A stretch of 64,000 bases of DNA, from positions 199,150-263,149 of the forward strand of contig JACPKL010000005.1 of the NCBI GenBank assembly GCA_016187035.1. Direction: 5' to 3'. The notes below the pieces were generated by a model. It did no database searches. It had not been told where the DNA came from and was given only the letters and a program-made list of their open reading frames with translations. Each line of letters starts with the position of its first letter. The stretch's first letter is position 1. Origin of the DNA: Candidatus Daviesbacteria bacterium (GTDB lineage Bacteria > Patescibacteriota > Microgenomatia > Daviesbacterales > UBA10151). Below, piece by piece: positions 1 through 64,000 of the stretch. The position numbers and the translations under genes were made by a program.

Positions 1-2
1 CA

Positions 3-1877
3 AGTTTTATTTCTTTATCGCATTCATTATTATTTCTTTCTCCTCATTGGTTTAAAAACGTATTTGGAAATATAACTCAACTGCGTTTTGAGTTTATCCT
101 TATTCCAATATTAGTTTTTTTAGCGCCACTGTTTAGGCCAAGGAATCGTTTAGTTGGGTTTTGGCTGGTGATTGCATTAATTTCAATCTTTTTAACCAAA
201 GGTTCTTCTGAGCCATTTGGAGAATTTTATTCTTGGCTTTATTCAAAATTATTAGGCTTCTCTTTGTTTCGGGACTCGTCTAAGTTTTTCTTCTTAACAG
301 CACTTTCTTATACTATTTTAATAGGAATTACAGTTGATGAAATTATCAAGAAAATAAACACTTCATCAATTAGAAATCTATTTTTAGTTATTTTAACAAC
401 TTATTTAATATTTTTAGTTAGCCCTGTTTGGTTGGGTAAGATGACTGGTACCTTTTCTACCCCTTCTTTACAAAAGGAATACGAGCAACTTAACAAATTG
501 ATTCTCAAGGATAATAAAGAAAGCAATATTTTTTGGATACCTACGATCTATCCTTTAACAAGTTTAAATAATCTTCATCCATCGGTTGAAGCTGCACGTT
601 TGGCTCAGAAAAGACCTTTTGCTCAAGCTATTAAAGGAAGCTATGAAACATTTAACTTTTTAAGAGAAGCAAATTATATGGGTCAACTGTTTGATATAGC
701 TAATATAGGATATGTAGTATATCCTCAATTAAATCCAAAAAGAGATAATCTGAATTCAGATAATATCAAATATTACTATACTTTTTTAAATCAGTTGTCT
801 CATTTGGATTGGTTGTCAAGAATTGACAGCTCTAAAGTTCCTTTATTAAGGGTTAAGTCGTATCAAAATAAATTTTTTGTTACTCCAAATACTTGGGTAG
901 TTTTTGGTTCAGACAAAATTTATACTGAATCAACAAAAAGTGCTAATTTAGCTCTTTCAAAAAATGCACTTGTATTTGCTGAAGAATTTTCTTCATTTGG
1001 CAAAGAAATAGACAAATTACCACAAGCCAAAATTGTCCTTTTTCACAAAAACATATTAGATTTAGCAGCTAGCTTTGTTGAAAATAAAGATTTAATCTTC
1101 CCAGCAAAATTTTTAAATCATGACCCGGATGTCTCTAGATGGTGGAAAAGAGATACTTCAGATTTTCGAAATTGGAAAGATTTTTTAGATGATAAATATG
1201 GAATTAATAATCAAGATTTTGATTTGAAGGGAGGATGGGCTATTAGTGAAGGTAATTTAGAGTTGAAAGTAGAAAGCCAGCAAATTACGAAAGGTAAGAT
1301 ATTATTAGCCAGAGTGATGGAGAGTTCAAAATCTGGACAGGTAAATTTTTATCAAAATAATAAGCTAATTGGAGGAATTACTACACAAAAAAAAGATGAT
1401 AATGTTAGATGGTTTGAAGTTGGAATATTAAACGGCGACAGTCAAATAAATATTAAAACAGTCGGCAGTATTAATGTTATTAATGCTTTGGCAGTATTAT
1501 CATTATCAGAGTGGCAGTTATATAAGCAAAAAGCTTTGATTTATAAAGATAAGATAACGGATTTTGAAGATGCAGGAGATGCTAAGGATGATATAGCAGA
1601 TGTACATATTACGTATCAACAAATCAATCCTACAAAATATAAAGTTAGTATAAAAAATTTGAAAAAGAATGCTACGTTGGTATTTGCTCAATACTTTGAT
1701 GATAATTGGAGGTTAAATAGTAAATCTCCATTTTCTGTTTATAGTTTACTTAATGGATTTGAGTTAGACAAAGATGGGATTTATGAGTTAGTTTTTACCC
1801 CACAGGAATATATCCCAATTGGACTAATAATTTCAGCTGCTACATTGCTTCTGTCAATTGTTTTACTTTTTGTATAA
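3..1877 (+). CDS. 5'-partial large membrane protein, function unassigned (possibly glycan-assembly related)
   Basis: Track ORF 168..1877 starts at an internal GTG. The same frame has no stop back to nt 3, so the gene enters from upstream of the window. Hydrophobic N-terminal segments, a long soluble middle and a C-terminal TM helix (IGLIISAATLLLSIVLLFV). It heads a glycosyltransferase operon. Confidence 0.6.
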   Translation, partial: SFISLSHSLLFLSPHWFKNVFGNITQLRFEFILIPILVFLAPLFRPRNRLVGFWLVIALISIFLTKGSSEPFGEFYSWLYSKLLGFSLFRDSSKFFFLTALSYTILIGITVDEIIKKINTSSIRNLFLVILTTYLIFLVSPVWLGKMTGTFSTPSLQKEYEQLNKLILKDNKESNIFWIPTIYPLTSLNNLHPSVEAARLAQKRPFAQAIKGSYETFNFLREANYMGQLFDIANIGYVVYPQLNPKRDNLNSDNIKYYYTFLNQLSHLDWLSRIDSSKVPLLRVKSYQNKFFVTPNTWVVFGSDKIYTESTKSANLALSKNALVFAEEFSSFGKEIDKLPQAKIVLFHKNILDLAASFVENKDLIFPAKFLNHDPDVSRWWKRDTSDFRNWKDFLDDKYGINNQDFDLKGGWAISEGNLELKVESQQITKGKILLARVMESSKSGQVNFYQNNKLIGGITTQKKDDNVRWFEVGILNGDSQINIKTVGSINVINALAVLSLSEWQLYKQKALIYKDKITDFEDAGDAKDDIADVHITYQQINPTKYKVSIKNLKKNATLVFAQYFDDNWRLNSKSPFSVYSLLNGFELDKDGIYELVFTPQEYIPIGLIISAATLLLSIVLLFV

Positions 1878-1892
1878 TTTTTCAAAGAAGAA

Positions 1893-1922
1893 TTAACAGA
1901 TTCTGCGAGCGCGAAGTATAAT
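1893..1922 (+). promoter_or_regulatory. Possible sigma70-like promoter (TTAACA-18-TATAAT) upstream of the flippase gene
   Basis: Hexamers at 1893-98 and 1917-22. The -10 lies inside the 12-bp palindrome TATAATATTATA and is flanked by GCGAGC direct repeats. Confidence 0.35.
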
Positions 1923-1964
1923 ATTATATACTGAAGTGCGAGCAGGTTCTTATGATTTAAGTAT

Positions 1965-3236
1965 ATGTTAAGAAAGATTTTATCAACTCAAACTTGGAGG
2001 CATTCACAAATTACTATTCTGGGAACCATTATTAATGGGGTCTTGGGTGCTATTTTCTATATTTTAATGGCTAGATTCTTAGGACCTGCTGATTTTGGTT
2101 TATTAACAGTTACAATTGTCACCTTAACATTAATTTCTGATATTGGTGATTTAGGGATTAATACTGGTTTAATTCGTTTTGTTTCTTCGTCTTTAAAGAC
2201 TGATAAAGAGAAGGCATTCAGATTTTTGAAACTTAGTTTAGAAATAAAGTTTTTGGTTTGGTTATTAATTCTTATTTCAGGCTTTTTCTTATCCCCCATT
2301 GTTTCTTCGTTAATATTTGGTAAACCTGAACTGATTGTACCTTTGAGGTTGGCGATGATTGGAGTAGGAGGTGCGCTGCTATTTTCTTTTGCAACTTCTG
2401 CTCTACAATCTTTTCAAAAATTCTTTCTTTGGAGCTTTGTTAATATAAGCTCTAATCTATTAAGATTACTGATAATTTTATTTCTCTCTTTTAGCCAACA
2501 GTTAAATCTTTTTTACGGAATTTCAACTTATATAATTCTTCCTTTTTTTGGTTTTTCACTTACACTACTATTTTTACCAGCAAAAAGGATTTTAGCTGTT
2601 TCTAATGAAAGAAGCGTTGCAAAAGAATTTTTCAGATTCAATAAATGGGTTGCCCTTTTTACTTTCATTGCAGCTATTTCATCCAGACTGGATACTTTTT
2701 TAAATACCCGACTTTTATCAGTTCAAGATATTGGTATATATGGAGCTGCCAATCAGCTGACTCAAATTATTCCTCAGGTTGTAGGAGCATTAGGAGTGGT
2801 GGCAGCACCTAAATTTGCTAGCTTCCAAGATAATAAACAGATGCTTAATTACTTTAAAAAGTTCCAGTTTTTAGTATTAGGTTTGAGTTTGTTAATAAGT
2901 CTTGCTATCCCACTATCATTTTTTGCTTTACCATTTTTGTATGGATCGAAGTACTTACAATCAGTTACACCTTTTATTATTTTACTTGTAGCTATGTTGG
3001 TTTTTCTAATTTCAGTGCCATTACATAACTGCATAATTTTTTATTTTGGCAGATCAGATATTTTTGTTTGGATTTCAATTATTCACCTTTTTATCATAGG
3101 TGTCTTAGGATACTTAATGATTACGAATTACGGAGTAATCGGAACTGCCTTAACAGTGTTGGTTGGTATGATTGCTAATTTCCTACTTCCTTTATTTTGG
3201 TTTATTAAATTGAATAAAGAAAAGGTGAAAAAATGA
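1965..3236 (+). CDS. Wzx/MOP-family polysaccharide flippase
   Basis: 423 aa and polytopic. The N-terminus (ITILGTIINGVLGAIFYILMARFLGPADFGLL) is typical of polysaccharide-biosynthesis (Wzx-like) transporters. ATGA overlap with the next gene. Confidence 0.7.
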   Translation: MLRKILSTQTWRHSQITILGTIINGVLGAIFYILMARFLGPADFGLLTVTIVTLTLISDIGDLGINTGLIRFVSSSLKTDKEKAFRFLKLSLEIKFLVWLLILISGFFLSPIVSSLIFGKPELIVPLRLAMIGVGGALLFSFATSALQSFQKFFLWSFVNISSNLLRLLIILFLSFSQQLNLFYGISTYIILPFFGFSLTLLFLPAKRILAVSNERSVAKEFFRFNKWVALFTFIAAISSRLDTFLNTRLLSVQDIGIYGAANQLTQIIPQVVGALGVVAAPKFASFQDNKQMLNYFKKFQFLVLGLSLLISLAIPLSFFALPFLYGSKYLQSVTPFIILLVAMLVFLISVPLHNCIIFYFGRSDIFVWISIIHLFIIGVLGYLMITNYGVIGTALTVLVGMIANFLLPLFWFIKLNKEKVKK

Positions 3237-4024
3237 CTATTTGGGTGAATGCTATTGTACATAATGAGGAAAATTTTCTCTGGTTTGCTATTATGAGTGT
3301 GGTAGATTATGTTGATAAAGTTTTAGTATATGATACAGGTTCAACTGATAAAACTGTAGAGATAATAAGGGGAATAAGGGGGATTAAGGGGGATAAGGTG
3401 GAGTTTAAGGAGGTAGGTGTTGTTGATAAGGATAGGTTTCCTAAAATGCGTCAGGCTATGCTTGATGAGTCAAGATGTGATTGGATTTTAGTTTTAGATG
3501 GAGACGAAATTTGGTGGGAGGCTTCAATAAAAAAAGTTATAAATACTATCCAGAAAGAAGGAAATAAAATAGATGGAATTGTAGTGCCGATGATTGTTCC
3601 GGTGGGAGATATTTACCATTTTCAAGAAGAAAAGGCTGGGCAATATCAACTTTTGGGTAGAAAAGGGCATCTTAGTTTAAGGGCAATTAACAAAAAAATT
3701 CCTGGCCTTCATGTAGATTGGCCATATGGGAAGGAGAGTTATTTGGATAAAAACAATTCCCTGATTCAAGAAAGAGAAAATGTTATTTTTTTAGACAGCC
3801 CTTATCTGCATGTCACTCATCTTAAAAGATCTACTTCTAAGAGATGTTCCAATAAATTTAAACATGAATTGGGAAATATAAAAAAAGATTTTCAATATCC
3901 AGAAGTTTTTAGCAAAAGATTTCCTTCTATTGTTTCTTCACCCTGGCAAAAAATAAAAGGTGTAGATTTATTGATAGCAAAAGTATTAACACCATTTAGA
4001 AAAATTAAGAGGAGAATAAAATGA
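3233..4024 (+). CDS. GT2-family glycosyltransferase
   Basis: VYDTGSTDKT and VLDGDE (DxD) motifs of the GT-A fold. ATGA overlaps on both sides. Confidence 0.75.
   Translation: MTIWVNAIVHNEENFLWFAIMSVVDYVDKVLVYDTGSTDKTVEIIRGIRGIKGDKVEFKEVGVVDKDRFPKMRQAMLDESRCDWILVLDGDEIWWEASIKKVINTIQKEGNKIDGIVVPMIVPVGDIYHFQEEKAGQYQLLGRKGHLSLRAINKKIPGLHVDWPYGKESYLDKNNSLIQERENVIFLDSPYLHVTHLKRSTSKRCSNKFKHELGNIKKDFQYPEVFSKRFPSIVSSPWQKIKGVDLLIAKVLTPFRKIKRRIK
3369..3401 (+). repeat. In-CDS G-tract module (GGGGaataaGGGGGattaaGGGGGataaGGtGG)
   Basis: Three G4-5 runs at 9-10 nt spacing plus a split fourth run. Encodes RGIRGIKGDKV in a GT2 gene. Confidence 0.8.
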
Positions 4025-4728
4025 AGTTCTTCAAAAAAATGGGTAAATACACAGGTACTTCAACATTAGAGAGTATGAGCCAGGCAGAGTTTTATAATAA
4101 GTGGACTTTAAGTAAATTTAGAAAATATTTGAAAGGTGAAATATTGGAAATTGGTTGTGGAATAGGTAATTTTACTTCCACCTTATCTAAATTTGGAAAA
4201 GTTACCTCTATAGATATAGATAAGCATCTAATTGATATTTCCAGAAAAAATAATAGTTATAATATTCAAGTAGGTTTTGGGAATATAGAGAAAGGACAAT
4301 ATTTTTTTAAAGAAAAATTATTCGACACGGTAGTTTGTATAAATGTTTTAGAACATATTAATAATGATACCGAAGCTTTGAAGAATATGTTTAAACTTTT
4401 GAAAAAGGGTGGGAATTTAATTCTTTTGGTTCCCATTTACGATTTCTTATTTGGTGAAATAGATAAAGCTGTTTTGCATTTCCGAAGATATAACCCTGAT
4501 AATTTAGTTAAAGAAATGCAAGAGATAGGTTATACAGTTATTTCCCATAGAAAATTAAATTTTATAGGTGCAATTGGTTGGTTTATTTCCGGAAGAATAT
4601 TAAAAAATAAACAAATTACTGAGGGAAAAATAAAATTATTTAATTTATTTTCACCACTTTTATATTTAGAGAATATAATTGAACCACCAATAGGAACTTC
4701 GATTTTAGTAATTGTAGAGAAGGAATAA
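4021..4728 (+). CDS. Class I SAM-dependent methyltransferase
   Basis: Motif I ILEIGCGIGNFT and a later VVCINVLEHI segment, typical of the Methyltransf_11/23 type. Confidence 0.8.
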   Translation: MKFFKKMGKYTGTSTLESMSQAEFYNKWTLSKFRKYLKGEILEIGCGIGNFTSTLSKFGKVTSIDIDKHLIDISRKNNSYNIQVGFGNIEKGQYFFKEKLFDTVVCINVLEHINNDTEALKNMFKLLKKGGNLILLVPIYDFLFGEIDKAVLHFRRYNPDNLVKEMQEIGYTVISHRKLNFIGAIGWFISGRILKNKQITEGKIKLFNLFSPLLYLENIIEPPIGTSILVIVEKE

Positions 4729-4730
4729 AT

Positions 4731-5441
4731 TTGAAACTATCCATTATAATCCCTGTATATAATGAAGAAAAAACTATCGGTGAGCTTCTGCAAAAAGTTA
4801 ATAATCAAAAGCTACCCAAAGGTTTAATAAAAGAAATAATTGTTGTTGATGATGGTTCCTCAGATCTTACTCAAAATATTCTTAAGGGATATAAGAACAA
4901 GATGATAAAGGTTTTCCGGCATAAGGAAAACCTTGGTAAAGGAGCTGCAATAAGAACAGGACTGGAAAAAGTATCAGGAGAAATTTGTATAATCCAGGAT
5001 GCAGATTTGGAGTACGATCCTCAAGACTATCAGAGATTGCTTGACCCCATATTGAAAGATCAAACACAAGTTGTGTATGGTACCCGGTTAATTAATTACC
5101 CACTAAAGTTCTGGGGTCAAGAAAAAACTGTCTTACCCTTACATTTAATTGCTAATAGATTTTTAACTCTACTTACAAATATTCTATACGGAAGCAATTT
5201 AAGTGATATGGAAACAGGGTATAAACTATTTAGAAAAAAAGTGTTGGAAAATATAGTAGTAAACTCTCGTAAGTTTGATTTTGAAGCTGAAATAACGGCG
5301 AAGATCTTGAGGCAGGGTATTAAAATAGTGGAAGTTCCAATTAAATGTAAGCCACGTACATATAACGAAGGGAAAAAGATAAGCTGGAAGGATGGAGTTA
5401 GTGCAATTTGGACCCTTTTTAGGTATCGTTTAATTGATTAG
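4731..5441 (+). CDS. GT2 glycosyltransferase, polyprenol-phosphate sugar synthase (Dpm1/GtrB-like)
   Basis: LSIIIPVYNEEKTI, VVDDGSSDLT and IQDADLEYDP motifs. TTG start as in the track. Confidence 0.8.
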   Translation: MKLSIIIPVYNEEKTIGELLQKVNNQKLPKGLIKEIIVVDDGSSDLTQNILKGYKNKMIKVFRHKENLGKGAAIRTGLEKVSGEICIIQDADLEYDPQDYQRLLDPILKDQTQVVYGTRLINYPLKFWGQEKTVLPLHLIANRFLTLLTNILYGSNLSDMETGYKLFRKKVLENIVVNSRKFDFEAEITAKILRQGIKIVEVPIKCKPRTYNEGKKISWKDGVSAIWTLFRYRLID

Positions 5442-5444
5442 TTT

Positions 5445-6428
5445 ATGAAGATTTTATTTCTTAACAGGTATCAAAGTAGAATTGAAAGAGGAGCTGAAAG
5501 TTTTATTGGAGAGTTGAGTAGCAGATTATCCTTGAAACATTCTGTTGATATTTTTTCTGATAATAAAGCTGATTCATTAAAAGCAGTACTAAAAGGTAAA
5601 TACGATATTGTAGTTCCAGTAAACGGTAGATGGCAAAGTCTAAAGGTTTCTCTCGCAAAATACATAGGTGGATATAAGCAAAGCTTGAATTTTTCGCTTC
5701 GCTCAAAATATAAAGTATTAATTACTGGTCATAGCGGTCAGGGCTGGGATGATATTTGGAATATAGCTGTCGCTAAACCGGATGTATTTGTAGCACTGAC
5801 AGACAATATGGCGGCTTGGGCTAGAAAGTGGGCATGGGGCAGCAGGGTAGTAAAGATTCCAAATGGTATTGATTTAAGTAAATTTTCACCCAGAGGTGAG
5901 AAAATATATCTTGATTTACCAAGACCCATTATTTTATCTTGTGGAGCTTTAGTTTGGTATAAGCATCACGAAAAAGTAATTGATGCGGTTTCAAAGATGG
6001 ATGAAGGATCAGTATTAATAGTAGGTGAAGGGCGTTTAAAGGATGAGTTAATAAAAAGAGCTAATGAAACTTTAAGTAAAAGATTCATGATATTAAACGT
6101 TAAACATGAGGATATGCCAAAAATATATAGATCAGTAGATTTATTCACCCTTCCTTCTTGGGATAGAGAAGCGTTTGGTATTGTTTATTTGGAAGCTTTA
6201 GCATCTGGCTTAGGGATTGTGGCGCCAGATGACGCTACAAGAAGAGAGATAATAGGAGAGGCGGGAATACTAATCAATGAAAAAGATTCATTGATTTACG
6301 CAAAAGCCTTGGGTCAAGCTTTAAGAATGAATTGGGAAAATAAAGCTAGACTACAAGCAGAAAAATTTTCCTGGGAGAAAATTGCAAGACAATATGAGCA
6401 AATAATGATGGAGATTTTGCCAAAATGA
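5445..6428 (+). CDS. GT4-family (GT-B) glycosyltransferase
   Basis: C-terminal EAFGIVYLEALASGLGIVAPD (E-x7-E) and a KFSWEKIARQ tail shared with the other GT4 genes here. Confidence 0.8.
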   Translation: MKILFLNRYQSRIERGAESFIGELSSRLSLKHSVDIFSDNKADSLKAVLKGKYDIVVPVNGRWQSLKVSLAKYIGGYKQSLNFSLRSKYKVLITGHSGQGWDDIWNIAVAKPDVFVALTDNMAAWARKWAWGSRVVKIPNGIDLSKFSPRGEKIYLDLPRPIILSCGALVWYKHHEKVIDAVSKMDEGSVLIVGEGRLKDELIKRANETLSKRFMILNVKHEDMPKIYRSVDLFTLPSWDREAFGIVYLEALASGLGIVAPDDATRREIIGEAGILINEKDSLIYAKALGQALRMNWENKARLQAEKFSWEKIARQYEQIMMEILPK

Positions 6429-7168
6429 TCAGCGTTACAATAATTACATTAAACGAAGAAAAAAATCTTAGAAAATCCTTAATAAGTATAAAAAATTTAG
6501 CAGACGAAATAATTGTGGTTGATAGTGGAAGTAATGATAATACTGTAAAAATTGCCAAAGAGTTTGGAGCTAAAGTTTTTTTTAGAAAATTTGATAACTT
6601 TGCAAATCAAAAGAATTGGGCAATGTCAAAAGCTTCTAATGATTGGATACTTTCAGTTGATGCAGACGAGGAAATATCTAATCAGTTGGCTGATGAAATA
6701 AAAGTTGTCACTGATGGTGGTAATTACAATGGGTTTTTAATCCCGAGAAAAAACTTTATATTAGGAAAAGAAATTAAATATTCAAGGTGGAGTCCTGATG
6801 AACATATTTGGCTTTGGAAAAAAGCCTCTGGAAAATGGACAGGAGATGTGCATGAAGAAGTGATAGTTAAAGGGAAGGTGGGAAAACTGAAATATAGCAA
6901 ACTCCATTACTCACACAAAACAATAAATCAAATTTTAGCGTCAAATAATTTTTATTCAACACTTCTTTCCCAAAGTATGTATAAAAATAATATAAAGTTT
7001 TCGATAATAAAAATGTTCTGGAATTCTTCCTTTGAATTTAGCATAAGATTCTTTTATAAATTAGGATTTCTGGATGGATGGAGGGGATTTGTTCTAGCCT
7101 ATATAATGGGTATTTATCAATTAACGGTATGGGTTAAACTTTGGGAGCTACATCAAGAAAAACCTTAA
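6425..7168 (+). CDS. GT2-family glycosyltransferase
   Basis: ISVTIITLNEEKNL, VVDSGSNDNT and SVDADEE motifs. ATGA overlap upstream. Confidence 0.8.
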   Translation: MISVTIITLNEEKNLRKSLISIKNLADEIIVVDSGSNDNTVKIAKEFGAKVFFRKFDNFANQKNWAMSKASNDWILSVDADEEISNQLADEIKVVTDGGNYNGFLIPRKNFILGKEIKYSRWSPDEHIWLWKKASGKWTGDVHEEVIVKGKVGKLKYSKLHYSHKTINQILASNNFYSTLLSQSMYKNNIKFSIIKMFWNSSFEFSIRFFYKLGFLDGWRGFVLAYIMGIYQLTVWVKLWELHQEKP

Positions 7169-8598
7169 TGTTATTATTTATACTTTTTCTAGGATTTATT
7201 TTAAGAAGTATAAGTTTGAATCAGAGTCTTTGGTTGGATGAGGCGATTAATGTTTTAGCTGCCCAAAAATTTTCCTTATGGGGAATTATTTCAGAATATG
7301 CTATAGCAGATTTTCATCCACCAGGATATTTTGTTATCCTTTGGCTTTGGACAAAGTTTTTTGGAATTAGTGAAATTTTAGTCAGAATTCCTTCGATGAT
7401 ATTTGGAATTCTGACAATATATATTGTTTTCTTATTAGGTCAAAAATTACATTCAAAGACTTTAGGAATTATCTCTGCTTTATTATTAGCAATTAATCCC
7501 TTGCATATTTATTACAGCCAAGAGGCCAGAATGTATGCTTTGGCAACTCTTGCAGTCTCAATAAATATGCTTCTTTTTATAAAGCTTATCAATAGGGATA
7601 AGGGGAATAGGGGTGATAGGGTGATTTATATATTAAGCAATCTTTTAGTTTTAGTCTCTGATTATGTAGCATATTTCATTTTTCCCGCCCAACTTATAAT
7701 TCTTTTTATCTTAAAAAAAGGGGCAATGGTCAAAAAATGGTTTATTGCACTTGCAGTATCAGTCCTTCTTGGCATTTGGTGGTTACCAGTATTTATCAAT
7801 CAGTTGAGTGTTGGGTCGGCAGCTTCTGCAAATTTGCCAACCTGGAAATTTGTAGTGGGAGGATTTGATGTTAAAGCAATACCATTAACTTTTGTAAAAT
7901 TCATTATTGGTAGAATTAACCTAGCAAATAAAATTATTTACTATTCATTACTTTTACCGATTTGTTTATTATTCTTATTTTTTATTTCAAGAGGGATTAA
8001 ATATATCAAAGGTGATGTGCGCAATTTATTGATAATTTGGTTGGGGATTCCTTTAATTTTGGCAACTTTGATTTCTTTTACCTTACCCATATACAGCTAT
8101 TTTAGACTTATATTTATTCTGCCAGCCTTTATAATATTAATTGCCTCGGGTGTTCTTTCTTTTCAATCTAAATTAAGATATCTATTTTTGGGAACAATTT
8201 TATTAGTTTATTTTTTTTCAACCTTCGTTTATTTATTTAATAATTCATTCCAAAGAGAGGATTGGAGAGGTTTAATAAATTATTTGAAACTAGTGGATAA
8301 AAATTATTTAGTTTATTTTGAAAGTTCTGGAACATTTCCTTCCTTTGATTATTATGCTAAAAACAGTATAAACGCAAAAGGCGCGCTCAAGGATTTTCCA
8401 GCAAAAGATAAAGATAATTTGATAAATTTAAAAACTGATTCTGAAAATACTAAAGATATTTATTTAGTTGATTATTTAGTTGACATTAGTGATCCGAATA
8501 GATTAGTTGCAAAAGAATTAGAAAATTTGGGATATGTTCAAAGCGGGATTAAAGACTTTATTGGGGTTGGATTTGTTTATCATTATGTTAAAAAGTAA
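7168..8598 (+). CDS. Polytopic GT-C glycosyltransferase (ArnT/PMT_2-like, GT39/83-type)
   Basis: Many TM helices and an LWLDEAINV acidic motif in the first external loop. The track start at 7141 (TTG) was trimmed to the ATG at 7168, which overlaps the upstream TAA (TAATG). Confidence 0.65.
   Translation: MLLFILFLGFILRSISLNQSLWLDEAINVLAAQKFSLWGIISEYAIADFHPPGYFVILWLWTKFFGISEILVRIPSMIFGILTIYIVFLLGQKLHSKTLGIISALLLAINPLHIYYSQEARMYALATLAVSINMLLFIKLINRDKGNRGDRVIYILSNLLVLVSDYVAYFIFPAQLIILFILKKGAMVKKWFIALAVSVLLGIWWLPVFINQLSVGSAASANLPTWKFVVGGFDVKAIPLTFVKFIIGRINLANKIIYYSLLLPICLLFLFFISRGIKYIKGDVRNLLIIWLGIPLILATLISFTLPIYSYFRLIFILPAFIILIASGVLSFQSKLRYLFLGTILLVYFFSTFVYLFNNSFQREDWRGLINYLKLVDKNYLVYFESSGTFPSFDYYAKNSINAKGALKDFPAKDKDNLINLKTDSENTKDIYLVDYLVDISDPNRLVAKELENLGYVQSGIKDFIGVGFVYHYVKK
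7595..7621 (+). repeat. In-CDS G-tract module, canonical G4 motif (GGGataaGGGGaataGGGGtgataGGG)
   Basis: Four G3-4 runs with 4-5 nt loops, about 9-nt period. Encodes RDKGNRGDR in a loop of the ArnT-like protein. Confidence 0.85.
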
Positions 8599-9937
8599 AA
8601 TAGCTATAGTTTTTTTAGCACTTTTAATTATTCTACATACTTTTCTATTATCCAGGCTTATTTTCTTCCCCTACCCAGAGCTATTTGTCTATCCATATTT
8701 GACTAATAGAGGCCTTAAACCTTATCAACAAATATTAGATCAACATTTTCCTGGCTTAATGTTTCTGCCAATCAACTTTGATAATTTAGGGATGAAAACG
8801 CCTGAGGTGGCTAGACTTTGGTTAATTTCCGTTGTTAGTTTCACTCATTTATTACTTTTTTTAATTAGCAGCAAAATATTAAAAAGCAAATTTAGGGCGT
8901 TACTTGTAAATCTTCTATATTTGATTTGGCAGCCTTTTTTTGAAGGATGGGTTTTATGGATAGATAGTCTCCTACCTATTGTACTATTGCCAGCTTATTA
9001 TGCTTTATATAAGCGGAAGTTTTTTCTGACTGGACTTTTGTTAGGTATGGGGATTATTTTTAAACAGGTTCTTATCCCGCTTGCTGGACTAGTTTTAATA
9101 TATATATTTTGGGAGATGAGAGAGGTAAGGGTGATTAGAAGATATTTATATGGGTTAGGCTTACCTCTTGTTTTTGTGACTGCTTATCTTTTCTCAATTG
9201 GGGTTTTAGGGGATTTTTGGTATTGGACTATTGTTTTTAATATGATTACTTATGTGCAATTTGGTCGAGGAATGGGACCTTCTTTTGCTCATTTTGCAAG
9301 GGTAGCCTTAGTTTTTGGAATAGCTTCTTTTATTCTTCTAAAGATAAAGACGCGGGATGCCCAGCTCTTACTAATTTTTCTATTTGGGACCTTGTTTGGG
9401 CTTTCAACCAGATTTGATTTTGTCCACTTTCAGCCGGCCTTACCTTTCGCTGCCTTGGCAACTGCCTATATATTTTGGAAACTTGGAGGATCTTGGGTAG
9501 TCAAGGTTTTTGCGGTAGGTTATTTATTAACTACTGTATGGTGGTTAGTCACTTTTTACAGAGGACACCTTGGTGAGAAAATTCTTTTTTTTGATAAACA
9601 GACTGTTGAGGTTGCTAGTAAAATTAGAAGGTATACAAAAAATAATGATAAAATCTTTGTTTTTGGGGCAGCTCCAAATCTTTATCAAATGTCTGATAGG
9701 TTACCTGCTGGAGATATTTTTGTTTTCCAATTTCCTTGGTTTTTAATGGCAGCAGAAGATAGATTGTTGGCGGGGATAATAAAAGATCAGCCCCAAATCA
9801 TTGTTTCTGATAGAAACACGGAGATTGAAGGGCGAAAAATTTCAGATTTTGCTCCTAAGTTAGATAAGTATATTATTCAAAACTATCATTCAATCGATAA
9901 GGTAGGAACAGTGTCAATACTTAATCGGAATCCTTAG
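8585..9937 (+). CDS. Polytopic membrane protein, possible GT-C-like glycosyltransferase
   Basis: About 12 hydrophobic helices followed by a soluble C-terminal domain. No diagnostic motif recognised. The track start at 8534 was trimmed to the ATG at 8585 (MLKSKIAIVF...). Confidence 0.45.
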   Translation: MLKSKIAIVFLALLIILHTFLLSRLIFFPYPELFVYPYLTNRGLKPYQQILDQHFPGLMFLPINFDNLGMKTPEVARLWLISVVSFTHLLLFLISSKILKSKFRALLVNLLYLIWQPFFEGWVLWIDSLLPIVLLPAYYALYKRKFFLTGLLLGMGIIFKQVLIPLAGLVLIYIFWEMREVRVIRRYLYGLGLPLVFVTAYLFSIGVLGDFWYWTIVFNMITYVQFGRGMGPSFAHFARVALVFGIASFILLKIKTRDAQLLLIFLFGTLFGLSTRFDFVHFQPALPFAALATAYIFWKLGGSWVVKVFAVGYLLTTVWWLVTFYRGHLGEKILFFDKQTVEVASKIRRYTKNNDKIFVFGAAPNLYQMSDRLPAGDIFVFQFPWFLMAAEDRLLAGIIKDQPQIIVSDRNTEIEGRKISDFAPKLDKYIIQNYHSIDKVGTVSILNRNP

Positions 9938-9967
9938 TTCCTACATATAATCTGATACAATAATTCT

Positions 9968-10981
9968 ATGCGTGTAGGAATGGATATTTCACAACTTGCA
10001 CATAAGGGAGGAGTAGTTACTTATACATTGAATTTAGCACAGCAGCTTTCTAGAGTTGAAGATTTAGATATGGTTTACTTTTTTTCTTCCCTAAGAAAAA
10101 AAGCCCCTCTTAATATTGATGGGAATATCAAAAAATTTTATCTACCTTCTACGCTTTTTGAAATGCTTTTTAATAAATGGAGAAATATACCAATTGAGAG
10201 ATTTATTGGAAAAGTGGATATATTTCATTCTTCTGATTGGATTCAACCTCCGTCTAGGGCTAAAAAAGTCACTACTTATCATGATGTTATTCCTCTAAAA
10301 TACCCGCAATGGTCCCACCCAAAAATTGTTGAAGTTCATAAGCGAAGGTTGAAATTAGTTGAGGATGAAATTGACATGGTGATTGCTGTTTCAGAAACCA
10401 CAAAAAAAGACTTGCTTGAAGTTTCCAGGATACCTGAGAAAAAAATTACTGTTATTTATGAAGGATCTACAATATCTAATAGCGTTAGAATCCAGAGTGA
10501 GGCTGAACTACGAAGATTTAGGGAGAAGTATAAGCTACCGGAAAGGTATATCCTAGCTATAGGAGGAGTAGGGGAAAGAAAAAACTTAAAAAGGGTGAAA
10601 GATGCTTGCCGCGGCTATAATTTGGTGATTGCAGGTGTTACACTCCCTTGGTTGAATATAGAAGAATTAAAGCTGCTTTATGCTTCTGCTGAGGTTTTGC
10701 TTTATCCGTCACTTTATGAAGGATTTGGTTTGCCGATATTGGATGCTCAAGCTTATGGATGTCCTGTTGTTACTTCTAATGTTTCCGCTATGCCTGAGGT
10801 AGCTGGAAAAGGCGCTATATTGGTAAACCCTTATTCAATTGAGGATATAATTAGAGGGATTAGGCAAGTTAAGGAAATTAGGGAAGAGGTTATACAAAAG
10901 GGTTTTGAGAATGTAAAAAGATTTTCCTGGGAAAAGTGTGCAAAAGAAACTGTAGAGGTGTACGGGAGGCTGATGAGATGA
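9968..10981 (+). CDS. GT4-family glycosyltransferase
   Basis: YEGFGLPILDAQAYGCPVVTSNVSAMPEVAG and [10 protein letters not shown]. Its C-terminal third is a close paralog of 50588..51754. Confidence 0.85.
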   Translation: MRVGMDISQLAHKGGVVTYTLNLAQQLSRVEDLDMVYFFSSLRKKAPLNIDGNIKKFYLPSTLFEMLFNKWRNIPIERFIGKVDIFHSSDWIQPPSRAKKVTTYHDVIPLKYPQWSHPKIVEVHKRRLKLVEDEIDMVIAVSETTKKDLLEVSRIPEKKITVIYEGSTISNSVRIQSEAELRRFREKYKLPERYILAIGGVGERKNLKRVKDACRGYNLVIAGVTLPWLNIEELKLLYASAEVLLYPSLYEGFGLPILDAQAYGCPVVTSNVSAMPEVAGKGAILVNPYSIEDIIRGIRQVKEIREEVIQKGFENVKRFSWEKCAKETVEVYGRLMR

Positions 10982-12108
10982 ATATCTGGATAGATGGGTA
11001 TGAAGCAAATGAATCCCAAAGACTTGGGTCCTCACAGGTAGCTTTTGAGCTGATAAAACATTTTGAAAAAATAGATAAGCAAAATACATATACAGTTTTG
11101 TTGCCGGGTAAACCTTTATATGATTTGCCTAAAGAAAGGAATGGATGGAGATATAAAGTTCTAAAACCTAAAAGACTTTGGACTAAGGTTGCTTTACCTT
11201 TGTCGTTGTATACTGCGAAACTGAAACCTCAAGTATTTTTTTCACCAACACATTATATTCCAAGCTTTTCACCCTCATCAGTTAAAAGAATAGTAACTAT
11301 ATTTGACTTATCTTTCCTGTATTTTCCAAAGATGTTTAATAAAAAAGATCTTTGGCAACTGATTAGTTGGACTAAATACTCCGCTTTGAATGCAGATCAT
11401 ATTATTACGATTTCTAATTTTTCTAAAAAAGATATTTGTGAGCAATACAAAGTTGATAAAAGTAGGGTTACAGTAGCTTATCCTGGATATGATAGAGATA
11501 AGTTCAAGGTTCAAGGTTCAAAGTTCAAAGTTGATGAAACTAAAAATAAATATAATTTAGGAGATAACTATAACTACATTATATATATAGGGACCATACA
11601 GCCTAGGAAAAATCTAATCAGATTAATTGAGGCAGTTTCACGGATAGATAATTTAGCTTTGGTAATTGTTGGTAAAACTTCAGGTGAAGGCAGAGGGGGT
11701 TGGATGTATGAAGAGACTTTATCAGCACCACAAGAATACGCAGTAGCAGATAGAGTTAAATTTTTGGGCTTTGTACCTACAGAAGATTTACTTTATTTAC
11801 TCTCTGGCGCTAAAGCGTATATTTTACCGTCACTTTGGGAGGGTTTTGGCATTCCGGTTTTAGAAGCGATGGCTTGTGGAGTGCCAGTAATAGTATCCAA
11901 TGTATCATCATTACCTGAAGTAGTTGGCAAAGCAGGACTTTTGATTGACCCTTATTCTGTTTCGCAGATAGAACAGGCAATTAGGACTGTTGTCACTGAT
12001 AAAAAATTGCAAAGTAAATATTCAAAAGCAGCTTTAGAACAAGTAAAGAAGTTTTCCTGGGAAAAAACAGCCAAGGCTGTTTTAAAAGTATTTGAAAACT
12101 TTGCTTAG
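10978..12108 (+). CDS. GT4-family glycosyltransferase
   Basis: WEGFGIPVLEAMACGVPVIVSNVSSLPEVVG and KFSWEKTAKA. The ATG at 10978 has GGGAGG 11 nt upstream and overlaps the upstream stop (ATGA). The track start at 10936 was rejected. Confidence 0.85.
   Translation: MNIWIDGYEANESQRLGSSQVAFELIKHFEKIDKQNTYTVLLPGKPLYDLPKERNGWRYKVLKPKRLWTKVALPLSLYTAKLKPQVFFSPTHYIPSFSPSSVKRIVTIFDLSFLYFPKMFNKKDLWQLISWTKYSALNADHIITISNFSKKDICEQYKVDKSRVTVAYPGYDRDKFKVQGSKFKVDETKNKYNLGDNYNYIIYIGTIQPRKNLIRLIEAVSRIDNLALVIVGKTSGEGRGGWMYEETLSAPQEYAVADRVKFLGFVPTEDLLYLLSGAKAYILPSLWEGFGIPVLEAMACGVPVIVSNVSSLPEVVGKAGLLIDPYSVSQIEQAIRTVVTDKKLQSKYSKAALEQVKKFSWEKTAKAVLKVFENFA
11504..11538 (+). repeat. Heptanucleotide tandem array TCAAGGT x2, TCAAAGT x2, TGATGAA inside a GT4 gene
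   Basis: Read directly. Encodes KFKVQGSKFKVDE. Confidence 0.9.
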
Positions 12109-12109
12109 T

Positions 12110-12146
12110 TTGGACTATTAGGACAACATATCCAAGGACCGTCCCC
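12110..12146 (+). repeat. Family-A repeat copy A1 (core AAGGACCGTCCCC at 12134-12146; left part diverged)
   Basis: Shares the invariant 11-mer AGGACCGTCCC. Intergenic, 45 nt upstream of the acetyltransferase ATG. Confidence 0.7.
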
Positions 12147-12191
12147 AATGTGTTTGCTTATGGAAGACTATATCCAATATAATTAGTTGAT

Positions 12192-12794
12192 ATGGTGTTC
12201 ATTAGAGATCGGATGGGAAAACCTTTAACTATGACTGAAGTATCTGTAAAGGTTGTTAGCAGGGTGTTTAATTGGATTTTGGATTTGGAGTTAATGATCT
12301 TAATATGGGTTGGTTTGGTGCCTTCTCATTTATTCCGTTTGCTACTTTATAGAATGGCTGGAATTAGAATAGGTAAAGGTTCAAGAATTCATACTGGAGC
12401 AAGATTTTTCTATCCTGCCAATATCAAGATAGGTCAGGATTCTATTATTGGAAATGATGTTTTTTTAGATGGCAGGGCAACTATTAATATTGGTAATCAT
12501 GTAGATATTGCCTCTGAAGTGATGATTTATAATAGTGAACATGATATAAACTCTGAGGATTTCCATGCCACAACCGGTTCTGTTACTATTGAAGATTACG
12601 TTTTTATAGGCCCTAGAGTAATTATTTTACCGAATGTGAGAATTGGTAAGGGAGCAGTTGTGGCTGCCGGAGCAGTGGTTACTAAAGATATTGATGAGTA
12701 CTCAATAGCGGGTGGAGTACCTGCGCAAATAATAGGAGAAAGGAAACTCAAAGACTTACATTACCAGCTAGGAAGAGCGCGGTTATTCCAATAA
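12192..12794 (+). CDS. Hexapeptide-repeat (LbH) O-acetyltransferase with N-terminal hydrophobic segment
   Basis: Repeated [LIV]-G-x-x-x-x hexads (IGKGSRIHTGARF..IGQDSIIGNDVFL..IGNHVDIASEVMI..IGKGAVVAAGAVV), as in WbbJ/WcaF/Mac-type acetyltransferases. Confidence 0.8.
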   Translation: MVFIRDRMGKPLTMTEVSVKVVSRVFNWILDLELMILIWVGLVPSHLFRLLLYRMAGIRIGKGSRIHTGARFFYPANIKIGQDSIIGNDVFLDGRATINIGNHVDIASEVMIYNSEHDINSEDFHATTGSVTIEDYVFIGPRVIILPNVRIGKGAVVAAGAVVTKDIDEYSIAGGVPAQIIGERKLKDLHYQLGRARLFQ

Positions 12795-12795
12795 A

Positions 12796-13338
12796 ATGAA
12801 ACAGGTTTTCATCTTTTTCTCAGCAGTGCTTTTAATATATATGCTTTGGCCTGGGCCTAGTAAAATCTCTGATTTTAGAGCGCTCCCAAATTCAGACAAA
12901 TCTACTTTGGAAGGAGATACGATTCAGATTCCTAATGTGGCCGGGTATTTTTCAGATAATTTCAGGAATTTTGTAGTACCTTTCTATTCAAAAGATTATA
13001 AAAATTTAAACCATTTCTTTTTCCCTCCGCTTAAGTTAAACCATCCGCCTGAATATTCCTGGATAGCCATAAAAAAACATACAGATTCAACGTACCTTGA
13101 AGAATTGATCTATCCTCTCAGAAGTTCTTTATACGTAAATGGTTTTGAACCGTTTTACGAAGACGGAACTCCTAAATTTTGGGGTTCAGTCAGAGTTGAA
13201 GTAAACAAACATAACTGGTATACCAAAACTACTTTGCGATTTTACCCTGCAAAATTGATAGTCAGAATTTTAGTTTGGGCAGCAATTGTAACTTCAATTT
13301 ATTGGCTTTTTAAGTTAGGAAAGAAAATTGTGGTTTAA
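12796..13338 (+). CDS. Hypothetical membrane-anchored protein
   Basis: N- and C-terminal hydrophobic helices. No recognised motif. Tightly packed in the operon. Confidence 0.5.
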   Translation: MKQVFIFFSAVLLIYMLWPGPSKISDFRALPNSDKSTLEGDTIQIPNVAGYFSDNFRNFVVPFYSKDYKNLNHFFFPPLKLNHPPEYSWIAIKKHTDSTYLEELIYPLRSSLYVNGFEPFYEDGTPKFWGSVRVEVNKHNWYTKTTLRFYPAKLIVRILVWAAIVTSIYWLFKLGKKIVV

Positions 13339-13339
13339 C

Positions 13340-14755
13340 ATGAATAAGCTCAACATTAATAATGTATTATTTTTTCTGATACTTTTTCTTTTTGCCTTTA
13401 TTCCTTTATACCCAAAATTTCCATTAATCAATATTAAAGGAACTTTTGTAGCAATAAGAATAGAAGACTTTATTATTGCTTTAACTGTGGGGCTCTGGTT
13501 TATCTATTTAATTTTATCAAACCAGCTAAAAGCTTATTTAAAAGATAAATTAAATCAGGTTATTCTGCTGTTTTTCATGATTGGACTTGCTTCAACCTTT
13601 TCTGCTATTTTTCTTACCTCAAGCGTTACGCCTCATTTGAGTATACTTCATCTACTTCGCAGGGTTGAATTTATGGCGCTTTTACCAGTTGTAGCTGCTG
13701 TTTCGACAACTCAGAAAAGGTTTATCTGGGTACTGATTGTTCTTGCTTCGACCATTTTTTTGACAAATATCTATGCATTGGGACAACAATATTTAGATTG
13801 GCCAGTGATTTCTACTACCAATTCCGAATTTTCAAAAGGATTAATTTTAAGATTAACCCCTGGAGCCAGAGTAAACTCCACTTTTGCAGGACATTATGAT
13901 TTTGCAGCCTTTTTGTCTATGGCAATAGTTACTTTAACTGCTCTTTTTTTCGCAGTAAAGAAAATAATAAGCCCTTTAATTGTTTTACTGGGAGGACTAT
14001 CTTTAGCTGTTCTGATAATGACAGCGGCTAGACAATCATTTGTGGCTGCTTTGATTGGTATAACCTTAGCTTTAATTCTTTCAAAAAAGAAAAAGTATAT
14101 CTTGTTAATTGTGATTGTAGTAACGGGAATACTTATTCTGCCTTCACAGCTTCGTGATAGATTTGTTTCAACAGTTACAGTTAATTTTCTAAACTTAGGA
14201 CAAAGATATCAGGGCAGAACAGATGATCAAAAAGCGAGAAGTAAATTAAATATTCCTACGTTGGCAGTAAAAACATCGAGTACATCAGCAAGTACTTCGA
14301 CTTTCGCCTCACCTTCTGGTTTGGTCGCTACTGATATAACGCCTGGTGAGCCAATTGACACTACACAGCTAGGAGTATACAGGTCATTTCAGATTAGATT
14401 AAATATTGAATGGCCTAGGGCTATCAGAGCTTTTATTAAAAATCCCTTACTTGGAACTGGTTATTCTTCTATTGACATAGCCACGGATAATGATTTCTTA
14501 AGGTCTGTAGGTGAAGTAGGTATTTTGGGGACTTCAGCTTTAGTTTTGATTTTTATTGAGACTGGTAAGAGAATATTATCCGGAGTGAAGAAAAATAATA
14601 TGCTGCTTCGTTATTTTTCAGCCGGAGTTTTCTCTATGATGATTGCATTTATTGTTAATGGACTTTTTATTGACGTATTTGAAGCCTCTAAAGTAGCCTC
14701 AATTTTTTGGATGATGTTAGGGTTGAATTTAGGATTGTTAAAATATTATGAATAA
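13340..14755 (+). CDS. O-antigen ligase/polymerase-like (Wzy_C-type) polytopic membrane protein
   Basis: At least 10 hydrophobic helices with a large Ser/Thr-rich external loop. The architecture and context fit the WaaL/Wzy family. No single diagnostic motif checked. Confidence 0.5.
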   Translation: MNKLNINNVLFFLILFLFAFIPLYPKFPLINIKGTFVAIRIEDFIIALTVGLWFIYLILSNQLKAYLKDKLNQVILLFFMIGLASTFSAIFLTSSVTPHLSILHLLRRVEFMALLPVVAAVSTTQKRFIWVLIVLASTIFLTNIYALGQQYLDWPVISTTNSEFSKGLILRLTPGARVNSTFAGHYDFAAFLSMAIVTLTALFFAVKKIISPLIVLLGGLSLAVLIMTAARQSFVAALIGITLALILSKKKKYILLIVIVVTGILILPSQLRDRFVSTVTVNFLNLGQRYQGRTDDQKARSKLNIPTLAVKTSSTSASTSTFASPSGLVATDITPGEPIDTTQLGVYRSFQIRLNIEWPRAIRAFIKNPLLGTGYSSIDIATDNDFLRSVGEVGILGTSALVLIFIETGKRILSGVKKNNMLLRYFSAGVFSMMIAFIVNGLFIDVFEASKVASIFWMMLGLNLGLLKYYE

Positions 14756-16220
14756 AGCTTTTCTCAATATATGGAATCTGTTAAAGTCGCAATATTTTTG
14801 GCTTATTATTATTCTATTATTAGCGTTGGCTGCCAGACTTTATAAGATAGACAGTCCTATTGCTGATTGGCATTCTTGGAGGCAAGCAGATACTGCAGCA
14901 GTAACTAGAAATTTTGTCAAAATGGGTTTTAATCCATTTATAACTTATTATGATGATATGTCAGGGGTGTCAGAGATACCAGTTGTTAATCCCAACCGTT
15001 TCCGTTTTGTAGAGTTTCCCATTTATAACATAGTTACTTATCCTATTTATTTGTTCTTTGGAATTGAGGATAAATACTCACGATTAGTATCAGTTATATT
15101 TTCTTTAGGCAGTATTGTTTTTTTGTACCTTATTTGTAAAAGATATTTTGGAGCTAAAGTTTCTTTATTGACAGCGTTAATCTATGCTTTGCTGCCTTTC
15201 AATATATTTTTTTCCCGTACTACCCTGCCAGAACCGACTTTTTTGTTCTTTGCCTTAGGAATGATGTATTTTGTTGATAAGTGGATATGGGAGGGTAAGG
15301 GAGTTTGGGGAAGTTTAGGGTTTTTATTTACAGCAATAGCTTTTTTAATTAAACCTTGGGCAATATTTTTTACACCTCCTTTAATTTATTCTCTGTTGAG
15401 TAGATTTAGATTAGCTATTCCTAAAAAGTTTTTTTTACTTGCCTTAGCACTTCTGCCATTTATAGTTTGGAGGCTATGGATATTACAGCAACCTGAAGGG
15501 ATTCCGGCATCTGGTTGGTTGATGAATGGAGATCATATCCGTTTCAGACCAGCATTTTGGTGGTGGTTAATTTCTGAAAGAATAGGCAGAGAAATCTTAG
15601 GAGCTACAGGTTTAGTGCTTTTTGTCATTGGACTGTTGATTAGATCAAAGAAAGGATACTTTATGCATATTTGGCTTTTATCAAGTTTTCTATACTTTGC
15701 AATTTTTGCAACAGGTAATATTAGACATAATTATTACCAGTATATTTTTGTGCCAATTGCGGCTGTTTTTTTAACCCAGGGATTTATCAATCTGCTTTTA
15801 GGAGTGAGAGAATTTATACCAAGAATTTGGACAGTTAGTCTAGCATTACTTCTTTTACCTTTGTCATTTTATTTTAGTTGGACTCAAGTAAAAGGGTTTT
15901 ATCAAATTAATAACCCTGTAATAATCGAAGCAGGTAAAAAAGCTGACCAAATTTTACCAAAAGAGGCTATTGTTGTGGCACCATATAATGGAGATACAGC
16001 TTTCTTATATCAAACAAATAGACCTGGATGGCCAGTATCAGCCTTACCATTACCTGAGCTAGTTGCTGATTATGGTGTTACCCATTATGTATCTACTACC
16101 AGAGACGATAAAACAAATTGGGTACTAAGACATTTTTCTGTTTTAGAAGATAACCCTAAATTCGTTGTTGCTGACTTGACTAAAATAACCAAGCCTTTTA
16201 ATGATGATCCAGAACCATAA
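14748..16220 (+). CDS. Polytopic GT-C glycosyltransferase (ArnT/PMT_2-like)
   Basis: N-terminal IADWHSWRQADTAAVTRNF loop motif, then multiple TM helices and a soluble C-terminal domain. Confidence 0.6.
   Translation: MNKAFLNIWNLLKSQYFWLIIILLLALAARLYKIDSPIADWHSWRQADTAAVTRNFVKMGFNPFITYYDDMSGVSEIPVVNPNRFRFVEFPIYNIVTYPIYLFFGIEDKYSRLVSVIFSLGSIVFLYLICKRYFGAKVSLLTALIYALLPFNIFFSRTTLPEPTFLFFALGMMYFVDKWIWEGKGVWGSLGFLFTAIAFLIKPWAIFFTPPLIYSLLSRFRLAIPKKFFLLALALLPFIVWRLWILQQPEGIPASGWLMNGDHIRFRPAFWWWLISERIGREILGATGLVLFVIGLLIRSKKGYFMHIWLLSSFLYFAIFATGNIRHNYYQYIFVPIAAVFLTQGFINLLLGVREFIPRIWTVSLALLLLPLSFYFSWTQVKGFYQINNPVIIEAGKKADQILPKEAIVVAPYNGDTAFLYQTNRPGWPVSALPLPELVADYGVTHYVSTTRDDKTNWVLRHFSVLEDNPKFVVADLTKITKPFNDDPEP
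15289..15320 (+). repeat. In-CDS G-tract module, canonical G4 motif (GGGaGGGtaaGGGagtttGGGGaagtttaGGG)
   Basis: Five G3-4 runs. Encodes WEGKGVWGSLG in the second ArnT-like protein. Confidence 0.85.
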
Positions 16221-16229
16221 TTATTTAAG

Positions 16230-17417
16230 ATGAAGATTTTAATGCTAACTCCGTATCTTCCATATCCGTTACTTACAGGAGGGCAAACTAGATCATACAA
16301 TTTAATTAAAAGGTTGTCTTCCCTGGGGCATGAGATAACTCTTTTTAGCCTGGTTAAAAGTAATGATGAAAGAAAGTATGTTGGAGAACTTGAAAAATAT
16401 TTAAGCGAAATTAAAGTTTTTAGCAGGTCTGAGAAGCCCTGGACTATAGAAAATATTCTGAAAACAGGATTTTCCTTTTATCCTTTTTTAGTAATCAGAA
16501 ACTGGGCGAAAGGGGAGCGGTCTGCTATTAAGAAGAAACTGGAAAGTGAAAATTTTGATCTTATTCACGCAGAGACTTTTTATGTTATGCCTCATATTCC
16601 GAAAACCAACGTACCAATGTTGCTGGTTGAGCAAACTATTGAGTATCTAGTTTATCGTCATTTTGTAGACGAGTTTAAATTTCCTTTAATGAAACAATTA
16701 TTATATTTAGATGTGGCAAAGTTAAAATATTGGGAACTAAAGTATTGGAATAGGGCGAAAAAGGTAGTGGCAATGTCCCAAGAAGATAAAAAGTCAATGT
16801 TGGCCCAAATCCCAACACTAGATGTAGATATTGTGCCTAATGGAGTAGACAGTGCGTTTTTTGGTCAAAAGATCAAATCCAGATTAGCGAATCCAATTAT
16901 ACTTTATCTAGGTAATTTCACATGGTTACAAAATAGGGAAGCTGTAAATATTTTGATTAATAAAATTTGGCCTGAAGTTAAAAAAAGAATTCCAGTTTCC
17001 AACCTCTGGGTTATAGGCAAGGAAGCTAAAGGATTTTTTTCGAAATTAGAATCTGAGGATATTCGGGTAGATGAGGTGTCAGATGTAAGGGAAGTTTATC
17101 AGCAAGCTTCGGTGTTAGTAGCACCTATTTATGGGGGCGGAGGAACAAGATATAAAAATCTAGAAGCTTTTGCATCTGGTTTACCAGTTGTCACTACCTC
17201 TATAGGTATCAGGGGTACTACAGTAAAGGACGGTCAGGAAGTTATTATCAGAGATGATCCTCAGGGTATTGCTGATGCTGTGGTGGAACTGTTAACTAAT
17301 AAAACTCTCTATAACACAATCGCAGATAAGGCAAAGAAAATGGTTAAAGAAAAGTACGATTGGGACCCGATTGCCCTAAGCTTAAGCCAAATCTATCAGG
17401 AATTAGGAGAAAAGTAG
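16230..17417 (+). CDS. GT4-family glycosyltransferase
   Basis: MKILMLTPYLPYPLLTGGQTRSYNL N-terminus and GGGTRYKNLEAFASGLPVVTTSIG C-terminal motif. Confidence 0.85.
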   Translation: MKILMLTPYLPYPLLTGGQTRSYNLIKRLSSLGHEITLFSLVKSNDERKYVGELEKYLSEIKVFSRSEKPWTIENILKTGFSFYPFLVIRNWAKGERSAIKKKLESENFDLIHAETFYVMPHIPKTNVPMLLVEQTIEYLVYRHFVDEFKFPLMKQLLYLDVAKLKYWELKYWNRAKKVVAMSQEDKKSMLAQIPTLDVDIVPNGVDSAFFGQKIKSRLANPIILYLGNFTWLQNREAVNILINKIWPEVKKRIPVSNLWVIGKEAKGFFSKLESEDIRVDEVSDVREVYQQASVLVAPIYGGGGTRYKNLEAFASGLPVVTTSIGIRGTTVKDGQEVIIRDDPQGIADAVVELLTNKTLYNTIADKAKKMVKEKYDWDPIALSLSQIYQELGEK

Positions 17418-17421
17418 ACTT

Positions 17422-18540
17422 ATGAATATTGTTATTGATTGTCGGATGTATTCTGAGTCTGGTATTGGCAGGTATATCAGGAATTTGGTTTTCCAACTTC
17501 AACAGCTAGATCAGAAAAATCTATATTATCTTCTTTATTTAAATAAAGAGTATAAAACTTTACAGCATCGCTCTAATTTTAGAAAAGTTTTAGCTGATTT
17601 TAAGTGGTACGGAGTAGCAGAACAAATTAAGTTACTTGGGTTACTTAGGTCGCTTAAACCTGATCTTGTGCATTTCCCACATTTTAATACCCCCTTTTTT
17701 TACATAGGGAAATATATAGTGACGATTCACGATTTAATTCACCAGCATTTTTCTATGAAAAGGGCAACTACCCATGGATCAGTAATTTATAAAATTAAAC
17801 AAGCAGGATATAAAATTATTTTTAAAAACGCTCTGTTTAAATCTGCAAAAATCTTAGTGCCTTCGCAATTTGTTAAAGATCAATTAATCGGAGATTGGCA
17901 AGTCAATACAGAAAAAATTATAGTAACCCCAGAAGCAGTTGATAGTAATATCAAATATCAAATATCAAAGATCAAAGATGAAATGGTATTGAAAAAATTC
18001 AATATTAAGAAACCTTATATTTTTTATGTAGGGAACGCTCATCCTCATAAAAATATTGAGGGGCTAATCAGGGTATTTATGGTACTTAGGGAAAAGTATC
18101 ATAGGCTGCAGTTGGTTTTATCAGGACATGATCATTATTTTTGGGAAAAGATAAGAAAGAACAACAAACACAAAGATATTATTTATACAGGAAAAATAAA
18201 TGATGAAGAATTGGTTGTATTATATAAAAATGCTAAATGTTTTGTTATGCCTTCTTTTGAAGAAGGGTTTGGAATACCTATTCTAGAAGCAATGGCTTGC
18301 GGTTGTTGTGTTGTTTCATCTAATAAAGGAGCTCTGAGTGAAGTGGGGGGGGATGCAGTTGTTTATTTTGATCCTTATAATGCGGAAGACATGATAGAAA
18401 AAATCGAAAGCGTATTGAAATCAGATAAATTAAGACAGGGTTTAATAAAATTAGGTTATGAAAGAGTTGGTGGGTTTAGTTGGGAAAAATTAGCAAGACA
18501 AACTTTGGAGGTATATGAAAGTAGCTATTGTACACGATGA
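17422..18540 (+). CDS. GT4-family glycosyltransferase
   Basis: EEGFGIPILEAMACGCCVVSSNKGALSEVGGDA and GFSWEKLARQ. Contains a 7-nt tandem array and a G8 tract (see findings). Confidence 0.85.
   Translation: MNIVIDCRMYSESGIGRYIRNLVFQLQQLDQKNLYYLLYLNKEYKTLQHRSNFRKVLADFKWYGVAEQIKLLGLLRSLKPDLVHFPHFNTPFFYIGKYIVTIHDLIHQHFSMKRATTHGSVIYKIKQAGYKIIFKNALFKSAKILVPSQFVKDQLIGDWQVNTEKIIVTPEAVDSNIKYQISKIKDEMVLKKFNIKKPYIFYVGNAHPHKNIEGLIRVFMVLREKYHRLQLVLSGHDHYFWEKIRKNNKHKDIIYTGKINDEELVVLYKNAKCFVMPSFEEGFGIPILEAMACGCCVVSSNKGALSEVGGDAVVYFDPYNAEDMIEKIESVLKSDKLRQGLIKLGYERVGGFSWEKLARQTLEVYESSYCTR
17951..17985 (+). repeat. Heptanucleotide tandem array TCAAATA x2, TCAAAGA x2, TGAAATG inside a GT4 gene
   Basis: Read directly. 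Same 2+2+1 architecture as 11504-11538. Encodes IKYQISKIKDEM. Confidence 0.9.
18345..18352 (+). repeat. Poly-G tract (G8) inside the GT4 gene 17422..18540
   Basis: gtG GGG GGG Gat encodes V-G-G-D in the conserved SEVGGDA segment. Confidence 0.95.
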
Positions 18541-19594
18541 TATTGTTCAGTGGGGGGGAGCAGAAAGGATACTGTTAGGTCTTTGTGAGATTTACCCTGA
18601 GGCATCTATTTTTACTTCTGTGTATGACTATACAAACGAAGAACTTCGCAAAAGATTTGGAAATAAAAGAATAATTACTTCATTTTTACAAAAAATTCCC
18701 GGATGGAGAAACTTATATAAAATTTTATTACCCTTGTATCCGCTTGCTTTTGAAAGCTTTAATTTTGATCAGTTTGATTTGGTAATTTCCCATACTACTC
18801 GTTTTGCAAAAAGCATTATTACTAAACCTGAAACTAAACATGTATGCTTTTGCCATACACCGCCTAGGTTTTTATGGCATTTTTCAGATGCAATAAATTA
18901 CGGTTTTGGAGAATTATTGCTGACAAAACTTCGTTTATATGACCAGATATCATCAAGGAGAGTAGATTATTTTTTGGCTGGTTCTAAAAATGCTGAAAAA
19001 AGAATTAAAAAAATTTATCATCAAGATTCAAAACTAATTTATCCATTTATTGATTTAGACAGATTTAATTCTATAGAAAGCTTTGATGGGGGGTATTTTC
19101 TAGTCATTTCCAGACTAAATAAATATAAAAGAATAGATTTAGCTGTTAAAGCTTGTTTAAGCTTAGGGTCATCTTTAAAAATTATTGGAGTAGGACCCCA
19201 ATTGGATAGATTAATTGATTTAGGAGGTGTTAAAGGAGTGAGGGGTGTTGAATTTTTAGGTAATTTAAGTGATCAAATGGTAATTAATGTTTTGGCTGGA
19301 TGTAAGGCATTAATAATTGCAGGTATAGAGGATTTTGGTATTACCTCAATTGAGGCACAAGCTTTAGGAAAACCTGTAATAGCTTATGGATATGGAGGAG
19401 TTTTAGAAACAGTTATTGAAGGTAAAACAGGAATATTCTTTTACAAACAAACAGTTGAAAGTTTAATGTCTGCTATAAAAAGAATAGATTCAGTGAGAAT
19501 AAATGGAGAAGATTGTAAAACGAATGCTAAGAAGTTTAGCAAAAAATTATTTTTTAGTAATTTTAAACAAGCAATAACTTCCTCAATTACTTAA
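18515..19594 (+). CDS. GT4-family glycosyltransferase
   Basis: MKVAIVHDDIVQWGGAERIL N-terminus and EDFGITSIEAQALGKPVIAYGYGGVLETV motif. 26-nt overlap with the upstream gene. Confidence 0.8.
   Translation: MKVAIVHDDIVQWGGAERILLGLCEIYPEASIFTSVYDYTNEELRKRFGNKRIITSFLQKIPGWRNLYKILLPLYPLAFESFNFDQFDLVISHTTRFAKSIITKPETKHVCFCHTPPRFLWHFSDAINYGFGELLLTKLRLYDQISSRRVDYFLAGSKNAEKRIKKIYHQDSKLIYPFIDLDRFNSIESFDGGYFLVISRLNKYKRIDLAVKACLSLGSSLKIIGVGPQLDRLIDLGGVKGVRGVEFLGNLSDQMVINVLAGCKALIIAGIEDFGITSIEAQALGKPVIAYGYGGVLETVIEGKTGIFFYKQTVESLMSAIKRIDSVRINGEDCKTNAKKFSKKLFFSNFKQAITSSIT
18552..18558 (+). repeat. Poly-G tract (G7) near the 5' end of the GT4 gene 18515..19594
   Basis: tGG GGG GGa encodes W-G-G at codons 13-15. 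Confidence 0.95.
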
Positions 19595-19604
19595 ACTTTT
19601 CCTT

Positions 19605-19633
19605 TTGACAATGGATTTCTAAAAACGTAAACT
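19605..19633 (+). promoter_or_regulatory. Possible sigma70-like promoter (TTGACA-17-TAAACT) upstream of the priming transferase
   Basis: Hexamers at 19605-10 and 19628-33, 10 nt before the ATG at 19644. Confidence 0.4.
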
Positions 19634-19643
19634 AATAGAACCG

Positions 19644-20324
19644 ATGTCTTATGTTATTACAGATAACACTATACCTCAAGCGATAAACGAAGTTAGTCTA
19701 TACGATTTTGCCAAAAGACTGGTAGATACTTTAGGATCTTTGTTTGCTTTAATATTACTTACCCCATTTATACTTCTGGTTTCTATAGCTATAAAATTAG
19801 ATTCTCCGGGGCCTGTTTTTGCTGATACTCCAATGAGAGCTGGTAAAGGGGGTAAATTGTTTAAGATTTATAAATTCCGCTCTATGGTACAAAATGCCCA
19901 TGAGCTTTTGGAAAATAACCCCAAACTCTTAGAAGAATATAAAAAAAACAGCTATAAAATTTTTAATGATCCAAGGGTTACTCCTGTAGGAAAGTTTATT
20001 AGGAGATTTTCTATTGATGAAATACCTCAGTTTTTTAATATTTTGAGAGGAGAAATGAGCCTAGTAGGTCCAAGGGCATACTATCCTTATGAGCTTGAGG
20101 AACAGCAAAAGAATTATCCCTCTTCCCGTAAATTTGTTAAAATCATTTTATCTGGTAAACCTGGAGTAACCGGACTTTGGCAGGTTTCAGGCAGATCAGA
20201 AATTAATTTTGATAAGAGGGTAAAAATGGACGCATTGTATATTACTAGGCGTTCCTTGCTATATGATTTTTGGATTATGTTAAAGACTATCCCAGCAGTT
20301 GTTTCTGGCAGGGGAGCAGTATGA
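19644..20324 (+). CDS. Undecaprenyl-phosphate sugar phosphotransferase (small WbaP/EpsL-type priming transferase, Bac_transf)
   Basis: SPGPVFADTPMRAGKGGKLFKIYKFRSM, DEIPQFFNILRGEMSLVGPRA and PGVTGLWQVSGRS are hallmark motifs of the family. Confidence 0.9.
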   Translation: MSYVITDNTIPQAINEVSLYDFAKRLVDTLGSLFALILLTPFILLVSIAIKLDSPGPVFADTPMRAGKGGKLFKIYKFRSMVQNAHELLENNPKLLEEYKKNSYKIFNDPRVTPVGKFIRRFSIDEIPQFFNILRGEMSLVGPRAYYPYELEEQQKNYPSSRKFVKIILSGKPGVTGLWQVSGRSEINFDKRVKMDALYITRRSLLYDFWIMLKTIPAVVSGRGAV

Positions 20325-20361
20325 GGACCTACGATCATTGCAACATACGGTCTAAAGGATT

Positions 20362-22227
20362 ATGGCACTTGTCAATTTGAATCAAATACTAAATAAAAAG
20401 ACTGTTAAACACAAAACTATAAATAGGTTAATAGTAGTTTTAGTTATCTTACTTATTTTTGTAGGTATTCCTTTGATTTTTATTCTTTGGGAAGCTAAAG
20501 ATATTATTAGTCACGGAAGAGGAATTGTTGCTTCATATAAGCAGCAGAATTTTGATAATTTGAAAAAAGAGGTTAGTTCTACAAAATGGGAATTACAAAA
20601 GACAAACATTGCTCTAGGTTTTCTTTTTTGGGTTAAAGCTATACCTATACTTGGGGGATATTATTCTGATGTAAAGGGGTTTGCAGGAGCTGGAGTAGAG
20701 GAGTTAGAAGCTATGGATAAATTACTATCCAGTCTTCAACCAAGTAAAGCAGAATTGGGATTTGATGGTTATCCAAAGAGCGGACCTGACAGAATTACCC
20801 AGGCAGTTAAAATTTTGGATAAATCTTTACCTAATATTGATAAGATTGAAGGTAATTTAAAAAAAGCAGCTGAGTTGGTTAAAAATATAGATACCAATAA
20901 ATACCCGCAAAAATTTAAGGGCAAAGATATCAGAGATAATTTAGAAACAGCTAAAAATTTTATTATGGGAGCTCAAGTTGCTGTTAAAGAAGGAAAAGAA
21001 GCGCTGACTATAGCACCTCAGGCTTTAGGTTTAACTTCACCTAGAACTTACCTTTTACTTTTCCAGAATGACAAGGAAATACGCCCTACCGGAGGGTTCA
21101 TGACAGCCTATGCTACGATAACTTTAAGCAGTGGCCAGGTTAACGCAACCACCTCAGATGATATCTACAGGCTAGATGAAAAATTATTAAACGTTTGTTT
21201 GACAAAAATATGCCCTCTGACTCCCCCGTCCCCTATTGTGAAATATTTGCCTGAGGTTACCGGTAAAGTAAGGTCTGCCTGGAGTATGAGAGATTCAAAT
21301 ATTTCACCGGATGTACCTACTTCTGCCAGGGAATTTGAAAGAATGTATCAGCTTTTGGGCCAGGGTTTACCATTTGATGGAATAATTTTTATAGATACAC
21401 AAGTAGTGGAGGAGTTAATTGAGGTAACAGGGCCAATAGATGTTTACGGAACAAAATACTCTCAAGAGATAGATAAAAGGTGTAATTGCCCTAATGTGAT
21501 TTATGAGCTTGAATCATATGCAGAAATTGCTGCTAAAGGAGAAAAGGATAGGAAAGCGATTTTAGGAGTGTTAATGCAGCAAATACTTGCAAGGTCTGTT
21601 GGGTCTGATGTAGAAAAGCTGCCTCAACTTATAGAAACAGTAGCCACTTTAGCTAACCATAAACATGTGATGTTTTTTATGCATGATACAAATACCCAAA
21701 AAGCTTTAGCTAACCTAAATTGGACAGGGGAAATTAAAAATACAGACACTGATTATTTACATATTAATGACTCTAATTTTGCCGGAGGTAAGTCTAATAT
21801 ATATGTTGAGCAAACAGTCACTCAGGAAATCAATACTCAAAAGGATGGGGTTAAGAAAAAGATTACCATTGAGTATAAAAATCCCCAGGCGTTTAATACC
21901 TGGTTAAATGGTATAAATCGGGATTATGTCAGATTCTATGTGCCAAAGGGAAGTAAATTGATTTTTTCCAAAGGATCAGAGGTGGAGGTAACTACCATTG
22001 AAGACTTGGGTAAAACAGTCTTTGAGGCATTTGTCCAGGTTAGGCCCACAAATTTGCGGAAGCTTGAGATAGAATACACGATCCCCTATCAGTTAGAAGG
22101 AGAATACAAATTATTAATTCAAAAACAACCAGGAGCTAAAGATTTCAAGTATAAAATTAAACTAAACGGTTCCCAAAAGGCAGACTTTAACTTAGACACT
22201 GACAAAGAATTTAAATTTGATATCTGA
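20362..22227 (+). CDS. DUF4012-like membrane-anchored protein
   Basis: N-terminal TM helix. The LLLFQNDKEIRPTGGFMTAYATITL segment matches my recollection of the DUF4012 signature (NxxE-R-x-TGG). The family is often next to polysaccharide loci. Assignment from memory only. Confidence 0.55.
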   Translation: MALVNLNQILNKKTVKHKTINRLIVVLVILLIFVGIPLIFILWEAKDIISHGRGIVASYKQQNFDNLKKEVSSTKWELQKTNIALGFLFWVKAIPILGGYYSDVKGFAGAGVEELEAMDKLLSSLQPSKAELGFDGYPKSGPDRITQAVKILDKSLPNIDKIEGNLKKAAELVKNIDTNKYPQKFKGKDIRDNLETAKNFIMGAQVAVKEGKEALTIAPQALGLTSPRTYLLLFQNDKEIRPTGGFMTAYATITLSSGQVNATTSDDIYRLDEKLLNVCLTKICPLTPPSPIVKYLPEVTGKVRSAWSMRDSNISPDVPTSAREFERMYQLLGQGLPFDGIIFIDTQVVEELIEVTGPIDVYGTKYSQEIDKRCNCPNVIYELESYAEIAAKGEKDRKAILGVLMQQILARSVGSDVEKLPQLIETVATLANHKHVMFFMHDTNTQKALANLNWTGEIKNTDTDYLHINDSNFAGGKSNIYVEQTVTQEINTQKDGVKKKITIEYKNPQAFNTWLNGINRDYVRFYVPKGSKLIFSKGSEVEVTTIEDLGKTVFEAFVQVRPTNLRKLEIEYTIPYQLEGEYKLLIQKQPGAKDFKYKIKLNGSQKADFNLDTDKEFKFDI

Positions 22228-22247
22228 CGGATAAAGAAGAGGCAAAA

Positions 22248-22300
22248 ATAAATTATGCTATATTTAGGTTGTTGTATCAATATTTCTTAGGACCGTCCCT
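22248..22300 (+). repeat. Family-A repeat copy A2 (..TATTTAGGTTGTTGTATCAATATTTCTTAGGACCGTCCCT)
   Basis: Aligns over about 50 nt with copies A4-A6. Intergenic between the DUF4012-like gene and recO. Confidence 0.8.
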
Positions 22301-22367
22301 AATGAAACATTAGTCAGTAACAGGAGAGTGCATAATCAGTTACTAGAAATAATTAAATCCATTCTAC

Positions 22368-22425
22368 CTAAAGGTGTGAAGCTAGTAGTAGTACACCCTT
22401 AGGGTGTGCAATGCAAGTGCAAACT
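22368..22425 (+). repeat. Family-B hairpin repeat B1 (orphan copy)
   Basis: AAAGGTGTGAAGCTAGTAGTAGTACACCCTTAGGGTGTGCAATGCAAGTGC. Stem ACACCC/GGGTGT with loop TTA. No transposase nearby. Confidence 0.8.
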
Positions 22426-22469
22426 TTTTTAAAGTTGCAGAGGGCTTTAAGATAAGATAAACTCCCCTC

Positions 22470-23129
22470 ATGCAAGGATTTAAGGCAGAGGGGATTGTGT
22501 TAAAAAGAAGGAATTTTGGGGAAGCGGACAGGATATTGACAATTTTATCTAAAAGCAAAGGAAAGATTGTTGTTTTGGCAAAAGGAGTAAGGAGAATTAC
22601 TTCCAGAAGAGCTGGGAATGTAGAGCTTTTAAACAGGGTATCTATATATCTTCATCAGACAAAAGGAATACCTATTTTAACTGAAGCAGAGAGTATAGAG
22701 AATTTCTCAAGATTAAAAGAAGATTTAATCCTGTCTACAGTAGCCTTTCATATAATTGAGCTGGCTGATAAATTAACAGCTGAAAACCAGGAGAATGGGA
22801 TTTTATATAATCATTTAGTGGAGGTATTACAAAGACTGGGGAAAAACCCCAGACAAATTTTAGTCAGAGCATTTGAGGCAAAGATATTAAGTAACTTGGG
22901 TTTTATGAGTTTCAGGGAGATTAGGGAGGAGAAGAGTCCAGTGGACTCTTCGAGTGGAGGGATTGGGGAATTATTAAAAGATTTAGAAATAGCTTCCTGG
23001 GATGAGATAGAAAAAAAGGAAATTAATCAAAAACAAGCTCTGGAAGTGGAACGCATATTACGATATCATTTAGAAAGAGTAATAGAGGGATCACTTAAGA
23101 GTAGGCAGTTTTTGAAAAAATATGAATAA
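22470..23129 (+). CDS. recO: DNA repair protein RecO
   Basis: N-terminal OB-fold sequence FKAEGIVLKRRNFGEADRILTILSKSKGKIVVLAKGVRR is typical of RecO. Confidence 0.85.
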   Translation: MQGFKAEGIVLKRRNFGEADRILTILSKSKGKIVVLAKGVRRITSRRAGNVELLNRVSIYLHQTKGIPILTEAESIENFSRLKEDLILSTVAFHIIELADKLTAENQENGILYNHLVEVLQRLGKNPRQILVRAFEAKILSNLGFMSFREIREEKSPVDSSSGGIGELLKDLEIASWDEIEKKEINQKQALEVERILRYHLERVIEGSLKSRQFLKKYE

Positions 23130-24438
23130 TAACTTAATGGAAAAAGTTGTAGCACTTTGTAAAAGAAGAGGGTTTATTTTCCCTGGTTCTCAAATTTATG
23201 GAGGATTGGCTAACTCCTGGGATTATGGTCCTTTAGGGGTAGAGCTGAAAAATAATATTAAACAGGCCTGGTGGAAAAGGTTTGTCCATCTTAGGGAAGA
23301 TGTTTTGGGAATAGATGCAGCCTTAATTATGAATCCTTTAGTTTGGGAAGCTTCAGGACATGTTGCTAATTTTCAAGATCCTTTAATAGAGTGTAAAAAG
23401 TGCCACCAGCGTTATAGGGTCGACTACATTAAAGATAAGATCTGTCCTAATTGTGGTGGAAAAGATTCTTTTACTGATGAAAAGATGTTTAATCTGATGT
23501 TTAAAACCTTTATTGGTCCAGCAGAGGAGCAAACAAACACTGCATATTTTAGGCCGGAAACAGCCCAGGCTATGTTCGTAGATTTTAGAAATGTAGTGGA
23601 TACCCAAAGATTAAGGCTGCCTTTTGGAATTGCCCAAATCGGGAAAGCGTTCAGGAATGAAATTACTCCAGGGAATTTTATATTTCGGACCCGCGAATTT
23701 GAACAAATGGAAATTGAATATTTTATCCCTCCTCCCAAATCTGAGAAAGATTGGCAAGGGCCATTTGAGGTTTGGAGAAAAGAGATTTTAGCCTGGACTG
23801 CCAATGATCTAGGTGTGGGACTGGAGAAAATCCATGAACATGAAATTCCTGCTAGTCAAAGGGCACATTACTCAAAACGGACCATTGATTTTGAGTATGA
23901 TTTTCCTTTTGGTGTGAGTGAATTATATGGATTGGCTTACAGGACTGATTTTGATTTAGCAAACCATGAGAGATACTCCGGACAAAATTTAAAATATAGG
24001 GATCCTGATACTGGTGAAGAATTTATCCCTCATGTAATAGAACCAACCTGGGGAGTAGACAGGTCAGTATTGGTTGTATTAATAGATAGCTATACTGAAG
24101 ATCAGGGAAGGGTGATTTTAAAACTTCCTCCAAAACTAGCTCCTATAAAGGTAGCTGTATTTCCACTTCTTGCGAATAAACCGGATCTGGTTGGAAAGGC
24201 AAAGGGAATATATCAGGATTTAAAGCATCAGTTTACAGTTGCCTGGGATGACAGGGGAAATATTGGAAAAAGGTATGCTTCTCAGGATGAGATTGGTACA
24301 CCATTTTGTATTACAGTGGATTTTCAAAGTTTGGAAGATGAAGCTGTGACAATTAGAGATAGAGACAGCGCTAAGCAAGAAAGAGTTAAAATAGTTGACT
24401 TAAAGACACACTTTTTTGGTAAGATAGAAGTAGAGTGA
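23122..24438 (+). CDS. glyQS: Glycine--tRNA ligase (dimeric class II type)
   Basis: CKRRGFIFPGSQIYGGLANSWDYGPLGVELKNNIKQAWW, FRPETAQAMF and FRNEITPGNFIFRTREFEQMEIEYF are class II motifs. Confidence 0.93.
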   Translation: MNNNLMEKVVALCKRRGFIFPGSQIYGGLANSWDYGPLGVELKNNIKQAWWKRFVHLREDVLGIDAALIMNPLVWEASGHVANFQDPLIECKKCHQRYRVDYIKDKICPNCGGKDSFTDEKMFNLMFKTFIGPAEEQTNTAYFRPETAQAMFVDFRNVVDTQRLRLPFGIAQIGKAFRNEITPGNFIFRTREFEQMEIEYFIPPPKSEKDWQGPFEVWRKEILAWTANDLGVGLEKIHEHEIPASQRAHYSKRTIDFEYDFPFGVSELYGLAYRTDFDLANHERYSGQNLKYRDPDTGEEFIPHVIEPTWGVDRSVLVVLIDSYTEDQGRVILKLPPKLAPIKVAVFPLLANKPDLVGKAKGIYQDLKHQFTVAWDDRGNIGKRYASQDEIGTPFCITVDFQSLEDEAVTIRDRDSAKQERVKIVDLKTHFFGKIEVE

Positions 24439-25331
24439 AACTTCAAAAACTGCTAAGGTTTAATAGGACTACTATAATTTTAGTATTTGCGATTATCCTA
24501 TTAGGAGTATTAAGTTGGTTAGGGGTACAAAAGTTTACTTCTCAAACTGTTGAACCTTTGGAAGAAGTTGATTTACCTTTTGATGCTGAAGGGCCTTATG
24601 CCATTTTATCTCCAAGACGTGATGGAAATGCTCTAATTTTAAATTTGAAAAGAACAGCGTCTTATGATTCTGTTATTTATGAGTTAGCCTACACCAGCAA
24701 AGTTGAAGATACAAAAGTGCAGGGTACTAAAGTACTTGAGGAGGGAGAGGGTCAGGGTAATGGAGGTAGTATAGACAGGGGAGTTCAGGGGACAATTGAT
24801 ACTAAAGACAAGAAAGGTGAGTACGAACAGGAGATTTTGTTTGGAACTTGTTCTAAAAATGTTTGTAAATATGATAAGGGAGTAGAGAACGGTACTTTAA
24901 CATTACATATTAAGAAAGGTAATAAAGCTTACAAAATGGTAACCCAATGGTATCTACAAAAGCCCGATATAGCACTTGGAGTTTTAACATCTGGAGACAA
25001 CCACTTAACCTACAAAGTAGATGCCTCAAGGGAGGAATTATCAAATGTAGGATTTTCTATTATTAATGATTTAACAGGAGTTCCAAAGTTGCCTGCTGGT
25101 AAAACAGCATTGGGTAAGGTTTATTCCTTGAATGTGCCTATTGCCAAAGAGTTAAAAAAAGGTTCAGTTACTCTAGAATTAGCAGAGAGCCCTTCGCCTG
25201 ATGTTAAGCTTTATAGATATAATCAATCAAAAGGTGATTGGGAGCAGTTGGATACAAAAATAGAAGGAAGTAAATTGTCAGCTGATGTTAGCGGAGCCGG
25301 TATATTTGCTGTTTTCGCCCTTAAGAAGTAG
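24435..25331 (+). CDS. Hypothetical membrane-anchored/secreted protein
   Basis: GTG start in an overlap with the glyQS stop. N-terminal TM helix (TIILVFAIILLGVLSWL). No recognised domain. Confidence 0.55.
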   Translation: MKLQKLLRFNRTTIILVFAIILLGVLSWLGVQKFTSQTVEPLEEVDLPFDAEGPYAILSPRRDGNALILNLKRTASYDSVIYELAYTSKVEDTKVQGTKVLEEGEGQGNGGSIDRGVQGTIDTKDKKGEYEQEILFGTCSKNVCKYDKGVENGTLTLHIKKGNKAYKMVTQWYLQKPDIALGVLTSGDNHLTYKVDASREELSNVGFSIINDLTGVPKLPAGKTALGKVYSLNVPIAKELKKGSVTLELAESPSPDVKLYRYNQSKGDWEQLDTKIEGSKLSADVSGAGIFAVFALKK

Positions 25332-25408
25332 AGTTCAATAATTACTTCAACTCCACAGTTGTTCCTAGGTCTCCTTACATAAATTGGGGACTTGACAAAT
25401 GCACTTAT

Positions 25409-25454
25409 AATGGCGGAAAATGGTAATACATGGTGAATAATGGCATGTGCCATT
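25409..25454 (+). promoter_or_regulatory. Candidate MraZ operator: four TGG[CT] direct repeats at exact 10-bp spacing, plus an inverted half-site
   Basis: TGG at 25411, 25421, 25431 and 25441, with the last unit forming AATGGCA-tg-TGCCATT. Lies 37-80 nt upstream of the mraZ start, just downstream of TTGACA (25392-97) and TATAAT (25406-11) hexamers. Confidence 0.45.
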
Positions 25455-25490
25455 GAAACTTAAATTCTGCCCAGAATTGAGGATGTCCTC

Positions 25491-25907
25491 GTGTTTTTGG
25501 GCGAATATCAAACAAAGTTTAGCGGAAAAGGAAGAATAATTCTTCCTCGAAAAATTAGACAAGAGTTGGCAGGCAAGGAAATAATATTAGGCCGTGGTTT
25601 TGAAAGTTGTATTTTTGGATATGATTTAAAAGATTTTGAAGAGGAAGCAAGAAAGCAGCTTGAAATATCTGCTTCAGAAGAACGGGCCAGGTATATGCGG
25701 AGGTACTTATTTTCTGGCAGCCAGTCAGTAGAGTTAGATGCTCAAGGTCGGATTGTTATACCATCTGCCCTATTAGATTTTGCTAGCGTTAAGTCTGATG
25801 TGGCAATTATTGGCGCGGGCGATCATTTTGAAATTTGGGATTTAACAGGGTGGAAAAAGCATATTAAGACTATTGAAGAGGAGTATAACGATGGAAGGAT
25901 ATCATAG
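25491..25907 (+). CDS. mraZ: Transcriptional regulator MraZ
   Basis: FLGEYQTKFSGKGRIILPRKIR and DAQGRIVIPSALLDFA form a duplicated SpoVT/AbrB-type MraZ half-domain. First gene of the dcw cluster. GTG start. Confidence 0.9.
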   Translation: MFLGEYQTKFSGKGRIILPRKIRQELAGKEIILGRGFESCIFGYDLKDFEEEARKQLEISASEERARYMRRYLFSGSQSVELDAQGRIVIPSALLDFASVKSDVAIIGAGDHFEIWDLTGWKKHIKTIEEEYNDGRIS

Positions 25908-26766
25908 GTCCGTTCTTCTAAGAGAAGTGATTAAGGCTTTGGATGTTCAGGATGACTATTGGTATTTGGATTGTACTTTAGGTGATGGTGGACATAGTCT
26001 AGAGATTCTAAAGCAAGGCGGGAAAGTGGTAGGGTTGGATGTGGATCCCCAAGCTTTAGAAAGAACTGAGGTCAGGTTAGGGGGTTTAGGGAATGTGGTA
26101 TTAATTCAAGGTAATTTTAGAGATTTAAAAGATTTACTAAAACAGCAGACGGACACTGACAGTCTAAAGTTTGCAGGTGCAATCTTTGATCTGGGGGTTT
26201 CCAGTTTGCAGTTCGAAGACCCCAACAGGGGTTTTTCCTTCTTAAGGCAAGGCCAGTTGGATATGAGAATGGATCCTTCCCTGCAGGTTAAAGCCCTTGA
26301 TTTGATTAACGTTTTATCAAGAAAGGAGTTATATGAATTATTTCATAATTTGGGTGAAGAGAAATATTCTAAGCGTTTGGCTGCTGCTTGCTCAAGCACC
26401 CGTGAAGTAGTGCCAATAAGAACAACAACAGAGTTAGCCGAACTGATGGTTAGGGCGGTGGGGGGTCTTAGAGAAAAGATTCATCCTGCTACCAGAGTAT
26501 TCCAAGCCTTAAGGATAGCTGTAAATGATGAGCTAAATGCTTTAAAAGCTGGTTTAGATCAGGTTAAGGATTTAGTTTATGGGTACATTTGCGTTATTTC
26601 TTTTCATTCTTTGGAAGATAGAATTGTTAAGACTGTATTTAAAGAATGGGAAGGCAAGGGTGTGGGTCAGATAGTAACAAGGAAACCCATTGTGCCTTCT
26701 GATGAAGAAATATATGAAAATCCCAGGTCCAGGTCGGCAAAAATGAGAGTTTTTAAAAAGATATGA
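25891..26766 (+). CDS. rsmH: 16S rRNA (cytosine1402-N4)-methyltransferase RsmH/MraW
   Basis: HRSVLLREV, DCTLGDGGHS, DLGVSSLQFED and FHSLEDRIVK. The ATG at 25891 has GAGGAG 8 nt upstream. The track start at 25873 was rejected. Confidence 0.92.
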   Translation: MEGYHRSVLLREVIKALDVQDDYWYLDCTLGDGGHSLEILKQGGKVVGLDVDPQALERTEVRLGGLGNVVLIQGNFRDLKDLLKQQTDTDSLKFAGAIFDLGVSSLQFEDPNRGFSFLRQGQLDMRMDPSLQVKALDLINVLSRKELYELFHNLGEEKYSKRLAAACSSTREVVPIRTTTELAELMVRAVGGLREKIHPATRVFQALRIAVNDELNALKAGLDQVKDLVYGYICVISFHSLEDRIVKTVFKEWEGKGVGQIVTRKPIVPSDEEIYENPRSRSAKMRVFKKI

Positions 26767-27059
26767 CTATCACAAAAAAATTTGAGCCGGAGGGAATACT
26801 AAAAAAGTATCCAAAAAAGTATGTTATATTTACCGTTTTTTTCTTGTTGGCTTTAATGTTAGCTGAGATTTACACTAGCAATAATGTGACTGCTTATGGA
26901 GATAAGTTTGATAAATTATCTGCTTTAGAAAAAAGTTTACAAACAGAAAATCAAATTTTAGAAAATGAAATAGCAAAAGATTCCTCACTAAAAGTAGTCG
27001 CCTCTAAATCTGCACAGCTTGGCTTTACTAATAGTCAAGATATACAATATATTCGGTAA
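26763..27059 (+). CDS. ftsL: FtsL-like cell-division protein
   Basis: 98 aa with a single TM helix, then a coiled-coil (LSALEKSLQTENQILENEIA). Conserved position between rsmH and ftsI. Confidence 0.6.
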   Translation: MTITKKFEPEGILKKYPKKYVIFTVFFLLALMLAEIYTSNNVTAYGDKFDKLSALEKSLQTENQILENEIAKDSSLKVVASKSAQLGFTNSQDIQYIR

Positions 27060-28756
27060 TGCGAATATTCTGGATTAAACTTTTTTTCCTATTATTTTTC
27101 TTAAGCATTTTGGTCAGACTATTTTATTGGCAAGTTGTTAAAGCAGAGTTCTTACAAGCACAAGCTGAAGGCCAATATTATACAGATATTAAAGTTAGGG
27201 CTTTAAGGGGTAACATACTTTTTTCTGATGGAGCTATTTTGACCTCAACCAACCCCTCTTTTAATGTTTTTGGCCAGCCAAAATTAATGGAGCCGGATAA
27301 AATTACTAAAAATGGATATTTGTTAGCTAAAGTATTGACTGAAGATGGAGAGGATATAGATGATCTGGCTAAAGATTTTATCAATAAATTATCACAACCT
27401 TTATACTGGGTACTTTTAAAAAAACAGGTTTCCTTTGATAAGAAAAAACAAATGGAGGATTTGAATTTAGAAGGAATTGGATTTGAGCAAACAAGTAATA
27501 GATTTTATCCTGAAGGATCATCTTCTGCTCACCTTTTAGGGTTTGTTGGTTTTGATGCAAAAGGCGATAACAAAGGTTATTTTGGAATAGAAGGTTTTTA
27601 TGATAGAGAACTTAAGGGAATTCCAGGAACACTTAGACATGAGAAAGATGCTGCTGGATTGCCTATTCTAATAGGAAATTTTCTAACTTCTGATGCAAAA
27701 AATGGCAAGGAATTAATTTTAAACATTGATAGGACTGTTCAGTTTATTATTGAAGACCAGTTAAAAGAAGGAATAGAAAAATATGGAGCCAAAGCTGGGT
27801 CAGTGGTGATCATGGATCCAAAAACAGGAGCTATTTTAGCTCTGGCAGCTTACCCTAATTATGATCCTGAAAAATATACTGGTTTTCCCAAAGAATATCT
27901 TAAAAATCCTGTTGTTGCAGACCAGTATGAGCCTGGCTCAACCTTTAAAGTTTTTGTAATGGCTGCTGCGATGAATGAGGGTTTAGTAACACCAGACACC
28001 AAATGTGATATATGTTCTGGACCAGTTTCACTTGGCGGGTTTTCGATTAGAACTTGGAACAATAAATATTATGCTAATACCAGTTTAAAAGATGTGATTA
28101 TTCACTCAGATAATACAGGGATGGTTTTTGTGTCAAAAAAGTTAGGTTTAGATAGATTTTATTCTTACTTGGAAAATTTTGGTTTTAGTAAATCTACAGA
28201 AATTGATTTACAGGATGAGACTGATGCGGAGATAAAACCTAAAAAAGAATGGAGAGAGATTGATTTAGCTACTGCTTCGTTTGGACAAGGAATTGCGGTT
28301 ACGCCGATCCAGATGATTAGAGCTGTATCAGTAATTGCTAATGGTGGTTATTTATTTGAACCGCATGTAGTTAGACTTATTAAAGATGACAAAGATACTT
28401 TTGAAATAAAACCAAAAATAATCAGGCAAGTGATTAAGGATTCTACTGCCCAAACTATTAAAGAGATGATGGTGGCAGCAGTTGAAGAAGGTGAAGCAAA
28501 ATTCTTTAAGCCAAAAGGGTTTAAAATTGCTGGTAAAACTGGAACTGCTCAAATTCCTGTTGCTGGCCATTATGATGCAAATAAAACAATAGCTTCATTT
28601 GTTGGATTTGCCCCTGCTGATGATCCAAAATTTGTGATGCTTGTCAGATATGATCAGCCAAGCGCATCCATTTATGGTGCAGAAACAGCAGCACCTACTT
28701 TTTTTGAAATCGCAAAAGAGCTTTTTACTTATTACAAAATAGCTCCAACAGAATAG
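27059..28756 (+). CDS. ftsI: Penicillin-binding protein (class B transpeptidase, FtsI/PBP2-type)
   Basis: SxxK (STFK), SxN (HSDN) and KTG (KTGTA) active-site motifs. N-terminal TM anchor. dcw context. Confidence 0.9.
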   Translation: MRIFWIKLFFLLFFLSILVRLFYWQVVKAEFLQAQAEGQYYTDIKVRALRGNILFSDGAILTSTNPSFNVFGQPKLMEPDKITKNGYLLAKVLTEDGEDIDDLAKDFINKLSQPLYWVLLKKQVSFDKKKQMEDLNLEGIGFEQTSNRFYPEGSSSAHLLGFVGFDAKGDNKGYFGIEGFYDRELKGIPGTLRHEKDAAGLPILIGNFLTSDAKNGKELILNIDRTVQFIIEDQLKEGIEKYGAKAGSVVIMDPKTGAILALAAYPNYDPEKYTGFPKEYLKNPVVADQYEPGSTFKVFVMAAAMNEGLVTPDTKCDICSGPVSLGGFSIRTWNNKYYANTSLKDVIIHSDNTGMVFVSKKLGLDRFYSYLENFGFSKSTEIDLQDETDAEIKPKKEWREIDLATASFGQGIAVTPIQMIRAVSVIANGGYLFEPHVVRLIKDDKDTFEIKPKIIRQVIKDSTAQTIKEMMVAAVEEGEAKFFKPKGFKIAGKTGTAQIPVAGHYDANKTIASFVGFAPADDPKFVMLVRYDQPSASIYGAETAAPTFFEIAKELFTYYKIAPTE

Positions 28757-28761
28757 ATTTC

Positions 28762-29412
28762 TTAAGGATTAGGCTGCGGATTTGAAGAATCTGGGGGATT
28801 AAAGTATCTAATCAGATTCTCAATATGCTGAGGTACAGGGGTGGCAGGGGATTTACCTTGAATTAAGGATAGAGCTTCATCCATACCTTGCACTAGAAGA
28901 GTAAGATCGAAAAATCCCTGCCTTAATCCTGTTAATGTTTCTGGATTAGTTGACGACGGATCACCTTCTAAACTCGCGATTCTATCTGCCAATCTATCTC
29001 CTGTTTGCGCATATAGTACGAGACGCCTTTGAGCTTGTTCTATTCCTTCCTGAGTTTGGACTGAGGCCATTGTTAAATCTCTGACGTATTTTCTTGCAAT
29101 GGTTCCTAAGGACGGTTCAGAATCCTCAGGATTTCCATTTATGGATCCATCTTCCATAGCTTTCCCAACCTGACCCAATCTATGAAGAGTATGAAACAGC
29201 ACGTTTCTAGTTGTAGTCCGTGTTCCTGTAAGAGATTTATCATCTACCGCAGATAATAAGCAGGCTACAAAAGTCAAAGTCGCAAGTGTCATTGCCTTTC
29301 TCTCAACTTGAGATAGATGGTCCATTCCAGGATTGTTAAGTGTTATATTTGCTTCTGATCCAGTGCTAGTATCTGTTACCTGTATTTTTCTTAGTCGATC
29401 TGGTGTTGACAT
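28762..29412 (-). CDS. Hypothetical protein (ORFan), antisense to the dcw operon
   Basis: 216 aa, no recognised motif, visibly more G+C-rich than its neighbours. Own sigma70-like promoter. Its stop lies 5 nt from the ftsI stop (convergent). Confidence 0.55.
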   Translation of the reverse strand: MSTPDRLRKIQVTDTSTGSEANITLNNPGMDHLSQVERKAMTLATLTFVACLLSAVDDKSLTGTRTTTRNVLFHTLHRLGQVGKAMEDGSINGNPEDSEPSLGTIARKYVRDLTMASVQTQEGIEQAQRRLVLYAQTGDRLADRIASLEGDPSSTNPETLTGLRQGFFDLTLLVQGMDEALSLIQGKSPATPVPQHIENLIRYFNPPDSSNPQPNP

Positions 29413-29425
29413 AAATTAGGTCAAT

Positions 29426-29454
29426 ATTCTACTAAGGGTTTTTATATTTGTCAA
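29426..29454 (-). promoter_or_regulatory. Sigma70-like promoter for the ORFan (TTGACA-17-TAGAAT on the minus strand)
   Basis: The minus strand reads TTGACAaatataaaaacccttagTAGAAT. The -10 ends 13 nt before the ATG at 29412. Lies immediately outside repeat copy A3. Confidence 0.45.
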
Positions 29455-29466
29455 GGTTTGTCGTTT

Positions 29467-29518
29467 GGGGACGGTCCTAGAATTTACAGTTATAACAATC
29501 TAAATAAGTCAAACTTTT
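29467..29518 (-). repeat. Family-A repeat copy A3 (inverted; overlaps the RAYT stop codon)
   Basis: The minus strand reads TTATTTAGATTGTTATAACTGTAAATTCTAGGACCGTCCCC. Confidence 0.8.
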
Positions 29519-30159
29519 CTTCTTCTCAAATATTTTCTTTTAGAAAGGGTATTAAATTTATTTGATCCAATAGTCGCTTCTTCCTTTTCAAATAATTCGT
29601 CTATTTCAGCAAAATCTTTAGAAATTCCATCATAAATAAATTTTTCATATTCCTTTCTTGAATTATGTGAATCCCCAATCAGTCTTACAATATCTCTATC
29701 TAGTATTTTGAAAGCCTCCATTCCTATTGCTTCCTTAAAACTACTGTATAAATAATCCCTTGGATCTGAAACTAGTCCTGCTTTCACTGGATTTAAATAG
29801 ATATATTGAGATAGTTTTAGAAAGTATGAATCATTCTCAATTAATATGCTTTTAAATCTATTTTGGAAAACTGGCCCAAAGTGTTGAAAAGTTTTATTAA
29901 AATACATTGAATAACTAGTTGTCAGCGAAGACATTATTTTGGATATTGGAATTTTCCTGGTTTGAATAGAGATATGAAAGTGATTAGGCATTAAACAGAA
30001 AGCATAGATAGAATGATCGTATTTATCTTTTAATTGTAGAAGCTTTCTTAGAAAAAAGTTATAATCAGCTTCAGAGAGAAAAATTGGTTGTTTATTAATC
30101 CCTCTGTTAAATACATGATAAAAAGCGTTTTGGAAAGTAAATCTTGGGCCTCTAGGCAT
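29509..30159 (-). CDS. REP-associated tyrosine transposase-like protein (RAYT / IS200-like Y1 HUH transposase)
   Basis: FYHVFNRG, an HUH triad in CLMPNHFHISI, and the catalytic-Tyr helix QYIYLNPVKAGL (PF01797-type). The track start at 30204 (TTG) was trimmed to the ATG at 30159 (MPRGPRF...). Confidence 0.85.
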   Translation of the reverse strand: MPRGPRFTFQNAFYHVFNRGINKQPIFLSEADYNFFLRKLLQLKDKYDHSIYAFCLMPNHFHISIQTRKIPISKIMSSLTTSYSMYFNKTFQHFGPVFQNRFKSILIENDSYFLKLSQYIYLNPVKAGLVSDPRDYLYSSFKEAIGMEAFKILDRDIVRLIGDSHNSRKEYEKFIYDGISKDFAEIDELFEKEEATIGSNKFNTLSKRKYLRRRKV

Positions 30160-30215
30160 TAATAAAACTATGTCATTTCTAGGTTGTTCTGTCAAGCTTA
30201 TCAAGGACCGTCCCC
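30153..30215 (+). repeat. Family-A repeat copy A4; left member of the 63-bp direct repeat framing murE
   Basis: TAGGCATTAATAAAACTATGTCATTTCTAGGTTGTTCTGTCAAGCTTATCAAGGACCGTCCCC. By manual alignment, 61/63 identical to 31372-31434. Confidence 0.9.
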
Positions 30216-31381
30216 TTCTTCAGAAGTTAAAAAACATTTTTTATCATTTGCCGCAGGCTTTTATAGCTAATATTTTATATGGGTTTCCGTCAAATGGTAT
30301 GACGATTGTTGGAGTAACTGGGACTGATGGAAAAACAACTACTACTAATTTGATTTATAAAATCCTTAAAGATTCAGGCAAAAAGGTCTCAATGATTTCT
30401 ACTATTAATGCTGTGATAGGGGGGAAAACCTATGACACCGGTTTTCATGTAACTAGTCCAGATCCTTTTACGTTGCAAAAATTTATTAGAAATGCAAAAA
30501 ATTCAGGGGATAATTACTTAGCTTTGGAAGTCACCTCACATGCTTTAGACCAATACAGATTCTGGGGGATTAATTTTACAGTTGGGGTAATCACCAATAT
30601 AACTCATGAACATTTAGATTACCATCAGACTTTTGAAAATTATTTTAAGACTAAATTAAAGCTTATTAAATATGCTAAGTGGAGGGTTGTTAATGAAAAT
30701 CTGAAGGGAGATTGGGGTGATAGGGGAAGTAAGGGTAATGGGGTAGTCACATTTGGTAGCAGTGGCCCCAAGCTTAATTTAAAACTAATAGGTGATTATA
30801 ATCTTGAAAATGCTTATGCCTCTTTGGCTGTAGCTAAGGTTTTAGGAATTGATGCAGAAAGCGCCCAAAGATCTGTGGAAGGGTTTACAGGTATTCCTGG
30901 AAGAATGGAAGAAGTAAAAAACAATAGGGGTATTAAAATATTTGTTGATTTTGCTCATACTCCGAATGCCTTAAAGCAAGCTCTTAAAGCTTTACGTCCC
31001 AAGGCATACGGAAGATTGATTGTTGTTTTTGGGGCTGCTTCAGAAAGAGATATTTTGAAACGTCCCATTATGGGAGAAATTGCTGCAAAAGAAGCTGATA
31101 TGACTATACTGACTGATGAAGATCCAAGGCACGAAGATAGAAATAAAATCTTAAATGAAATTGCCGGAGGAGCTATGATGGCGGGAGCAAAAGATGGGAT
31201 AAATCTATTTAAGGAACCGGATAGAGCTAAAGCTATTAAGTTGGCTATAACTTTAGCCAAAAAAGGAGATATAATAGGAATTTTTGGAAAAGGTCACGAA
31301 AAATCAATTAATTATAGGGGAGTGGAAACTCCGTGGTCAGATTTTGAGGCAGTAAAGAAAGCTTTAACTAATAGGCATTAA
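30170..31381 (+). CDS. murE: UDP-N-acetylmuramoyl-L-alanyl-D-glutamate--(2,6-diaminopimelate or L-lysine) ligase MurE (short form)
   Basis: GVTGTDGKTTTT P-loop, HEHLDYHQTFENYF and VDFAHTPNALKQAL. EDPR sits at the DNPR position. The ATG at 30170 lies inside repeat A4; an alternative ATG at 30299 sits just before the P-loop. Confidence 0.85.
   Translation: MSFLGCSVKLIKDRPLLQKLKNIFYHLPQAFIANILYGFPSNGMTIVGVTGTDGKTTTTNLIYKILKDSGKKVSMISTINAVIGGKTYDTGFHVTSPDPFTLQKFIRNAKNSGDNYLALEVTSHALDQYRFWGINFTVGVITNITHEHLDYHQTFENYFKTKLKLIKYAKWRVVNENLKGDWGDRGSKGNGVVTFGSSGPKLNLKLIGDYNLENAYASLAVAKVLGIDAESAQRSVEGFTGIPGRMEEVKNNRGIKIFVDFAHTPNALKQALKALRPKAYGRLIVVFGAASERDILKRPIMGEIAAKEADMTILTDEDPRHEDRNKILNEIAGGAMMAGAKDGINLFKEPDRAKAIKLAITLAKKGDIIGIFGKGHEKSINYRGVETPWSDFEAVKKALTNRH
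30706..30743 (+). repeat. In-CDS G-tract module, canonical G4 motif (GGGagattGGGGtgataGGGGaagtaaGGGtaatGGGG)
   Basis: Five G3-4 runs starting at 30706, 30714, 30723, 30733 and 30740. Encodes KGDWGDRGSKGNG in murE. Confidence 0.85.
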
Positions 31382-31434
31382 TGAAACTATGTCATTTCTA
31401 GATTGTTCTGTCAAGCTTATCAAGGACCGTCCCC
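31372..31434 (+). repeat. Family-A repeat copy A5; right member of the 63-bp direct repeat framing murE
   Basis: TAGGCATTAATGAAACTATGTCATTTCTAGATTGTTCTGTCAAGCTTATCAAGGACCGTCCCC. Contains the murE stop codon. Confidence 0.9.
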
Positions 31435-31475
31435 ATGGATTATGGATGGATCCATAGAACATGGAAAGGCTTTAG

Positions 31476-32060
31476 ATGGATAGCAAGTACAAATTAATAA
31501 TAGATTCTTTTGGAGTTGAAAGATTTAAATTTAATGAACCTTTAAAAAATTTTACAGTATTGCAAGTTGGAGGGCCAGCGGAACTTTTTTTTGTGGCTTT
31601 TACTATTTCGGAACTGGTTAAGATAATAAAAATGTGCAGGCAATTAAAGTTAAACTTTTTTTTATTTGGGACTGGTTCTAAATTCTGTATGTCTGACTTG
31701 GGTTATTCTGGGCTAGTAATTAAAAACAGAACCAAAAATATCCAGACAATCTCTATTAAAGGTAAGGTAACTAAATTTGGAATTGGGGTTGAAGAAGCAA
31801 TTATAGAGGTTGATTCAGGAGTTAGCATAAATAAGTTTTGTGAGTATCTTCAGTCTCAAAATTTAGAGCTAGATCTTCTTAAAGATATTCCGGGAAGCAT
31901 TGGCGGCAATCTTTTTTTAAATAGATTTTTGCAAACAAAGGTCAAAAGTATTAAAGTATTAGATCAAATGTCTGAAATTGAGGATGTTTCGGTTGGTGAT
32001 TTGAAACTAGGAAAGATGATAATTTTATCAGCAGTGTTTAGGATTAAAGCCAAAAGTTAA
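31476..32060 (+). CDS. murB: MurB-like protein, FAD-binding N-terminal portion only (truncated UDP-N-acetylenolpyruvoylglucosamine reductase)
   Basis: LKNFTVLQVGGPAELFF, FLFGTGSKF and IPGSIGGNLFLN align to the MurB FAD-binding domain. The ORF ends at 194 aa, with murA starting 3 nt later, so the C-terminal substrate-binding domain is absent. Confidence 0.6.
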   Translation: MDSKYKLIIDSFGVERFKFNEPLKNFTVLQVGGPAELFFVAFTISELVKIIKMCRQLKLNFFLFGTGSKFCMSDLGYSGLVIKNRTKNIQTISIKGKVTKFGIGVEEAIIEVDSGVSINKFCEYLQSQNLELDLLKDIPGSIGGNLFLNRFLQTKVKSIKVLDQMSEIEDVSVGDLKLGKMIILSAVFRIKAKS

Positions 32061-32062
32061 TC

Positions 32063-33331
32063 ATGCAATACATAATTAAAGGTGGTAATAAACTAGAAGG
32101 TAAAATCCATATATCTGGAAATAAAAATGCGGTTTTCCCCTGTGTGGCAGCTGCACTTTTAACTGATGAAGAAGTGGTATTAGAAAACATCTCTCAATTA
32201 AAAGATACTGAAGTATTAATTCAAATACTCAAAAAGTTAGGTGTGTCTATACAAAAGTCAGGGTCAAGATTAATTATTAAAGCATCCAGTATCCGTCACT
32301 ACACTCTTCCTGATAAATTAATGACAAAACTTCGTGGATCAATAGTTTTGGTAGGAAGTATTTTAAGCAGGGTAGGCAAAGCAGTTTTTTGGCACCCAGG
32401 AGGGGATATTATTGGAAGAAGAAGTATTGAAACTCATTTAGAGGGATTTAAGGCTTTGGGTGCCAGTATAAAAAGAAACAATTTGAAATATGTTGTTACC
32501 TTAGAAAAGAAAGATAGAAGTAAGATTTTTGATATCTTTTTTAAAGAGGCTTCAGTTACTGCAACAGAAAACTTAATTCTAGCATCAGTGTTAGGAAAAC
32601 AAAAAGTAATACTTAAAAATTGTGCTAAGGAGCCTCATGTTTTGGATTTATGCAGAATGCTTACCCAAATGGGGGCTCAAATTACAGGAATAGGAACAGA
32701 TAGATTGGAAATTAGTGGAGTTGATAAACTGTTTGGAACCAAATTTAGGATTGGAATAGACTTTATTGAAGTCGGTACTTATATGATAGCTGCTGTTATA
32801 ACGCAGGGAAAAATTACAATTGAAGGTATAGATGCTTCAGACTTAAGATCAATATTTATTCATTTAAAAGAATTTGGAATTCAGATAGAGCAAAAGAATG
32901 ATAGTATTATAGTTTGGGCAGATAGATTAAAATCTCCTGCTAAAATAACAACAAATATTTGGCCTGGTTTTCCCACAGACTTAATGAGTGTAGCTATGGT
33001 TTTAGCAACCCAATCCAAGGGGGTTATTTTATGTCATGATTGGATGTATGAATCAAGAATGTTTTTTGTAGATAAACTTATATCAATGGGTGCAAAAATA
33101 GTTTTAGCTGATCCTCACCGAGTGTTAGTATCGGGGCCCACCAAACTTAGGGGAAGATCTTTGGAAACTCCAGATATTAGAGCAGGAATGGCTTTGGTTT
33201 TGGCTGGATTAGTAGCGAAAGGTAAGAGTAAGATAAATCAGTCAGAGCTAATTGAAAGAGGATATGAAGATGTAGTTGGGAAGTTAAGAAGTTTAGGCGC
33301 AGAAATTGAAAGAATTGATGAGAAGAGGTAA
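32063..33331 (+). CDS. murA: UDP-N-acetylglucosamine 1-carboxyvinyltransferase MurA (Asp at the Cys115-equivalent position)
   Basis: GNKNAVFPCVAAALLT, LRGSIVLVGSILSRVG..PGGDIIGRRSIETH and PGFPTDLMS. Full-length, 422 aa. Confidence 0.92.
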   Translation: MQYIIKGGNKLEGKIHISGNKNAVFPCVAAALLTDEEVVLENISQLKDTEVLIQILKKLGVSIQKSGSRLIIKASSIRHYTLPDKLMTKLRGSIVLVGSILSRVGKAVFWHPGGDIIGRRSIETHLEGFKALGASIKRNNLKYVVTLEKKDRSKIFDIFFKEASVTATENLILASVLGKQKVILKNCAKEPHVLDLCRMLTQMGAQITGIGTDRLEISGVDKLFGTKFRIGIDFIEVGTYMIAAVITQGKITIEGIDASDLRSIFIHLKEFGIQIEQKNDSIIVWADRLKSPAKITTNIWPGFPTDLMSVAMVLATQSKGVILCHDWMYESRMFFVDKLISMGAKIVLADPHRVLVSGPTKLRGRSLETPDIRAGMALVLAGLVAKGKSKINQSELIERGYEDVVGKLRSLGAEIERIDEKR

Positions 33332-33338
33332 CGCGATA

Positions 33339-34451
33339 ATGGGTTTTTTGGCTAAGCAATATGCCAAATTATATCCAGCAAACTATTTTATTGGTATAAC
33401 TGGTTCAGTTGGTAAGACTGTATGTGTGCAGTCTGCAAAAACAATTTTATCTCAGAAATTCCAGATTTTGTCTACGGAATTTGATTTAAATTCAGATTTA
33501 GATATTCCAAAAACTATTTTAAAATTAAACCCTACACTTAAAAAAGTAATTTTGGAAATGGGTATTGAAAATAAAGGAGAGATGGATTTTTATCTTTCTC
33601 TTATCCACCCCAAAACTGTTGTTTTTACTAAAATTGCATACGACCATAGTGAAAGCCTAGGAGAATTAGATGATATTATTATGGAAAAAGGGAAGCTGAT
33701 TAAACAGCTGGATGAGAAAGGTTTAGCAATTCTTAATTTTGATGATTCAAGTTGCAAAAAATTAGCAAAAGATTGTAAAGGTTCTGTACTTTATTACGGA
33801 ACTGACCCAAATAATTGCTCTATTTGGGCAGGGAATATTCAAATAGAAGATTTTAAGACAACTTTTGAATTAAATTTAGGGGTTGAAAGAGTGAAAGTTA
33901 ACTTTCCATATTGTGGTTTGCATTTAGTTTATCCTGCTATGGCAGCAGCTGCTTTAGGAGTAATAAATAATATACCATTGACAAAAATTAAGCTAGCTTT
34001 AGAAGCTGTCAAACCTTTAGAACACTTAATGCAGGTGGTAGCTGGACCTAATGGTTCTGTTGTATTGGATGATACTATCAATTCTTCATCAGTTGCTTTA
34101 GATTCAGCAATAGATACTTTACAGCAAATTAATGCTAGAAGAAGAGTATTGGTGTTGGGGGAAATGAGGAATTTAGGGAAATACTCAGATACTATACATC
34201 GTCAAATTGCTCAAAAGATTTTTAAAGAGAAAATAGATTTTGTATTTCTAGGACAGGGAAATACAGAAATTATAGCCGCTGAATTAAAGAGTTTAGGTTT
34301 TTGGGAAGAGAGAGTAGAAAATAACTTACAAAATTCACAAATTGTGTCAAGACTTTTAAATTTGCTTAGAAAAGGCGATTTAGTTTTAATAAAAGGCGCT
34401 TATTCTGCTAGATTAGATGAAATAGTGAAAAGAATTTCTAAGAAAACTTAA
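33339..34451 (+). CDS. murF: Mur ligase, most likely MurF (UDP-MurNAc-tripeptide--D-Ala-D-Ala ligase), short form
   Basis: IGITGSVGKTVCV P-loop, LEMGIENKGEMDF and VFTKIAYDHSESLG. Position before mraY. The ATG at 33339 has GAGGT upstream; the track start at 33306 overlaps murA. Confidence 0.7.
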   Translation: MGFLAKQYAKLYPANYFIGITGSVGKTVCVQSAKTILSQKFQILSTEFDLNSDLDIPKTILKLNPTLKKVILEMGIENKGEMDFYLSLIHPKTVVFTKIAYDHSESLGELDDIIMEKGKLIKQLDEKGLAILNFDDSSCKKLAKDCKGSVLYYGTDPNNCSIWAGNIQIEDFKTTFELNLGVERVKVNFPYCGLHLVYPAMAAAALGVINNIPLTKIKLALEAVKPLEHLMQVVAGPNGSVVLDDTINSSSVALDSAIDTLQQINARRRVLVLGEMRNLGKYSDTIHRQIAQKIFKEKIDFVFLGQGNTEIIAAELKSLGFWEERVENNLQNSQIVSRLLNLLRKGDLVLIKGAYSARLDEIVKRISKKT

Positions 34452-34468
34452 GAGAGGAGTTTGTAAGA

Positions 34469-35476
34469 ATGGGTCAATTATTAGGATTAGTATTATTATC
34501 ATTTGCTATTACTTCTGTTTTTATGGTGCCCTTTATTGACTTTTTATTTCATTTAAAACGTAGATTTGAAAAAACTCCCACTAGCATAAAAAGATCTGAG
34601 ACTCCCATACATGATAAGTTGATGAAGTCGGATATAGGAACACCGTCTGGAGGGGGGATTCTAATAATATTAATTTTAGTTTTCCTGACTGTAGGATATG
34701 GATTTTTTAGTTCGTTTGTCGATAAAGTCAGTTTAAAAATTATTTTATTTACTCTAATTTCATTTGGGCTTTTAGGATTAATCGATGATATTAAATTAAT
34801 TCAAACTAAACGAGTTGGAAAATTTTTAGGACTTGGTAGAAAAAAAATGCTTTTAATACAGTCTCTTTTATCTGTTTCAATAGGAGGAATGCTATATTTT
34901 TTAGCTGGAATAAATAATATCTATATATTAGGGTTAGGGAATTTTGTTATAGGAGGATGGTATATTATTTTAGCTTCATTTGTAATAATTTCTTTTGCCA
35001 ATGCATATAATATATCGGATGGTTTAGATGGTCTTTCTGCAGGACTTTTACTGATTTGTTTATTTGCTTTCTTAGCACTTGCATCAACTTCTTTAGATTT
35101 AACACTTGCATCATTCATTGGTATTTGGATAGGTAGTTTATTTTCTTTTCTTTATTTCAATATTTGGCCAGCAAGGATTTTTTTAGGAGACGCAGGATCT
35201 TTAGCTTTTGGTGCAACTTTAGCCGTAGTTGGGCTTTTAACCGGAAAAGTATTAGCTGTGGCAATTATTGGAGGAATGTTTGTTGTGATAGTCTTTTCTT
35301 CTTTGCTGCAAATTATTTCTAAAAAAATATTTGGAAGAAAGATATTACCAGTATCTCCAATACACATGTGTTTTAAATATATTGGTTGGGAGGAACCAAA
35401 AATAGTAACAAGATTTTGGTTAGCACAAGGGTTATTTGCAATTTTAGGGCTTTGGTTAGCTTTCCTTTCAAGATGA
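34469..35476 (+). CDS. mraY: Phospho-N-acetylmuramoyl-pentapeptide transferase MraY
   Basis: NAYNISDGLDGLSAG and GDAGSLAFGATLA motifs. Ten-TM profile. Confidence 0.93.
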   Translation: MGQLLGLVLLSFAITSVFMVPFIDFLFHLKRRFEKTPTSIKRSETPIHDKLMKSDIGTPSGGGILIILILVFLTVGYGFFSSFVDKVSLKIILFTLISFGLLGLIDDIKLIQTKRVGKFLGLGRKKMLLIQSLLSVSIGGMLYFLAGINNIYILGLGNFVIGGWYIILASFVIISFANAYNISDGLDGLSAGLLLICLFAFLALASTSLDLTLASFIGIWIGSLFSFLYFNIWPARIFLGDAGSLAFGATLAVVGLLTGKVLAVAIIGGMFVVIVFSSLLQIISKKIFGRKILPVSPIHMCFKYIGWEEPKIVTRFWLAQGLFAILGLWLAFLSR

Positions 35477-36582
35477 AAAGACTGGATTTCTCTCTCAGGC
35501 TTCAGAAAAATAGCGTAGCAGATATTCCCTTACTGATAAGCATTTTAATTTTAATAAGTTTTGGATTGATTATGGTTTATGATGCATCAGTAGTACAGGG
35601 GCTAAAAGATTTTAACGATAGCTTTTACTATATTAGACAACAATTAATTTGGGTAGTATTAGGTTTGTTATCAATGACTTTTTTCACTAAATTCAATTAC
35701 CAAAGATTTAAAATTTTTTCTTTGACGTTTATGTTATTTTCATTTTTGTTACTCCTTGCAGTTTTTATTCCTTCTCTGGGAATTTCTGGGGGAGGTGCTC
35801 ATCGTTGGTTAAAGATTGGTTCAATTACAATTCAACCAGTAGAGATTATTAAACTTGCTAGTGTAATTTATTTATCAACACTTTTTGAGAAAAAGATAAG
35901 ACTGATGCCACTACTTGTTTTAGTTTTGGTAGTTGGTTTGGTAATTGCTGTTTTGCAAAAGGATTTAGGATCTGCTTTGGTATTTGTGATTACATCAGGG
36001 TTGCTTTATTTTGTTAGTGGAGGTAAAATCTGGCATTTTTTAGCAAGCCTCCCTTTGGCAGCAGTTGCCATATTCATATTAATTTTTACCTCTGGTTATA
36101 GGGTTAAAAGGATCTTGGCTTTTATTGATCCTTTTTCTGATCCCCAAGGATACACTTATCATATCTCACAGGTTCTAATAGCTCTTGGGTCAGGAGGGAT
36201 ACTTGGTTTAGGTTTAGGCCATTCAAGACAAAAGTTTCAATATATCCCGGAAGTGTCTACAGATTCTATTTTTGGGATTATTGGAGAAGAACTAGGTTTT
36301 TTAGGAGCTTTAGTGTTAATTGGATTATTTTTTTTAGTTATATTAAGAGGGTTAAAAATAGCTCAAAATTGTGAAGATCGCTTTGGAAAAGTTTTAGCAT
36401 CAGGGTTGACTTGCTGGTTAGGTATCCAAATTGTGATTAATCTATCTTCTATGGTTGCATTGTTGCCTTTAACAGGTGTTCCTTTACCTTTTATTTCTTA
36501 TGGCGGATCGGCTTTAGTTGTTAACTTAACTGCTGTAGGAATCCTACTGAATATTTCAAGACAAAATAACGTATCATTATAG
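35473..36582 (+). CDS. ftsW: SEDS-family peptidoglycan polymerase FtsW
   Basis: QPVEIIKLA, PEVSTDSIFGIIGEELGF and PLPFISYGGSA. The ATG at 35473 overlaps the mraY stop (ATGA). The track start at 35386 was rejected. Confidence 0.9.
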   Translation: MKRLDFSLRLQKNSVADIPLLISILILISFGLIMVYDASVVQGLKDFNDSFYYIRQQLIWVVLGLLSMTFFTKFNYQRFKIFSLTFMLFSFLLLLAVFIPSLGISGGGAHRWLKIGSITIQPVEIIKLASVIYLSTLFEKKIRLMPLLVLVLVVGLVIAVLQKDLGSALVFVITSGLLYFVSGGKIWHFLASLPLAAVAIFILIFTSGYRVKRILAFIDPFSDPQGYTYHISQVLIALGSGGILGLGLGHSRQKFQYIPEVSTDSIFGIIGEELGFLGALVLIGLFFLVILRGLKIAQNCEDRFGKVLASGLTCWLGIQIVINLSSMVALLPLTGVPLPFISYGGSALVVNLTAVGILLNISRQNNVSL

Positions 36583-36583
36583 A

Positions 36584-37708
36584 ATGAAAGTATTGCTTAC
36601 TGGCGCGCATTTTACTCCTGCTATTGCTGTCATTGAAGAATTAAAAAAGAATTCTGATGTTAAACTAATATATGTTGGGAGAAAAACAACATTGGAAGGG
36701 GATAAGACAGCTTCCGTAGAATCAAAAGTGTTGCCGTCCCTAGGAATTAAATTTATCCCTATCACTACTGGTAGGCTCTTGAGAGTATTTTCTATTTACA
36801 CTATTTCATCTATTTTAAAAATTCCCGTAGGATTTTTTCAGGCTTTTTATATAATTTTATCTGAAAAACCTGATGTGATTTTATCTTTTGGAGGATATGT
36901 TGCAATACCGATTATTATAATAGGTTGGTTTTTTTCGATCCCAATTATTATTCATGAACAAACTCTAGTTATTGGGCTGGCAAATAAAATAAGCTCTCTT
37001 TTTGCTGATAAAATAGCAGTCTCTTTTTCTAGGCATTCTAAAAGCGAAAAAAATATTTTAACAGGAAATCCTTTACGTAAAGAGATTCTAAAACCAATTG
37101 AAAAACTTCCCTCTGATTTTATTCAACTGTTTAACCAGGCAAAAAAGTTGTCACTTCCTGTTATTTTAGTAATGGGTGGGAATCAAGGCTCTCATTTGAT
37201 TAACACATGTTTGGAAAATGCTTTAGAAGAGTTAATTAAAATAGCTTGTGTGATTCATGTTAGCGGCAGTAACAAGTTTGGAGATTATGAAAGACTTAAT
37301 GAGTTTAGAAAAATTAACCAAATAAAAGAAAAGTATTTAGTAAAACATTGGATAGGAGAAGAATTTGGAACGATTCTTAAAAAAGCAGATCTGGTTGTGT
37401 GTAGAGCGGGGATAAATACATTAATAGAATCAGCATTTTCAGAAGTTCCATCTTTAGTTATTCCTATCCCCTATCTTTATCAAGATGAACAAAGTAAGAA
37501 TGCAAAGTTTTTTCAGATGTTAGGTGTTTCAGAGATTCTTCATCAATCGAATTTGTCACCGAAGACTTTAGTTAAAAATATCAAACTAATGTTGGATAAT
37601 TTAAATAATTTTAGAGATAACTTTGATAAAACTAAAGAATTTATTATTACAGACGCTGCGAAAAGATTAGCCTTAGAGACGTTGCTTTTAGGAAGTAAGA
37701 AATTATGA
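36584..37708 (+). CDS. murG: MurG (UDP-GlcNAc:lipid I GlcNAc transferase, GT28)
   Basis: N-terminal TGAHFTPAIAV (variant of the GGHxxPA loop), GGNQGSHLIN and CRAGINTLIES. dcw position. Confidence 0.85.
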   Translation: MKVLLTGAHFTPAIAVIEELKKNSDVKLIYVGRKTTLEGDKTASVESKVLPSLGIKFIPITTGRLLRVFSIYTISSILKIPVGFFQAFYIILSEKPDVILSFGGYVAIPIIIIGWFFSIPIIIHEQTLVIGLANKISSLFADKIAVSFSRHSKSEKNILTGNPLRKEILKPIEKLPSDFIQLFNQAKKLSLPVILVMGGNQGSHLINTCLENALEELIKIACVIHVSGSNKFGDYERLNEFRKINQIKEKYLVKHWIGEEFGTILKKADLVVCRAGINTLIESAFSEVPSLVIPIPYLYQDEQSKNAKFFQMLGVSEILHQSNLSPKTLVKNIKLMLDNLNNFRDNFDKTKEFIITDAAKRLALETLLLGSKKL

Positions 37709-37729
37709 AGGGGACCCTCTAATAAGATT

Positions 37730-39829
37730 ATGAAGAGAAAGAAAAAATCTCGTTTTTTTTTAAAATTACTTCTTATATTATTACTGACTATTTTATTATT
37801 TCTTATATTTTTCAAAACTAATCTTTTTACAGTAAATTATCTTGAGGTAAATTTAAATAACACAAAATGTGTCGATGAGGAAAGAATAAAAAGTTCCACT
37901 AATATTTTAGGGCAAAACCTTTTCTTGATTAATAAGAATTTCCAAGAGGGGATTTTAAAGAAAAAATTTATTTGTATTAAAGCAGTTAATTTATCTAGAT
38001 CTTTCCCAAATAAAATTAAATTAGGAATTTCAGGTAGAAAACCAGAAGCTATAATTTTCCAGTTTAATATTAGAGATGCAACTGAATCTGCAGATTTAGA
38101 AAATATAGCTACTCCCAGCGCTAATCTATCCTTAGATGGTTTATTAATAGATAATGAAGGAGTTATATTCAGTAAGGATAATTTTAACTTAGGTATACCG
38201 AAAGTATTTATTGCGCAGCAACAAACTTCATTTATTAACAAAAACTATTCTATAGGTAGTCAGATGGAAGATAATATTTTTATAACCTTTTTAAAAATTT
38301 TAGATGCAGTAAAGAAATTTGGGATTAATATAAACTCTTCAATAATATCAGGCATGAACTTAATAATTTTTTCAGAACCCAAAATAATATTTAGATTAGA
38401 TAATGATGTAGATACTCAAATTGCATCTTTACAATTGATCCTAGGGAAGGCTAAAATAGATTCTAGTAAGCTTGAGTTTATCGATTTGCGGTTTGATAAA
38501 CCCATAATTAAGGTAAGCCCCAAAAAAATGGCGAAAGATAAAATTATTTGTGGAATAGATGTTGGTTCATCAAAAATTGCTACTTTAATTGCATCTTTGG
38601 ATGATCAGGGAAAAATTAGTTTAATTGGTATATCCGCTACTCCTTCGAGAGGTGTTAGAAAAAACCAGGTAGTAGATATTGATGAAGCAGTTGATGCTAT
38701 TACAGAATCTGTGGAGGCTTCTGAAAGGATGGCAGGTTATTCTATATCTGCAGCATATGTTTCTTTAGGTGGACCACAAATAGAAAGTATTAATCAACAT
38801 GCGGTAGTGGCAGTATCTGAACCAGAGGGAGAAATAAAACATAGTGATATTCAAAGAGTTAACGAAGCTGCTAGGGCGATTCCGCTTTCATCTGCCAGAG
38901 AGATTTTGCATGTTATCCCCAGGACCTTTACTGTAGATGGACAAGAAGGCATTAAAGATCCAATTGGAATGACGGGTGTGAGGTTAGAAACTGAAACTCA
39001 CATAATAACTGGTTCCTCAACCTCTATGAGAAATTTAGTTAAATGTATATCTGAAGTTGGTATTGATGTGACAGAGTTAGTTTTTTCTGGAGTATCTTCG
39101 TCATTTGCTATTTTAACTGATACAGAAAAAGAATTAGGAGTTGTTTTAGTTGATATTGGCGGAGAAACAACAGATGTAGTGATTTACATAGATGGGTCAG
39201 TAGCTTATTCTTCTGTGATACCAATAGGGGCTCGTCATATTACATCTGATATGGCGGTAGGACTTAGAGTTTCTTTAGAATCAGCTGAAAAAATAAAATT
39301 GTCGCTCGGGAAAAAACAAAAAATACCGGTTCAGGCTGAAGAAAGTGACGACAAGAGTAAGGCTGCTTCTTTAAACAAGAAGAAAGAGGAGGAATTTTTA
39401 GATATTAGATTATTAGGAATAGAAGAGGATGTTCAAAAGATTTCTAGAAAAAGTGTGGTTGATGGGATAATAAAACCAAGGTTGCAGGAGATATTTAAAT
39501 TTGTGGGAAAAGAAATCAAAAAAAGCGGATTTGGTACACAGATTCCGTCAGGATTAGTTCTTTGTGGTGGAGGAGCTCAAACTGTCGGGGTTTTAGAACA
39601 GGCAAAATATGTTCTAGGATTTCCTGCAAGAGTAGGGGAGATTCAAGGGTTATCTGGTTTAGTTGAGGAAATAGATTCTCCTGCATTTGCCTCTGCAGCT
39701 GGATTAATTTTATATGGCTCTACCCAAAGGTCGCAAGGAGAATTGCATATACCAGTTTTTTCATCAAACCTGCCTATTAAAAATATAGTTCAAAAAGGCA
39801 TTGCTTTGGTAAAATCTCTCCTGCCCTAG
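37730..39829 (+). CDS. ftsA: Single uninterrupted ORF encoding an FtsQ-like module (TM + POTRA, aa 1-266) followed by complete FtsA (from Met267 at 38528)
   Basis: The N-part has a K-rich tail, a TM helix and a POTRA-like region (FTVNYLEVNLNNTKCVDEERI...SRSFPNKIKLGISGRKPEA). The C-part has GIDVGSSKI, VDIGGETTDV and a C-terminal amphipathic helix. No stop codon separates the two parts. Confidence 0.85.
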   Translation: MKRKKKSRFFLKLLLILLLTILLFLIFFKTNLFTVNYLEVNLNNTKCVDEERIKSSTNILGQNLFLINKNFQEGILKKKFICIKAVNLSRSFPNKIKLGISGRKPEAIIFQFNIRDATESADLENIATPSANLSLDGLLIDNEGVIFSKDNFNLGIPKVFIAQQQTSFINKNYSIGSQMEDNIFITFLKILDAVKKFGININSSIISGMNLIIFSEPKIIFRLDNDVDTQIASLQLILGKAKIDSSKLEFIDLRFDKPIIKVSPKKMAKDKIICGIDVGSSKIATLIASLDDQGKISLIGISATPSRGVRKNQVVDIDEAVDAITESVEASERMAGYSISAAYVSLGGPQIESINQHAVVAVSEPEGEIKHSDIQRVNEAARAIPLSSAREILHVIPRTFTVDGQEGIKDPIGMTGVRLETETHIITGSSTSMRNLVKCISEVGIDVTELVFSGVSSSFAILTDTEKELGVVLVDIGGETTDVVIYIDGSVAYSSVIPIGARHITSDMAVGLRVSLESAEKIKLSLGKKQKIPVQAEESDDKSKAASLNKKKEEEFLDIRLLGIEEDVQKISRKSVVDGIIKPRLQEIFKFVGKEIKKSGFGTQIPSGLVLCGGGAQTVGVLEQAKYVLGFPARVGEIQGLSGLVEEIDSPAFASAAGLILYGSTQRSQGELHIPVFSSNLPIKNIVQKGIALVKSLLP

Positions 39830-39902
39830 CCCTCTTGCTATTTGACTTAAAAATCTGCTAATATGCTGCCAAGATTGAGTATTAGTTGATTACACATAAA
39901 CT

Positions 39903-41057
39903 ATGTTGATTAAACCAGACATACAAAGATTTGCCAAGATTAAAGTAATTGGGTTAGGTGGCGGCGGTTCGAACTCGTTAAACTCAATGATTTCCTTACA
40001 ACAAATTCAAGGTGTTGAGTTTATTGCTGTAAATACTGATGCACAAGCATTAATGAATAACCAGTCCCCTACTAAGGTGCAAATTGGAGAAACTATCACG
40101 CGTGGATTAGGTTCTGGAGGAGATCCTGAGGTCGGGAGACAATCAGCAGAAGAGTCATCCCAGAAATTGGAGGATGTGTTACAGGATTCAGATATGGTGT
40201 TTCTAACAGCAGGTATGGGAGGAGGTACAGGTACAGGTTCTATCCCAATTGTTGCCCAGGTTGCTAAAAATGTTGGTGCATTGACTGTAGCAGTGGTAAC
40301 CAAGCCATTTGCATTTGAAGGCACTAGAAGGATGATGGTAGCAGAAGATGGATTGGAGAAACTTAGAGATAAGGTTGATGCATTAATAGTTATTCCTAAT
40401 CAAAGACTTTTAGAAACAGTTGAGAAAAATATGACTTTACAAGAAGCATTTAAATTAGCTGATTCAGTTTTAGGTCAAGGGGTTCAAGGTATTTCTGATT
40501 TAATCACTATGCCAGGACTTATCAATGTTGATTTTGCTGATGTTAAAACAATTATGTCTAGTGCTGGATCTGCCTTAATGGGAATTGGTGTGGCAGGAGG
40601 AGAAAACAGGGCTGCAGCTGCTGCTAGAATGGCTATAGCTTCACCGCTTTTGGAAGTTTCAATTGAGGGAGCTAAAGGGGTTCTGTTTAATATTGTAGGT
40701 GGGTCTGATTTATCTATGAATGAGGTTAATGAGGCAGCACAGATTATTGCTCAGGCTGCAGATCCTGATGCTAATATCATTTTTGGAGCAACTATTAAAG
40801 AAGATCAGCTGGATCAGATTAAAGTTTCAGTGATAGCAACAGGTTTTGATGAAACTAGAAGAAAATTAAGGGAGTATATTGGGACAGGCATTGGTTCTGC
40901 TCATATGCAGCAGGCACAAAACACTCATTGGTCTCAAGAGGTAGAAGAAGTTCCAACCAGACAAGCAGTTTCACAACAAGCAGATGAGGAAATAGAAAAA
41001 ACCCATGATGAAGATGAAGACCTTGAAATTCCAGCATTTTTAAGGTCGAATAGATGA
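39903..41057 (+). CDS. ftsZ: Cell-division GTPase FtsZ
   Basis: GLGGGGSN, GMGGGTGTGS (tubulin signature) and a C-terminal DLEIPAFLR peptide. Confidence 0.97.
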   Translation: MLIKPDIQRFAKIKVIGLGGGGSNSLNSMISLQQIQGVEFIAVNTDAQALMNNQSPTKVQIGETITRGLGSGGDPEVGRQSAEESSQKLEDVLQDSDMVFLTAGMGGGTGTGSIPIVAQVAKNVGALTVAVVTKPFAFEGTRRMMVAEDGLEKLRDKVDALIVIPNQRLLETVEKNMTLQEAFKLADSVLGQGVQGISDLITMPGLINVDFADVKTIMSSAGSALMGIGVAGGENRAAAAARMAIASPLLEVSIEGAKGVLFNIVGGSDLSMNEVNEAAQIIAQAADPDANIIFGATIKEDQLDQIKVSVIATGFDETRRKLREYIGTGIGSAHMQQAQNTHWSQEVEEVPTRQAVSQQADEEIEKTHDEDEDLEIPAFLRSNR

Positions 41058-41061
41058 TAAT

Positions 41062-41316
41062 ATGAAAAATAGGATTGAGTATGAGAGTGATAAAGACCAT
41101 TTAAAAAGATATGATAATGTTTTGGAAGGCATGCAAAGAGCGTATGAATTTTTTTATGACCTAGCAGAAGTATTTCCTAATAGACTAACTAAGGGTTTGG
41201 TTGAAAAAGCAATGGTTCTGTTAGAGCGGATATCTTACGAGAGTATCGGTAGGAGAAGGTTTTTTAGATTGACTGGATTTATCCGTGTACCACTGACTTG
41301 CAAAACCCACCCTTAG
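41062..41316 (+). CDS. Hypothetical small protein
   Basis: 84 aa, starting 4 nt after the ftsZ stop. No recognised motif. Its 3' end overlaps the family-B hairpin B2, so the C-terminus may be element-derived. Confidence 0.35.
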   Translation: MKNRIEYESDKDHLKRYDNVLEGMQRAYEFFYDLAEVFPNRLTKGLVEKAMVLLERISYESIGRRRFFRLTGFIRVPLTCKTHP

Positions 41317-41340
41317 GGTGTGTAATGTAATGTAAGTGTA
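41300..41340 (+). repeat. Family-B hairpin repeat B2
   Basis: CAAAACCCACCCTTAGGGTGTGTAATGTAATGTAAGTGTAAG. Lies 5-45 nt beyond the transposase stop. Confidence 0.8.
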
Positions 41341-41344
41341 AGAT

Positions 41345-42016
41345 TCACTCTAGGGCTAAATGTTTAATTTTATCTAATTCTCTCTGATAATCAACTTGAT
41401 CATTGGTGAACTGGATAAATTTATTTACAGATGGGAAATAACTGAGGATTACATTAGTATTTATAATGTCTGATGTTTGTTTACCTAAATAAGTAGAAAA
41501 GGAGGACCAGGGATAGGTTGTTAGTTGTTCAATGGTTTTCAGAATAAAAGCTGTGACAGGATTTAAGTGGATATAACGAGCTACATGAATTAACTGTTCA
41601 TCTGTTTCTATCCTGACTGCTTTGAACATAGTTTGAAATAAACTTCCACTGCGTTTTGTTTTTATATTAAAATATTTAGCATAACTGTTTTGGAAGTTAC
41701 TCATAAAAGTTGATATCCCTTTTTGTTTTATTTCTTTAATTAGGAAATGAATATGGTTAGGCATGAGGCAAAAAGTCATTATTTCAACTTGTTTTTCTCC
41801 TTTTCTTAAATTTGCCATGAATTCGGTTTTTTGCGCTTCAGGCATGCGTTTATAATGAGAAAAACGGATAGAAGGATTAAAATAACTATAGAAAGTTAGG
41901 ACATCTAAAGCCCTTTGGTAATCATAAGTTGAGAGAAAAATTGGTTGTTTTGCAATACTTCTATTAAATACATGGTAAATTTCACCCACAGCTAATGGGG
42001 TTTTTCTAATAGTCAC
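41345..42016 (-). CDS. RAYT / IS200-like Y1 HUH transposase (second paralog)
   Basis: IYHVFNRS, an HUH triad in CLMPNHIHFLI, and the Tyr helix ARYIHLNPVTAFI. 223 aa. Confidence 0.85.
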   Translation of the reverse strand: MTIRKTPLAVGEIYHVFNRSIAKQPIFLSTYDYQRALDVLTFYSYFNPSIRFSHYKRMPEAQKTEFMANLRKGEKQVEIMTFCLMPNHIHFLIKEIKQKGISTFMSNFQNSYAKYFNIKTKRSGSLFQTMFKAVRIETDEQLIHVARYIHLNPVTAFILKTIEQLTTYPWSSFSTYLGKQTSDIINTNVILSYFPSVNKFIQFTNDQVDYQRELDKIKHLALE

Positions 42017-42037
42017 TTATCCATGATAAAATAGTTA

Positions 42038-42085
42038 CCCAAAGGTGTCAAGCTAGTACACCCTTAGGGTGTAATGTAATGCTGC
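42038..42085 (+). repeat. Family-B hairpin repeat B3
   Basis: CCCAAAGGTGTCAAGCTAGTACACCCTTAGGGTGTAATGTAATGCTGC. Lies 22-70 nt upstream of the transposase start. Confidence 0.8.
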
Positions 42086-42121
42086 TGGTCAGTTTTGCCT
42101 CTTTCTGTTAATATTTACTTC

Positions 42122-44929
42122 ATGGTTAGATTTAAACCTGTTTTGTCGACAGTAGATTTTTTTGAAATTGAGGAGCAGTTAATTAAATACTGGGAAGACA
42201 ATAAAATATTTGAAAGGTCTATTAATGAACGGCCTGAGGATCGGAAATGGACATTTTTAGATGGTCCTCCTTTTGTGACTGGCACACCTCACTTCGGGTC
42301 ACTGCTTTCTTCTATTCCTAAAGATGTATTTGGCAGATACTTCACCATGAAAGGATATCGGGTCAGAAGGGTTTGGGGATGGGATGGCCATGGTTTGCCA
42401 ATTGAAAATAAAGTTGAGCAGGAGTTGAGGTTGAAGAGTAAAAAAGACATAGAAGAAAAGGTGGGGGTGGATAGGTTTATTAAAGAATGTTTAAAGTATG
42501 TTCAGGATGTGTCAGCTGATTGGGAGTGGTATATTAAGCACATTGGCAGGTGGGTAGATTTTAAAAACGCTTATAAAACCTGGGATTTGCCTTATATGGA
42601 ATCGGTAATGTGGGTTTTTAAGCAAATTTATGATAAGGGTTTGGTTTATAAAGGTTTAAGAGTTTCCCTTTACTGCCCTCATTGCGCTACCCCAATTTCC
42701 AATTTTGAGGTAGCCATGGATGCGGATAATTATAAAGATGTGACAGAAGCCTCGAATGTTTATAAATACCCTTTAAAGGATCAGCAAAACACTTTCCTTT
42801 TAGCATGGTCAACAACTCCCTGGAATAAAATTGTTACCCCTGCTTTGGCTGTTAATCCCAAATTGACTTATGTAAAAGTTAAACAAGGTGATGAAAATTA
42901 TATTCTGGCTAAAACTACTTTAAAAATGCTTAAAGAAGAGCCAAAAATAGAAGTTTTAGAAGAGTTTAAAGGAAGTGAGTTAATAGGCAAAAAATTTATC
43001 CCCCATTATGATTTTTACCCAATTAATCCAGGAAAATTGGCTTTTGTCGTGGTAGGAGGGGATTTTGTATCAGATGAGGAAGGGACAGGGATTGTGACTT
43101 TGGCTGCATATGGTGAAGAAGATTTGGAAATAATGAAAAAGGAAAACATTCAAATTGTCTTACACGTTGATGATGAGGGTATTATTTTGGACTCTGTGCC
43201 CAAATTTGGCGGAATGTATTACCTGAAGGCCAATGAACTGGTTAATAAAGACCTGGCTGACAGAGGGTTACTTTATGATGAAAAACAACTTTCACATTCT
43301 GTTGCCCATTGCTGGAGGTGCGCAACCCGTTTGTTTTATGCTCCCAAGGATGCTTGGTATATTGATGTACAGAAAATTAAACCGCAACTGTTTAAAAATA
43401 ATGAGCCAATAAACTTCTTCCCCAAACATTTTAAAATGGGGAGATTTAAAAAAAGCATGGAAGCTGCCCCTGATTGGAATATTTCCAGGAACAGATACTG
43501 GGGTTCACCTGTGCCTGTTTGGGAATGTGAATGCGGGGAAAGGTTTGTGCCGGGCGGAGTAAAAGAACTGGAAGAGAAGTCAGGACAGGAAGTGAGTAAT
43601 CTGCACAAACCATTTATTGATGAAGTTAAAATCACTTGTAAAAGTTGTGGCAAGAAAGTTGCGAGAGTTCCGGAGGTTCTGGATTCCTGGATAGAGGCCG
43701 GGTCAGCATCTTTTGCAGAACGCCACTTTCCTTTTGAAAAAGATTTAAAGCTGGAAGACTTTTTTCCTCCTGATTTTATTGCTGAATATACAGGACAAAT
43801 AAGAGCCTGGTTTTATGTGCTTCATGTCATTGGTACAGCGCTTTTCAACTCCCCTGCTTTTAAGAATGTTTTGGTGGAAGGGGTCATGCTTGGGACTGAC
43901 GGCAGGAAAATGAGCAAGAATTATGGAAATTTCCCTGACCCAAAAGAAATCATGACCCAATATGGCGGAGATGCTTTACGTCTTTATCTTTTGGGATCTC
44001 CGGTAATGAAAGGGGAAGATGTTAATTTCTCCAGTGACGGTGTACCGCAAGTTTCAAGAGGGTTTTTATTAATTCTTTGGAACTGTTATAAATATTTTGT
44101 AGATTATGCCAATACATTTGACTTCAGTTATACTTCTTCTGAGGATTTAACAATATTAGATAAATGGATTTTAGCCAGGTTAACCCAAGTAGTTTTAGAT
44201 ATAAAAAACTCTTATGAAAATTATGATACTTCAGCTGCTGTTAAACTTTTAAAGGAATTTATAGTAAATGATTTATCTACCTGGTATATCAGGAGATCAA
44301 GGGGCAGGAAAGAAGCTTTAAATATTCTTTATGATTGTCTAATAACTTTAACTAAACTTTTAGCTCCCCTGGCTCCGTTTATTTCTGAGGAAATATTTAA
44401 AAATTTAACAGGTGAGGAGTCAGTGCATTTACAGCAGTTTCCCAGAGGGGATCAAAAACTTTTGGATAATAGGGTGATAAGGGAAATGAGGCTAGTTAGG
44501 GAAATAGGGGAGAAAGCGCATGCTTTAAGAAAAGAAGCTAACATTAAACTTAGACAACCATTAGCTTCTCTTACTTATGCAATGGATCATCAATTGGATA
44601 AAGATTTAGAACAAATTTTAGCAGAAGAATTGAACGTTAAGAAGATTGAGTATAAACAGTCTTCAGAATCCGAGCCAAAAGTTGAACTGAATACAAATAT
44701 TACTCTTGAGCTTAAAGAAGAAGGTGAAGTTAGAGATTTAATCAGGCAAATCCAACAACTTAGGAAAAATCAAAACCTAACTTTAGCTGATAAAACTAAA
44801 ATTATCGCTCCTTCCTGGTCTAAAGATTTCGAAGAGCAGATTTTAAAAAGCACAACTTCGACTTCAATTGTTAAAGGAGGTCAATTGGAGATAGTAAAAG
44901 CAGAGAATGAAGTTAGTAAAGGTAGTTAA
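42122..44929 (+). CDS. ileS: Isoleucine--tRNA ligase
   Basis: PPFVTGTPHFGS (HIGH-type), GWDGHGLP, a CP1 editing insert, KMSKN (KMSKS) and Cys clusters (CPHCATP, CWRCATR, CECGERF..CKSCGKK). ATG at 42122 (MVRFKPV...) preferred to the track TTG at 42095. Confidence 0.93.
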   Translation: MVRFKPVLSTVDFFEIEEQLIKYWEDNKIFERSINERPEDRKWTFLDGPPFVTGTPHFGSLLSSIPKDVFGRYFTMKGYRVRRVWGWDGHGLPIENKVEQELRLKSKKDIEEKVGVDRFIKECLKYVQDVSADWEWYIKHIGRWVDFKNAYKTWDLPYMESVMWVFKQIYDKGLVYKGLRVSLYCPHCATPISNFEVAMDADNYKDVTEASNVYKYPLKDQQNTFLLAWSTTPWNKIVTPALAVNPKLTYVKVKQGDENYILAKTTLKMLKEEPKIEVLEEFKGSELIGKKFIPHYDFYPINPGKLAFVVVGGDFVSDEEGTGIVTLAAYGEEDLEIMKKENIQIVLHVDDEGIILDSVPKFGGMYYLKANELVNKDLADRGLLYDEKQLSHSVAHCWRCATRLFYAPKDAWYIDVQKIKPQLFKNNEPINFFPKHFKMGRFKKSMEAAPDWNISRNRYWGSPVPVWECECGERFVPGGVKELEEKSGQEVSNLHKPFIDEVKITCKSCGKKVARVPEVLDSWIEAGSASFAERHFPFEKDLKLEDFFPPDFIAEYTGQIRAWFYVLHVIGTALFNSPAFKNVLVEGVMLGTDGRKMSKNYGNFPDPKEIMTQYGGDALRLYLLGSPVMKGEDVNFSSDGVPQVSRGFLLILWNCYKYFVDYANTFDFSYTSSEDLTILDKWILARLTQVVLDIKNSYENYDTSAAVKLLKEFIVNDLSTWYIRRSRGRKEALNILYDCLITLTKLLAPLAPFISEEIFKNLTGEESVHLQQFPRGDQKLLDNRVIREMRLVREIGEKAHALRKEANIKLRQPLASLTYAMDHQLDKDLEQILAEELNVKKIEYKQSSESEPKVELNTNITLELKEEGEVRDLIRQIQQLRKNQNLTLADKTKIIAPSWSKDFEEQILKSTTSTSIVKGGQLEIVKAENEVSKGS
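44472..44510 (+). repeat. In-CDS 9-nt periodic G-tract module in ileS
   Basis: Units aatagggtg / ataagggaa / atgaggcta / gttagggaa / ataggggag. Encodes NRVIREMRLVREIGE. Confidence 0.75.
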
Positions 44930-45968
44930 TTGGCCAATTTGTTTGTCCAGTTTATTTCTAGTATCTATTGGTATTTTAGTTATTTATTCTTCTTCAGAGG
45001 AATTAGCCTTGCAACAGCTTATTTTTACTTCAGTTGGGTTTGTATTATTTTTACTCATATCTCAATTAGACTTACATATTTTAAAAAGATTTGTTAAACC
45101 ATTATATTTTTTTACAATATTTCTTTTAATATTAGTAATAATCTTAGGTATAGAAACAAGAGGGTCATTACGTTGGATACCGCTTGGTTTTTTCAATATC
45201 CAACCTTCTGAATTTGCTAAAGTTGTTTTAATTTTGTTATTAGCTGCATTTTGGACTAAAAGCTTACCTTCCTGGATTAATATTTTTAAAAGTCTGATTT
45301 GGCTTACTCCGCTTTTTTTATTTATATTCAAACAACCTGATTTAGGTTCATCATTAACGCTCATTGCTATTTGGCTGGGAATGCTCTTGGTATCTCAAAT
45401 CTCTCTTAGAAAAATCTTAAGTTTGATTTTAATTGGGACCTTAATAATTCCAATAACCTGGTTTTTTTTACATGATTACCAAAAAGAGAGAATTACAGGC
45501 TTTCTTGCGCCAGAGTTAGATCCTTTAGGCCGTGGTTATAACCTAATTCAATCCACTATTGCTGTAGGTTCTGGGCAATTATTCGGTAGGGGATTGGGAA
45601 GAGGGACTCAATCCCGCTTACAATTTTTGCCCGAATTTAGGACGGATTTTATTTTTGCTTCAATTGCAGAAGAGTTAGGTCTTTTAGGTTCACTGGTTAT
45701 TTTACTCATTTATTTATATATGCTTTTATATTGTTTAAAAATAGCAAATCAAACTGAAGATAAATTTAGTTATCTAATAATTATTGGGGTTTCCTCTATG
45801 CTGCTTTTCCAAGTTTTTGTTAATATTGGTATGAATATAGGTATTTTGCCTATAACAGGAATTACTTTACCCTTAATTTCTTATGGGGGCAGCTCCTTGA
45901 TAGTAACTTTTATTTGTTTAGGGTTAATTGCATCGGTTACCAAAAATAGGAAAAAATTTGCAATTTAG
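44907..45968 (+). CDS. rodA: SEDS-family protein RodA/FtsW paralog
   Basis: IQPSEFAKV, PEFRTDFIFASIAEELGLLG and LPLISYGGSS. Second SEDS gene in the window. Confidence 0.85.
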   Translation: MKLVKVVNWPICLSSLFLVSIGILVIYSSSEELALQQLIFTSVGFVLFLLISQLDLHILKRFVKPLYFFTIFLLILVIILGIETRGSLRWIPLGFFNIQPSEFAKVVLILLLAAFWTKSLPSWINIFKSLIWLTPLFLFIFKQPDLGSSLTLIAIWLGMLLVSQISLRKILSLILIGTLIIPITWFFLHDYQKERITGFLAPELDPLGRGYNLIQSTIAVGSGQLFGRGLGRGTQSRLQFLPEFRTDFIFASIAEELGLLGSLVILLIYLYMLLYCLKIANQTEDKFSYLIIIGVSSMLLFQVFVNIGMNIGILPITGITLPLISYGGSSLIVTFICLGLIASVTKNRKKFAI

Positions 45969-45993
45969 AGTATGAAAATGTAAAATTGAGCAC

Positions 45994-46299
45994 ATGTTAG
46001 ATTATGCAGTTTGTGAGGTTAGCGGTAAGCAATACAAAGTAGTTCCTAACAAACCTTTGGATGTAGATTTTTTAGGAGAAGGGCTAAAACAGGTTGAAGC
46101 TAAAGTTTTGTTATTATCAAAGGATGGAAAGGTTAAAATTGGCACCCCTTACCTGAAAGATAAAATAACATTAGACTTTATAGATACCAGAAAAGCTAAT
46201 AAGATCCGTGTTGCCAAATTCCATGCTAAAGCAAACTTTAGAAAAGTGGTTGGGTTTAGAGCTACAAAAACTAGATTGCTGTTAACTGTGGAAAAATAG
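45994..46299 (+). CDS. rplU: 50S ribosomal protein L21
   Basis: YAVCEVSGKQYKV N-terminus and KIRVAKFHAKANFRKVVGFR. Confidence 0.93.
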   Translation: MLDYAVCEVSGKQYKVVPNKPLDVDFLGEGLKQVEAKVLLLSKDGKVKIGTPYLKDKITLDFIDTRKANKIRVAKFHAKANFRKVVGFRATKTRLLLTVEK

Positions 46300-46309
46300 C
46301 ATCAGAGGG

Positions 46310-46338
46310 TTGACAATTCTTTTCACGCGTTGTATCTT
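46310..46338 (+). promoter_or_regulatory. Possible sigma70-like promoter (TTGACA-17-TATCTT) between rplU and rpmA
   Basis: Hexamers at 46310-15 and 46333-38. The -10 is weak. Confidence 0.25.
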
Positions 46339-46352
46339 ACTAACATCATAGT

Positions 46353-46598
46353 ATGGCACATAAAACAGGCGGAGGCAGCACCAGAAAAAATAAAGATTCT
46401 ATTTCAAAACGTTTGGGTGTTAAGATTTATGGCGGACAAAAAGTAACTGTTGGCAATATTATAGTTAGACAAAAAGGAAACAAATTTTACCCAGGTGTAG
46501 GCACAAAACAGGGAAATGATTATACTATCTTTGCTATTGCTTCTGGAAAAGTTGAGTTCAAGAAAAAGATTGACAAAAGAATTGTTAGCGTTGGTTAA
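46353..46598 (+). CDS. rpmA: 50S ribosomal protein L27
   Basis: [46 protein letters not shown]. Confidence 0.96.
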
Positions 46599-46629
46599 TT
46601 AAACAAAAACCCGTTTACTATTTGTTATT

Positions 46630-47478
46630 ATGGAAGAGCAGGTTTACGAACTGGAAATAGATTTATTACAACCCAATCCTTTACAGCCGCGTGGTTTAAT
46701 TAGTCCTGAGTCACTGGCTGAACTGGGTGAATCAATCAAGGTGCATGGTGTTTTAGAACCTATAGTGGTAGCCAAGACTCCGGCAGGTTATCAGATTATT
46801 GCCGGTGAAAGAAGGTGGAGAGCCTCAAAGTTGATTGGCCTGCCTAAGGTGCCGGTCATTATCAGGGAAACCAGCCCGCAGGGGATGCTGGAAATGGCCA
46901 TTGTCGAAAATGTCCAGAGAATTGATTTAAATCCTTTAGAACGGGCCCAGGCTTATACCAGATTGATGGAAGAATTTGGCCTGACCAATTCTGAGATTTC
47001 TGAAAGAGTTTCCAAAAGTCCGGCCTATATTTCTAATACCATCAGGTTATTAACTTTGCCTGATGCTTTAAAGGATGCTTTAATGGCGCAAGCAACAACT
47101 GAAGGCCATGCCAGGGCTTTGGCTGCATTAGAAGAGCCACATTTAATTATAGAAGGCTACAAAGAAGTATTAAAAAGGAACTTGTCTGTCAGGGGCGCTG
47201 AGGAATTGGTCAGGAGGTTAAAGGCAAGACAGGGGATTGGGTCCAGAAGGACTTCAAGTACCGAGAACATGCATATACTTTCTGAAAATATAGATAAGAT
47301 CCAAAGTGATTTGACTGTAGCCTTAAGTAAAAGAGCTCAGAAAACACAAGTTAAATGTTCTCAAACAGGAAGAAGGGTAAGGTTGGAAATGATTATAGAA
47401 GGTGAGCCAACTCATACATCTGAAGTTTTAGGGTATCTTCATCAGGCTATTGTTGGCTACTTCAACCTTAATGAATAA
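46630..47478 (+). CDS. parB: ParB/Spo0J-family partition protein
   Basis: LQPNPLQPR, EPIVV and IIAGERRWRASKL (ParB box II), plus an HTH segment (NSEISERVSKSPAYISNTIRLL). No parA adjacent. Confidence 0.9.
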   Translation: MEEQVYELEIDLLQPNPLQPRGLISPESLAELGESIKVHGVLEPIVVAKTPAGYQIIAGERRWRASKLIGLPKVPVIIRETSPQGMLEMAIVENVQRIDLNPLERAQAYTRLMEEFGLTNSEISERVSKSPAYISNTIRLLTLPDALKDALMAQATTEGHARALAALEEPHLIIEGYKEVLKRNLSVRGAEELVRRLKARQGIGSRRTSSTENMHILSENIDKIQSDLTVALSKRAQKTQVKCSQTGRRVRLEMIIEGEPTHTSEVLGYLHQAIVGYFNLNE

Positions 47479-47479
47479 A

Positions 47480-48076
47480 TTACTTGCCAGTCAGTAATCC
47501 AACGCTGTTAGGAGGCCAGTATCTAAAGAAAGCTCTTCCAACAATTTCCTCTTTAGTAATACTACCCCATTCTCTAGAATCTGAGGAATGGTTGCGGTTA
47601 TCTCCTAAAACGAAATATTGATTTTGGCTAAGTTTAATAGATGTTCCCTCTGAGAGAAATGATCCTGCATGAGTTGGGGTATCTTGTGGAAGGTAGTTTT
47701 CCTTAATCAATCCCCCATTTACAAAAACTGAGCTATTTTCAATTTTGATAGTGTCATTTGGAAGAGCAATGATTCTTTTTATAAAATCCTGGGATTCATC
47801 ACGAGGATTTTTTAATACAATAATATCCCCTCTTTTATGTTCACCTATTTTGTAACTAATTTTTTCTGTTATTAAATAGTCACCGCTATGCATTGTTGGA
47901 AACATTGAATTACCAGAGACTTTATGAAATTGAGCTACAAAAAGGTAAATTAGAGCAAAAATAGCTCCAAATACTACCAGGGTTTGGATAAGATCAATCA
48001 GGTGAGAGCCTAAGCTTTCAAAAAACCCCTTTTGGGGAGGAGTACCAAAGGAATTTAAATAATTTTCTGAATCCAC
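47480..48076 (-). CDS. lepB: Signal peptidase I
   Basis: VSGNSMFPTM (catalytic Ser), RGDIIVLK, KRIIALPNDTI (catalytic Lys) and GDNRNHSSDSR. GTG start. Confidence 0.92.
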   Translation of the reverse strand: MDSENYLNSFGTPPQKGFFESLGSHLIDLIQTLVVFGAIFALIYLFVAQFHKVSGNSMFPTMHSGDYLITEKISYKIGEHKRGDIIVLKNPRDESQDFIKRIIALPNDTIKIENSSVFVNGGLIKENYLPQDTPTHAGSFLSEGTSIKLSQNQYFVLGDNRNHSSDSREWGSITKEEIVGRAFFRYWPPNSVGLLTGK

Positions 48077-48109
48077 AAGCTTAATTATCTCAGAAATTAA
48101 GCTTGAGAT
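48077..48109. other. 10-bp perfect inverted repeat (AAGCTTAATT-N8-AATTAAGCTT) with an overlapping alternative stem, in the lepB / tRNA-Val divergent region
   Basis: Arms at 48077-86 and 48095-104. ATCTCA (48087-92) pairs with TGAGAT (48104-09). Abuts the lepB GTG start. Confidence 0.7.
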
Positions 48110-48138
48110 GCAATAGCATGGATGGTATTATTGGAAGG

Positions 48139-48215
48139 GGTCGTGTAGCTCAGCTGGTTAGAGTGCTTCGTTCACATCGAAGAGGTCTCTGGTTCGAGTC
48201 CAGACACGACCACCA
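48139..48215 (+). tRNA. tRNA-Val (anticodon CAC), CCA encoded
   Basis: Manual cloverleaf: acceptor GGTCGTG/CACGACC, D arm GCTC..GAGT, anticodon stem CTTCG/CGAAG with loop TTCACAT, T arm TCTGG-TTCGAGT-CCAGA, then ACCA. Confidence 0.9.
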
Positions 48216-48220
48216 AAAAT

Positions 48221-48742
48221 ATGGTACTTGAGGAAATATTTAAAAAAAGAGAGGCAGTCAGAAATTATTTAGAAAAGGATGTTTCTGAGGATTTGATTAA
48301 AAAAATATTAAAGCTTGCCAGTTTGTCTCCTTCAGCAGGTAACCTACAGGCAAGAAGAGTAATTATTGTGAAAAATCCAGCTATTAGAAAAAAACTAAAA
48401 GTAACTTGCAGTGGATTGGGAAGATTTACTATTGAGCCTCCGGTAATTTTTGTTATATGCAGTGTTCCAGAAGAATCTGCAATTAGATATGGAGATAGAG
48501 GGAGAAATCTCTATGCTTTACAGGATGCTACTATTTTTGCTTCCTACCTTCAGCTGGCAGCTGTATCTTTGGGTTTGGCTAGTTGCTGGGTTGGTTCTTT
48601 TGATGAGAATAAAGTTTCAGAAATCCTTAATATACCCAAAAATTTAGTACCAGTTGTGATGATTCCAGTTGGGTTTTCTGAAGAAGAACCCGGAGAAAAA
48701 TCCAGGAAAATATTAGCAGAATTAGTCTTTAAAGAAATTTGA
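48221..48742 (+). CDS. Nitroreductase-family flavoprotein
   Basis: 173 aa. RKAVRNY-like N-terminus (REAVRNYLEKDVSEDLIKKIL..ASLSPSAGNLQ) and a C-terminal G-S-F region typical of the NAD(P)H nitroreductase fold. Confidence 0.7.
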   Translation: MVLEEIFKKREAVRNYLEKDVSEDLIKKILKLASLSPSAGNLQARRVIIVKNPAIRKKLKVTCSGLGRFTIEPPVIFVICSVPEESAIRYGDRGRNLYALQDATIFASYLQLAAVSLGLASCWVGSFDENKVSEILNIPKNLVPVVMIPVGFSEEEPGEKSRKILAELVFKEI

Positions 48743-48754
48743 TACAATCTAATA

Positions 48755-50002
48755 GTGAAGCAAATTTTAAAACAAACCTCCTGGTTGATTATAGCCCAAG
48801 TTTTAACTAAGGTAATTGGATTTTTTTATACTATTTTTTTAGCAAGAAATTTAGGAGTATCTGATTTTGGTTTATTTACTGTGGCCTTGACTTATTTTTC
48901 CTTAGTTTCCGCCACTACAGATTTTGGATTTAACAGATTCTTAATCCGGGAAATTGCCAGAGATCAATTTAAACCTGCACAGCTGATATTTGGCATCAGC
49001 CTTTTGAGATTGATGCTGACAGCAGTATTGTTTGCTGTACTTTCCATATTTTTATATTTGTTTGATCCGGATAAAATAAGGGTTTCTTTAACCCTGCTTG
49101 GTGTTTTGGCAGTATTTCCACTGGCTTTGGGTCAGGTTTTGGATGCCATATTCATCGGATTTAAAAAAATGCAATATTCAGCAATTGCTTTAGTGGTCCT
49201 AAACGCGTCAACAGCATTTTTGGGAATCATCCTGATCAACTTAAAATTTGGTACTATCGGGGCAGTGGCAGCCCTGATTTTAGGGCAGCTCGTATATTTA
49301 ATATTTCTTTTATTATCGCTCCACATCCAAAAAATCCAGCTTTTTTCTGTAGTTAAAACTGCTGTTTTAAAAGAGATTATAAGAGGTTCCCTGCCTTATG
49401 GGATATTGGGAATATTAGGTTTAATTTATTTTAGGGTAGATATCCTGCTCCTTTCTTACCTTAGGGGAAATTTTGATACGGGTATTTACGGGATAGCATA
49501 TAAGTTTTTTGAAGCAGTGGTTTTTATTCCTTCTGCTTTGTCAACAGTCCTGTTTCCACATTTTGCAAAACTTCATACTGACAATTTAGATCAGGTTGTT
49601 AAACTTTATTTTAAAAGCCTAAAAATATTATTTGCACTAAGTATAGTAATAGTGCTGGCTTATATACTGATACTGCCTCTGGTAATCCAAACATTCCTGC
49701 CAAATTATCTGCCGGCAATTTCGGCAATTAAAATACTTTCAATTGCCATACCGTTTATGTTTTGCCATTTTCCCGCTGCTTCGGTTTTGCTTTCAACGGA
49801 TAAGTACCTGAAAGCAACTTTTTGGCTTTCGCTTTTGATGTTGTCTTTAAATATAGCTTTGAACTTGATATTTATTCCCAAGTCTGGCCTGGTAGCCGCA
49901 TCCTGGATAACTGTCTTTTCAGAGGCTTTAAGTTTTTTAATTTTCTTTAAGTTCCTTATGAAAAACTTTAAGGGAAAAGTTTATGAAAAAGAATTGGGAT
50001 AA
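48755..50002 (+). CDS. Wzx/MOP-family polysaccharide flippase (second copy)
   Basis: 415 aa and polytopic. The N-terminus SWLIIAQVLTKVIGFFYTIFLARNLGVSDFGLF parallels 1965..3236. GTG start. Confidence 0.7.
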   Translation: MKQILKQTSWLIIAQVLTKVIGFFYTIFLARNLGVSDFGLFTVALTYFSLVSATTDFGFNRFLIREIARDQFKPAQLIFGISLLRLMLTAVLFAVLSIFLYLFDPDKIRVSLTLLGVLAVFPLALGQVLDAIFIGFKKMQYSAIALVVLNASTAFLGIILINLKFGTIGAVAALILGQLVYLIFLLLSLHIQKIQLFSVVKTAVLKEIIRGSLPYGILGILGLIYFRVDILLLSYLRGNFDTGIYGIAYKFFEAVVFIPSALSTVLFPHFAKLHTDNLDQVVKLYFKSLKILFALSIVIVLAYILILPLVIQTFLPNYLPAISAIKILSIAIPFMFCHFPAASVLLSTDKYLKATFWLSLLMLSLNIALNLIFIPKSGLVAASWITVFSEALSFLIFFKFLMKNFKGKVYEKELG

Positions 50003-50591
50003 ATTTTACTCTAAAACATACTCGCTTGAGTATCTTATTCAAAATGCCTTTTATCACCTTAAATTTTTTAACGCTATTTGGGAGGAATCTCCTAAAAAAA
50101 TACTGGAAGTAGGAGTGGGAACAGGTTCCATGTCGATCTTTTTTTCCTATTTAGGTTTGGATGTTACTGGTTTGGATAATGATAAAGATATTTTAAAAAG
50201 GGTTTCAGATTTAACTAAAAAGCTAAACGGGAAAGTTAAATTAGTTTTAGGAAACGCCTTAAAGCTTCCGTTTAAAAGTAAATCTTTTGATCTAATATTT
50301 CATCAGGGTTTTTTGGAGCATTTTGAGGAGAAAGAAATTATTGAGCTTCTTTGGGAGCAGTTGAGGGTTAGTCAAACAGTGGTTTTTAGCGTCCCAAACA
50401 ACTTTTATCAAAAAAAAGATTTTGGTGATGAGAGATTACTGTCCAAAGCTTACTGGGATAAACTGTTACAAACAAACTATAATTTAATAGAAAGCCAAAA
50501 TTATAACCCTGTCAGAAAAACTTTTTTTAAAGGACGCTTGCCATATAAAGTAGTCCAAAATATGTATTTTGCCAAAATAACAAAAAAGTGA
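49983..50591 (+). CDS. Class I SAM-dependent methyltransferase
   Basis: Motif I ILEVGVGTGSMS, then DLIFHQGFLEHF. Confidence 0.75.
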   Translation: MKKNWDKFYSKTYSLEYLIQNAFYHLKFFNAIWEESPKKILEVGVGTGSMSIFFSYLGLDVTGLDNDKDILKRVSDLTKKLNGKVKLVLGNALKLPFKSKSFDLIFHQGFLEHFEEKEIIELLWEQLRVSQTVVFSVPNNFYQKKDFGDERLLSKAYWDKLLQTNYNLIESQNYNPVRKTFFKGRLPYKVVQNMYFAKITKK

Positions 50592-51754
50592 AAAAAATAG
50601 CAGTTGATTTAAGACCTCTTGAGAGCCCAACAGGCAAAAGAGGCGTAGGTTATTTTAACAGGCATCTTTTTAAGGCATTACTAGAAAAGCCTCATCCTGA
50701 TTTTAAATTTAATCTTTTTACTTTCCCAAACAGCAGGCTGCAAAACGGGTTTAAGGTGGGGCCGGATGATAAGTTCCAATCAGTTCCCGCCCTATATTGG
50801 CCCAAGAAAGGACTTAGAAGGTTTGATCCGCTATTTTCATTAATTTGGTCCCGCACTATCAATACACTAAAACCCGATCTTTTACACATCCCTTTCCTCT
50901 TTGATGTTTATTATCTGGCAGTTTTGGATAATATCAGGGTGGTTGTGACCCTTTATGACACTATTCCGCTTACTTTTCCAAAAGAGTATTTCCAAAATGA
51001 GAAAGCAAAGCTTTGGTATATGGAAAGATTGACTCAGGCAAAAAAGGCAGCAAAGATTATCACTATTTCCAAGTCATCAAAAAAAGACATAGAAAGATTA
51101 TTAGAAATTCCGCCAGAAAAAATTAAAGTAATTTATGGGGGAATTGACCAGAAATTTAAAGTCATGGAAATACTGAAAATTAGGGAGACTCTGAGGAAAT
51201 ATAAAATCAAAACACCGTATATTTTAACAGTTAGTACCCACAGTTTTCATAAAAATATAGAAAGAATTTTTCAGGCTTTTAAGAAATATATGATAGAAGA
51301 AAAGAATGCACAGTTAATTTTAGTAGTAGTCTGCAGATTGATTTCTGGTGAAAAACGGGATTGGGTGAAACAATTAAAAGAGCTTGGGATAGAAAAAAGG
51401 GTAATACTTACAAACTTTGTTGAGGATGATGATTTACCTGCAATTTATAATGGGGCTAAATTATTTTTATTTCCTTCACTATATGAGGGATTGGGGTTAC
51501 CAATACTGGAAGCCCAGGCTTGTGGCTGTCCGGTGATTACTTCAAATATTTCATCCATGCCTGAGGTGGCTGGGAAAGGGGCAATCCTGGTAGATCCTTA
51601 CTCAACTAAAGATATTATCAGGGGGGTTAGGGAAGTTAGGGAAATTAGGGAAGAATTGATAAAAAAAGGATTTGAGAATGTAAAAAGATTTTCCTGGGAA
51701 AAATGTGCAAGGGAAACGCTGGAAGTATACAGAGAAATTCTACAAGGCCATTAA
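50588..51754 (+). CDS. GT4-family glycosyltransferase (paralog of 9968..10981)
   Basis: [41 protein letters not shown]...[10 protein letters not shown]. Shares an identical 32-nt run with the 10.9-kb paralog. Confidence 0.85.
51621..51650 (+). repeat. In-CDS G-tract module, canonical G4 motif (GGGGGGttaGGGaagttaGGGaaattaGGG)
   Basis: TTAGGG at 51627, 51636 and 51645, an exact 9-nt period. Encodes [10 protein letters not shown] in a GT4 gene. The paralog at 10857-10883 holds a decayed version. Confidence 0.85.
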
Positions 51755-52870
51755 TATAACCCAAATTAAAAGAGGTGGATAAAAAAGGGTATTGGCAAAA
51801 AAACTTTGGGCAATCAGCCCCAAAAGAGCAGCAGGCAAAAACTTTTGGTTCCATCCGGATTTTACTAAAGTAAATAAAAAGAATATGTAAGTTAAAAAGC
51901 CTAAAATTCCTGTTGTTGCCGCAACATATAATAAGCTTGAGTCGTTTGTTGACGATCCATGAGTCTTCAGGAACTGTTCATCACCCAAGTTATATGTTTT
52001 AAGACCGTAACGATATGCATTAAATCCCACTCCAAAAATTGGGTGAGTTTGAAAAAGCTGCCAGCCCTGTTGCCAGGAATTTTGACGGGATTGTGCCGAC
52101 TGGGATCTGTTGATACCTCTTGGCTGTGCCACCCCTGTTTGGTAAAGATGAAATCCTAAAAGTAGCCCTAAGGATAAACTAATGGTTAAAAGCATTTGTC
52201 TTAAAGACTTATTAAGAAACGAAAGCATTGTAAAGGTAACAAAAAAGGCCAGATAAGCCCCTCTGGAAAATGTTACCAGCAGGGCAAAATAAATTATTCC
52301 AAGTGTCAAAATTTTCCATTTTTTAACTTTTGATAAGTTTTGGAATAGCAACAACAAAGTTAGTACCAGGTATGCCCCCAAAAAATTCGGATCTAAAAAA
52401 GTTGAAACCGCCCTAAAATAATGCGGATCCCAGCCAGCTTTGGTTAAAAATCTAAGATCAGGTAAAAAATAAAACTGCACAAGACCCAATATAGCCAGAA
52501 TCAATCCGGAGAATGATAAAACAGCGGGAATTTTATTTTTTAGGGAAGGATAAGCACCTGAATAAATCTCCCATCCCAGCAGGATGTATATGCAAAACCT
52601 GATAGCATAAGAAAAACTGATTAGATATTGGGGTAATTGTAAGTTGAGTGGAGTGAGGATAAGGGATAGTACACCAGTTAAAATAAATGTTAAGGCGGCT
52701 GTTAAAAATAGAGGTGGCTTTTTAAGTTTAAACTTTAATTTAACAAGACCCAATACACTCAAAGCTAAAACTGCCACATCCAGTAAGATAATTCCACCGT
52801 TACCTAACGGTAATTTAATTAATTGACCAGAAATAATAGTGAATGTTAAGATCAAGCTGGCTAAGTTCAT
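51740..52870 (-). CDS. O-antigen ligase/polymerase-like (Wzy_C-type) polytopic membrane protein
   Basis: About 11 hydrophobic helices with an external loop (GVAQPRGINRSQSAQSRQNSWQQGW..HPIFGVGFNAYRY). 15-nt convergent overlap with the GT4 gene. Confidence 0.55.
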   Translation of the reverse strand: MNLASLILTFTIISGQLIKLPLGNGGIILLDVAVLALSVLGLVKLKFKLKKPPLFLTAALTFILTGVLSLILTPLNLQLPQYLISFSYAIRFCIYILLGWEIYSGAYPSLKNKIPAVLSFSGLILAILGLVQFYFLPDLRFLTKAGWDPHYFRAVSTFLDPNFLGAYLVLTLLLLFQNLSKVKKWKILTLGIIYFALLVTFSRGAYLAFFVTFTMLSFLNKSLRQMLLTISLSLGLLLGFHLYQTGVAQPRGINRSQSAQSRQNSWQQGWQLFQTHPIFGVGFNAYRYGLKTYNLGDEQFLKTHGSSTNDSSLLYVAATTGILGFLTYIFFLFTLVKSGWNQKFLPAALLGLIAQSFFANTLFYPPLLIWVILMAL

Positions 52871-53598
52871 TGCTGATACGTAACTTTTATGGAAGTCTCG
52901 CTGGAATTTAAGGCAGCATCAATTGCTTTAATATCAAAATTATTATCCCCATCATTTAGAATTTGTTCTGATGAAAAGTTACCATCTTTATCAACAATAA
53001 CTTGGTTGTCATTGATAAAAATTCGTGAACCTGCTTCTGTGCTGCCTGTAAATTTAACTTTTTTGTCACCCCCTTGGATTTTTTTATTATCCTCTGGTTC
53101 AGATAAATTTAATCTTGGTTTCTCATTATCATAAATAATTTTTATAAGTTTCGATGGAAGGCTTTCTTGTTCTTTCTCATTGATACTTTTTCCATAAATA
53201 TTATTAGTTCCCAAATTTAATTTAATATCTTTTATTTCAAAAGTGCCGTCAGAGGTTACATCTACAGTGTTAATTTTTTCATCATCCAAAAATATAACAA
53301 CTTTTGATAAAGGAGCGCTGTAGCCTTTAATATCAACCTGGGCTGAATTAGTAGCTTCAAAAGGAATATTTAACACAGGAGGCGCTAAAGAGGTTTCTTC
53401 TAAAGGATTAGCTATAGTTTGTTTTGGAGGGTTAAATTTATTTTTAATAAGTCCTACTCCATTTACAAGAGAAGGCAAGATCCAATTAACAGTTACTATG
53501 GATAACAGAATAATTAAGATAATAGTTGCTAAAAAATTCTGTTTACTCCTTTGAGCAAATTTTTTTGTTTTTCTCCTTGAACGGTAACTGTATGCCAT
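52867..53598 (-). CDS. Membrane-anchored protein with two Ig-like/beta-sandwich repeats
   Basis: Basic N-terminus and a TM helix (MAYSYRSRRKTKK..ATIILIILLSIV), then two similar segments (V-x-G-x..DG-x-F..L-x-x-G-x-N-x). The ATG at 53598 has AAGGA 4 nt upstream; the track start at 53640 was rejected. Confidence 0.5.
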   Translation of the reverse strand: MAYSYRSRRKTKKFAQRSKQNFLATIILIILLSIVTVNWILPSLVNGVGLIKNKFNPPKQTIANPLEETSLAPPVLNIPFEATNSAQVDIKGYSAPLSKVVIFLDDEKINTVDVTSDGTFEIKDIKLNLGTNNIYGKSINEKEQESLPSKLIKIIYDNEKPRLNLSEPEDNKKIQGGDKKVKFTGSTEAGSRIFINDNQVIVDKDGNFSSEQILNDGDNNFDIKAIDAALNSSETSIKVTYQQ

Positions 53599-53648
53599 AT
53601 CCTTAAAGACTAAGATACCACTAATCTGATAAAATAGCATCTATATTT

Positions 53649-53720
53649 GCGGTGGTAGTTCAGTGGTAGAATGTCTCCTTCCCAAGGAGAAGGTCGGGGG
53701 TTCAAATCCCCTCCACCGCT
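53649..53720 (+). tRNA. tRNA-Gly (anticodon CCC)
   Basis: Acceptor GCGGTGG/CCACCGC, D arm GTTC-AGTGGTA-GAAT, anticodon stem TCTCC/GGAGA with loop TTCCCAA, T arm GGGGG-TTCAAAT-CCCCT, discriminator T. No CCA encoded. Confidence 0.9.
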
Positions 53721-53779
53721 CGTGGTAGAGCAATCCCTTCGTAAGGGAAAGATCGTGAGTTCAAATCCCACCGTTGGCT
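53718..53779 (+). pseudogene. 5'-truncated tRNA-Thr (anticodon CGT) fragment fused to the 3' end of tRNA-Gly
   Basis: A D arm (GCTC-GTGGTA-GAGC), an anticodon arm with loop TTCGTAA, a T arm (GTGAG-TTCAAAT-CCCAC, one A.C mismatch) and the 3' acceptor strand CGTTGGC are present. The complementary 5' acceptor strand (GCCAACG) and nt 8-9 are missing. Confidence 0.6.
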
Positions 53780-53785
53780 CACTTA

Positions 53786-53837
53786 AAAACTATGATTAAT
53801 TTAGGTTGTTGTACCAATCTATTTAAGGACCGTCCCC
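53786..53837 (+). repeat. Family-A repeat copy A6
   Basis: AAAAACTATGATTAATTTAGGTTGTTGTACCAATCTATTTAAGGACCGTCCCC, starting a few nt after the tRNA-Thr fragment. Confidence 0.85.
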
Positions 53838-53870
53838 AGATTAAGATTCGCAGATTCCGGCTCCCAGCTC

Positions 53871-55487
53871 TTACTTGTTTGCTTCAGCCAGACCTGCTTG
53901 GGCTGCCTGGTTTTGTGGATCTACAGTCAATATTAAATTAAAAATTTCTTTGGCTTTATTTTTTTCACCCATGTTTAGATAAACAATTCCCAGATTGAGC
54001 CTTAAATTTAAATTATTAGGGTTTATAGTTATAGCTTTTTGGATATTTTCCAGCGCCTTCTCGTATTGTTTTTCCTTAAAATATATGGCAGCCATATTTT
54101 GATAGGATTGCCAAAGGTTAGGGTTAAATTGAGTAGCTTTTTGATAATATTCTAAAGCTTGATCAGGTTGGCCTAATTCCACATAAGTATTTGCAGCATT
54201 ATGGTAAGCATCAGCATAATTTGGTTTTAAAGCAATGGCGGTTTGAAACTCCTGTAAAGCTTTTTGTTTGTCCCCCTGCCTTCCATATACATCTCCTAGA
54301 TTATTATGGGTGTTAGGGGAGGAAGGTGAGGTTTTGCCTGTGGCTATCCATAGGTTGTCTTCATTTTTCCAGTCAATATTGCGGATTATAGTTCTTGTTG
54401 AAAGTAAAATTAAAATAATTATTACAATGGAATAATCCAACCACTTAAGTTTTAATTTTTCAGCAAGTTTAGTTATACCTAATCCTGAAACAACTAAAAT
54501 TCCTAAGATTGGAAGGTATAAATATCTTTCTGCCACAATCCAGTTTAACCTAAAAGGAGTTAAAGTAGGGGAGAGTGCAATCAGAAAAAGAGATAACCAA
54601 AAGAAGATATATTTGTTCTTTATATAACTTAAACCAACTGCACCAAAAAATACTAAGGTAATTAAAATTCTAATAATAAATCCTAATTGGCTAAAATTTA
54701 GTTCTGAATGATAAAGAGTTAAAACCTTTGGATAAAAAATTAACTCAAAATATGAAGTAATGGCAGTGGGGATCAGGAAAAAAATACTATCTACTCCTCT
54801 TTCCTGGTAATGTACGTTCTTTAGGGTATTCTCTCTTTCAGATATGCCGGTTAAGGTAACCAGGAGAAAAAATATAGTTATAATCAAAAAGGGTACAGAT
54901 TTTTTCCAATTTTTTTTGATATTACCAAATAGAAATTCCCAAACCGGGAAAACTATAAAAAGGGATAAAGGCATTTGGGGATGTGACATGAAGGTAAAGA
55001 TAAAAGAAATAAGCGCAGCAAAATAATATTTAATCTTCTCTTTTGATTTTAGGTAAAAAAGCAAAGATAGCAGAAAAAAGAAAGTATATTGAGGATACAT
55101 TCCTCCAGAAATCCACACAATTGCTTCAGAAATAGCAGGATGAACAGCAAAGATTGAAGTAACAATTAAAGCCAGTCTTTTCGAAAAGAGTAGATTAAGT
55201 AGTGCATATATTAAGATAACTGAGCCTATGTGGAAAAAGAGGTTAATCAGTCTAAAATACATAGGTACCAGGCCGATTTGGAAAGCTAACCAGTAGAGAA
55301 TTAAACGTATAAAACCAAAAGGATGAGCAGAAATTGCATATTTTAAGCTGCCAACGTTAGGATTATTAGCTATTTCAGCCAGATCATCTGAGAGAAAAAC
55401 GTTATTTAGAGAATTGCCATAAGTGATTAAGGTTAATGTTAAAAGTAATGTTAAAGAAGGCCAGTGCTTTTTGAACCAATTTAGCAT
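53871..55487 (-). CDS. TMTC-like membrane protein: polytopic GT-C-type N-terminal domain + C-terminal TPR repeats
   Basis: N-terminal NNVFLSDDLAEIANNP (DD loop motif), about 10 TM helices, then at least 4 TPR units (AIALKPNYADAYHNAANTYVELGQPDQALEYYQKATQFNPN...). Confidence 0.7.
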   Translation of the reverse strand: MLNWFKKHWPSLTLLLTLTLITYGNSLNNVFLSDDLAEIANNPNVGSLKYAISAHPFGFIRLILYWLAFQIGLVPMYFRLINLFFHIGSVILIYALLNLLFSKRLALIVTSIFAVHPAISEAIVWISGGMYPQYTFFFLLSLLFYLKSKEKIKYYFAALISFIFTFMSHPQMPLSLFIVFPVWEFLFGNIKKNWKKSVPFLIITIFFLLVTLTGISERENTLKNVHYQERGVDSIFFLIPTAITSYFELIFYPKVLTLYHSELNFSQLGFIIRILITLVFFGAVGLSYIKNKYIFFWLSLFLIALSPTLTPFRLNWIVAERYLYLPILGILVVSGLGITKLAEKLKLKWLDYSIVIIILILLSTRTIIRNIDWKNEDNLWIATGKTSPSSPNTHNNLGDVYGRQGDKQKALQEFQTAIALKPNYADAYHNAANTYVELGQPDQALEYYQKATQFNPNLWQSYQNMAAIYFKEKQYEKALENIQKAITINPNNLNLRLNLGIVYLNMGEKNKAKEIFNLILTVDPQNQAAQAGLAEANK

Positions 55488-55506
55488 ACTGAAACAGTAT
55501 ACAAAA

Positions 55507-56181
55507 TTATCTGGGGATAGTTAAGACCTGTCCAGGATAAATTAGGTCAGGATTGGAAATATTATTGGCTTCAGCTATTTTTTGATAGGTAAAGATATCA
55601 CCATAAGCACGGCCTGCTATGATAGATAACCAATCTCCTTCTTGCACTGTATAAGTATTGCCCGTAATTTTTGGCCCCCACTGTGCATCTGCAGTAGTAT
55701 TGTCAGTTGTATTTGGGGTCGTTATTTCTGGTGAAGGGGAAGGAGAAGGGGTTTCTGAGGGGTTAGGTAAAGATGCTATTTCTAGTTTGGGGATTTCTAG
55801 AACCTGCCCTGCTGTAATAGCATCAACATCAGTTAGATTATTAGCTTTGGCCAGATCTTCAAATTTACTCCCATCCTGATAATATTTTTCTGCGATAGTA
55901 AACAGAGTATCACCTTCCTTGACAGTATATTTACCTGGAAGTTGATTTGGATTAGCATCTTGTTGTTCTTCAGTGGTAGTTTGAGCAGGACCAAGGTCTG
56001 GTTTGTTTCTGTTAAAGTAGTTAAAAATTAAAATACCTACTACTAAAACAATTAAAGCTCCTAAAATCATGTTCAATTTAGATTGATTTGAGGAAACTTC
56101 ATGGTTAACTCTCTCAAGATAACTTTCGTTTTGTTTAGATTCTTCTAATTTCTTAGGTTTTCCTCGTTGAGCCATTAGCAA
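55507..56181 (-). CDS. Membrane-anchored protein with two LysM domains
   Basis: TM helix, then YTVKEGDTLFTIAEKYY...ITAGQVLEIP and YTVQEGDWLSIIAGRAY...IYPGQVLTIP, separated by a PS/T-rich linker. Confidence 0.88.
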   Translation of the reverse strand: MLMAQRGKPKKLEESKQNESYLERVNHEVSSNQSKLNMILGALIVLVVGILIFNYFNRNKPDLGPAQTTTEEQQDANPNQLPGKYTVKEGDTLFTIAEKYYQDGSKFEDLAKANNLTDVDAITAGQVLEIPKLEIASLPNPSETPSPSPSPEITTPNTTDNTTADAQWGPKITGNTYTVQEGDWLSIIAGRAYGDIFTYQKIAEANNISNPDLIYPGQVLTIPR

Positions 56182-56305
56182 ACGCCTCCTTGTGCGCTAG
56201 ATTTTATGAGGCAGATTTGGGGGCAAGATTTATACATAAATCTTTTAAATGATTGTGAATAAATTGTCAAGAGGCAAATATGGTATGAGTTCAGTTTTTC
56301 CCAGC

Positions 56306-56366
56306 GTCATTCCCGATCTAATCGGGAATCCATATTATATAGATTCCGTGTCAAGCACGGAATGAC
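56306..56366. other. Twin-hairpin palindromic element (ATTCCCGAT-cta-ATCGGGAAT and ATTCCGTG-tcaag-CACGGAAT, enclosed by GTCATTCC...GGAATGAC)
   Basis: Hairpin 1 at 56309-56329, hairpin 2 at 56343-56363. The outer 8-mers at 56306-13 and 56359-66 are mutually complementary. Intergenic, downstream of hicA. Confidence 0.75.
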
Positions 56367-56410
56367 AAGGTATTGGTAAAAACCGAATAGTTACTTGCAA
56401 ACAGTTAGGG

Positions 56411-56641
56411 CTACAATAGTTTCTTAAAATCCTCTAACGATAAATTGACAGGTTTTAGGATACCACTTAAAAGTGTGCCTTTACGGATAATTTTATGATT
56501 TGGAACTGTAATAAGTTGTTTAGATTTACCTTGTATCCGAACAAGTCTAATGTGACTGCCTTTTTGTCTGGAAACCTGAAAACCAACTTTGTTTAAAGCT
56601 TTAATTACCTCTTTACCACTAATTTGAGGAACATTTGACAT
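56411..56641 (-). CDS. hicA: HicA-family mRNA interferase toxin
   Basis: 76 aa. ISGKEVIKALNKVGFQVSRQKGSHIRL carries the conserved G-S-H of HicA/YcfA. Confidence 0.85.
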   Translation of the reverse strand: MSNVPQISGKEVIKALNKVGFQVSRQKGSHIRLVRIQGKSKQLITVPNHKIIRKGTLLSGILKPVNLSLEDFKKLL

Positions 56642-56881
56642 TTATGGAGTTGAAACTTGGACAGGAACAATGAACCGATCTTTATGTATATTACCCTCTT
56701 CAATCTTATCATTATCTGCATCTTCCAAATAAAGTTCAGTTGCCTCCTTTATATTACTAATAGCTTCTTCTAGGTTACCTCCTTGGGAAGTACAACCAGG
56801 TAGGTCAGGAATCCAAACAGAATACCCCCCATCTGCCTCTTTTTCAAAAACAGCATCATATTGTAGGACTTTTTGTTTCAT
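56642..56881 (-). CDS. hicB: HicB-family antitoxin (short, UPF0150-type, no DNA-binding extension)
   Basis: YDAVFEKEADGGYSVWIPDLPGCTSQGGNLEEAISNIKEATELYLE is a typical HicB N-domain. Its stop abuts the hicA start. Confidence 0.85.
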   Translation of the reverse strand: MKQKVLQYDAVFEKEADGGYSVWIPDLPGCTSQGGNLEEAISNIKEATELYLEDADNDKIEEGNIHKDRFIVPVQVSTP

Positions 56882-57077
56882 ATACGTTAATTATACACCT
56901 TTGCAGATATCTTGATCCAAAAAATTGGAACCTTTATATAGGAATCTAATTTATCAGTATAGAACTTTGCAGCAGTTAGGAATAAATTAATCAACCTCAA
57001 CTACTCCTTAAGATGAACTTGAAAAAAGAGGAGGAGATATCTATGCTAATCCTTTTAAGGAAGTACAATGAATACCC

Positions 57078-57836
57078 CTAAATTCTTGCAGCCAGTAATG
57101 CTCTTGCTAAAGGAGCTTCATGAACTTCAACCATTTGTAAATCAGGCATGATTTGTGCATTACTTATACGGACAATCAATGGTTGTCTAACAAGTGAATA
57201 GTGCATTCTCATTAATCCTTTACCAAAGGAGTTGACATCCATCCTCTCAGACTCTCCAGCTGCAATTCTAGCCAAAGTAATGTGGAGAATATTAGAATAA
57301 TCATTTTCACCCAAGCCAAGGTTTTTTGCCACTTGGGTCATCTGTCTTCTAGCTTCTAAAACTTGAGTTGGTAATAAGAAAGCAGCAGCTGCAATTGTAT
57401 TACCTCCAAACAAAACATCAAAATCTATTATTAATCCTTCAAGGTTTTGTGCAGCTTCAGCTGCTCTTGGATCTTTTAGTACTTTTTCAAAAGCTTCCTC
57501 TTTAGATCCTGGTGTAGCCTCTGGTAAGTATAATAAGTTAGAAATAGTTGTGTGAAGAGTCCATAAAGTACCAGGATAAATAGAAACTCCATTTTCTGCT
57601 GCCAATTCTTCAATTGGTTTTATTAATCTATCATTAAGAACTCTATCTGTTTCTTCATCAAAAAAAGCTCTTAAAGTTATGCCGTTTGGATTATCAGAAG
57701 GGTTTCTAGTAAGAGGTTTTTGATTTCCTAAAGCATAAGTTTTTCTACCTGATCGTAGATTCCTTAAATATTTTTGATAAACATTAGGATCAATACCTAA
57801 GTCTTTAATTGAACGGATTGGTGAGGTTTCTGCCAT
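57078..57836 (-). CDS. 2H-phosphoesterase superfamily protein (LigT/ThpR-like), divergent
   Basis: Two H-x-T-x motifs about 100 aa apart (WTLHTTIS and ILHITLAR). Otherwise no recognisable similarity. Visibly higher G+C than the neighbours. Confidence 0.55.
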   Translation of the reverse strand: MAETSPIRSIKDLGIDPNVYQKYLRNLRSGRKTYALGNQKPLTRNPSDNPNGITLRAFFDEETDRVLNDRLIKPIEELAAENGVSIYPGTLWTLHTTISNLLYLPEATPGSKEEAFEKVLKDPRAAEAAQNLEGLIIDFDVLFGGNTIAAAAFLLPTQVLEARRQMTQVAKNLGLGENDYSNILHITLARIAAGESERMDVNSFGKGLMRMHYSLVRQPLIVRISNAQIMPDLQMVEVHEAPLARALLAARI

Positions 57837-57887
57837 AAGGGGAAATTATAGCAAAAATGGGCATAAATTGCAACCTATAGTTCTCTG

Positions 57888-57961
57888 CGGGGCCAACGGG
57901 ACTCGAACCCGCGACCTTCTGATCGACAATCAGACGCTCTAACCAACTGAGCTATGGCCCC
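57888..57961 (-). tRNA. tRNA-Asp (anticodon GTC)
   Basis: The reverse complement folds as acceptor GGGGCCA/TGGCCCC, D arm GCTC-AGTTGGTTA-GAGC, anticodon stem TCTGA/TCAGA with loop TTGTCGA, T arm GCGGG-TTCGAGT-CCCGT, discriminator G. Confidence 0.9.
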
Positions 57962-58029
57962 TTTTGTGAACCTAATTGTAACAGAGTGGTCATATGTATT
58001 CAATCCTAAATTAGTGATATATTACAGAT

Positions 58030-59790
58030 ATGGAGATTTCCAATAGCAGGATAGCTAAAATCCTCAGAGATGTAGCAGCTTCTTATATAATTAAAAATAT
58101 TGGGAATATTTTCCAGGTCAGGGCTTATGAAAATGCCGCAGATTCTGTGGAACACTCCACAACAGAAGTCCAGGACCTATGGGAAGAAGGCAGGCTTGAG
58201 GAAATTCCAGCTTTAGGGGAAAAGATCAGGAGTTATCTGGATGAATTATTTAAAACAGGTAAGGTTTCCCATTTTGCAGAAATCAAGAAAGATATCCCAG
58301 AGGTAGTTTTTGAACTGCTGGATATTCCTGGTATAGGTCCTAAACTTGCCCAAAAAATTGCGGACTTGGGTATAAAAAGCATAGAAGATCTGGAAATTCA
58401 GATTAAAACAGGCAGCCTGGTTCAAAAAGGCTTTTCAGCTAAACTGGCCCAGAATATCATGGAGGGTTTAAGGGAGGTAAAAAACAGAGGTAAGAGAATG
58501 TTATTGCCCTATGCTTTTGTCCAGGCAGAAAAAGTGGTGGCTTATCTCAAACAAAGCCAGGATGTGATAGATGTTCATCCCTTGGGTTCTTTAAGAAGAA
58601 TGGTGGCAACTGTTGGGGATTTGGATTTTTCTGTCAGCTCAAATAATAACGAAAAAGTTGTAGATTATTTCTGCAAAATGCCGGGAGTTTCCAGGGTTTT
58701 AGATAAAGGGTCATATAAGGCTACTGTGGCGCTTAAAAGCGGTATACAGCTGGATTTGCTGGTTGGTGAGCCTAATTCTTATGGAGCCTTATTACAGCAT
58801 TTTACAGGCTCGAAGTCTCATAACATAAAACTAAGGGAATTAGCCAATCAAATGGGTTATTCCCTATCTGAATATGGTGTGAAACGAGTGGAAGATGGAA
58901 AAATCATTCAAACAAAAACTGAAGATGAATTTTATAAGTTACTGGGTATGAGAACTCCCTTGCCTGAGATCAGGGAAGACACAGGAGAAATTGAAGCTGC
59001 CCTTCGACAGGCTCAGGGTAAACTTCCTGGTTTACCAAAGCTTGTGGAATCAAAAAATATTAAAGGAGATTTACATTTGCATTCTAACTTTCCTATTAAA
59101 AGTCCATCTCATGGGCCCGGAGGGGATACAATTGAGGATATAGTTAAGAAAGCCAGGGCTTTAAACTATGAATTTGTGGGAATTGCAGACCATTCACCAG
59201 GGTTTAGTACTAACAGCCCACAAGAGATAATTAAATGGGTAAAAGAGAGGACAAATTTTATTCGCGAGCTTCAAAAGAGGACAAAGAGTATTCGAATACT
59301 AAATGGCCTCGAAATAGATATATTAGGTAATGGTAGTTTAAGTATTCCTGATGAAGCTTTAGTTTATCTGGATTATTGCATTGCTGGAATCCACTCAGGA
59401 CATAGGGGTACAAAAGAGATAATTACCAAAAGGCTGCTTAATGCTTTAAATAACCCTTATGTAGATATAGTCTCACATCCTACCAATAGACTGTTAAATG
59501 AAAGGGATTCATCTGATGCAGACTGGCCACAAATTTTCCAGGCTGCAGCAAAAAATAATAAACTGCTGGAAATTAATGCTTTTCCCAACAGGTTGGACTT
59601 AAGGGATGATTTGGTAAGACTGGCATTAAAGTCTGGTGTCAAACTTGTTGTTAATACAGATGCCCATCAAATTGAACAGATGGGCAATATGCTTTTTGGG
59701 GTGGCTCAAGCCAGAAGAGGCTGGGCAACTGCAAAAGATATTGTTAATACCTGGGACTGGAAAAATTTTGCAAAATGGTTTAATATGTAA
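58030..59790 (+). CDS. polX: Family X DNA polymerase with C-terminal PHP domain (PolX)
   Basis: HhH segments ([17 protein letters not shown]), [15 protein letters not shown] (catalytic Asp pair) and PHP motifs ([22 protein letters not shown]). Confidence 0.9.
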
Positions 59791-59795
59791 GATAC

Positions 59796-60344
59796 ATGGC
59801 TTTATATATAATCATAGGTGTTTTAGTATTAATCGGTTTATGGTTTTTGATTACCTATAATAGTTTGATAACTTTAAGAAACCGGGTCAAAGAAGCCTGG
59901 TCTCAAATTGATGTCCAGCTAAAAAGAAGGTCATCTTTAATCCCCAATCTGGTTGAGGCAGTTAAAGGCTATGCCAAGCATGAAAAAGAGGTTTTTGAAA
60001 ATGTGACAAAAGCCAGGTCAGCGCTTTTAGGAGCAAAAGATCCTCATGAGAAAGCAGCAGCCAATGATATGTTAACAGGTGCTTTAAAATCCTTGTTTGC
60101 TGTGGCTGAGGCTTATCCAAACCTTAGGGCTTCTGAAAATTTTAAGCAGCTGCAGGATGAAATCTCTGATACAGAGACTAAAATTGCTGCTTCAAGACAA
60201 TTTTATAATACTAATGTTTTAGATCTTAACAATTCTTTGGAACAAATCCCTTCTGCCTGGATTGGTGTTATGTTTAACTTCCAAAAAGAGGAATTCTTCA
60301 AAGCTACAGAAGCAGAAAAAGCAGACATTAGCGTTAAATTTTAA
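59796..60344 (+). CDS. lemA: LemA-family membrane protein
   Basis: N-terminal TM helix plus [34 protein letters not shown] and [16 protein letters not shown], characteristic of LemA. Confidence 0.9.
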
Positions 60345-60384
60345 ATAACACTCCGCTTTTATCTTTTTATGGTATTCTGAAATA

Positions 60385-63300
60385 ATGACAGAGTCCTTAA
60401 CAGCAGTATCAGATAGACTAGGGCCACCCAGGAGAACCGTTGATTACCCTCCTCTATCTGATATTTCACCAATTCGAGTTTTTAGTCTTCCTGCTACTCC
60501 AGCAGAATTTAGAGCGATGATAGGTTTGGGTGAACAGCCTTTAATTTCTCCAGAGGAAATTTATGAGGAAAAAAGAAGGAGGGTAGAGGAATATGTAGAT
60601 CATCAGGCAGTTGCTATTCCTCGGAATTTTTTTGCAGGAGGAGAACTGCAAAGGTTAGACTATCAAGAAAGTCGGATACAGAGACAGGTGGCTGATCAAA
60701 ACCTGGCAACCAGGATTTGGCGGGGATGGATGAGAAGGCAGCTGACTTGGGCCGGTGTGGAACATGCAGCGCAGTTAATACAGACTATAGAAGAAAATGT
60801 AAGCATAGGTGACAGAAAAGATTTAAAACCATCAACATTAATACTACTACTAAAAGCTTCGGATCAACAAGATGAGGTAGAAGCTTTAAAAAAAATGAAT
60901 CTGGCTTTTAACAGGGCTCGCCAGTTTTGCCTTATTGCTGGAAGCGGAGATCTTAGGAATGTTCCAAATCAATCAATTGAGTTTATAGGTATTTTAGCAA
61001 ATACTCCAGAAGACAAATGGCAGGAGATTTATCACCAATTTGACGGACGAACTCAAGTTATATATAACTCTATTTATGGAGCCTTTGGTGAAGCCGAAGG
61101 AACTGGTCTTATACAGATTATTAAACAAGGGGGATTAACTACTCAGCAACAACAAACATTAACTAAAGCAGCAGTTTGGAAGGAATTTGGACATGCTTTA
61201 CCAGTTATTAGGAATCAAACCCAGGATAGAGGCTATGAATCTTGGCTATATTATGATGATTTACTAAATCCAGCAGTAGGACAACAGATTGATAAATACT
61301 ATCCTTATTTAGTTGACCGGGTAGCAGGTTCTCTTGATAGGGATGATAAAGGTTGTGGAGGTGGTGATTTTATTGTTGGGTTGCAACATCTTGAGTCTAC
61401 AGGTAAACTTGCTCTCCTTGAAAATCTCATAAACACCGGCTGGGACTGCAAGGGTATTTATCGGACTATGGATAGGTTAGCTTATCATCAAGGTGCTGAG
61501 GTAGGTAAGCAATTAGAAAATATAGATCAAATATTGGCTCAGGCAACTACATTTCAAGCTAACCCTGATAATATAGGTTGGGTGAAAGCATTTAATGAAT
61601 ACTTTCACGGCATGACAAAATTATTTACCACACAGGTTTCTTCTTATGAGGAGATGATAAGGAATAAAGATGATTTTGTATCAGTTGCTTTAATTTTAAA
61701 GTCCCTTCCTCAGACAGAAGATTTTAAACCCGGGAATTTCTTAAAAATAGAAGAAGGGCAAGCAAAAATTGACAGAAGAATGTTAAGTGATTATTTAGAA
61801 CATATTACCCAACAAGCAAATCTTCCAGATTTGGATAAAAGATATATTAAAGGACTCTTGAGTTTAATGGACACTGAAGGTGTTAGGTATAGTGAACCTA
61901 AGTATCTTTCTGCCGAAAAACTGTCTTTTTATCTATATTTAGCTGTTCATAAAGATAGAGTAGTTCCACAAATGTATGACAGCAGAGGAAACTTAGCTCC
62001 TCAGGCATCTTTTCTCAATGATCTTTCAAATCAAGGGGTAACTGTTGATAGTAAACTTATGGAGGATTTTGTTAGTAAGTGCGCAAATCAAGGGTTGCTA
62101 TCTTTTGACTTGAAAATTGCTTATTTTGATAAAATGACCATAGATAATAGAGTAAGTACCCTTGTGGCTTTACCTGATGAGTTATTGGTTGGACTACCTG
62201 CAGAAATACAGGCTTCAATAGCTATCTTTAGGCAATTACCAGTGACAGCACAAAGTATCTTAGTTTTTGATGGGTTAAATGGCTTGTCAAAGTATATCAA
62301 TAATAGACAGCCAACCGCAGTTTTGGTAGACAGCTCTTTAGCTTATGGTTATTTTCAAGAAATCAGACATTTTCTTACCCCGGAATTGATATCTTCTTTT
62401 GCTCCTGAACAAGGACAAGCTTTTCAAGCGTGTCTTAATCTACCCCCGGACGTTGTTAAACTGATGCAAGGATCATTGTCAGAGTGGAAACGCTGTCTTA
62501 GTGATGGTAAGCCAACACCTGCTTTTTTAAGAATGGTTGCGCTAAAAAGCCAACACGGAGAAATTGATATAGTTTTGGCAACAACGGATTTAAGCACATT
62601 TTCTCCTGCAGAACAAGCATATTGGAGTTTTTATAACAGCATTCCCCAAAGCCCGTATATGAGGAGTTTCCTATTACAACAAGAAAGCAAATTTTCACAA
62701 TTAGTTGTTAATGGCCAGCTTACCCCAGCTTTCCTGGAAGTGGCGGCTCAAGATAGAGATATTTTCGTAATAAGGGAAATATTACCTTATATCAAAATTG
62801 ATGAATTACCTGTTGAGCAGCAAGCTTTTTGGAGGCATTATCCAGTAATGGATCAACAAGGAGCTATGGAAATCCGGGATTATTTACTTCAACACAGGAA
62901 CCAATTTACTGAATTTATTGAAGACGGAAGGCCAACACTGGCTTTCTTTAACCAAATAAATGTTTTTGTTAATGGATCAGTGAATGAGAAATTGATCCAG
63001 GAAATTCTAGATCGAATTGATCGGAGTAAACTGTCTCCAGCAGATAATATTTTTTGGCAATATTATTCTGACAACCGGTCTTCTCCCTTTTCTTTATTTA
63101 TACTAAGAAACAAAAACCATTTTGCTCAAATGGTAGAGTATGGACAAGAGACATCATTCTTTTACCAAATGTTGGCCATCCAAGAATCAGAGATAATGCT
63201 TAATCTTCCTCATATTAAACCTGGATTATCCAGCAAACAGTATCAAGACATATGGCGGGTTGCGATAGGTAAAGAAGTAATTGATAGTTTTTTAGCTGCT

Positions 63301-64000
63301 CTGCCAACAGCTACTGATGAAGCCCGGAATGCTTTTACTACTAATACTTATGACCGCACCAGTGAATTTATTTGGTATTTAAAAAGGAGATTGCCGGCAG
63401 ACCAGTTTGAACTGACAGCAGCTGAGTTTTCCATGATGGCGCGATATGTATCTCAGTTTGGACTTGCTAGGAACGAAGCCATGTATAGATACTATCGTAT
63501 CCTCTATCTTTTCGAGCATCAGCAGATTGCTGATTTGCCAGATGAGATGAAAGCTTTGAGAATTACTTCTACTGCTGAAATGATTCAAAAAATCGATGAG
63601 TTAAAGAGAATGGTCTATGGAGAGAGACAATTAACAGATCCAGCAGAGCTTCGCAATTTGACCTTATTTGAAAGACAAATGTTAGCCAATGTAACCGGTT
63701 ATGATACTGCCCGTTTTGACCAGGGTGATGCAAATCGTTTGTCTGCTAAAATCGATCAATTTGCTGCTGATTTAGAGCAAGGCTTAATTATTCCTATCCC
63801 GTCTGGGTATGGGCCAGAATCTGTTGAGGCATCCAGCATTAAAGTTGAATTTAATGGCGCTGCAATAAAAGGAGATTATGAAATTCTCAGAGGAGAGATC
63901 TTAGAGTGTATTGATAATCCGCCAACAGTTGACAGATTGAAGGTTGCAGTTAGAGAAGTTATTGAAAGAAGAATCGGGAAAATCCATGATACCTTAAGTA
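60385..64000 (+). CDS. 3'-partial giant hypothetical protein (more than 1205 aa within the window), no recognised domain
   Basis: I read every codon from the ATG at 60385 to nt 63999 and found no in-frame stop. The upstream in-frame stop is at 60346-48. The ORF is missing from the supplied track, presumably because it has no stop in the window. No signal peptide, TM helix or catalytic motif was spotted. Confidence 0.85.
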   Translation, partial: MTESLTAVSDRLGPPRRTVDYPPLSDISPIRVFSLPATPAEFRAMIGLGEQPLISPEEIYEEKRRRVEEYVDHQAVAIPRNFFAGGELQRLDYQESRIQRQVADQNLATRIWRGWMRRQLTWAGVEHAAQLIQTIEENVSIGDRKDLKPSTLILLLKASDQQDEVEALKKMNLAFNRARQFCLIAGSGDLRNVPNQSIEFIGILANTPEDKWQEIYHQFDGRTQVIYNSIYGAFGEAEGTGLIQIIKQGGLTTQQQQTLTKAAVWKEFGHALPVIRNQTQDRGYESWLYYDDLLNPAVGQQIDKYYPYLVDRVAGSLDRDDKGCGGGDFIVGLQHLESTGKLALLENLINTGWDCKGIYRTMDRLAYHQGAEVGKQLENIDQILAQATTFQANPDNIGWVKAFNEYFHGMTKLFTTQVSSYEEMIRNKDDFVSVALILKSLPQTEDFKPGNFLKIEEGQAKIDRRMLSDYLEHITQQANLPDLDKRYIKGLLSLMDTEGVRYSEPKYLSAEKLSFYLYLAVHKDRVVPQMYDSRGNLAPQASFLNDLSNQGVTVDSKLMEDFVSKCANQGLLSFDLKIAYFDKMTIDNRVSTLVALPDELLVGLPAEIQASIAIFRQLPVTAQSILVFDGLNGLSKYINNRQPTAVLVDSSLAYGYFQEIRHFLTPELISSFAPEQGQAFQACLNLPPDVVKLMQGSLSEWKRCLSDGKPTPAFLRMVALKSQHGEIDIVLATTDLSTFSPAEQAYWSFYNSIPQSPYMRSFLLQQESKFSQLVVNGQLTPAFLEVAAQDRDIFVIREILPYIKIDELPVEQQAFWRHYPVMDQQGAMEIRDYLLQHRNQFTEFIEDGRPTLAFFNQINVFVNGSVNEKLIQEILDRIDRSKLSPADNIFWQYYSDNRSSPFSLFILRNKNHFAQMVEYGQETSFFYQMLAIQESEIMLNLPHIKPGLSSKQYQDIWRVAIGKEVIDSFLAALPTATDEARNAFTTNTYDRTSEFIWYLKRRLPADQFELTAAEFSMMARYVSQFGLARNEAMYRYYRILYLFEHQQIADLPDEMKALRITSTAEMIQKIDELKRMVYGERQLTDPAELRNLTLFERQMLANVTGYDTARFDQGDANRLSAKIDQFAADLEQGLIIPIPSGYGPESVEASSIKVEFNGAAIKGDYEILRGEILECIDNPPTVDRLKVAVREVIERRIGKIHDTLS

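Follow-up and report, generated by a model that had tools for sequence, protein, structure and literature searches.

The stretch of DNA analysed here (64 kb, hereafter the window) contains two Y1 genes, Y1-A (29509..30204, minus strand) and Y1-B, whose products are 33% identical (E=1e-26); near-identical copies of Y1-B were not seen in it. Y1-B lies between ftsZ and ileS, each of which scores over its NCBIfam cut-off, and is bracketed by two copies, B2 and B3, of the palindrome CACCCTTAGGGTG; no tnpB gene accompanies it. A third copy of the palindrome, B1, belongs to a module that has no Y1 gene. The features of the locus and of B1 are collected in Table 1.

Table 1. Features of the Y1-B locus and of the repeat copy B1, in positions of the window
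Feature	Position	Strand	Description
Y1-B gene	41345..42016	(-)	223 aa, GTG start; predicted class-2 TnpA_Y1 (RAYT/TIRYT-like) HUH single-strand DNA endonuclease
Y1-B motifs			HUH = H88-I-H90, catalytic Y148 within YIHLNP, WSSF tail
Y1-B insertion			30 aa, conserved, about residues 44-76
Y1-B promoter, candidate	42023..42051	(-)	-35 TTGACA (42051-42046), 17-nt spacer, -10 TATCAT (42028-42023)
P'	42037..42048	(+)	ACCCAAAGGTGT; weak second palindrome or partial hairpin copy, overlapping the -35 box
B3	42058..42072	(+)	palindrome ACACCC-TTA-GGGTGT (ACACCCTTAGGGTGT), 5' side of Y1-B, 6 nt outside the -35 box
Tail of B3	42073..42082	(+)	AATGTAATGC; short ATTAC/GTAAT-type tandem repeat common to B2
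B2	41308..41320	(+)	palindrome CACCC-TTA-GGGTG (CACCCTTAGGGTG), 3' side of Y1-B, between convergent genes
Tail of B2	41321..41344	(+)	TGTAATGTAATGTAAGTGTAAGAT; spacer from the hairpin to the Y1-B stop codon
B1	22366..22424	(-)	gene-less copy of the whole module, DUF4012-recO intergenic region
Parts of B1			tail GCAATGCAAGTGCAAAC, palindrome 22393-22407, 6-nt insertion, AGCTTCACACC, P'

Judged from its sequence, Y1-B is an intact Y1/HUH protein that has kept its catalytic residues (H88-x-H90 and Y148). The Pfam family Y1_Tnp matches it with E=3.7e-11 in a profile search, and Y14, H15, N18, R19, H88, H90, Y148, N152 and P153 are invariant in 53 sequences. The earlier note had described Y1-B as a paralog of the first transposase in the window and had considered that its catalytic residues might be lacking; motifs, Pfam match and the 33% identity bear out the paralogy, and the catalytic residues are in place. 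Aligned relatives have the motif set NH[IVF]H, LFQ, YIHLNP and WSS[FY] at 223-224 aa, and an exact look-up returned no database record of the 223-aa protein itself. The AF2 model of Y1-B (pLDDT 91) has a 70-aa tail of three short helices. Searching with this model, Foldseek placed 4er8_A first (E=3e-8, TM 0.68), followed by ISDra2 and IS608 at about 1e-5, and a profile-to-PDB search likewise had TnpA_REP (4er8) on top (E=3.3e-4), above ISDra2. Against the NCBIfam model REP_Tyr_transpos (NF047646, RayT equivalog, cut-off 80 bits), Y1-B scored 56.5 bits and its paralog in the window 75.7, neither reaching the cut-off. A C-terminal HTH domain was rejected because Pfam returned no HTH match to the whole protein or, at E<=10, to the tail alone.

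Exact copies of CACCCTTAGGGTG occur three times in the window (at 22394, 41308 and 42059), all in one common orientation, the core of the B1 palindrome spanning 22394-22406. With up to two mismatches allowed, B1, B2 and B3 are still the only sites, each matching on both strands (6 matches versus 0.60 expected), and this count was reached by 0 of 100 shuffles. B2 and B3 are each followed by (G)TAATGTAATG and have their TTA loop on the plus strand; the bracketing of Y1-B by hairpins in the same orientation is confirmed, as described before. The loop of B2 also contains the TAG stop codon of an 84-aa ORF (41062..41316, plus strand). Folded as single-stranded DNA, a check that had been suggested, B3 forms a 7-bp hairpin; the folding energies are unexceptional against shuffles (z = -1.1 to -2.1). 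Each Y1 gene of the window was also found to have its own cognate repeat, GGACCGTCC for Y1-A and CACCC-TTA-GGGTG for Y1-B. GC skew is positive over the entire window, and all three B copies and 5 of the 6 family-A copies have the same orientation.

The tails of B3 and B2 align as a direct repeat, CATTACATT..ACACCCTAAGGGTG, with a score of 41 versus a shuffle maximum of 29, and tails with this match are not conserved in more distant orthologues. A pentamer, GTAAT/GCAAT, is common to the tails of B1, B2 and B3 and partly to the downstream flank in L001. It is absent from L002, L004, L008, L087 and L089 and was therefore rejected as a conserved guide or cleavage site; these loci have an inverted GGTGTC box instead, and an inner inverted-repeat box, GGTGTC-N9, stands in relatives where B2 has its TGTAATGTAATGTAAGTGTAAGAT tail. 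The pentamer tail is best read, on the basis of this alignment, as a lineage-specific microsatellite. Within the tails, B2 has TTAC and B1 has TTGC. Independent assemblies of the same species, located via the 214-aa protein call P0001 and RecO, are identical base for base at B1 in 5 samples and at B2/B3 in 3, so the repeat features are not assembly artefacts. No polymorphism between empty and occupied sites was found at B1, B2 or B3 in these 5 and 3 samples, which apparently form one series (consecutive SRR accessions); hence the one population sampled gives no sign of current activity. As for the 3' side of the gene, a terminator scan made no intrinsic-terminator call at B2, where a 5-6-bp stem is followed by GGTTTTG, and B2 was thus rejected as a canonical intrinsic terminator; it may have a weak terminator or stabiliser role.

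The best promoter-like site within 41000-42300 is TTGACA-17-TATCAT, which matches the consensus at 11 of 12 positions and would serve Y1-B. Because the GTG start codon lies only 6 nt past the -10 box, the Y1-B mRNA is probably leaderless. The orthologues in L001, L002, L004, L087 and L089 have the identical layout of hairpin-N6-8-TTGACAC, -10 box and start codon; the position of B3 is kept, and the spacing of palindrome and TTGACA is constant at 6-8 nt. The earlier note had pointed to AAAGGTGT upstream of B1 and B3 as part of a possible attenuating structure ahead of ileS. The segment is indeed present at both places (22370-22377 and 42041-42048) and absent at B2, but it appears to be the -35 region (TTGACACC) of Y1-B's own candidate promoter and a part of the repeat unit. 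An ileS leader, T-box or attenuator was rejected because Rfam returned nothing over 41000-42300 even at E<=1, the terminator scan had no hit there, and no T-run follows the hairpin on the plus strand; over the whole window Rfam yielded three tRNAs at gathering thresholds and was otherwise empty. P', which contains the AAAGGTGT segment, can also form base pairs with B3's right arm, and this alternative 12-bp pairing of P' with B3 is the fold of lowest energy on the minus strand. Gene-linked and gene-less modules alike conserve the pattern ACACC-N2-4-GG after TTG. Of 7 gene-linked modules, 5 have a -10 box at a distance of 16-18 nt, versus 8 of 49 gene-less ones, the latter being the background rate, and none was called at the correct spacing near B1. 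Hence the repeat includes the -35 box but not the -10 box. Gene-less modules were accordingly rejected as mobile complete promoters, -10 boxes being no commoner there than at control spacings.

Comparison with relatives suggests that Y1-B is a long-resident gene rather than a fresh insertion. Four further Daviesbacteria lineages also have it between ftsZ and ileS, with protein identities of 65-77%, the gene order being ParB-L27-L21-FtsW-ileS, Y1, small ORF-ftsZ-ftsA in L001, L002, L004 and L091, and the neighbouring FtsW has diverged to a comparable degree (66-68% identity). The identical cassette anatomy is found elsewhere between NUDIX and UbiA genes (L087) and between recA and recX (L089); when loci in such different genomic contexts are compared, the edges of the cassette are the hairpins. 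Y1-B thus appears to be vertically inherited, with the cassette residing at other loci over longer distances.

The protein database contains >2,000 homologues; among the matches listed from the genome scan few exceed 50% identity, and close relatives were gathered instead from contigs encoding the protein. Among the matches listed, 65 of 85 distinct Patescibacteria loci share a segment of at least 10 nt between both sides of the Y1 gene, compared with 6 of 85 for control flanks displaced by 2.5 kb, and flank sharing is in this sense specific to Y1 genes. The shared segments are mostly palindromes with stems of 5-16 bp whose sequence differs between genomes, and the downstream palindrome stands 0-25 nt past the stop codon in most relatives. 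Within loci of 10-20 kb, relatives mostly have no copies beyond the two flanking ones. Protein and repeat vary jointly across genomes, as expected from the co-evolution proposed before. The flank geometry corresponding to IS200/IS605 ends, which the earlier note had also proposed, was seen in part: the hairpins are direct in the window, where the flanks have just the palindrome in common and align best directly, and in L001, these being the only two lineages with direct flanks, whereas the flanks in six relatives (L002, L004, L008, L009, L010 and L087) are inverted repeats of 33-55 nt, well above shuffles. Some relatives have palindromes with a centre of 1 nt, which fits binding of double-stranded DNA by a protein dimer no less than it fits a hairpin.

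The repeat unit is about 45-55 nt long and consists of the strong, GC-rich palindrome P (ACACCC-TTA-GGGTGT here), ~9 nt (NNTAGCTTG) and the weak partial copy P' (ACACC..GG). The unit (palindrome plus NNTAGCTTGACACC) forms a dispersed repeat family, with copies that lack a gene in Microgenomates genomes. A scan of metagenomes with an 18-base module pattern gave 62 stretches matching GGGTGTNNTAGCTTGACACC; among the 61 sites that could be determined, only 7 adjoin a Y1 gene at its 5' end and 2 others are right ends, while about 50 lack an adjacent Y1 gene. Together with the gene-less B1, these copies dispose of the possibility that the hairpin motif is unique to gene ends. Seven gene-less copies with unrelated flanks carry CACACCCC-W-GGGGTGTG, the palindrome that flanks one Y1 gene, and one of the seven lies 1.7 kb from that Y1 gene, on the same contig (L123). 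The murG linker of L104 and L117 carries a module in frame that 5 other MurG genes lack. The in-frame copy and the identical cores in unrelated flanks argue for insertion events rather than locally evolved sites. Gene-less modules are intergenic in 41 of 57 cases, several adjoining tRNA genes or gene 3' ends, and relative to co-directional neighbour genes 11 are opposed and 3 point the same way. The B family is small in the window, its 3 copies per 64 kb being far under the count of classical REP families.

RAYT proteins with REP repeats and TIRYT proteins with TIR repeats are the textbook cases of a transposase that has been domesticated and keeps up a population of short repeats, which for REP typically means tens to hundreds of copies per genome. 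To our knowledge, nearly all work on them concerns Proteobacteria, Cyanobacteria and Bacteroidetes, and no paper tying them to Patescibacteria was found in the literature searched. The system described here is probably of a known kind not yet described in Patescibacteria, a group outside the surveys of these proteins (PMC3733652, PMC6006769, PMC5581495).

The TIRYT/TIRtron system (Di Nocera et al. 2013, PMC3733652) corresponds to subclass 2.1 (PMC6006769) and to group 1 of Bertels et al. 2017 (PMC5581495). Compared by signature alone, Y1-B is closest to this class. Subclass 2.1 is characterised by NHVH or NH[YF]H, FQ, Y[IV]HLNP and SS in the proximal tail at about 238 aa (PMC6006769 Table 1), and TIRYTs resemble Y1-B in having NH[VIF]H, FQ, Y[IV]HLNP and an SS-containing tail at about 225-240 aa. 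As in the relatives of Y1-B, TIRYT genes lie between long terminal inverted repeats (33-55 nt in those relatives) that are partly self-complementary. Both systems have a low copy number, the flanking 16-mers of group 1 RAYTs numbering only about 12 per replicon (PMC5581495), and in both the flanking repeats are part of moderately abundant repeat families. However, an HTH-like distal C-terminal domain (Bac_DnaA_C, HTH_23 or HTH_28) is reported for subclass 2.1 (PMC6006769), whereas Y1-B has none by Pfam; it also carries the conserved 30-aa insertion between helix A and strand 2. Flanks are inverted in TIRYTs and direct around Y1-B in the window. The motif GGGGWSAS of many, though not all, TIRYT inverted repeats (PMC3733652) has no exact counterpart here: B reads GGGTGTAC, family A GGGGACGG (7/8) and the relatives of Y1-B GGGGTGTG or GGGGTGGA (7/8). 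Moreover, REP-like hairpins were not found for subclass 2.1 by Quentin et al. 2018 (PMC6006769), and the core of the Y1-B repeat is a strong palindrome.

The E. coli RayT (4er8), the best profile and fold match, shares the class-2 Y---NP motif with Y1-B. RAYT/REPtrons, too, are single-copy, vertically inherited and placed between cognate palindromes that also occur dispersed, mostly in intergenic regions and sometimes inside genes, and in RAYT systems, as here, protein and repeat vary jointly between genomes. Unlike REP, the B repeats lack a 5' GT[AG]G tag at the foot of the hairpin (their flanks read ..ATTA/AGTA-CACCC..GGGTG-TACTAGC, and GTAG, where some relatives have it, is confined to the 3' side, within ..GTAGCTTGACA) and carry a consensus -35 box. 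The position for guide recognition is WQ/WE in RAYTs and FQ in Y1-B, and the copy number of RAYT repeats appears to be much higher.

Taken together, we consider it probable that the Y1-B locus is a cassette of the REPtron/TIRtron type, a known kind comprising a vertically inherited class-2 Y1/HUH enzyme and its cognate palindromes. By homology with TnpA_REP and the TnpA of IS608/ISDra2, the palindrome would extrude into a hairpin where DNA is transiently single-stranded, probably on the template of the lagging strand (here the plus strand). Y1-B would bind this hairpin and cut and rejoin nearby DNA via Tyr148 and the HUH-bound metal, an action that might occasionally copy or move modules and, on long time scales, the cassette as a whole. 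Because the candidate promoter of Y1-B takes its -35 box from the left module, Y1-B bound to this module could also repress itself.

The identity proposed in the earlier note, an autonomous IS200/IS605 insertion sequence with the hairpins as left and right ends that entered between ftsZ and ileS by peel-and-paste, is very unlikely in our view. Y1-B does have the Y1/HUH fold of IS200/IS605 TnpA, with intact catalytic residues, and the window hairpins are direct, lie on one strand like the subterminal hairpins that these transposases recognise on single-stranded DNA, share a common tail and include one upstream of the gene, as in IS200 upstream of tnpA. The hairpins also bound the cassette across differing contexts, and different lineages have it at different sites, such as recA/recX in L089. 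Yet IS200 TnpA (subclass 1.1) has Y---Q in a core-only protein of about 150 aa (PMC6006769 Table 1), in contrast to the Y---NP (YIHLNP) of Y1-B and its 223 aa including a tail, and the best match is TnpA_REP and neither IS608 nor ISDra2. IS200 elements occur in multiple near-identical copies, spread horizontally, lack conserved synteny and often carry tnpB, none of which applies to the Y1-B system: the two copies in the window are just 33% identical, and the position is kept while the protein diverges about as far as FtsW. Long inverted repeats at the ends in most close relatives, and end modules that are mostly gene-less, also count against an insertion sequence.

Ordinary double-stranded regulatory sites would be another explanation, one that we regard as unlikely: an upstream operator by the -35 box for a dimeric regulator or a Y1 repressor, a downstream terminator or mRNA stem, no cleavage or mobility, and gene-less copies that are operators or terminators of other genes. 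The fixed spacing of palindrome and TTGACA in orthologues, the downstream copy soon after the stop codon with GG and T-rich sequence behind it, the 1-nt centre of some palindromes, and the intergenic placement of gene-less modules, several next to tRNA genes or gene 3' ends, would all fit. However, the flanked protein is not a known regulator but a conserved HUH nuclease whose catalytic Tyr is invariant, and nothing terminator-like was called at B2. Gene-less modules are mostly oriented against their neighbour genes and have no -10 boxes above background; nor would such sites account for the in-frame murG copy, for identical cores in unrelated flanks or for flank sharing that, among the matches listed, is specific to Y1 genes. 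That the three 13-mers are unrelated chance occurrences, unlinked to the gene, has next to no probability, despite the low copy number and the ordinary folding z-scores: this reading is already refuted by the shuffles and by the recurrence of the flanking arrangement, with different palindromes, in the relatives listed.

In annotation, the label 'transposase' on Y1-B should not be taken as a sign of recent insertion or horizontal transfer. The low copy number makes for a simple, testable system: a single gene, its two flanking copies and a few gene-less ones. The system can address whether enzymes of the subclass 2.1 type, which have no known hairpin substrates, act on hairpins, and it can show whether a repeat bearing a -35 box couples expression of the enzyme to repeat occupancy. 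A broader idea, which we regard as speculative and rather improbable, is that Patescibacteria carry a large, undescribed class-2 Y1 clade, marked by the missing HTH tail and by the insertion between helix A and strand 2, whose repeat has a built-in -35 box (TTGACACC) and which is kept for host benefit, not as a parasite. On this idea, each new repeat copy would bring half a promoter and a palindrome for protein binding, and the enzyme-repeat pair might serve the host, for example, by insulating or rewiring transcription at tRNA genes and gene 3' ends, or by handling single-stranded DNA at replication forks. The cassette anatomy itself recurs through Patescibacteria, in 65 of the 85 loci listed and with >2,000 homologues in the protein database, and that such extremely streamlined genomes still retain the nuclease and its repeats argues for a host benefit.

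The second Y1 gene of the window, Y1-B, reads directly from the sequence as an ORF of 223 aa with a GTG start (41345..42016(-)), flanked by ftsZ and ileS, which both exceed their NCBIfam cut-offs. The protein matched Pfam Y1_Tnp (E=3.7e-11), scored 56.5 bits against the NCBIfam RayT equivalog, under the model cut-off of 80, and shares 33% identity (E=1e-26) with the product of the first Y1 gene, Y1-A (29509..30204(-)), the chief difference being a 30-aa insertion. The exact 13-mer CACCCTTAGGGTG occurs three times in the window (B1, B2, and B3; see table), with the loop TTA on the + strand in all three copies, a count equalled by 0 of 100 shuffles. Same-species contigs from independent assemblies are identical at B1 (5 sequencing runs) and at B2 and B3 (3 runs). 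The sequence, the shuffles, and the independent assemblies confirm in every particular the earlier note's description of a second Y1 ORF with hairpin copies in one orientation.

The same note had taken the locus for an IS200/IS605 element, a reading contradicted by the Y motif, the length, the behaviour of the copies, and the synteny. IS200 transposases have the motif Y---Q and about 150 aa, and class 2 proteins have Y---NP (Quentin et al. 2018, PMC6006769, Table 1). Alignments of 19 and 53 sequences of the Y1-B family revealed invariant H88 and H90 (HUH), Y148, N152, and P153. Subclass 2.1, equated in PMC6006769 with Bertels group 1 and with most TIRYTs as described by Di Nocera et al. in 2013, is characterized by a median length of 238 aa, the motifs NHVH or NH[YF]H, FQ, and Y[IV]HLNP, and SS in the tail (PMC6006769, Table 1), and the Y1-B family fits these signatures with NH[IVF]H, LFQ, YIHLNP, WSSF, and 223 aa. 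The best solved structure for the family profile was E. coli TnpA_REP (4er8), before ISDra2 TnpA. Foldseek with an AlphaFold model of Y1-B (pLDDT 91, pTM 0.86) also placed 4er8_A first (E=3e-8, TM 0.68), followed by the ISDra2, IS608, and IS200 transposases at 1e-5 to 1e-3. Hence, judged from its sequence and predicted fold, Y1-B is RAYT-like and not IS200-like. Unlike the described subclass 2.1/TIRYT proteins, whose signature motifs it shares, Y1-B has no HTH-like distal domain detectable with Pfam, and a conserved insertion near residues 44-76 adds two helices to it.

The protein database contains more than 2,000 Y1-B homologues; the best 120 of these have 58-83% identity and, with few exceptions, a length of 223-225 aa, and the source-named entries among them belong to Candidatus Daviesbacteria or Levybacteria. 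Position and orientation of the gene are conserved in four Daviesbacteria lineages (L001, L002, L004, and L091; 65-77% identity), in which Y1 has ileS on one side and, on the other, a small variable ORF with ftsZ-ftsA behind it. This conserved position, together with a divergence similar to that of adjacent FtsW (66-68% identity), indicates that Y1-B is vertically inherited under purifying selection. Other lineages carry the cassette at different loci at similar protein distance (NUDIX-Y1-UbiA in a Levybacteria lineage, recA-Y1-recX in another), so over long times it does move. In the window, ftsZ is followed by an 84-aa ORF (41062..41316(+)) without Pfam match, whose TAG stop (41314-41316) sits in the B2 hairpin loop (..ACC CAC CCT TAG); the ORF at this position varies in length among relatives (67, 181, and 257 aa).

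Each orthologue examined has one palindrome ahead of the -35 box and a second just past the stop codon, and the two are alike within a genome and different between genomes. We compared the 140 nt upstream with the 140 nt downstream of the gene at 85 distinct loci across Patescibacteria (28-100% identity). Both flanks had a common segment of at least 10 nt, mostly a palindrome with a stem of 5-16 bp, at 65 of the 85 loci, against 6/85 for control flanks displaced by 2.5 kb. The flanks align best in direct orientation (tail plus palindrome) in the window and in L001, while at six other loci (L002, L004, L008, L009, L010, and L087) they are 33-55-nt inverted repeats, with scores far over shuffles, each built from the palindrome, a stretch of about 9 nt, and a GACACnnnnGG box. 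Such an inverted arrangement around the gene, found here in relatives of Y1-B, is a TIRtron in the terms of Di Nocera et al. (PMC3733652). The direct arrangement in the window looks like a locally derived form, an ATTAC-type microsatellite having taken the place of the right repeat's inner box.

Positions of the Y1-associated repeats in the window and examples of palindromes flanking orthologues
Feature	Position	Strand	Description
B1	22394	+	13-mer copy
B2	41308	+	24 nt past Y1-B stop codon
B3	42059	+	42 nt ahead of Y1-B start
Family-A cassette	29465-30215		Y1-A gene with inverted flanking copies
Gene-less family-A copies	12092-12147, 22238-22302, 31372-31435, 53775-53838		all in one orientation
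Orthologue palindrome			ACACCC-TAA-GGGTGT
Orthologue palindrome			CACACC-N-GGTGTG
Orthologue palindrome			ACCACCT-GAA-AGGTGGT
Orthologue palindrome			AACGAT-CCCGT-ATCGTT
Orthologue palindrome			TTCAACCC-TAA-GGGTTGA

The tails of B1 (22408-22424) and B2 (41321-41344) are the same short repeat, but wherever B2 has TTAC, B1 has TTGC (minus strand, TTGCACTTGCATTGCA versus TTACACTTACATTACA); this is most simply read as independent microsatellite expansion, though that leaves the coordinated change unexplained. Two distant relatives have a third cognate palindrome within the Y1 coding region (L014 about 10190, L020 about 1027), much as REP copies have been reported inside tnpA_REP in Quentin subclass 2.4. 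The left arm often recurs once or twice just outside the hairpin (L087 upstream, L091 upstream, L117, L141, and L150), as in CTACCCACCC-AAA-CTACCCACCC-TTA-GGGTG, which resembles a half-site array.

Past B3, the minus strand reads ACTAGC-TTGACA-17 nt-TATCAT-GGATAA-GTG, and a promoter scan of 41000-42300 gave TTGACA-17-TATCAT as the top match (11/12). The start codon lies only 6 nt beyond the -10, so the Y1-B mRNA is probably leaderless. The AAAGGTGT segment is the complement of ACACCTTT, which stands immediately 3' of TTG, and is thus part of the predicted Y1-B promoter box. The segment can pair with the palindrome's right arm, and this alternative pairing gives the minimum-energy fold; the suggested ileS attenuator is unsupported, as 41000-42300 had no Rfam match even at E<=1 and no terminator-like site was called at B2 or B3. 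The left module consists of the palindrome, ~9 nt, and a weak partial palindrome copy overlapping the -35 box. A -10 occurs at promoter spacing in 5 of 7 gene-linked modules and in 8 of 49 gene-less ones, the latter frequency not exceeding that at control spacings. Thus the -35 box belongs to the repeat, and the gene has put its own -10 alongside.

Scanning metagenomes for the left-module pattern GGGTGTNNTAGCTTGACACC yielded 62 stretches. Of 61 determinable sites, 7 are located at a Y1 gene's 5' end, 2 others are right-end copies, and about 50 lack an adjacent Y1 gene; the motif is not confined to the ends of the gene. Gene-less sites are mostly intergenic (41 of 57 distinct), and modules with co-directional neighbours on both sides oppose them 11 to 3. 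Seven copies in unrelated flanks, from Hain-H43, Hain-H51 (groundwater), and one other metagenome assembly, have a common ~52-nt unit, GGTGTGA-GCCTAT-CACACCCC-T-GGGGTGTG-TTAGCT-TGACACC. Its palindrome also brackets a Y1 gene (58% identity) on contig L123, 1.7 kb from one copy, and the same relation was seen on L109. In two related metagenomic genomes (L104 26-865(-) and L117 422-1516(+)), a family-B module lies in frame in the MurG interdomain linker and translates as ..KGVKLTHPKG..; its absence from five other MurG genes, including that of the window, makes this direct evidence of a module insertion event.

Y1-A likewise lies between inverted repeats of the GGGGACGGTCC type, and the window has four further copies of these that are gene-less. 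Since Y1-A too has bracketing repeats of its own type, the note's idea of one cognate repeat per paralog is supported, Y1-B having a separate palindrome. The layout is that of the Y1-B cassette (GGGGACGGTCC palindrome, AGCTTGACA, 17 nt, CATAGT, 7 nt, ATG), and the true start of Y1-A is probably the ATG at 30159 (MPRGPRF). Each gene-less family-A copy overlaps the end of a + strand gene or tRNA or begins no more than 11 nt past it, and one (31372-31434) is 97% identical to the 5' module of Y1-A, ATG included. The DUF4012-recO intergenic region (22228-22469), identical across five independent assemblies, contains a family-A module (22238-22302) and the B1 module (22366-22424), both gene-less, in tandem, alike in orientation, and about 60 nt apart. 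In both families, several gene-less modules lie directly at a tRNA gene's 3' end and face it (L108, L113, L122, L152, and window 53775).

Among systems whose mechanism is known, those nearest to Y1-B are TnpA_REP, in complex with a REP hairpin (PDB 4er8), and the IS608 and ISDra2 transposases. As a homologue of these enzymes, Y1-B would recognise its palindrome in hairpin form, on single-stranded DNA, and would cut and rejoin DNA nearby via Tyr148. GC skew is positive throughout the window, so the + strand would be the lagging-strand template; all three B copies and 5/6 A copies have one orientation on this strand, consistent with a fork-associated single-strand mechanism, albeit for few copies. 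As the -35 box is part of the left repeat, one would expect binding there to repress the gene itself. Binding, cleavage, and promoter use are all inferred here. The main rival, that the palindromes are operators or terminators only, is made less likely by the invariant nuclease residues, the intragenic insertion in murG, the identical copies in unrelated flanks, and the orientation of the gene-less copies.

Overall, the Y1-B cassette is best filed beside the REPtron/TIRtron systems and by analogy would work like them. It departs from canonical RayT/REP in lacking the GT[AG]G tag and in scoring under the equivalog cut-off. The RAYT/REP-type concept itself is already established. The literature searched contained no report linking such systems to Patescibacteria, one 2026 preprint giving merely a KEGG RayT match in an archaeon. 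Noteworthy for specialists are the breadth of the cassette across CPR genomes, the -35 box built into the repeat, and the hairpin core in subclass 2.1, which has been reported without hairpins (PMC6006769).

Two adjacent palindromes with related arms, ATTCCCGAT-CTA-ATCGGGAAT (56309-56331) and ATTCCGTG-TCAAG-CACGGAAT (56343-56363), are intergenic upstream of a LysM gene, with no Y1 gene nearby. A 287-nt direct repeat (10677-10963 and 51444-51730; 77% identity) links two ORFs in their 3' portions across 40 kb; these probably are paralogous genes, as both share a ..FSWEK.. ending as in repeat family D4.
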